Positions 1 to 26,697 of a DNA stretch of 26,697 bases are shown piece after piece. The notes beneath the pieces were generated by a model that made no database searches, had not been told where the DNA came from, and worked only from the letters and a program-made list of their open reading frames with translations. The DNA lies in the NCBI GenBank assembly GCA_002269645.1, contig NIVC01003263.1, positions 1 to 26,697 of the forward strand. The letters are read 5' to 3'. Every line of letters begins with the position of its first letter. Positions within the stretch are counted from its first letter, which is position 1. This stretch comes from Macrostomum lignano. Lineage: Eukaryota. A program made the position numbers and the translations under genes.

Positions 1-36
1 GCAACAGCGGCAGCAGCAGCAGCAACAGCAGCGGCA
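1..36. repeat. Imperfect (CAG/GCA)n trinucleotide tract, possibly the end of a low-complexity exon cut by the window edge
   Basis: gcaacagcggcagcagcagcagcaacagcagcggcag; reads as poly-Q, poly-A or poly-S depending on frame and strand, and the strand cannot be resolved. Confidence 0.5.
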
Positions 37-98
37 GTGGTCAAACGGTTGATGCTGGTCCTTTGATGCAGAGGATTCTTAAATAAATCTAGCATCCC

Positions 99-1340
99 TG
101 GAACCGAATCAAGTCACTATGGAACCCAATCACGTCACTATGGAACCCAATCAGGTCACTATGGAACCCAATCAAGTCACTATGGAACCCAATCACGTCA
201 CTATGGAACCCAATCAGGTCACTATGGAACCCAATCACGTCACTATGGAACCCAATCACGTCACTATGGAACCCAATCAGGTCACTATGGAACCCAAGAA
301 AGTGACTATGGAACCCAATCCAGTGTCTTTATGGAACCCAATCCAGTGTCTTATGGAACCCAATCAAGCGTCCTTATGGAACCCAATCAAGTGTCCTTAT
401 GGAACCCAATCAAGTGTCCTTATGGAACCCAATCAAGTGTCCTTATGGAACCCAATCAAGTGTCTTTATGGAACCCAATCAAGTGTCCTATGGAACCCAA
501 TCCAGTGTCTTTATGGAACCCAATCCAGTGTCTTATGGAACCCAATCCAGTGTCTTTATGGAACCCAATCCAGTGTCTTATGGAACCCAATCAAGTGTCC
601 CTTATGGAACCCAATCAAGTATCTTTATGGAACCCAATCAAGTGTCTTTATGGAACCCAATCAAGTATCTTTATGGAACCCAATCAAGTATCTTTATGGA
701 ACCCAATCAAGTGTCTTTATGGAACCCAATCAAGTGTCCTTATGGAACCAATCAAGTGTCTTTATGGAACCCAATCCAGTGTCTTTATGGAACCCAATCC
801 AGTGTCTTATGGAACCCAATCAAGCGTCCTTATGGAACCCAATCAAGTGTCCTTATGGAACCCAATCAAGTGTCCTTATGGAACCAATCAAGTGTCTTTA
901 TGGAACCCAATCAAGTATCTTTATGGAACCCAATCAAGTGTCTTTATGGAACCCAATCAAGTATCTTTATGGAACCCAATCAAGTATCTTTATGGAACCC
1001 AATCAAGTGTCCTTATGGAACCCAATCAAGTGTCCTTATGAAACCAATCAAGTGTCTTTATGGAACCCAATCCAGTGTCTTTATGGAACCCAATCCAGTG
1101 TCCTATGGAACCCAATCAAGCGTCCTTATGGAACCCAATCAAGTGTCCTTATGGAACCCAATCAAGTGTCCTTATGGAACCCAATCAAGTGTCCTTATGG
1201 AACCCAATCAAGTGTCTTTATGGAACCCAATCAAGTATCGTTATGGAACCCAATCAAGTGTCCTTATGGAACCCAATCCAGTGTCTTTATGAAACCCAAT
1301 CAAGTCACTATGGAACCCATGCTAGTATCCCTGGAACTCA
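99..1340. repeat. Minisatellite, 21-23 bp unit with core ATGGAACCCAATC (GTCACT variant at the edges, GTGTCTTT/GTGTCCTT variant in the interior)
   Basis: Direct tandem repeats visible; explains ORFs 119..1378, 331..1041, 399..1292 and 1060..1461. Confidence 0.97.
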
Positions 1341-1604
1341 ACCAAGTTACCATGGAAGCAATGCTATATGTATATTAAATTTCAATTTAATTCTCAAATT
1401 TGGGATACCTATATTTGTTTCACAGTATCATAAGCCACGACTTCCATTCCCTTCTGATTAAACTGTCTGCGCTGTCTTGCTAATATGTCAGTTGAAATTT
1501 GCATTGAAACGCATTGAAATAAACACCAGATGTTGGTCATTAACAGTAAATGACAGGTAGAAGAAAGAAGTTCAAATTGGCGCCGAGCTCCATTTCTTGA
1601 TCAA

Positions 1605-1610
1605 TTTATT
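1605..1610 (-). promoter_or_regulatory. Candidate polyadenylation signal (AATAAA on -) for the PTP gene
   Basis: tttatt on + about 250 nt past the PTP stop codon; motif match only. Confidence 0.35.
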
Positions 1611-1857
1611 CGCCTCTCAATTTTAAAGTTGGTCAAGTACATGTATAAAAACTATCTTGAAGTTGAAGCTATGGAGGATGCACGAAGTTAGCGATCTCTG
1701 GAATATTAATACTTCTCTGTACACACAGGGGCGGCGCACCGAGCCATTCGAGTACAGCATGACCTGCTCAACTATTTAGAAAGCGGGGCGAGGGTGAAGA
1801 AAGTGACCAGTTCAATTGGTTCGGCCGGCGGGGTCAGTCAGGGCCGCCAGCTGTCTG

Positions 1858-1898
1858 TCAGTCACCGTTAACAGCGGGACTGTCGGCCTCTCCAAAGT
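1858..1898 (-). CDS. PTP gene coding exon 4 (last): (D)FGEADSPAVNGD*
   Basis: Acceptor tttcAG at 1900-1899; phase 1 matches exon 3; TGA at 1860-1858. Confidence 0.8.
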
Positions 1899-1939
1899 CT
1901 GAAATGCGGTGACAGGCAGTCACTCATGAACGAATTCAT

Positions 1940-2243
1940 GCACTCAAATCAAACATACGCATGAACTCATAAAATTTATCATCTCACTCACCCACCCTCT
2001 CATTCAATCACCCACTCAATAATTCACTCACCCACCCACCCACTCTCTCACTCACTCACTTACTCACTCAATCCCTCACTCACTCACTCACTCCCTCAGT
2101 CACTCACTCACTCACTCACTCACTCCCTCACTCACTCCCTCACTCACTCCCTCCCTCACTCACTCACTCCCTCCCTCACTCACTCACTCACTCACTCACT
2201 CACTCACTCACTCACTCACTCACTCACTCACTCACTCACTCAC
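1940..2243. repeat. (CTCA)n / (GTGA)n tetranucleotide microsatellite filling PTP intron 3
   Basis: Near-perfect ctcactca run at 2050-2243, degenerate towards 1940. Confidence 0.97.
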
Positions 2244-2376
2244 CCTCTGCCTCGTTGACATCAAGCTGGAGTGAGCCGGCAGATTTCTGGCCATTCCTAT
2301 CACCGGCAGTCCCGGAAATCAGGTTCTCCTTCACCAGGTTGTGCAGCAGGCATTTGTACACGAAGGCGAGCTGGCT
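2244..2376 (-). CDS. PTP gene coding exon 3: SQLAFVYKCLLHNLVKENLISGTAGDRNGQKSAGSLQLDVNEAE; completes the Q-loop/C-terminal helix
   Basis: Acceptor gcgcAG at 2378-2377, donor GTGAGT at 2243; the join gives MVHSR|SQLAFVY, aligning with the classical PTP motif MVQTxxQYxFxY. Confidence 0.92.
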
Positions 2377-3082
2377 CTGCGCAGCAAATTGAAATGTAAA
2401 AATCATAATTCATAAATCATGTGAACCCACGGTTTGCAAATAATCTTTTACAGGTGGGTTTGAAATCTTTTTGAAAGTTTTTAAACCTCCAACCTAAAAA
2501 AGCCTACACTGCCTACTTACCGAACAGTAGCTATAAGTAGCATGATACGAATCAACCGATATAGAAATGTTCATTGAATTAAAAAGCAACATTGACAAAT
2601 AGCACCACTCTGAATCCGCAGTGAGTAGACCGTCCTCTTTTAAGTGGGCCGAAAAAGCCCCCCCCCACAGGATCAAGTGTGGGGTCAGCTAGGGACATCC
2701 GCAGGGCCTTTGCGATCCAGGGCAGGGAGCGATCAACAAATATAGCTAAAAACTAGGAAAGCCTCCTCTCGATGCTCGCTCGATCTCTGCCTCCCTAAAG
2801 CGAACACAGTAATTGCGGGACCGCCCGCCAGGCCAGAGCTGAGAGATGTGAAAGCTCGTGCTGGCAATTATGGGGGCCTGGCGGGGGTTGGGGTCTCCGC
2901 TTCCCTATTCCCAGTGGTGTTACATGCCGCTCATGTACGAAACAATGCAATATGAGTCCGATAAAATTGCCTATGTTCCTAACCGAACGAACTTACAAGT
3001 TCAAATTTGCAGGATTTTTAAAGCGAGAGGCTGAAACTGTTGTTAAGGTTTTAAAGAGCAAATTTAATCAATATTGCGTAGA

Positions 3083-3595
3083 CTATGGCCAAGGCCAGTC
3101 GTCTATGACCAAGGCTAGTTGTCTTTGACCAAGGCCAGTTGTCTATGGCCAAGGCTAGCTGTCTATGGCCAAGGCCAGTTGTCTATGGCCAAAGCCAGCT
3201 GTCTATGGCCAAGGCCAGCTGTCTATGGCCAAGGCCAGCTGACTATGGCCAAGGCCAGCTGTCTATGGCCAAGGCTAGCTGTCTATGGCCAAGGCCAGTT
3301 GTCTATGGCCAAGGCCAGTTGTCTATGGCCAAGGCCAGTTGTCTATGGCCAAGGCTAGCTGTCTATGGCCAAGGCCAGCTATCTATGGCCCAGGCTAGCT
3401 GTCTATGGCCAAGGCCAGCTATCTATGGCCCAGGCTAGCTGTCTATGGCCAAGGCCAGCTATCTATGGCCCAGGCTAGCTGTCTATGGCCAAGGCCAGCT
3501 GTCTATGGCCAAGGCCAGCTATCTATGGCCAAGGCCAGTTGTCTATGGCCAAGGCCAGTTGTCTATGGCCAAGGCTAGCTGTCTATGGCCCAGGC
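3083..3595. repeat. 20-bp minisatellite GTCTATGGCCAAGGCCAGCT in PTP intron 2
   Basis: About 25 tandem copies; explains ORFs 3119..3358, 3139..3438 and the repeat part of 3445..3987. Confidence 0.97.
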
Positions 3596-3602
3596 TACGT
3601 AC

Positions 3603-4542
3603 CCTGCTGTGCACCATGCCCGGCCGGCTCAGCCTCAGCCCGACAACGGCGGCCGGCACGTCCACTTGCTGGCTGGCGCGCACTCCGTCAATGCTGAAGG
3701 ACAGCAGGCAGAGCAGGACGCCGGTCCGGCCGACGCCGCTGTCGCAGTGGACGACGGTCGGCCAGTCCGGCCTGGCGGTGGCGCCCACCTCAGCGGCAAA
3801 GCGGCAGAAGCCGGCAGGGTCTAGGCCGGACCAGTCCGCCGACAGCGGCAGGCCCAAATACTGCAGGTGGCGAAGCCGGCGGGTCTCGCTGGAGTCGCCG
3901 GTCACGGACACTGTCAGCTCACGGCGGATCAGGTTTCCGTCGTCTAGCGTCTCCTCAGTTTCCATAGCAACTGTGTACTGGCCGTAGCAGACGCTGGTCC
4001 CAGTCTCGTCCGGCCAGTATTTGGCGCAGGCGCTCCGGCCTTGTTCAACACAGTCCGTTACCATGGCAACTAGGCGAACCCCGGACTCCCAGATCATCTG
4101 CCAATGCTGGCCGAGCGTCTCCTGCAGAGGTCCTTGGCAGGCGATGTACCGGCGATTGGACACTCGAAGAGGGCTAGCGTTGACGTAGTCGGACGGGGCC
4201 CTGGTCAGCCGCAGCAGCGGGTCCTCGCAGCCGCCGCCTTCGTCGGAGTCCGCCTCATCGAGATTTTCCTCAGAATCCTCGTCGAAATCTGGCATGTCGG
4301 CCGAGGGTTTCGGCAGCGACAGTTTGACCCGGTTCGAGTCGTAGGGCAGCACGTTGGTGTAGCGGTTCTTCAGGGTGTTGCGCAGGCTCTGGCCGCATTC
4401 TACACTGAAGATGAGGCGCTCGCAGTTCGAGCCGATGAGGTTCAGCCGCTCCAGCTGCTTTTCCAGCTCCTCCTCTCCCTCCTTCGTCTGCAGCAGCCGT
4501 CTGGCGTGGTCAGCGAATCCGCTGAGCTGGATGGAGGTGCGG
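3603..4542 (-). CDS. PTP gene coding exon 2: classical tyrosine phosphatase domain (closest in my recollection to PTPN13/14/21-type non-receptor PTPs)
   Basis: Motifs KNRYTNVLPYDSNRVKL, DYVNAS, YIACQGPL, WQMIWE, CAKYWP, VHCDSGVGRTG, RLSRPGMVHS; acceptor ccgccAG at 4544-4543, donor GTACGT at 3602. Confidence 0.95.
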
Positions 4543-4604
4543 CTGGCGGAGGCGCGACGGGTGGGGAGTTATAGAGGGGTTTCAAGAGAGTTCGGGATCT
4601 AATG

Positions 4605-5245
4605 GAGAGTTGAAAGGGAGATCTGGTGGGGATCTGAGAGGGGGATCTAGTTTGATCTGAGATGGGGATCTAGTGGGATCTGAGAGGGAGATCTAGTGGG
4701 ATCTGAGAGGGGGATCTAGTGGGATCTGAGAGGGAGATCTAGTGGGATCTAAGAGGGAGATCTAGTGGGATCTGAGAGGGAGATCTAGTGGGATCTGAGA
4801 GGGGGATCTAGTGGGATCTGAGAGGGAGATCTAGTGGGATCTGAGAGGGGGATCTAGTGGGATCTGAGAGGGAGGTCTAGTGGGATCTGAGAGGGAGATC
4901 TAGTGGGATCTGAAAGGGAGATCTAGTGGGATCTGAGAGGGAGATCCAGTGGGATCTAAGAGGGAGGTCTAGTAAGATCTGAGAGGGAGATCTAGTGGGA
5001 TCTGAGAGGGGGATCTAGTGGGATCTGAGAGGGAGATATAGTGGGATCTGAGAGGGAGATATAGTGGGGATCTGAGAGGGGGATCTAGTGGGATCTGAGA
5101 GGGGGATCTGGTGTGCTCTGAGAGGGGGATCTAGAGGGATCTGAGATGGAGGTCTAGTGGGATCTGAGAGGGAGATCTAGTGGGATCTGAGAGGGAGATC
5201 TAGTGGGATCCGAAAGGGAGGTCTAGTGGGGATGAGCAAGATCTA
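4605..5245. repeat. 23-bp minisatellite GATCTAGTGGGATCTGAGAGGGA in PTP intron 1
   Basis: Tandem copies visible, two GATC per unit. Confidence 0.97.
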
Positions 5246-5563
5246 GCAAAGTTAAGAGGATTTCCACCCCCATGCGTCCCCCTTCTCCCGCAGCTTGCAG
5301 CCTATACATGTACGCGAGAGCAAGTTTAAACCCCAGATATTTTTATTCGCCAAAAAATTTCTTCCTTATCGCAGCTAATTTCCTTCCTGAAGCAGAAATT
5401 TAATTGTGTTCTCAATTTAATTGCCAGAAGCAGCTTCCCCGGTGCTTAGCGGTAGACGAACAAGTCATTCCTTTTTTCTTTCTCCAAGCATCAGAGAGGC
5501 TCGCATTTAATTGCATCCCTATTCCTTCTGGCGAGCGCAAGCAGGTCTTGAGATTTCTGCTTC

Positions 5564-5600
5564 TTAGGGTTAGGGTTAAGGGCTATGGCTAAGGGTTAGG
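5564..5600 (+). repeat. Short interstitial telomere-like tract (TTAGGG)2 plus degenerate copies
   Basis: ttagggttagggttaagggctatggctaagggttagg. Confidence 0.55.
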
Positions 5601-5714
5601 AGTTGTACGAGCATGTTTGAGCCATTACGAATTTGATCTGGAGTGACTGGAAGACTGTCTGATTATTTTTGCTCATTTTTATTACTCATGGACGTCACTT
5701 CCTCCTTACTGCTT

Positions 5715-6195
5715 AATCCAGCCTCCAACCCACTGCTTCCATCCTTTATCCTACTGCTTCCATCCTTTATCCTACTGCTTCCATCCTTTATCCTACTGCT
5801 TCCATCCTTTATCCTACTGCTTCCATCCTTTATCCTACTGCTTCCATCCTTTATCCTACTGCTTCCATCCTTTATCCTACTGCTTCCATCCTTTATCCTA
5901 CTGCTTCCATCCTTTATCCTACTGCTTCCATCCTTTATCCTACTGCTTCCATCCTTTATCCTACTGCTTCCATCCTTTATCCTACTGCTTCCATCCTTTA
6001 TCCTACTGCTTCCATCCTTTATCCTACTGCTTCCATCCTTTATCTCATTGCTTCCATCCTTTATCCTACTGCTTCCATCCTTTATCCTATTGCTTCCACC
6101 CTCCAATCCACTGCTTCCACCCTCCAACCCACTGCTTCCACCCTTTATCCCATTGCTTGCATCCTTTATCCCATTGCTTCCATCCTCCAACCCAC
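5715..6195. repeat. 21-bp minisatellite CCTTTATCCTACTGCTTCCAT in PTP intron 1
   Basis: Near-perfect central copies; explains ORFs 5643..6512 and 5663..6241. Confidence 0.97.
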
Positions 6196-6241
6196 AGCTG
6201 CAGGCGCCCACAATCCTGGCTACTCCCGAGCCCGCGCTCAC

Positions 6242-6345
6242 CTTTTCCGCTTGCCCCTCTTGCCGCCGGGTGTCAGCAGCTTCTTCACCCTCAGCTCCAC
6301 AGAATCCTCAATATCCTCGGCAGAGGCCGACGCGCAGTTCCCCAT
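6242..6345 (-). CDS. PTP gene coding exon 1: MGNCASASAEDIEDSVELRVKKLLTPGGKRGKRK(S)
   Basis: ATG at 6345, donor AG|GTGAGC at 6241; phase 2 matches the exon 2 acceptor; the four exons sum to 1218 nt = 405 aa plus stop. Confidence 0.85.
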
Positions 6346-6449
6346 GCCGCCTTCGTCTGGCCCGCTCGGTCGGGTGCTTTTGTCTCCGCTTCGGAGCACA
6401 GAAGGCCGCGTACTCTGCGCTCGCGTCTATCAAGCTGCTAGCAGGATTT

Positions 6450-6476
6450 CTTGCGGAGAGAGAGAGAGAGAGAGAA
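6450..6476 (-). promoter_or_regulatory. (CT)n polypyrimidine tract and AG acceptor upstream of the PTP 5' UTR (cis-intron or trans-splice acceptor)
   Basis: Minus strand reads ctctctctctctctctctccgcaAG|aaatcc; a candidate donor TGG|GTGAGG lies at 6842. Confidence 0.55.
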
Positions 6477-7194
6477 GCAGAGGAACAGGCGGGTCAGGTA
6501 CGCGGCGGTTAATTGAGCCGCAGATAGGTCAATCAGAGTCGGCCGCGGCCTAGACAGCGAATTAAGACTTTGTACTGGCAGATAAGGACTCGAATTTGGC
6601 TGTCTTAATGGCTCTGTATGCCTGGCAGGGGGGGGGAGGGAGGCACTGAGCTGATAAACTGAGCACGTCTGCACGGGACACCCTCACGAGGGACCCCACC
6701 GGATTGGCCCCCGCAGCCCCACAGCCGATTTTGCCGCTTTTACCCTCGAGAAGCAGAACGAGCCAGAACGAGGCTCTCACTGCGAACTCTGACGGAAACA
6801 CAGAATTTGTTTCAAACCACCACATTTTCCCCAGCACCTCACCCAATTCCCATGCATGGGAGCGGCAGCTAGGGATGCGGAAAACACCCGAGGAACCGGG
6901 CCCACTAACGCTTTCAGTTCGTTTCGAACGCTTTGCTTTCGACTAAAAATGATAGCAATACGTATTTTTAAACTCGATTCGAATATCCCATCCGACAAAC
7001 ACTTGTTTACATTTTTTTCGCTCGCTTATTAATTTGAGCCATGCTGCAGCTGCGGGAGCTTAAAGAGGCCACTTGGACCGAGCAGTCTGGGGGACCCGCA
7101 TCTGCAACCATTCAAGCAATTAGTTAATCAGCAGCGCTAGCACCCGCGCCTCGGGTGCAGAGCCTGCCTGCATCTGCCTACGCATCCTTCAACC

Positions 7195-8720
7195 TGCCCC
7201 CCGGTCCTTCACTGGTCACCCCCACTACCCCCTACCCCCGGTCCTTCACTGGTCACTCCCACTACCCCCTACCCCGGTCCTTCACTGGTCACCCCCACTA
7301 CCCCCTACCCGGTCCTTCACTGGTCACCCCCACCACCCCCTACCCCCGGTCCTTCACTGGTCACTCCCACTACCCCCTACCCCCGGTCCTTCACTGGTCA
7401 CCCCCACCACCCCCTACCCCCGGTCCTTCACTGGTCACTCCCACTACCACCCTACCCCCGGTCCTTCACTGGTCACCCCACCACCCCCTACCCCCGGTCC
7501 TTCACTGGTCACCCCCACTACCCCCCTACCCGGTCCTTCACTGGTCACCCCACTACCCCCTACCCCCGGTCCTTCACTGGTCACCCCCACTACCCCCCTA
7601 CCCCCGGTCCTTCACTGGTCACCCCACTACCCCCTACCCCCGGTCCTTCACTGGTCACCCCACCACCCCCTACCCCCGGTCCTTCACTGGTCACTCCCAC
7701 CACCCCCTACCCCCGGTCCTTCACTGGTCACTCCCACTACCCCCCTACCCCCGTTCCTTCACTGGTCACCCCCACTACCCCCTACCCCCGGTGATTCACT
7801 GGTCACCCCCACTATCCCCCTACCCGGTCCTTCACTGGTCACCCCCACTAACCCCCTACCCGGTCCTTCACTGGTCACCCCCACTAACCCCCCTACCCCC
7901 AGTCCTTCACTGGTCACCCCCACTATCCCCCTACCCGGTCCTTCACTGGTCACCCCCACTAACCCCCCTACCCCCAGTCCTTCACTGGTCACCCCCACTA
8001 TCCCCCTACCCGGTCCTTTACTGGTCACCCCCACTAACCCCCTACCCCCGGTCCTTCACTGGTCACCCCCACCACCCCCTACCCCGGTCCTTCACTGGTC
8101 ACTCCCACTACCACCCTACCCCGGTCCTTCACTGGTCACCCCCACCACCCCCTACCCCGGTCCTTCACTGGTCACCCCCACTACCCCCCTACCCGGTCCT
8201 TCACTGGTCACCCCCACTACCCCCTACCCGGTCCTTCACTGGTCACCCCCACTACCCCCTACCCGGTCCTTCACTGGTCACCCCCACTACCCCCTACCCC
8301 CGGTGATTCACTGGTCACCCCCACTACCCCCCTACCCCGGTGATTCACTGGTCACCCCACTACCCCCCTACCCCCGGTGATTCACTGGTCACCCCACTAC
8401 CCCCTACCCCGGTGATTCACTGGTCACCCCACTATCCCCCTACCCGGTCCTTCACTGGTCACCCCCACTAACCCCCCTACCCGGTCCTTCACTGGTCACC
8501 CCCACTAACCCCCCTACCCCGGTCCTTCACTGGTCACCCCCACTAACCCCCCTACCCCCAGTCCTTCACTGGTCACCCCCACCGCTCTCCCTCACCCCGG
8601 TGATTCACTGGTCACCCCCACCGCTCTCCCCCAATGCCCCCGGTGATTCACTGGTCACCCCCACCGCTCTCCCCCTGTCCCTGGTGATTCACTGGTCACA
8701 TGTCACCCCCACCGCTCCCC
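7195..8720. repeat. ~36-40 bp C-rich minisatellite CCCCGGTCCTTCACTGGTCACCCCCACTACCCCCTAC (G-tract rich on -)
   Basis: Tandem copies visible; explains Pro-rich ORF 7155..8306 and ORF 7759..8034. Confidence 0.97.
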
Positions 8721-9249
8721 CCCTTCAGCAGTAGGTCTCTCAGTGGGCAAAGTGGGTAAATAAAAGCGAGTCGAAAATCCGATTGCTGTAGTCAGTTAGC
8801 AGTTAAAATCGGTCATGCAAATCATCAGCTCAGATTAATATTTGAGGCCAGCCGGCAACAAGGAAAGTTTTCAAATTCAAATTCTGCACAGCATATATTT
8901 CGCCAATAAGTGCAACTAAAAGCAACAACCGAAAAAACGACAAAAAAGCACGGCATGATATTACAGATATTGCTACTAACTAAGTAGAGCAACGCGCATT
9001 TAATGGTTGGAATTCTTTCTTTTCACAGCTTTAAAACTCTCTGGAATGTTGAGTTCTTGGCAAAGTTATAATTACTGTTTGAAACAAATTCAATTTAATT
9101 TCAAACAACGTTAATTACAGAAAGAGCATTAAGAGATTTACCTTAAGAGATTAAGAGATTAGTTGTTGAGGACATAAGCAAGACTGACTGACAAGTGTGC
9201 AACTTCTGATGTACCATTTTTTCTATGGAGTCTGTAAACACAGCCTTAT

Positions 9250-10168
9250 AGCAACTGAAATCAGAAACCAGTTGGGGATCTCACAGCAACTGAAATCCCA
9301 TGGCAGTTGGGGATCTCACAGCAAATGAAATCCCATCTCAGTTGGGGATCTCAAGGCAACTGAAACCCCCCATCTCGATTGGGGATCTCACAGCAACTGA
9401 AATCCCATGGCAGTTGGGGATCTCACAGCAACTGAAATCCCATGGCAGTTGGGGATCTCACAGCAACTGAAATCCCATGGCAGTTGGGGATCTCAAGGCA
9501 ACTGAAATCCCCCATCTCGATTGGGGATCCCACAGAAACTGAAATCCCATGGCAGTTGGGGATCTCAAGGCAACTGAAACCCCCCATCTCGATTGGGGAT
9601 CTCACAGCAACTGAAATCCCATGGCAGTTGGGGATCTCACAGCAACTGAAATCCCATGGCAGTTGGGGATCTCACAGCAACTGAAATCCCATGGCAGTTG
9701 GGGATCTCAAGGCAACTGAAATCCCCCATCTCGATTGGGGATCCCACAGAAACTGAAATCCCATGGCAGTTGGGGATCTCAAGGCAACTGAAATCCCCCA
9801 TCTCGATTGGGGATCTCACAGCAACTGAAATCCCCCATCTCAATTGGGGATCTCACAGCAACTGAAATCCCCCATCTCAATTGGGGATCTTACAGCAACT
9901 GAAATCCCCCATCTCAATTGGGGATCTCACAGCAACTGAAATCCCCCATCTCAATTGGGGATCTCACAGCAACTGAAATCCCCCATCTCAATTGGGGATC
10001 TCACAGCAACTGAAATCCCCCATCTCAGTTGGGGATCTCACAGCAACTGAAATCCCCCATCTCAGTAGGGGATCCCACAGCAACTGAAATCCCCCATCTC
10101 AGTTGCGGATCTCACAGCAACTGAAATCCCCCATCTCAGTTGCGGATCTCACAGCAACTGAAATCCCA
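9250..10168. repeat. 35/37-bp minisatellite GATCTCACAGCAACTGAAATCCCATGGCAGTTGGG with alternating variants (72-bp higher-order unit)
   Basis: Tandem copies visible; the 24-aa periodicity of ORFs 9442..9684 and 9656..9865 reflects the 35+37 bp dimer. Confidence 0.96.
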
Positions 10169-10216
10169 TAACAAGAAGCTAAATGAAGCCCAGTGTGACT
10201 AGATCAGACAGTGCCT

Positions 10217-10602
10217 CTACAATGGCGGGGGCTTGGCAGAGTACAGGTAGACCTGGCCAAAGATGGCCAGATCGATGCCAACCTGCAGCAGGCCGCACAG
10301 CCAGAACTGCACAGGTGCTGAGCGCACTATGAAATAAGAAGTTTTGAATATATCGCCAGAAGTCCACATGGCCACCATGGCGATGCTCATGCCGTCTGTC
10401 GATCGGTTCTTTAAATTCCTGTAGAACTGCGGCGCGCCCAGCAGGGCTTCGAAAAATACGGCCAGAAATCCCAGCAGTTCGACAAAAACGGGCTGGTCGG
10501 ACAGGGGGTAGGTGATGCAGGATGCTGCGACTGTGAATAGCAGCAGGAATTGCAGGTAGCTGAGGAAATCCGTCCACTTCCAGAAGTGGGCGCTCTCCAG
10601 GT
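10217..10602 (-). CDS. SLC66A2: PQ-loop transporter exon 3 (second PQ loop): DLESAHFWKWTDF...EALLGAPQFYRN...STDGMSIAMVAMWTSGDIFKTSYF
   Basis: Recognisable similarity to the PQLC1/SLC66A2 C-terminal half (HFWxW, LGxPQ, STxGMS, WTSGDxFKT); acceptor ccttccgcAG at 10604-10603; TAG at 10219-10217. Confidence 0.92.
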
Positions 10603-10674
10603 CTGCGGAAGGTTGCCAGAGTTGTGCATGGAATTTCAGGAAATGGATCGCCACTACAGGCTTTCTATCGTCAG

Positions 10675-11200
10675 GTGGGCTGCCACCCCACCCCATTCTT
10701 CAGTGGTCTGCCACCCCACCCCATTCTTCAGTGGTCTGCCACCCCACCCCATTCTTCAGTGGTCTGCCACCCCACCCCATTCTTCAGTGGTCTGCCACCC
10801 CACCCCATTCTTCAGTGGTCTGCCACACCCCATTCTTCAGTGGTCTGCCAACCCACCCCATTCTTCAGTGGTCTGCCACCACCCCATTCTTCAGTGGTCT
10901 GCCACCACCCCATTCTTCAGTGGTCTGCCACCACCCCATTCTTCAGTGGTCTGCCAACACACCCCATTCTTCAGTGGTCTGCCACCCACCCCATTCTTCA
11001 GTGGTCTGCCACCCCCCATTCTTCAGTGGTCTGCCACCACCCCATTCTTCAGTGGTCTGCCACCACCCCATTCTTCAGTGGTCTGCCACACCCCCATTCT
11101 TCAGTGGTCTGCCACCCCACCCATTCTTCAGTGGTCTGCCAATCCACCCCATCTTCAGTGGTCTGCCACCCATTCTTCAGTGGTCTGCCACCCCACATTC
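10675..11200. repeat. ~25-28 bp minisatellite CCCCATTCTTCAGTGGTCTGCCAC in PQ-loop gene intron 2
   Basis: Tandem copies; explains ORFs 10550..11263, 10624..11313 and 10731..11210. Confidence 0.97.
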
Positions 11201-11204
11201 AGTG

Positions 11205-11341
11205 CTCTGAAACGCCGAATCTTATCAGTAGGCAGAATAGTCTTCTGTCGGGTTCGCACATAGATATGAACCATGCACAGCATAGTGAAGATCATGACAA
11301 AGCTTTGCGCTAACAATGGCAATTCAAAGTGCTTGCAGAAC
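11205..11341 (-). CDS. SLC66A2: PQ-loop transporter exon 2: FCKHFELPLLAQSFVMIFTMLCMVHIYVRTRQKTILPTDKIRRFR (3' boundary uncertain)
   Basis: Acceptor ttgccAG at 11343-11342 completes the split Trp codon; resembles PQLC1 [21 protein letters not shown]; no canonical donor at the homology-predicted end. Confidence 0.8.
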
Positions 11342-11431
11342 CTGGCAAGATATTTGATAGGAAAGTGGGGCATACATAGAGAGGTTTGACAGCTGGTTCA
11401 CACTTAAATAGGCTTGAACAGCAAGGGCTTA

Positions 11432-11644
<213 letters not shown>

Positions 11645-12771
11645 TTAATGTTTGCTTGTTAACTTCTAGTTCATGCAGTATTTTCAAAGGTTAGGCCTAG
11701 TTATTATTATTTTAAACCATTTTCAGGGTGAAGGTATGAATTTAAAATCAAATCATTATGGCTAACTAAAAAAATAAATAACTAGAGCTGAGTTGCAACT
11801 GGAGCCAACTAAATTAGTATTTTTGTTAAAACTAAGTCAAATAGCCAGCATAAATTTGGGAGACTGCAAATGTATAATATTGGTGTCTGCCAAGCCTATA
11901 GCATCATTGGAATTGAGTTAAGTCAAACTGAGACAATTTGAATTGAATTAAAAAGCATTATTAGCATAGTACCTTTAGTCTTTTTAAATACAATTTTTAT
12001 TAGACTTTTATGGCCAAATCCTTTAGGACCTGATTGCCATGTTATTTAAATGTCTATAGAGCTATTTATGCTTGTCAATCATTTATGCCATTTCTATATA
12101 TTTCTAAGTAGTTGAATCTAGATAAAAATATAAGAAAATAGAACCATTTCTATATGCTACATTAGAAATTAGATTATATATTTTATCCCTTAATCTTGTA
12201 GATTTAAAGAATGCTCTTGAAGGCCAATCCCAAGGCACAATGGAGTGTGTATATATCTAAGACTATCTTGCAGAACTATTCATTAAATTATTTTCTTATT
12301 GTTAATGTGATTATTTATCTACAGAATCCAAAAAAGCTTATTAAGCAAATACATAAAGCATAAGACAAAGAAAGCAAAGCAACTTTATTTTCTAACTTTT
12401 AATCTAAGCAATAGAGCAAAATAGTCATGGCTTTTATAGAGTTAATAATTCAAGGGTTTATAGATAATTTATAGGCAACCAAAAAACTATTTTTGCAATC
12501 ATTGAGTAGATGCACTAAATGATTTATTAAAATGATTTTAAAATGATTTATTTAGCTATCAACTACACTTTTAAAATAAAACTAAATGGCAATACTAGGC
12601 CCCTATACTAAATAATTTTCTAGTCCATAATAAGTAAGTCTCTTAAATGACATAGTCTTGACCATAGTCTATAGCCAATTGCCTGGTATATAGTATATGG
12701 TAGTGTATAGTATATAGTTATATAGTAAGTTTTTGTACTTTAAAGCAATAGTAGGCCTATACTATCTTATA

Positions 12772-13507
12772 CAAAGGGTGCTAGCTGGGATAGTGATCAT
12801 TTGGGCATGCTACTTTCTACAATGGCATCTAAATTGCCTAAAGGAGCAGGTAGTTTAAAGAAAAACTATCAATGGTCTAGATGAGTGTTGATTTTTTTCT
12901 CTAGCACTTATTAGCTGAGTTATGGCCTATCACGTGGTGATATCTATGGCCATAAATTGCAATTTCACTAGTTGCGGGTGACATATCACCAGGTATATCA
13001 CCCTGCAACTACAGAGTATTTGGTGCATTTAAGCAGCTCATGCAGGGTTGAGTGCTTGGCAGCGACCATGTGCAAGTGGAAGCTAAGGTGATGCATCTGA
13101 TTTGCTCGCAGGAATTCTGCTCCATGTATTGGCAGGCTATCAACAAGCTCTCGAAGAAGTGGGCAAAGGTGATCGCTGAGAGGAAGATTGCGATGATTGT
13201 GATGACATTTGATTCTTTTGCTTAAGATTTTTCAAGAACGATTGTGTCCCTGTTTGACCCCTGACCCTCCAATCCTAGTGGCTTTAGACTTTTATCTTTT
13301 AGCAGCTGGTGAAAATTGCAATTTATGTCTGTAGATATAACCACGTGATGGGCTATAACTCAGCTAATAAAAGTGCTAGAGAAAAAAAATCAACACTCAT
13401 CTAGACCATTAATAGTTTTTCTTCAAACTACCTACTCATTTAGGCAATTTAGATGCTATTGTAGAAAGTAGTGCCCAAATGATCACTATCCCAGCTAGCA
13501 CCCTTTG
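12772..13507 (+). mobile_element. Internally deleted, non-autonomous Tc1/mariner (mariner-type) DNA transposon
   Basis: ~200-bp inverted arms (12772-~12974 and ~13303-13507) beginning CAAAGGGTG and ending CACCCTTTG, TA on both sides (12770-12771, 13508-13509), transposase remnant inside. Confidence 0.93.
12986..13225 (+). pseudogene. Mariner transposase C-terminal remnant: SPGISPCNYRVFGAFKQLMQG*VLGSDHVQVEAKV...YWQAINKLSKKWAKVI
   Basis: Resembles the mariner YSPDLAPSDYHLF motif and the terminal GIxKLxxRWxKCI helix; internal stop; no start codon. Confidence 0.85.
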
Positions 13508-15364
13508 TATATAGATTAATATCTTATGCATATATTGCATGGAATAACAAAGTTATTTTATTCTTCTATTTTAATACTTTGATGATATTATAAGCCTATA
13601 TATTCTTACATGATCATATATCTATATCATTTTATATGTATATATATTATTTTATATGCCAATTTAGAAGAGTAAGCAAAATATACAATATTCAATAATG
13701 CCTCTTACTAAGTACATGACAATGTTGCCTAAAAGTGCACTAAGTCTAAGACCCAATATAGCCATTATAGCTATTATATTAAAATTATAACTGAATAATA
13801 TTAATACATAATAGTATAATTAATACTAGGCATATAAGTATAATAATCTACTAAGGCTAATATATAGGCCTAGTAATAAATAATAATGGCAATCTATTTT
13901 TAAAAGCCTAAATTTAATATAATGTTAGTCCTAATAATAAAAAATAAAGAAACAATTTGTTTGTTTTTTTAAACAAAAGTTAAATAATAATAAATAGGCC
14001 TAGGGCCTAATGAATTTAAATAAATCAGGTTGGTTTATACTAGCTTAGGCATTGGCCATACAAGCTTTGCATAGGCCTACATTGGAATTAAGAAGATGGT
14101 CCAATTTTTTTCATAATATTTATTCAGCATTAGGGGCCTATATCAATATTGGGCACTGCATGCATTGCTAGTCCTACTGTGTTACTTAGCAGTTTCTATT
14201 ATGTTAATATAGGCTATAGCAAACACACTTGTAAATTATTGCAAAAAAGCAAAGATCTAAATTAAGAATGACTAAAACTATTGTTGATTGCTGCTTTTCT
14301 TTTCTTTAGGACTACATCTTGAAAACAAAATAAATGTTTCTGACCTTCTGTACTCAACTCAACGGCTATGTTCGTCTAGGCCCATGCATTGCTAGGCCCG
14401 GCCCTACCTACTAAATGTATCATCATGCAGTCGTCAGCAGCATCTATAATAGAACAGAACCACGCATGCACAATTACACAGAGTGTACTTGTACTGATAA
14501 TGCGACCTAATGTAATGTAATTAAATGTATAGGTGGAACCTCCACATGTAAAATGTAAGGAATACTTGAGTAGTCCTTGGTAAAATGCTTTATGGTGATG
14601 TTATGTAAGGTTGGTTCTTGGAAATTATGCTTCTTGTGATGCGAAGCCCTAGTTGTTGAGAAATATTTCGAAATTTTAATTTAATCGCTTCAATTTTAAT
14701 TTCAATCGTGTTGAATTAGCAGCGAAGGTATAAATTTCAATTTGTTCAACGCTGAATATTCAGACCAAAAATTTTTATTTTAGTGAAGTGAACACAGCCG
14801 ATACGCTCGTATTTGCTTATTTGCGAGTTTATCGATTTTAATTTAAAAAAGATTCCTAGGCAGGGCATTCTCCATCCGTCGCCGTCACTCTTCCTCCGCG
14901 TCTCCCTGCAGTCACTTATGTGTCACGTCCGCTAACCAACCACAGGCGGTTAATTCAGCTTTAACTCAGGCGTCCAAGCCATTTTCAAAAGTCAGGTTGC
15001 TAACATGTTGAACGGACCATGGCAACAGGGCGCGATCAAATAGATGATCGATCACGGGGCAGTTGAGTTGACTACATGTTTAAAAAGAGAGCTGTTTTGG
15101 CTTGTTCATAATCTGTTTATAGCTAGAGATGGCTATTGCAAATCAGATGGTCCATTCGATAATAATTACATGTATATATCTAAGATTCATGCAGACTTAT
15201 TAAAATTTAAACGAAGTGCATTCTACTTTACTATTAGCAAAGACCACGTGACATGACTATTAGTCGATAACAATGCTCAAACAAGCAATTTTCGCTTGTG
15301 ATCATAAGACACATTGGAGGAAGACATTTGTAAGAGCTCGGAATTTTGATCAGGAGATGGGGCA

Positions 15365-15495
15365 GAGTGACAGCGAGACAGGAGAGTGATAATTAGGTGA
15401 CGAAAGATGATCGACAGAGAGACGTTGTCAGATTGACAGGGAGACGGAGGCGAGTGACAGGGAGACAGGTGAAAAGTAACAGGGAGACGGATGAA
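15365..15495. repeat. Degenerate short array of GAGTGACAGGGAGACGG, same family as 17505-17730
   Basis: gacagggagacggaggcgagtgacagggagacaggtgaaaagtaacagggagacgg is nearly identical to a stretch near 17580-17640. Confidence 0.8.
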
Positions 15496-15809
15496 ATTGA
15501 TGGGTTTCGACCTTCGGGCTCCTTGTTAGGGAAGCCTTCGGGCCTCAGGCTCAGAAATAAATCAATTAGAGACCTGGCCCCCCACTCCTGTCAGATGGTC
15601 AGCCCCATGGTAGCTTGATCGTGTGGCGAGCAGTCTAGGTCCTATAGCTAAGAGAGGGACTAAGCGAGAGACGAGCAGGGAGAATTTCGAAGGTAGAAAT
15701 TAGCTAATCCGCAGATCAACTAACTTGCTGCCACCAGACTGTGCGCCCTGGCTCACCACACCGGGACTCTCGAAATCGGGCTTCCGACTAGAAGGGGCTT
15801 TGCACTTAC

Positions 15810-15942
15810 CTGCCAACTAGTGTCTTTTTGCTGTCAATCTCGAAGTCATAGCCGATGATAAGGGACACTGCTGGGACTAGATCGCATTGGCCATGCAGGT
15901 ACACAGAGGGGACTTGTGCAGGGGATTCTTGCGGTGGCGAGT
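15810..15942 (-). other. Candidate 133-nt exon of an unannotated minus-strand transcript
   Basis: Acceptor ccccatAG at 15944-15943, consensus donor CAG|GTAAGT at 15809, one open frame; no recognisable product. Confidence 0.4.
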
Positions 15943-16780
15943 CTATGGGGTAGCTACATGTACTATTACATTGCTAAATACGAAGGTTTGTACTTTTGGC
16001 CTTCAACGCGCCAACTAGCCTCTCCTAGCGCTGATGATAGACTAACTCGAACTTCAGAGACCGCATGATTCATCACCCGAGCCGCTTGGCGAACCTAGAG
16101 TGCACAGAGTACACCTCTGGAGCCGATTCTGCACTCCTGGCAGCTTTGCTCACTGATTTGATAGATTGATCGACTGAGAACTGCCTTGCCATTGGTCCAC
16201 TGTGACCGGCGCCTACTAGCTTAGCTACTCATCTGAGCCATCGGCGAACAAAGAAATAAAACCGATAAAAATAACTGTTAGATTTAACCTCCTTAGATCA
16301 CTTCACACTTCAGATTGAATTGGAGTTTTAGACTACTAGCAGTATTATTGAATGACTTCTGCCTCGATTACAGCACTACTGAACAAAATGAGCAAAAGTG
16401 TGCGCCTAATCCAGCTACTGAAACAGGAGACAGATGAGGGATCACCCAATCAAGCAAGTCTAGGCAGCCTCTCACCCAACCAATCAGAAACTCAACAGCC
16501 GGAGACCAGGTAATCCACAGTGACCGAATCGGCTTGATGCTCTGCAGCTGTAGACTCGGGATGATACTGTCACAATCTTCGCTGTTAGCTAGCAGGTGAT
16601 GCTCTTCACTTGATGTTCGCTGCTGATGACCGGGGGACTCGTCCTTGATGATGATGGGGGGGGGGGAAGTCGCAATCCGGGGATCAAGAAACGACGGTCA
16701 GGCTCCGGGAGGTCTCAAGCTAGGCCAAGTTCCCAGGAGGTTCCACGGAGGTTCGAGTCCGAGCGGGCCAAAAACTCCGG

Positions 16781-16913
16781 TTTAAATAGCCGCCAACTGG
16801 ACCGCAGTTTGTTATAATGGAACACGTCGATTCTGATTGGCTGAGCCGTTTTGTTAAAATGAGCGCCGAATTTTCTGATTGGCTAAGCTTGTTGCTACCC
16901 AGAATCACGTGAC
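16781..16913 (-). promoter_or_regulatory. Pol II promoter-like cluster: TATTTAAA (16781-16788, - strand), two AGCCAATCAG CCAAT boxes (16833-16842, 16875-16884), E-box TCACGTGAC (16905-16913)
   Basis: Motifs seen directly; order and orientation fit a start site near 16755 firing leftwards. Confidence 0.7.
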
Positions 16914-17504
16914 CGGGAGATCCTATCAGTTCCCACAGGATCGTAAAAAGATGACAGGTGCGGCCATAAATCAATCAAAATCGCAACAAAATGATTTATG
17001 ACTTTTCGCGTAGGATTGACAGAAATTAATGAAAAAATATACATTAGAAAGCTCTTACTAAATAGAAATTGAAGATAATGAAGAGAAATCGCTAATCGCT
17101 AATCCCAAAGTACTTTTAGGGGTAAAACGCATAGCTGTCAAAGCTGTCACACGCTTGAGTGAACACGAACAATAGGCTCTGACCTCATAAATCTTGATGG
17201 CCTGTCAAAATGATGAGAAAAAACCTGCTGCCCGCATCCTCTCAGACCATCTGGCGCCAGCCTCAACACCGAGTGAGGCGCAGGTGGCTGTCAGACCAGC
17301 TTCGAAAGCGATGATTTATGACCCAAAAAGCTGCGCCTATGTTATTATGACTACTAGTATGACCAAACATTATATCTAGTATAGATTCTATGACAATTCG
17401 CAGAAAAAGAATAAAAATGCCCTTAGCCTGCTGTCAGTAGTCTAGTAAGTTTAGAGCCCATGTGCTAGCGCGGGATTTGGGAAAAAGTGCGTCCTCATCA
17501 AAAT

Positions 17505-17730
17505 GAAGAGTGACAGGGGAGACAGAGGGAGAGTGACATGGAGACGGATGAAGAGTGACAGGGAGACGGGTGAAGAGTAACAGGGAGACGGAGGGCGAGT
17601 GACAGGGAGACGGGTGAAGAGTAACAGGGAGACGGAGGGAGAGTGACAAGGAGACGGATGAAGAGTGACAGGGAGACGGAGGGAGAGAGTGACAGGGAGA
17701 CGGAGGGAGAGAGTGACATGGAGACGGAGT
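17505..17730. repeat. Purine-rich minisatellite GAGTGACAGGGAGACGG(A/G)..., ~22-24 bp unit
   Basis: Tandem copies; explains ORFs 17434..18069, 17451..17813 and 17498..17743. Confidence 0.92.
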
Positions 17731-18185
17731 AGCATATTTGCATTGGAGATGAAGGCGAATGGGGTGAGAGTAAAACACAAAGGCATCGGAGGCAATAAAT
17801 AAAGCACGGTCAAACCCTCTGGTTGTTACAACCAGAAGTTTGATGGAGACGTAATAAGCTGACAGAGCTTGAGCAGATCCGCCCCTCCGTCTCGTCCATG
17901 CCATAAAAAACAGCCAGGCAGGTCTCCCATAAATGCAGATCGTAAAACTGGGTTGCGCAGTGAAAAAAGCATAAAATACAACAATTGCAAAAATATGCAG
18001 GCTGTGAGCCGTGCTCAGCGCGAGCTGTGCCAGGTCGTTAAAACAACAGACAGGGTATGACCAAGACAATCAAATTAATTGAGCCGTGGGAGGCCTTGTA
18101 AAAGACTCGTCGCACAACAAAAGCATAAATTCAGAGAGCAAAATCTCAAATGCAGTCTGCAGCCTGTGTCGGCAGGAGTTGAAGC

Positions 18186-18506
18186 ATGGAGTCGCAGAGC
18201 GGCAGCTACGAGGCTGCAGCTGACGCTGTGGAGATGCCAGCAAGCGGGCAGTCAGCCGTGGACCTGAGGGCCCTGCCCGGCTTCTCCTTTGTGCACCGCC
18301 AGTCAACCGTCGAGCCGACGCTGCAGGACGGCAGCGATCAGATCCTCAGCCCGCGGACGGCGGCTAAGAAGCGACCGGTGCCACCTGGATCCCAGGTGTT
18401 CCAGGCGTCCATGAGCAAGAGCCGCTGGAGATATAACGGCCAGTATTACTCCAGGATTGAGTCAACTTCTGAGCAGTCGGGGTCTCAGGAGGATCCAGCT
18501 TCGTGA
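18186..18506 (+). CDS. 106-aa hypothetical protein, single exon, no recognised domain
   Basis: Non-repetitive ORF with GC-rich third positions like the verified exons; cag acceptor 10 nt before ATG; AATAAA near 19007. Confidence 0.6.
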   Translation: MESQSGSYEAAADAVEMPASGQSAVDLRALPGFSFVHRQSTVEPTLQDGSDQILSPRTAAKKRPVPPGSQVFQASMSKSRWRYNGQYYSRIESTSEQSGSQEDPAS

Positions 18507-19368
18507 GGAAGAAGCATGCGAGCTACGGGCGTATTGTATCTATATGAGTAACCTTGTGAGGTAATAGAAGGCTTTTTTTCGTCTGCTTGATAAAAATATA
18601 CCGAAAACCTTCGAAGACAATGCTGATACCCAGTTTTTATTAAGTTTACCTGTGGCCGGGACAAAAGTTGATAAAATTTGCAACAAATGGGAATTCGTTT
18701 CAGTTGATCAGAAGAACCAACGTTATTATGTGCTCATAAAAAGATACTTTTTAAGGCTACTTATCTTAGTGAAGGCCAATATATTTCGATTTTGCACCGG
18801 TAAATGGTTGATAAATACATGTAGGCCAATCAGGATCGAGGCTATCTTGTGGTGGAGTCGAAGTAACCCAAGTACAACTTCGATGCGGGTGTGCCTCCGC
18901 AAAGTGGTTGCACGAATTTGGAGCTTCCTACTCCAATGAAGGCCCGCTCATGAGTACAGGAGTTGTGAGCTATACAAAGTGCATTCAGTTATCAGTGCGA
19001 ATGCATAATAAAGCAAACCTATAAGCGTATGTGATAAGTCTAAGGCATTATCGTTTAACTAATTAATAATACAAATTTAATAATGCTACTATTGATCTAT
19101 TTGTATCCTTATAGTTATATACATAGTTATACATATCTAGCGACGTTAGAGAATGAATTAGAGAAATTAACAAACAAGCAAGTAAATATATTACGTTTTT
19201 AAGTTATTTATTACCTTAATCATAACAAAGTATTAATATCAATAATATAGCTTACAATCACCACTAGCAAGACGGTTTCAACTGAGAGAGAGAAGAGTGA
19301 GACAATAAATTTGTTAAAAGTTTTGTATTACAAGAAATAAAAAAATACTAACAGTAACAAAATATCAG

Positions 19369-19648
19369 TTAGGTAAGAAAGGCCGGGAGAAAGGCCAGCA
19401 CACTTGCTCCGCACCTCGGGCATTGACTCCGACTCGTACTGCATCGCGAGCAAATCACCAGGTGTCTGCAAGGCAGGCAGACTCTGTTCACCTGGTTGGA
19501 CTGACACGCCCTGCATGCGCTTGAGTCTGGCTTGTCGGTGTCCTGCTCAGAGCGTTGCTCTGGTGAGCATTCTGCTTCTGCCGCTGCTGCCGCTGCTGCC
19601 GGTGCAGCGGCTTCGGGTGTCCGCTGTAGGCTATAGAGACCCAACGAT
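19369..19648 (-). CDS. IAP-like protein exon 4: Ala-rich linker plus C-terminal C3HC4 RING (CRACQSNQVNRVCLPCRHLVICSRCSTSRSQCPRC...AFLT*)
   Basis: C-x2-C-x11-C-x-H-x3-C-x2-C-x6-C-x2-C spacing and F-L-T terminus typical of IAP RINGs; acceptor ttctcccAG at 19650-19649; AATAAA on - at 19207-19212. Confidence 0.93.
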
Positions 19649-19809
19649 CTGGGAGAAACAGACATTGGTGGTGGAATCGCATCGTTGGTAATGGAATCGC
19701 ATCGTTTCATTCGTGGGATGGCGAGTTTGCGCACAAGTGCAATACGTATTTGACAGATTTTGACGGATTCATATTGGACTTCATATCACATTTAGATCGG
19801 AGAACATTG

Positions 19810-20120
19810 CAGGTTTAGTTTGGAGAATATAACAGGTTTAGTTTGGAGAACATGACCGATTTAGTTTGGAGAACATGACAGGTTTCGTTTGGAGAACATG
19901 ACAGATTTAGTTTGGACAACATGACAGATTTAGTTTGGAGAACATGACAGATTTAGTTTGGAGAACATGACAGATTTAGTTTGGAGAACATGACAGGTTT
20001 CGTTTGGAGAACATGACAGGTTTAGGTTGGAGAACACCACAGATTTAGGTTGGACAACATGACAGGCTTAGTTTGGAGAACATCACAGATTTCGGTTGGA
20101 GAACATGACAGATTTAGGTG
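19810..20120. repeat. 23-bp minisatellite TTAGTTTGGAGAACATGACAGAT in IAP intron 3
   Basis: About 13 tandem copies visible. Confidence 0.95.
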
Positions 20121-20208
20121 AGCGAGCATGCAAATACTTCACTAAAAAGGTGACAGTGGACGTGATAGTGATTTCGAAGATCAATTTATCGAATCTTGCC
20201 AGACTTAC

Positions 20209-20569
20209 CTGTCAGCTTTTCCCATGCCGAGCAGGGCGTCAACAGCGTCAGGCAGGAGCTTCCAACGGAGTGTCGCCCAGACCTCACCGCAGTACCCGCC
20301 GTCTGTCAAATACTGATGGACGCTGCTGATCAGGTCCCCGGCCTGGAGCTGGTCAACCAGCGGACCGATCTGACCAGCTTGCACTGATCCCTCTTTGCCT
20401 GGCTTGCTGCAGCACCGAGCCAGAACCGCAAGCAGGAGGTCAGGCATCTCGAACCCAAAGGTGACAGCTATCCGCGCCGCTATGGAGTCCTGCAGCCGGT
20501 GCCAGATGGAAGCCAGCAGCTGGCAGAACTGATCCACAGCTGCTGCTGTTGTAGCTTCTGGTGATTTTC
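20209..20569 (-). CDS. IAP-like protein exon 3, UBA-like region (SIAARIAVTFGFEMPDLLLAV...LVDQL)
   Basis: Acceptor tttgcAG at 20571-20570, donor AG|GTAAGT at 20208; phases 1 and 2 match the neighbouring exons; resembles the IAP UBA segment (A-x-x-x-GF). Confidence 0.85.
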
Positions 20570-21239
20570 CTGCAAAGTGTTTGAATTTCATAGTGCAGTG
20601 AGCTGTCCTCATCAAAATCGAGGAAATCTTACTACGAGCGCGTAGTATCGGAGGCATAGCTTATTAGTAGAAGTCTGGATTTCTTAAGCACAACTAATAC
20701 GAGTACAATTAAGGGCTGATAGTTGAGATACTTGATATACGAGTGGTTTAGGCCCACTACTGGCTACTGCTGCAAAAATGAGCCAAGTAGTCAGTATCAC
20801 CCAACTAGCAACTCTGGTAAACGCACCTTATTTTTTATGGTTGCACTTAAGCGAACCTTTCTACATTTCCATCGCATTCTGTGGTTTGTAAACTGCAACT
20901 GCTTGCACAATTTTCGCGTCTCTAGGAACATACGAAAACCTCTAATATTTTATTGTTTCATCCTTAGTTTAAATCAACGTAACGGAACGTTGCAACACAA
21001 GCTCCAGTGGACAAAGCATTAGATTGGGAGCTTCAAATCCTGCAGTTTAAGGAATCAATGCTTATTCTAGGCGCCGCCGTGCCCTTGTACGCCGTGTGTT
21101 CCGCCTCAAGCCTTGCAGTGCTGTATGTTATCTAAACTTTTTTTTAGGACACTTTAGACAGCGTAGACCTCAGCCCCCAGCAAACCTTGATTCTATGGGA
21201 TCTCCACAAAATTTACAGAAACATAGTAAAACAATTTAC

Positions 21240-21545
21240 TATGCAGATGTTCGCCTGACAACGCAGTTGCGGGCAGCAGGCGGAGCAGGCGAGCCACCGG
21301 ACAGGCGTCCGAGCAACAGGGAGCTCCGCTGCCGCAGCAGAAGCAGCGCTGCTGCTGCTCTTGCGGTTCGCCCTTCATTGATGAAGCCGCCAGCCCGATG
21401 GCACCCGCGACAGCCAGCAGTTCCAAATGCTCTTTGCTGCTGTCTTTGTTGAAATAATCAGACTGCAACTGCAATGCTCGCAGTCTGTCTTCGTAGACTG
21501 CGAATTTGGGAAATTCACAGGAAGCGACAGCCAGACAAGCGTTTC
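21240..21545 (-). CDS. IAP-like protein exon 2, degenerate BIR (FPKFAVYEDRLRAL...ELLAVAG...RCFCCGSG...EH)
   Basis: BIR hallmarks YExRL, LAxAG, CFxC, EH; acceptor cctcAG at 21547-21546; donor A|GTAAAT at 21239 is weaker; 306 nt keeps phase 1. Confidence 0.82.
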
Positions 21546-21559
21546 CTGAGGGTGTTGTA

Positions 21560-21960
21560 GTGGATTCTGTACAGGGTTCTGTACGGGGGGGTACTGTAGG
21601 GATTTCTGTAGGGGTTACTGTAAATGGTTCTGTAGATCGTACTGTAAGGTATTGTAGGGTACTGTGGGGATTTTTGTAGATTTTACTGTAAAGGGTTCTG
21701 TGGTGGGTTCTGTTGTGTGTAGTGGGGGTACATGTACTGTAAATGGTTCTGTAAGGGGTACTGTAAAGGGTTCTGTAAGGGGTACTGTAAAGGGTTCTGT
21801 AAGGGGTACTGTAAAGGGTTCTGTAAGGGGTACTGTAAAGGGTTCTGTAAGGGGTACTGTAAAGGGTTCTGTAAGGGGTACTGTAAAGGGTTCTGTAAGG
21901 GGTACTGTAAAGGGTTCTGTAAGGGGTACTGTAAAGGGTTCTGTAAGGGGTACTGTTGGA
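21560..21960. repeat. 24-bp minisatellite AAGGGGTACTGTAAAGGGTTCTGT (diverged dimer of a 12-mer) in IAP intron 1
   Basis: Perfect copies at ~21745-21955; explains ORFs 21615..22025, 21664..21984 and 21732..22022. Confidence 0.96.
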
Positions 21961-22562
21961 TCTTTCAAAGTATTGAAATGCTGATTGGACAGATGGGATA
22001 CTTTAAAGGGATATCTTTTTAGCAAAGAGTTGGTTAGCTTGGGCTTTAAACGCGGTACTTCTTAAGGCTTATAAAAACACTTATATACGCAGTTGGTGTT
22101 TTTTGTTTAAACGTGCTTGAGGTGCCTCATAAAAATGGCCATTTGGGGGAGAGTGGGCACTCCAGATACTTGCTTAAAGCTTCCTTAGCTTCCATTGTAG
22201 GCGCGTACAGCACTGTTGAATTCAAAAGCAGCAGTCAGGCAGACTCACAGGGTACTTCAGTATAGCAATTGCACAGTTGACAATAATAGCTCTAAGAGCT
22301 CAAAGTGCACACTGAGAGACAGCCTAAATCTGAACATGGAACCGAAATTTTTTAACATTTGAGTTTTAATAAACATTGATTCATTCTACACTTTTTACGA
22401 CTTGAAATATTCCAAAAAGATTTGTAGCGTTTTCAATATTCTAAGCACTAAATTTTAGATGATTTTTCTCATATATGATTTAGACCAAAATTAGACTAAT
22501 ATTCTCTAATGTTAATCTGAACGCTCCATTTCAGAACTAAATCAGAATGGATTTGAGCTTAC

Positions 22563-22704
22563 CAACAATGTAGGCCTGCAGAGACCCAGCATCGACGCCC
22601 TTGACGCTCGCCGACTGCAGTTTAGTTGAGGTCTCGTGGCCAAACAAATTCTGCAGCAATTTGCCTACAAAAGGTTTGATAAACTCAGCATTGGATTGTG
22701 CCAT
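22563..22704 (-). CDS. IAP-like protein coding exon 1: MAQSNAEFIKPFVGKLLQNLFGHETSTKLQSASVKGVDAGSLQAYIV(G)
   Basis: ATG at 22704 two nt after a tacgtAG acceptor; donor G|GTAAGC at 22562; phase 1; the four exons sum to 1089 nt = 362 aa plus stop. Confidence 0.7.
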
Positions 22705-22949
22705 TTCTACGTATATGTGCAGAGTTTTATGAGAACAGCTTTCGGACAATGGAATCGAGAAGGTTAGCTTTGTGGCGCATATGTGTGTATATATACTGTA
22801 TACAAGCTAGCTGCACTGCAGCTGTACCTGCAGGTAGCCACCCCACAACAGCAACCCCAGCACCCACCCCCTAATTCCTATACCTTTTTTGTATAGCACG
22901 GATAGAAAATCATCATACTTAATTAGACCTTTCTTAAGACATGACGTTC

Positions 22950-24110
22950 ACTGTCGCTAAAAGGGGTCACTGAATCTATGCGACTACTAGGGTCACTGTC
23001 CCTAGTGGGGGTCACTGAGCCTACATGTATGCGGTTGCTAGGGTCACTGTCCCTAGTGGGGGTCACTGAGCCTACATGTATGCGGTTGCTAGGGTCACTG
23101 TCCCTAGTGGGGGTCACTGAGCCTACATGTATGCGGTTGCTAGGTCACTGTCCCTAGTGGGGGTCACTGAGCCTATGCGGTTGCTAGGGTCACTGTCCCT
23201 AGTGGGGGTCACTGAGCCTACATGTATGCGGTTGTTAGGGTCACTGTCCCTAGTGGGGGTCACTGAGCCTACATGTATGCGGTTGTTAGGGTCACTGTCC
23301 CTAGTGGGGGTCACTGAGCCTACATGTATGCGGTTGCTAGGTCACTGTCGCTAGTGGGGGTCACTGAGCCTATGCGGTTGCTAGGGTCACTGTCCCTAGT
23401 GGGGGTCACTGAGCCTACATGTATGCGGTTGCTAGGTCACTGTCGCTAAAAGGGTCACTGAATCTATGCGACTGCTAGGGTCACTGTCCCTAGTGGGGGT
23501 CACTGAGCCTATGCGGTTGCTAGGGTCACTGTCCCTAGTGGGGGTCACTGAGCCTACATGTATGCGGTTGCTAGGTCACTGTCCCTAGTGGGGGTCACTG
23601 AGCCTATGCGGTTGCTAGGGTCACTGTCCCTAGTGGGGGTCACTGAGCCTACATGTATGCGGTTGCTAGGTCACTGTCCCTAGTGGGGTCACTGAGCCTA
23701 TGCGGTTGCTAGGGTCACTGTCCCTAGTGGGGGTCACTGAGCCTACATGTATGCGGTTGCTAGGGTCACTGTCCCTAGTGGGGGTCACTGAGCCTACATG
23801 TATGCGGTTGCTAGGTCACTGTCCCTAGTGGGGGTCACTGAGCCTATGCGGTTGCTAGGGTCACTGTCCCTAGTGGGGTCACTGAGCCTATGCGGTTGCT
23901 AGGGTCACTGTCCCTAGTGGGGTCACTGAGCCTACATGTATGCGGTTGCTAGGTCACTGTCCCTAGTGGGGGTCACTGAGCCTATGCGGTTGCTAGGGTC
24001 ATTGTCCCTAGTGGGGGTCACTGAGCCTATGCGGTTGCTAGGGTCACTGTCCCTAGTGGGGTCACTGAGCCTATGCGGTTGCTAAGGTCACTGTCCCCAG
24101 AGAGGGTCAC
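22950..24110. repeat. 45/51-bp minisatellite GGGTCACTGTCCCTAGTGGGGGTCACTGAGCCTA[CATGTA]TGCGGTTGCTA
   Basis: Tandem copies with two length variants; explains ORFs 22923..23117, 23123..23314 and 23127..23354. Confidence 0.97.
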
Positions 24111-24479
24111 TCAATCTGAAGAAGAGCAGTCGGTAGCACCCAGTCAAAGCCCCTGGACAAACCCGAACGGCACCAGCGAATGGCACCAGCGCATCTCCCT
24201 CAAGTACCCCAGAAGATGTTTCAAAGAAGAGATCAATAGCTTTTTTCTAGTTGTCCTTGATTAAGGCACCCGGTAGTACCGGTAGTTTCCATGGCTCTAT
24301 AATATGTGGATAGCCTGTGTGTTTTTACCTCACTGTAAATATTAAAAAATTGTTATTGCTACTGCGAGTAGAGCGTGTGAAAATGTAATAATTAAAATGC
24401 GTAGGAATAAGCCTTGTATTTTCTTAATGCACTTGAAGCAGAAACTAATTCTTTGAAGACGCCTCCACTGACATCTTAC

Positions 24480-24916
24480 TACTCCTGACATCTCACTGGC
24501 CTGGCCTAACTGACACCTCACTGTCTCTCCTGACACCTCACTGTCTCTCCTGACACTTCACTGTCTCTCCTGACACCTCACTGTCTCTCCTGACACCTCA
24601 CTGTCTCTCCTGACACCTCACTGTCTCTCCTGACACCTCACTGTCTCTCCTGACACCTCACTGTCTCTCCTGACACCTCACTGTCTCTCCTGACACCTCA
24701 CTGTCTCTCCTGACACCTCACTGTCTCTCCTGACACCTCACTGTCTCTCCTGACACCTCACTGTCTCTCCTGACACCTCACTGTCTCTCCTGACACCTCA
24801 CTGTCTCTCCTGACACCTCACTGTCTCTCCTGACACCTCACTGTCTCTCCTGACACCTCACTGTCTCTCCTGACACCTCACTGTCTCTCCTGACACCTCA
24901 CTGTCTCTCCTGACAC
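24480..24916. repeat. 20-bp minisatellite CTGACACCTCACTGTCTCTC, 20 near-perfect copies (24510-24909) with a degenerate left edge
   Basis: Directly visible; one single-base variant in the third copy. Confidence 0.98.
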
Positions 24917-25679
24917 TGAAAGAAATATTTTCAAATGTATTGTAATACCTCACTCGTGGCGCAGATCAAAAGTCTAACGAAAAGTGGTAACACAGTGTAG
25001 TTTAACGCGTGAACGAAGTTTTAGCTTGATTAATTTTCTGCTGTAGAAACTGTCCTGTTACATGTAAAGCTGGAAAATATTCCAGTCTAATTTAAAAAAC
25101 TTTTCGTCACAAACTGCGTGGATTTCACTTTCAACGGAGAGGGGTTGCGCCGGAGTGCAAGCCCAATCTATTTTTAGACACACTCGGGCGGGGCTTTCCC
25201 AGACCCCAAGCTGGGGAATCTCCACCGGCCGGGCCAGCGAAGGCTGCCGCCTTGCGGCAGTTTAACGAGGAAAATTCCATCGCTAAGAATGAGCGATGAC
25301 GGTCGGAAAGGGGGAATCCTTGAATTCTTTTTCTTGTTAGAAAAAACTTTGAACTTTTAATCAAAATATGGAAATACTACTGGCAGTCTAGTAATCTGCA
25401 ATTTTTTAAATAAACGATACATTTAGTTTCTGACCTTGCATAGTCACCATTGTTGATCTCTAAAGGAAAATGATTTTTACAGCAAAAAAGCATCAGCCCT
25501 AAAAGCCAGCTGTTTAGCCTAAAATATCAGCATCCCCTTGAGAAACAGCATCTCAGCAATTTCCCCATGAGCCATGAAATCACAGCAATTCCACATATGC
25601 GCTTTGAAATTTCTGCAATTTCTCATCTCAGCAAGAGTAGAGGATGACAAAGTATGGAGTGGAGAGTGATTAAAGGGAA

Positions 25680-26100
25680 GTGTAAGGTGACAGAAATGAG
25701 TGCCGGGTGACAGAAATGAGGATTGCAGGTGACAGAAATGAAGAGTGAAGAGTGACAGAAGTGAGGAGTGGAGGGTGACAGAAGTGAGGAGGGGGACAGA
25801 AATGAGGAATGCAGAGTGACAGAAATGAGGATTGGAGAGTGACAGAACTGAGGAGTGGAGAGTGACAGAAATGAGGAGTGGACAGTGACAGAAATGAGGA
25901 GTGCAGAGTGACAGAAACGAGGAGTGGAGAGTGACAGAAATGAGGAGTGGAGAGTGACAGAAATGAGGAGTGGAGAGTGACAGAAATGAGGAGTGGAGAG
26001 TGACAGAAATGAGGAGTGGAGAGTGACAGAAATGAGGAGTGGAGAGTGACAGAAATGAGGAGTGGAGAGTGACAGAAATGAGGAGTGGAGAGTGACAGAA
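25680..26100. repeat. 23-bp minisatellite GAGTGGAGAGTGACAGAAATGAG
   Basis: Tandem copies; explains ORF 25519..26121. Confidence 0.97.
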
Positions 26101-26697
26101 TTTAGTTTCTTTCAAACTCATTTGAACTACTTTTAAAATCAGGAAAGTTGCTAATAATGTACCTGAGACAACGCTAACATGAGTTTAGTTAAGAACCTTG
26201 AAAACTTAGGTCATTGGTCACTATACAACAAACCGGTTTTGGCCACTTTATAACCGGTTTCTGGCAATTTGTTTTGTTTATAGCAGCTACGTTCAATTTT
26301 TGTGAATCAGCCGTGTTTACCCGACTCTGTCATTGCTCACAGCCCATGATGTTAAACAAATGTAACAAAAATTGTTTAACACACTGAAGCTATCAAAACT
26401 TGTGCAATGTTTTTCATTAACCAGAATGGATTGATATAATTTAAACAAAACAGACGACAACAATATTAACAATCCTCGAACAAAATTGTCTCACGACAAA
26501 TTCAATTAAAGTTACTCAAAACTGGGAATTACTCGTATAACTAGGCAGCTACAATGACCCCCTATAATGCATAATCGGGTTAAAGTCAGTCGCAATGCCC
26601 AGTCCAGCTTATCTCCTCGTGTTTCTATTGAATACGCAGCCAGTGCTGTACATGCCGCTGATAACGGATAAGACCGGAGCAGGCCGTGTAAAGCTGT

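Follow-up and report, generated by a model that had tools for sequence, protein, structure and literature searches.

A lineage-restricted classical-fold PTP of Macrostomum lignano with a predicted SH4-like acyl anchor and an incomplete catalytic site

The location of a PTP largely decides its substrates, and classical PTPs are placed by transmembrane helices, by ER tails, or by protein- and lipid-binding modules. The locus described here raises the question of whether a PTP domain might be held at the membrane by acyl groups on its own N-terminus and, if so, whether the tethered domain would act as an ordinary phosphatase. The DNA analyzed (the window) is the entire 26,697-base contig NIVC01003263.1 of the assembly Mlig_3_7 (GCA_002269645.1) of Macrostomum lignano, a free-living flatworm, and an original prediction had taken the gene product to be a lipid-anchored minimal PTP. 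The gene is real, selectively maintained, and specific to the Macrostomum lineage; for its product, the explanation favored here, to which about an even chance of being correct is given, is a lipid-tethered, catalytically impaired classical-fold PTP that would trap or protect phosphotyrosine proteins at the membrane, or dephosphorylate them very slowly.

The PTP gene lies on the minus strand and comprises four exons, with a coding sequence (CDS) of 1,218 nt for a protein of 405 residues (Table 1). Its splice sites, checked on the window sequence, are canonical, the exon 1 donor agrees with the M. lignano donor consensus GT[G/A]AG (PMC8629364), and the joining of exon 1 to the acceptor ...CCGCCAG/CC at 4542 preserves the reading frame. 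The spliced product is 100% identical to the GenBank entries PAA52317.1/PAA86471.1 ('hypothetical protein BOX15_Mlig033588g2/g3'), so that a public gene model already contains both the start codon and the 6242/4542 junction, and the UniRef entry A0A1I8HN93 (hereafter P0013), which comes from a separate assembly and annotation, agrees with the window model in both start and junction. The identity to GenBank and the annotation of P0013 bear out the proposal that the protein opens with MGNCAS by way of this splice. An RNA-derived contig encoding the 405-residue protein was looked for, and none was found.

Table 1. Coordinates of the PTP gene, its sequence motifs, and other features of the window (a slash within a sequence marks the splice junction).
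Feature	Position	Strand	Remarks
CDS exon 1	6242-6345	-	104 nt; ATG at 6345; donor AAG/GTGAGC; encodes MGNCASASAEDIEDSVELRVKKLLTPGGKRGKRK plus 2 nt of codon 35; Gly2/Ser6 predicted N-myristoylation site, Cys4 candidate S-acylation site, acidic residues 10-18, basic residues 19-36
Intron 1	4543-6241	-	1,699 nt; mostly two tandem arrays, 5732-6186 (21-bp unit) and 4596-5230 (23-bp unit)
CDS exon 2	3603-4542	-	Residues 35-348; N-terminal helices and most of the PTP domain
CDS exon 3	2244-2376	-	Residues 349-392; remainder of the Q-loop helix, beginning of the C-terminal tail
CDS exon 4	1858-1898	-	Residues 393-405 and stop codon
Tandem stops TGA TAG	6427-6432	-	In frame with the ATG at 6345; unchanged in both other genomic copies
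(CT)n pyrimidine tract and AAG/A acceptor	6449-6475	-	Exon would begin at 6449
Basic motif KRKSRTS	6244-6253 and 4533-4542	-	Residues 32-38
KNRY phosphotyrosine-recognition motif	4359-4370	-	K93-N-R-Y96, then ..PYD; conserved
Acidic insertion KPSADMPDFDEDSEENLDEADSDEGGGCEDPLLRLTRA	4197-4310	-	About 38 residues (113-150), between the NRV and DYVNAS motifs
WPD-loop equivalent LPL	3843-3851	-	Residues 266-268; general-acid Asp and hinge Trp missing
P-loop HCDSGVGRT	3723-3749	-	Residues 300-308; nucleophile Cys301 and Arg307 kept
His346 at the PTP1B Gln262 position, Q-loop	3609-3611	-	Second Gln (Q350, the Q266 equivalent) kept
PQ-loop repeat gene (PF04193)	10217-11644	-	About 3.8 kb upstream of the PTP gene; stop at 10219-10217
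ORF with C-terminal C3HC4 RING finger	19369-19734	-	PF13920, E = 8e-10
150-aa ORF next to the RING ORF	20205-20657	-	No Pfam match
Tandem arrays (4 to 37 bp units)	99-1319, 1983-2243, 3083-3595, 4596-5230, 5732-6186, 7198-8664, 9269-10167, 10675-11200		In introns and intergenic DNA

Three near-identical copies of the gene are annotated in M. lignano (Mlig033588.g1-g3); the copies are more than 98% identical, and every one of them begins with MGNCAS. Nine of the ten CDS substitutions that separate the window copy from g1 (locus L003) are synonymous and the only non-synonymous one, G404D, falls in the tail (pN/pS 0.036; binomial P = 2.6e-5), a distribution that shows, at the level of substitution counts, purifying selection on the PTP gene; the further substitutions of P0013 are located in the acidic insertion and in the tail. 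Exon 1 and about 355 nt upstream of it are 100% identical in all three genomic copies (over 501 nt in L001, window 6200-6700 against 9646-10146, and over 465 nt in L003, window 6236-6700 against 5646-6110), with a CDS difference of 0.8% between the window and L003. Conservation of promoter and leader, gene conversion, or plain low divergence could each account for this identity; use of the genomic copies as independent evidence was rejected, since fully identical 5' regions are uninformative on the constraint acting on exon 1. The differences between the window and L003 lie nearly all within tandem arrays, the unique sequence being about 99% identical. The same PQ-loop and PTP genes are also found at the end of a 722-kb scaffold (L001; NIVC01000280.1, 698178-722667), where neither the PTP protein nor the 501 nt of DNA compared differs from the window, and the window contig is probably an assembly redundancy or a haplotig of the hidden-polyploid genome. 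Outside M. lignano, neither a word-indexed search of 5.8 billion proteins nor a full HMMER scan of 1.84 billion representatives returned an orthologue, or anything else, above about 39-40% identity, and a short MG...C...S architecture comparable to that of the flatworm PTP is absent from the 150 best relatives.

The assignment of the N-terminus depends on the true position of the start codon. Between 6449 and 6345, no ATG is found in the window sequence, and the reading frame of the 5' leader is closed, because the TGA TAG pair at 6432-6427 stands in frame with the ATG at 6345; the next Met after Met1 is M118, inside the PTP domain, which leaves no sensible start further downstream. In M. lignano, about 30% of the genes are trans-spliced, the spliced leader (SL) terminates in ATG, and the trans-splice acceptor motif is [T/C]TNCAG (PMC8629364). 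Position 6449, the acceptor used by the older gene model P0012, is a candidate cis- or SL trans-splice acceptor for the 5' UTR; it has no match to the [T/C]TNCAG motif, and an SL ATG spliced there would open only the short reading frame MKSC followed by a stop. When the upstream AG sites were tested one by one, only 6426 and 6414 placed the SL ATG in the frame of the CDS, and neither has a pyrimidine tract or the trans-splice motif. An upstream coding exon spliced at 6449, named in the original prediction as an observation that would count against it, was checked for, and the claim stood, the frame being closed by the tandem stops. Taken together, a true Met-Gly start is well supported by the genome sequence, if not proven.

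The fusion represented by P0012, in which the last codon of the upstream PQ-loop gene is joined at 6449 and read through to MGNCAS, was considered as an alternative gene model and judged an artefact: it was ruled out because it calls for a shift of frame found in none of the three Mlig_3_7 copies, and it is doubted further in view of P0002, from the same older assembly, which carries several frameshifts. The junction as such suggests either read-through or operon-like transcription from the PQ-loop gene, which lies on the same strand, or else a prediction artefact. Elsewhere in the window, large tandem arrays occupy introns and intergenic DNA, and the RING-finger ORF and its 150-aa neighbor, which has no Pfam match, are together probably part of another gene.

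The spliced translation starts MGNCASASAEDIEDSVELRVKKLLTPGGKRGKRKSRTS, and the segment GNCASA of its MGNCASA opening fits the PROSITE pattern PS00008, G-{EDRKHPFYW}-x(2)-[STAGCN]-{P}, with the favored Ser at position 6 and, within a few residues of Gly2, a Cys at position 4, which is at motif level the arrangement of SH4-type dual acylation. Judged by composition, about 1.2% of Met-initiated proteins are expected to match PS00008 by chance, about 0.5% when S/T at position 6 is also demanded, and about 0.035% when a Cys at positions 3-5 is added; the MGNCAS combination is therefore uncommon by composition, but a functionless occurrence somewhere in a large proteome is still conceivable. The acyl site is separated from the K/R cluster (residues 19-36, with 9 K/R) by the segment 10-18 (EDIEDSVEL), which contains five acidic residues, and the net charge over residues 1-36 is +4. 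The original prediction had MGNCAS followed by a basic patch; both elements are present, but they are not adjacent, residues 7-20 having been omitted from the earlier transcription, and the polybasic component of the proposed anchor is weakened because five D/E lie between the acyl site and the basic cluster. In the AlphaFold model, residues 1-34 are disordered (pLDDT ~28) and confident helices begin at residue 36, which fits, as far as the model goes, a flexible tether. The motif KRKSRTS, which closes the basic cluster, resembles a basophilic-kinase site, and it is pure speculation that its phosphorylation could be an electrostatic switch for membrane release; KRGKRK, within the same N-terminal region, could equally serve as a nuclear localisation signal. 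Anchors composed of a myristoyl-Gly and a palmitoyl-Cys are documented elsewhere, for example in PfAK2 (PMC7884776), and a lipid anchor is a reasonable prediction at motif level for the flatworm protein. Within the reading of a lipid-anchored minimal PTP, then, the gene model, the start, and the architecture of an SH4-like N-terminus followed by one PTP domain hold, and lipidation has the standing of a motif-level prediction.

As to the remainder of the protein, Pfam identifies PF00102 as the sole domain (residues 90-359, profile positions 1-233/234, 186.4 bits against a cutoff of 20.9). Neither a signal peptide, a transmembrane segment, nor a C-terminal hydrophobic tail was found in the 405 residues; the highest Kyte-Doolittle mean over 19 residues, located in the P-loop helix, is 1.35, so that the protein has no transmembrane segment. 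Accessory targeting domains (FERM, PDZ, SH2, Sec14, BRO1, PEST, KIM, or an ER tail) are likewise absent from the Pfam result, and the flatworm protein fits none of the non-receptor PTP subfamilies defined by accessory domains, in agreement with the original description of a PTP domain standing alone, without accessory domain or transmembrane segment, outside the standard subfamilies. The nearest relatives are receptor-type PTP domains (PTPRS, PTPRA, PTPRE, PTPRB, PTPRJ), at 39% identity or less, and Foldseek gives E = 5e-17 to PTPRB and target-length-normalised TM scores of 0.76-0.79 against the catalytic domains of PTPRB, PTPRG, and IA-2. The AlphaFold (AF2) model behind the structural comparison was built on a shallow alignment (9 sequences); its mean pLDDT is 61.6, with core values mostly of 65-90 and dips at residues 198-206 and 301-310. 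Assignment to a subfamily was attempted by PDB sequence search, Foldseek, and the names of the top representatives, which point loosely to receptor-type domains (R2A, R3, R4) and to SHP2, none of them clearly closest. Identity as a receptor-type PTP was also considered and rejected, given the lack of a signal peptide and of a transmembrane helix and the closed upstream frame, even with the best similarity still being to receptor-type catalytic domains. The acidic insertion of about 38 residues, a predicted disordered segment, is missing from every PTP domain compared; of the four substitutions of P0013, three fall in it, which suggests, from this variant, that the insertion is weakly constrained.

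The catalytic motifs were compared with about 300 aligned PTP domains of the best relatives and with a separate set of eight individual homologues. KNRY, DYxNA, QGP, E201, KxxYWP, His300, Cys301, Gly304/306, Arg307, and Q350 are retained, and the P-loop, H300-C301-D-S-G-V-G-R307-T, conforms to HCX5R; the two residues after Cys301 are atypical, D against S in 221 of 305 domains and S against A in 175 of 307. The tripeptide LPL aligns to WPD in both the HMMER and the MAFFT alignments, in a loop two residues longer, at positions occupied by W in 257 of 294 domains and by D in 135 of 274 (E in 35). At the Q262 position, Q is present in 215 of the 300 aligned domains and H, the residue of the flatworm domain, is outside the six commonest; in addition, Leu substitutes for the Tyr of QY. 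The term 'classical PTP' used in the original prediction is correct for the fold and the family (PF00102), but other residues stand in for the WPD Trp/Asp and for the Q262 equivalent, the P-loop has HCDSG, and on the basis of these motifs the protein should better be described as a classical-fold PTP with an incomplete catalytic site. In PTP1B, D181A cuts kcat about 10^5-fold, mutation of Gln262 lowers it about 100-fold, and D181A/Q262A is a substrate/product trap (PMC10267100), and in PTPRK the change of Asp to Glu alone costs about 115-fold (PMC7320164). Normal catalytic activity of the flatworm domain is, from its motifs, doubtful, and by analogy the domain looks like a natural counterpart of the trapping mutant. 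One of two aspartates of the lengthened loop, D271 or D276, might supply the general acid and leave some residual activity.

Parts of this combination are found in several known systems. The SH4-type anchors of Src-family kinases, G-alpha i/o, and PfAK2 have Met-Gly-x-x-x-Ser/Thr, a nearby Cys, and downstream basic residues in common with the flatworm protein, and the pairing of myristoyl-Gly with palmitoyl-Cys gives stable membrane binding; in the flatworm protein, in contrast, Cys occupies position 4, an acidic stretch precedes the basic cluster, which begins at residue 19, and the cargo is a PTP domain, not a kinase or GTPase. DUSP22 (JSP-1) and DUSP15 (VHY) resemble it in the union of a single CX5R catalytic domain with an N-terminal myristoylation site; they are catalytically competent and are not known to have a nearby palmitoylatable Cys or a basic cluster. 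Both are N-myristoylated Cys-based phosphatases (PMC7589817 and its references), but of the small atypical dual-specificity type and not PF00102 classical PTPs.

The closest functional analogue found, judged by features, is the pair EAK-6 and SDF-9 of Caenorhabditis elegans, two small PTP homologues with a single domain that are located at the plasma membrane (PMC1487177). Both share with the flatworm protein the single PTP domain with no accessory domain or transmembrane segment, and in EAK-6 the Cys is kept, the D181 and Q262 positions are replaced (D181E, Q262L), no activity on pNPP was detected, and phosphotyrosine binding was proposed by the authors (PMC1487177). They differ in having no myristoylation motif of their own, the motif residing on EAK-4, a separate N-myristoylated partner whose G2A mutant leaves the membrane (PMC1487177), and EAK-6 has lost R45, H214, and G220 in addition, all of them retained in the flatworm protein. 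The pseudophosphatase domains of receptor PTPs (D2 domains and PTPRU D1), proposed as substrate binders or as protectors against dephosphorylation (PMC7320164), likewise have the classical PTP fold with the Cys kept and the WPD Asp substituted; they are, however, tethered by a transmembrane segment and usually in tandem with an active D1, whereas the flatworm protein has a single domain and no transmembrane segment. In the PTP1B D181A/Q262A construct, the same two catalytic positions are removed with Cys and Arg kept, kcat falls about 10^5-fold, and phosphotyrosine binding is retained or improved (PMC10267100); this is a laboratory protein in which both positions are Ala and the WPD Trp remains, whereas the flatworm protein has Leu and His at the two positions and a longer, remodelled loop. 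In the literature searched, which covers part of the journals, no classical-fold PTP with a Src/SH4-type acyl anchor of its own was found, the gene ID gave no match, and the main text of a paper on the human myristoylome does not mention phosphatases. Chimeras of the src myristoylation signal with CD45 have reportedly been made.

In the mechanism proposed, the initiator Met would be removed and Gly2 N-myristoylated co-translationally, with (acyl-)GNCASASAEDIEDSVELR as the predicted N-terminal peptide; Cys4 would be S-acylated after the protein reaches the membrane, and the K/R cluster at 19-36 would add electrostatic affinity for acidic lipids. Acyl groups and cluster together would keep the domain at the cytosolic face of the membrane, tethered by some 35 disordered residues. 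The retention of the phosphotyrosine pocket (KNRY, Cys301, Arg307, His300, Q350) and the loss of the WPD Trp/Asp and of the Gln262 equivalent point to binding with little turnover, and the domain would bind phosphotyrosine proteins and release them dephosphorylated very slowly or not at all. With two key catalytic residues missing, a membrane-tethered phosphotyrosine binder or a very slow enzyme is more likely than an ordinary phosphatase, and the role may be that of a trap or protector, or of a very slow phosphatase, rather than that of a normal PTP.

Other explanations bear on either end of this proposal. As regards the N-terminus, the annotated start might be wrong and the AUG supplied by the SL or by an upstream exon, in which case Gly2 would be internal and myristoylation impossible. 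The ATG-ending SL and the share of trans-spliced genes in M. lignano (PMC8629364), the P0012 connection to the PQ-loop gene through acceptor 6449, and the in-frame AG sites at 6426 and 6414 can be invoked for such a start, but the frame change of P0012 is missing in all three Mlig_3_7 copies, an SL ATG at 6449 yields only the MKSC peptide with the CDS frame shut by TGA TAG, the two AG sites have neither the pyrimidine tract nor [T/C]TNCAG, and two independent annotations begin at 6345, which together make an upstream start very improbable. It is less far-fetched, yet still unlikely, that MGNCAS is fortuitous or weakly used by NMT, that the protein is soluble, and that KRGKRK is a nuclear localisation or protein-binding signal: around 1% of Met-initiated sequences fit PS00008 by chance, the acidic segment 10-18 stands between the acyl site and the basic cluster, and the searches gave no orthologue outside the M. 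lignano copies in which the motif would be conserved, but chance alone would give Gly2 with an allowed residue 3, Ser6, and Cys4 in only about 0.035% of sequences, and the predicted disorder of residues 1-34 would leave the N-terminus accessible.

As regards the domain, the original prediction implied a fully active classical PTP with a myristoyl/palmitoyl/basic anchor that dephosphorylates membrane-proximal substrates, equivalent to the D1 of a receptor PTP without its transmembrane segment. The conservation of Cys301, Arg307, His300, KNRY, Q350, and E201, the strong purifying selection on the protein, and the availability of D271 and D276 as general acid in the remodelled loop speak for activity; this reading is nevertheless rather doubtful in view of the loss of both the WPD Trp and Asp, the His at the Q262 position, the 10^2- to 10^5-fold drop in kcat that equivalent mutations cause in PTP1B and PTPRK, and the absence of pNPP activity in EAK-6, whose substitutions are milder (PMC1487177). 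A more specific form of the trapping idea, only tentatively entertained, makes the protein a lipid-anchored substrate trap that arose in nature from a receptor PTP; it would have lost the ectodomain, the transmembrane helix, the general acid, and Gln262, would have gained an SH4-like anchor, and would sequester or protect phosphotyrosine proteins, with targets at the inner leaflet such as Src-family kinases or receptor tails. At the other extreme, the degenerate catalytic motifs, the unique acidic insertion, and the failure to find orthologues might be taken as signs of lost function in a receptor PTP domain duplicate that is decaying or has become a pseudogene; the ORF is, however, intact over four exons in three copies, the substitutions stand at 9 synonymous to 1 non-synonymous (pN/pS 0.036, P = 2.6e-5), and the structural-core motifs are all retained, which leaves decay with hardly any probability.

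What is new in the favored explanation, that of a lipid-tethered and catalytically impaired classical-fold PTP, is that the PTP domain, by its LPL, HCDSG, and His346 signatures, is catalytically non-canonical. The gene is confined to its lineage, its product already has a public entry as a hypothetical protein, and lipidation and activity are predictions; since M. lignano is tractable by transgenesis, both localisation and function are directly testable. If the anchor is real, the protein would represent a further evolutionary route to membrane-proximal phosphotyrosine control, one that mirrors two kinds of engineered protein, the membrane-targeted PTP constructs and the D181A/Q262A traps, and, if the trapping reading is true, it would be a counterpart, in one polypeptide, of the EAK-4/EAK-6/SDF-9 module of C. 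elegans.
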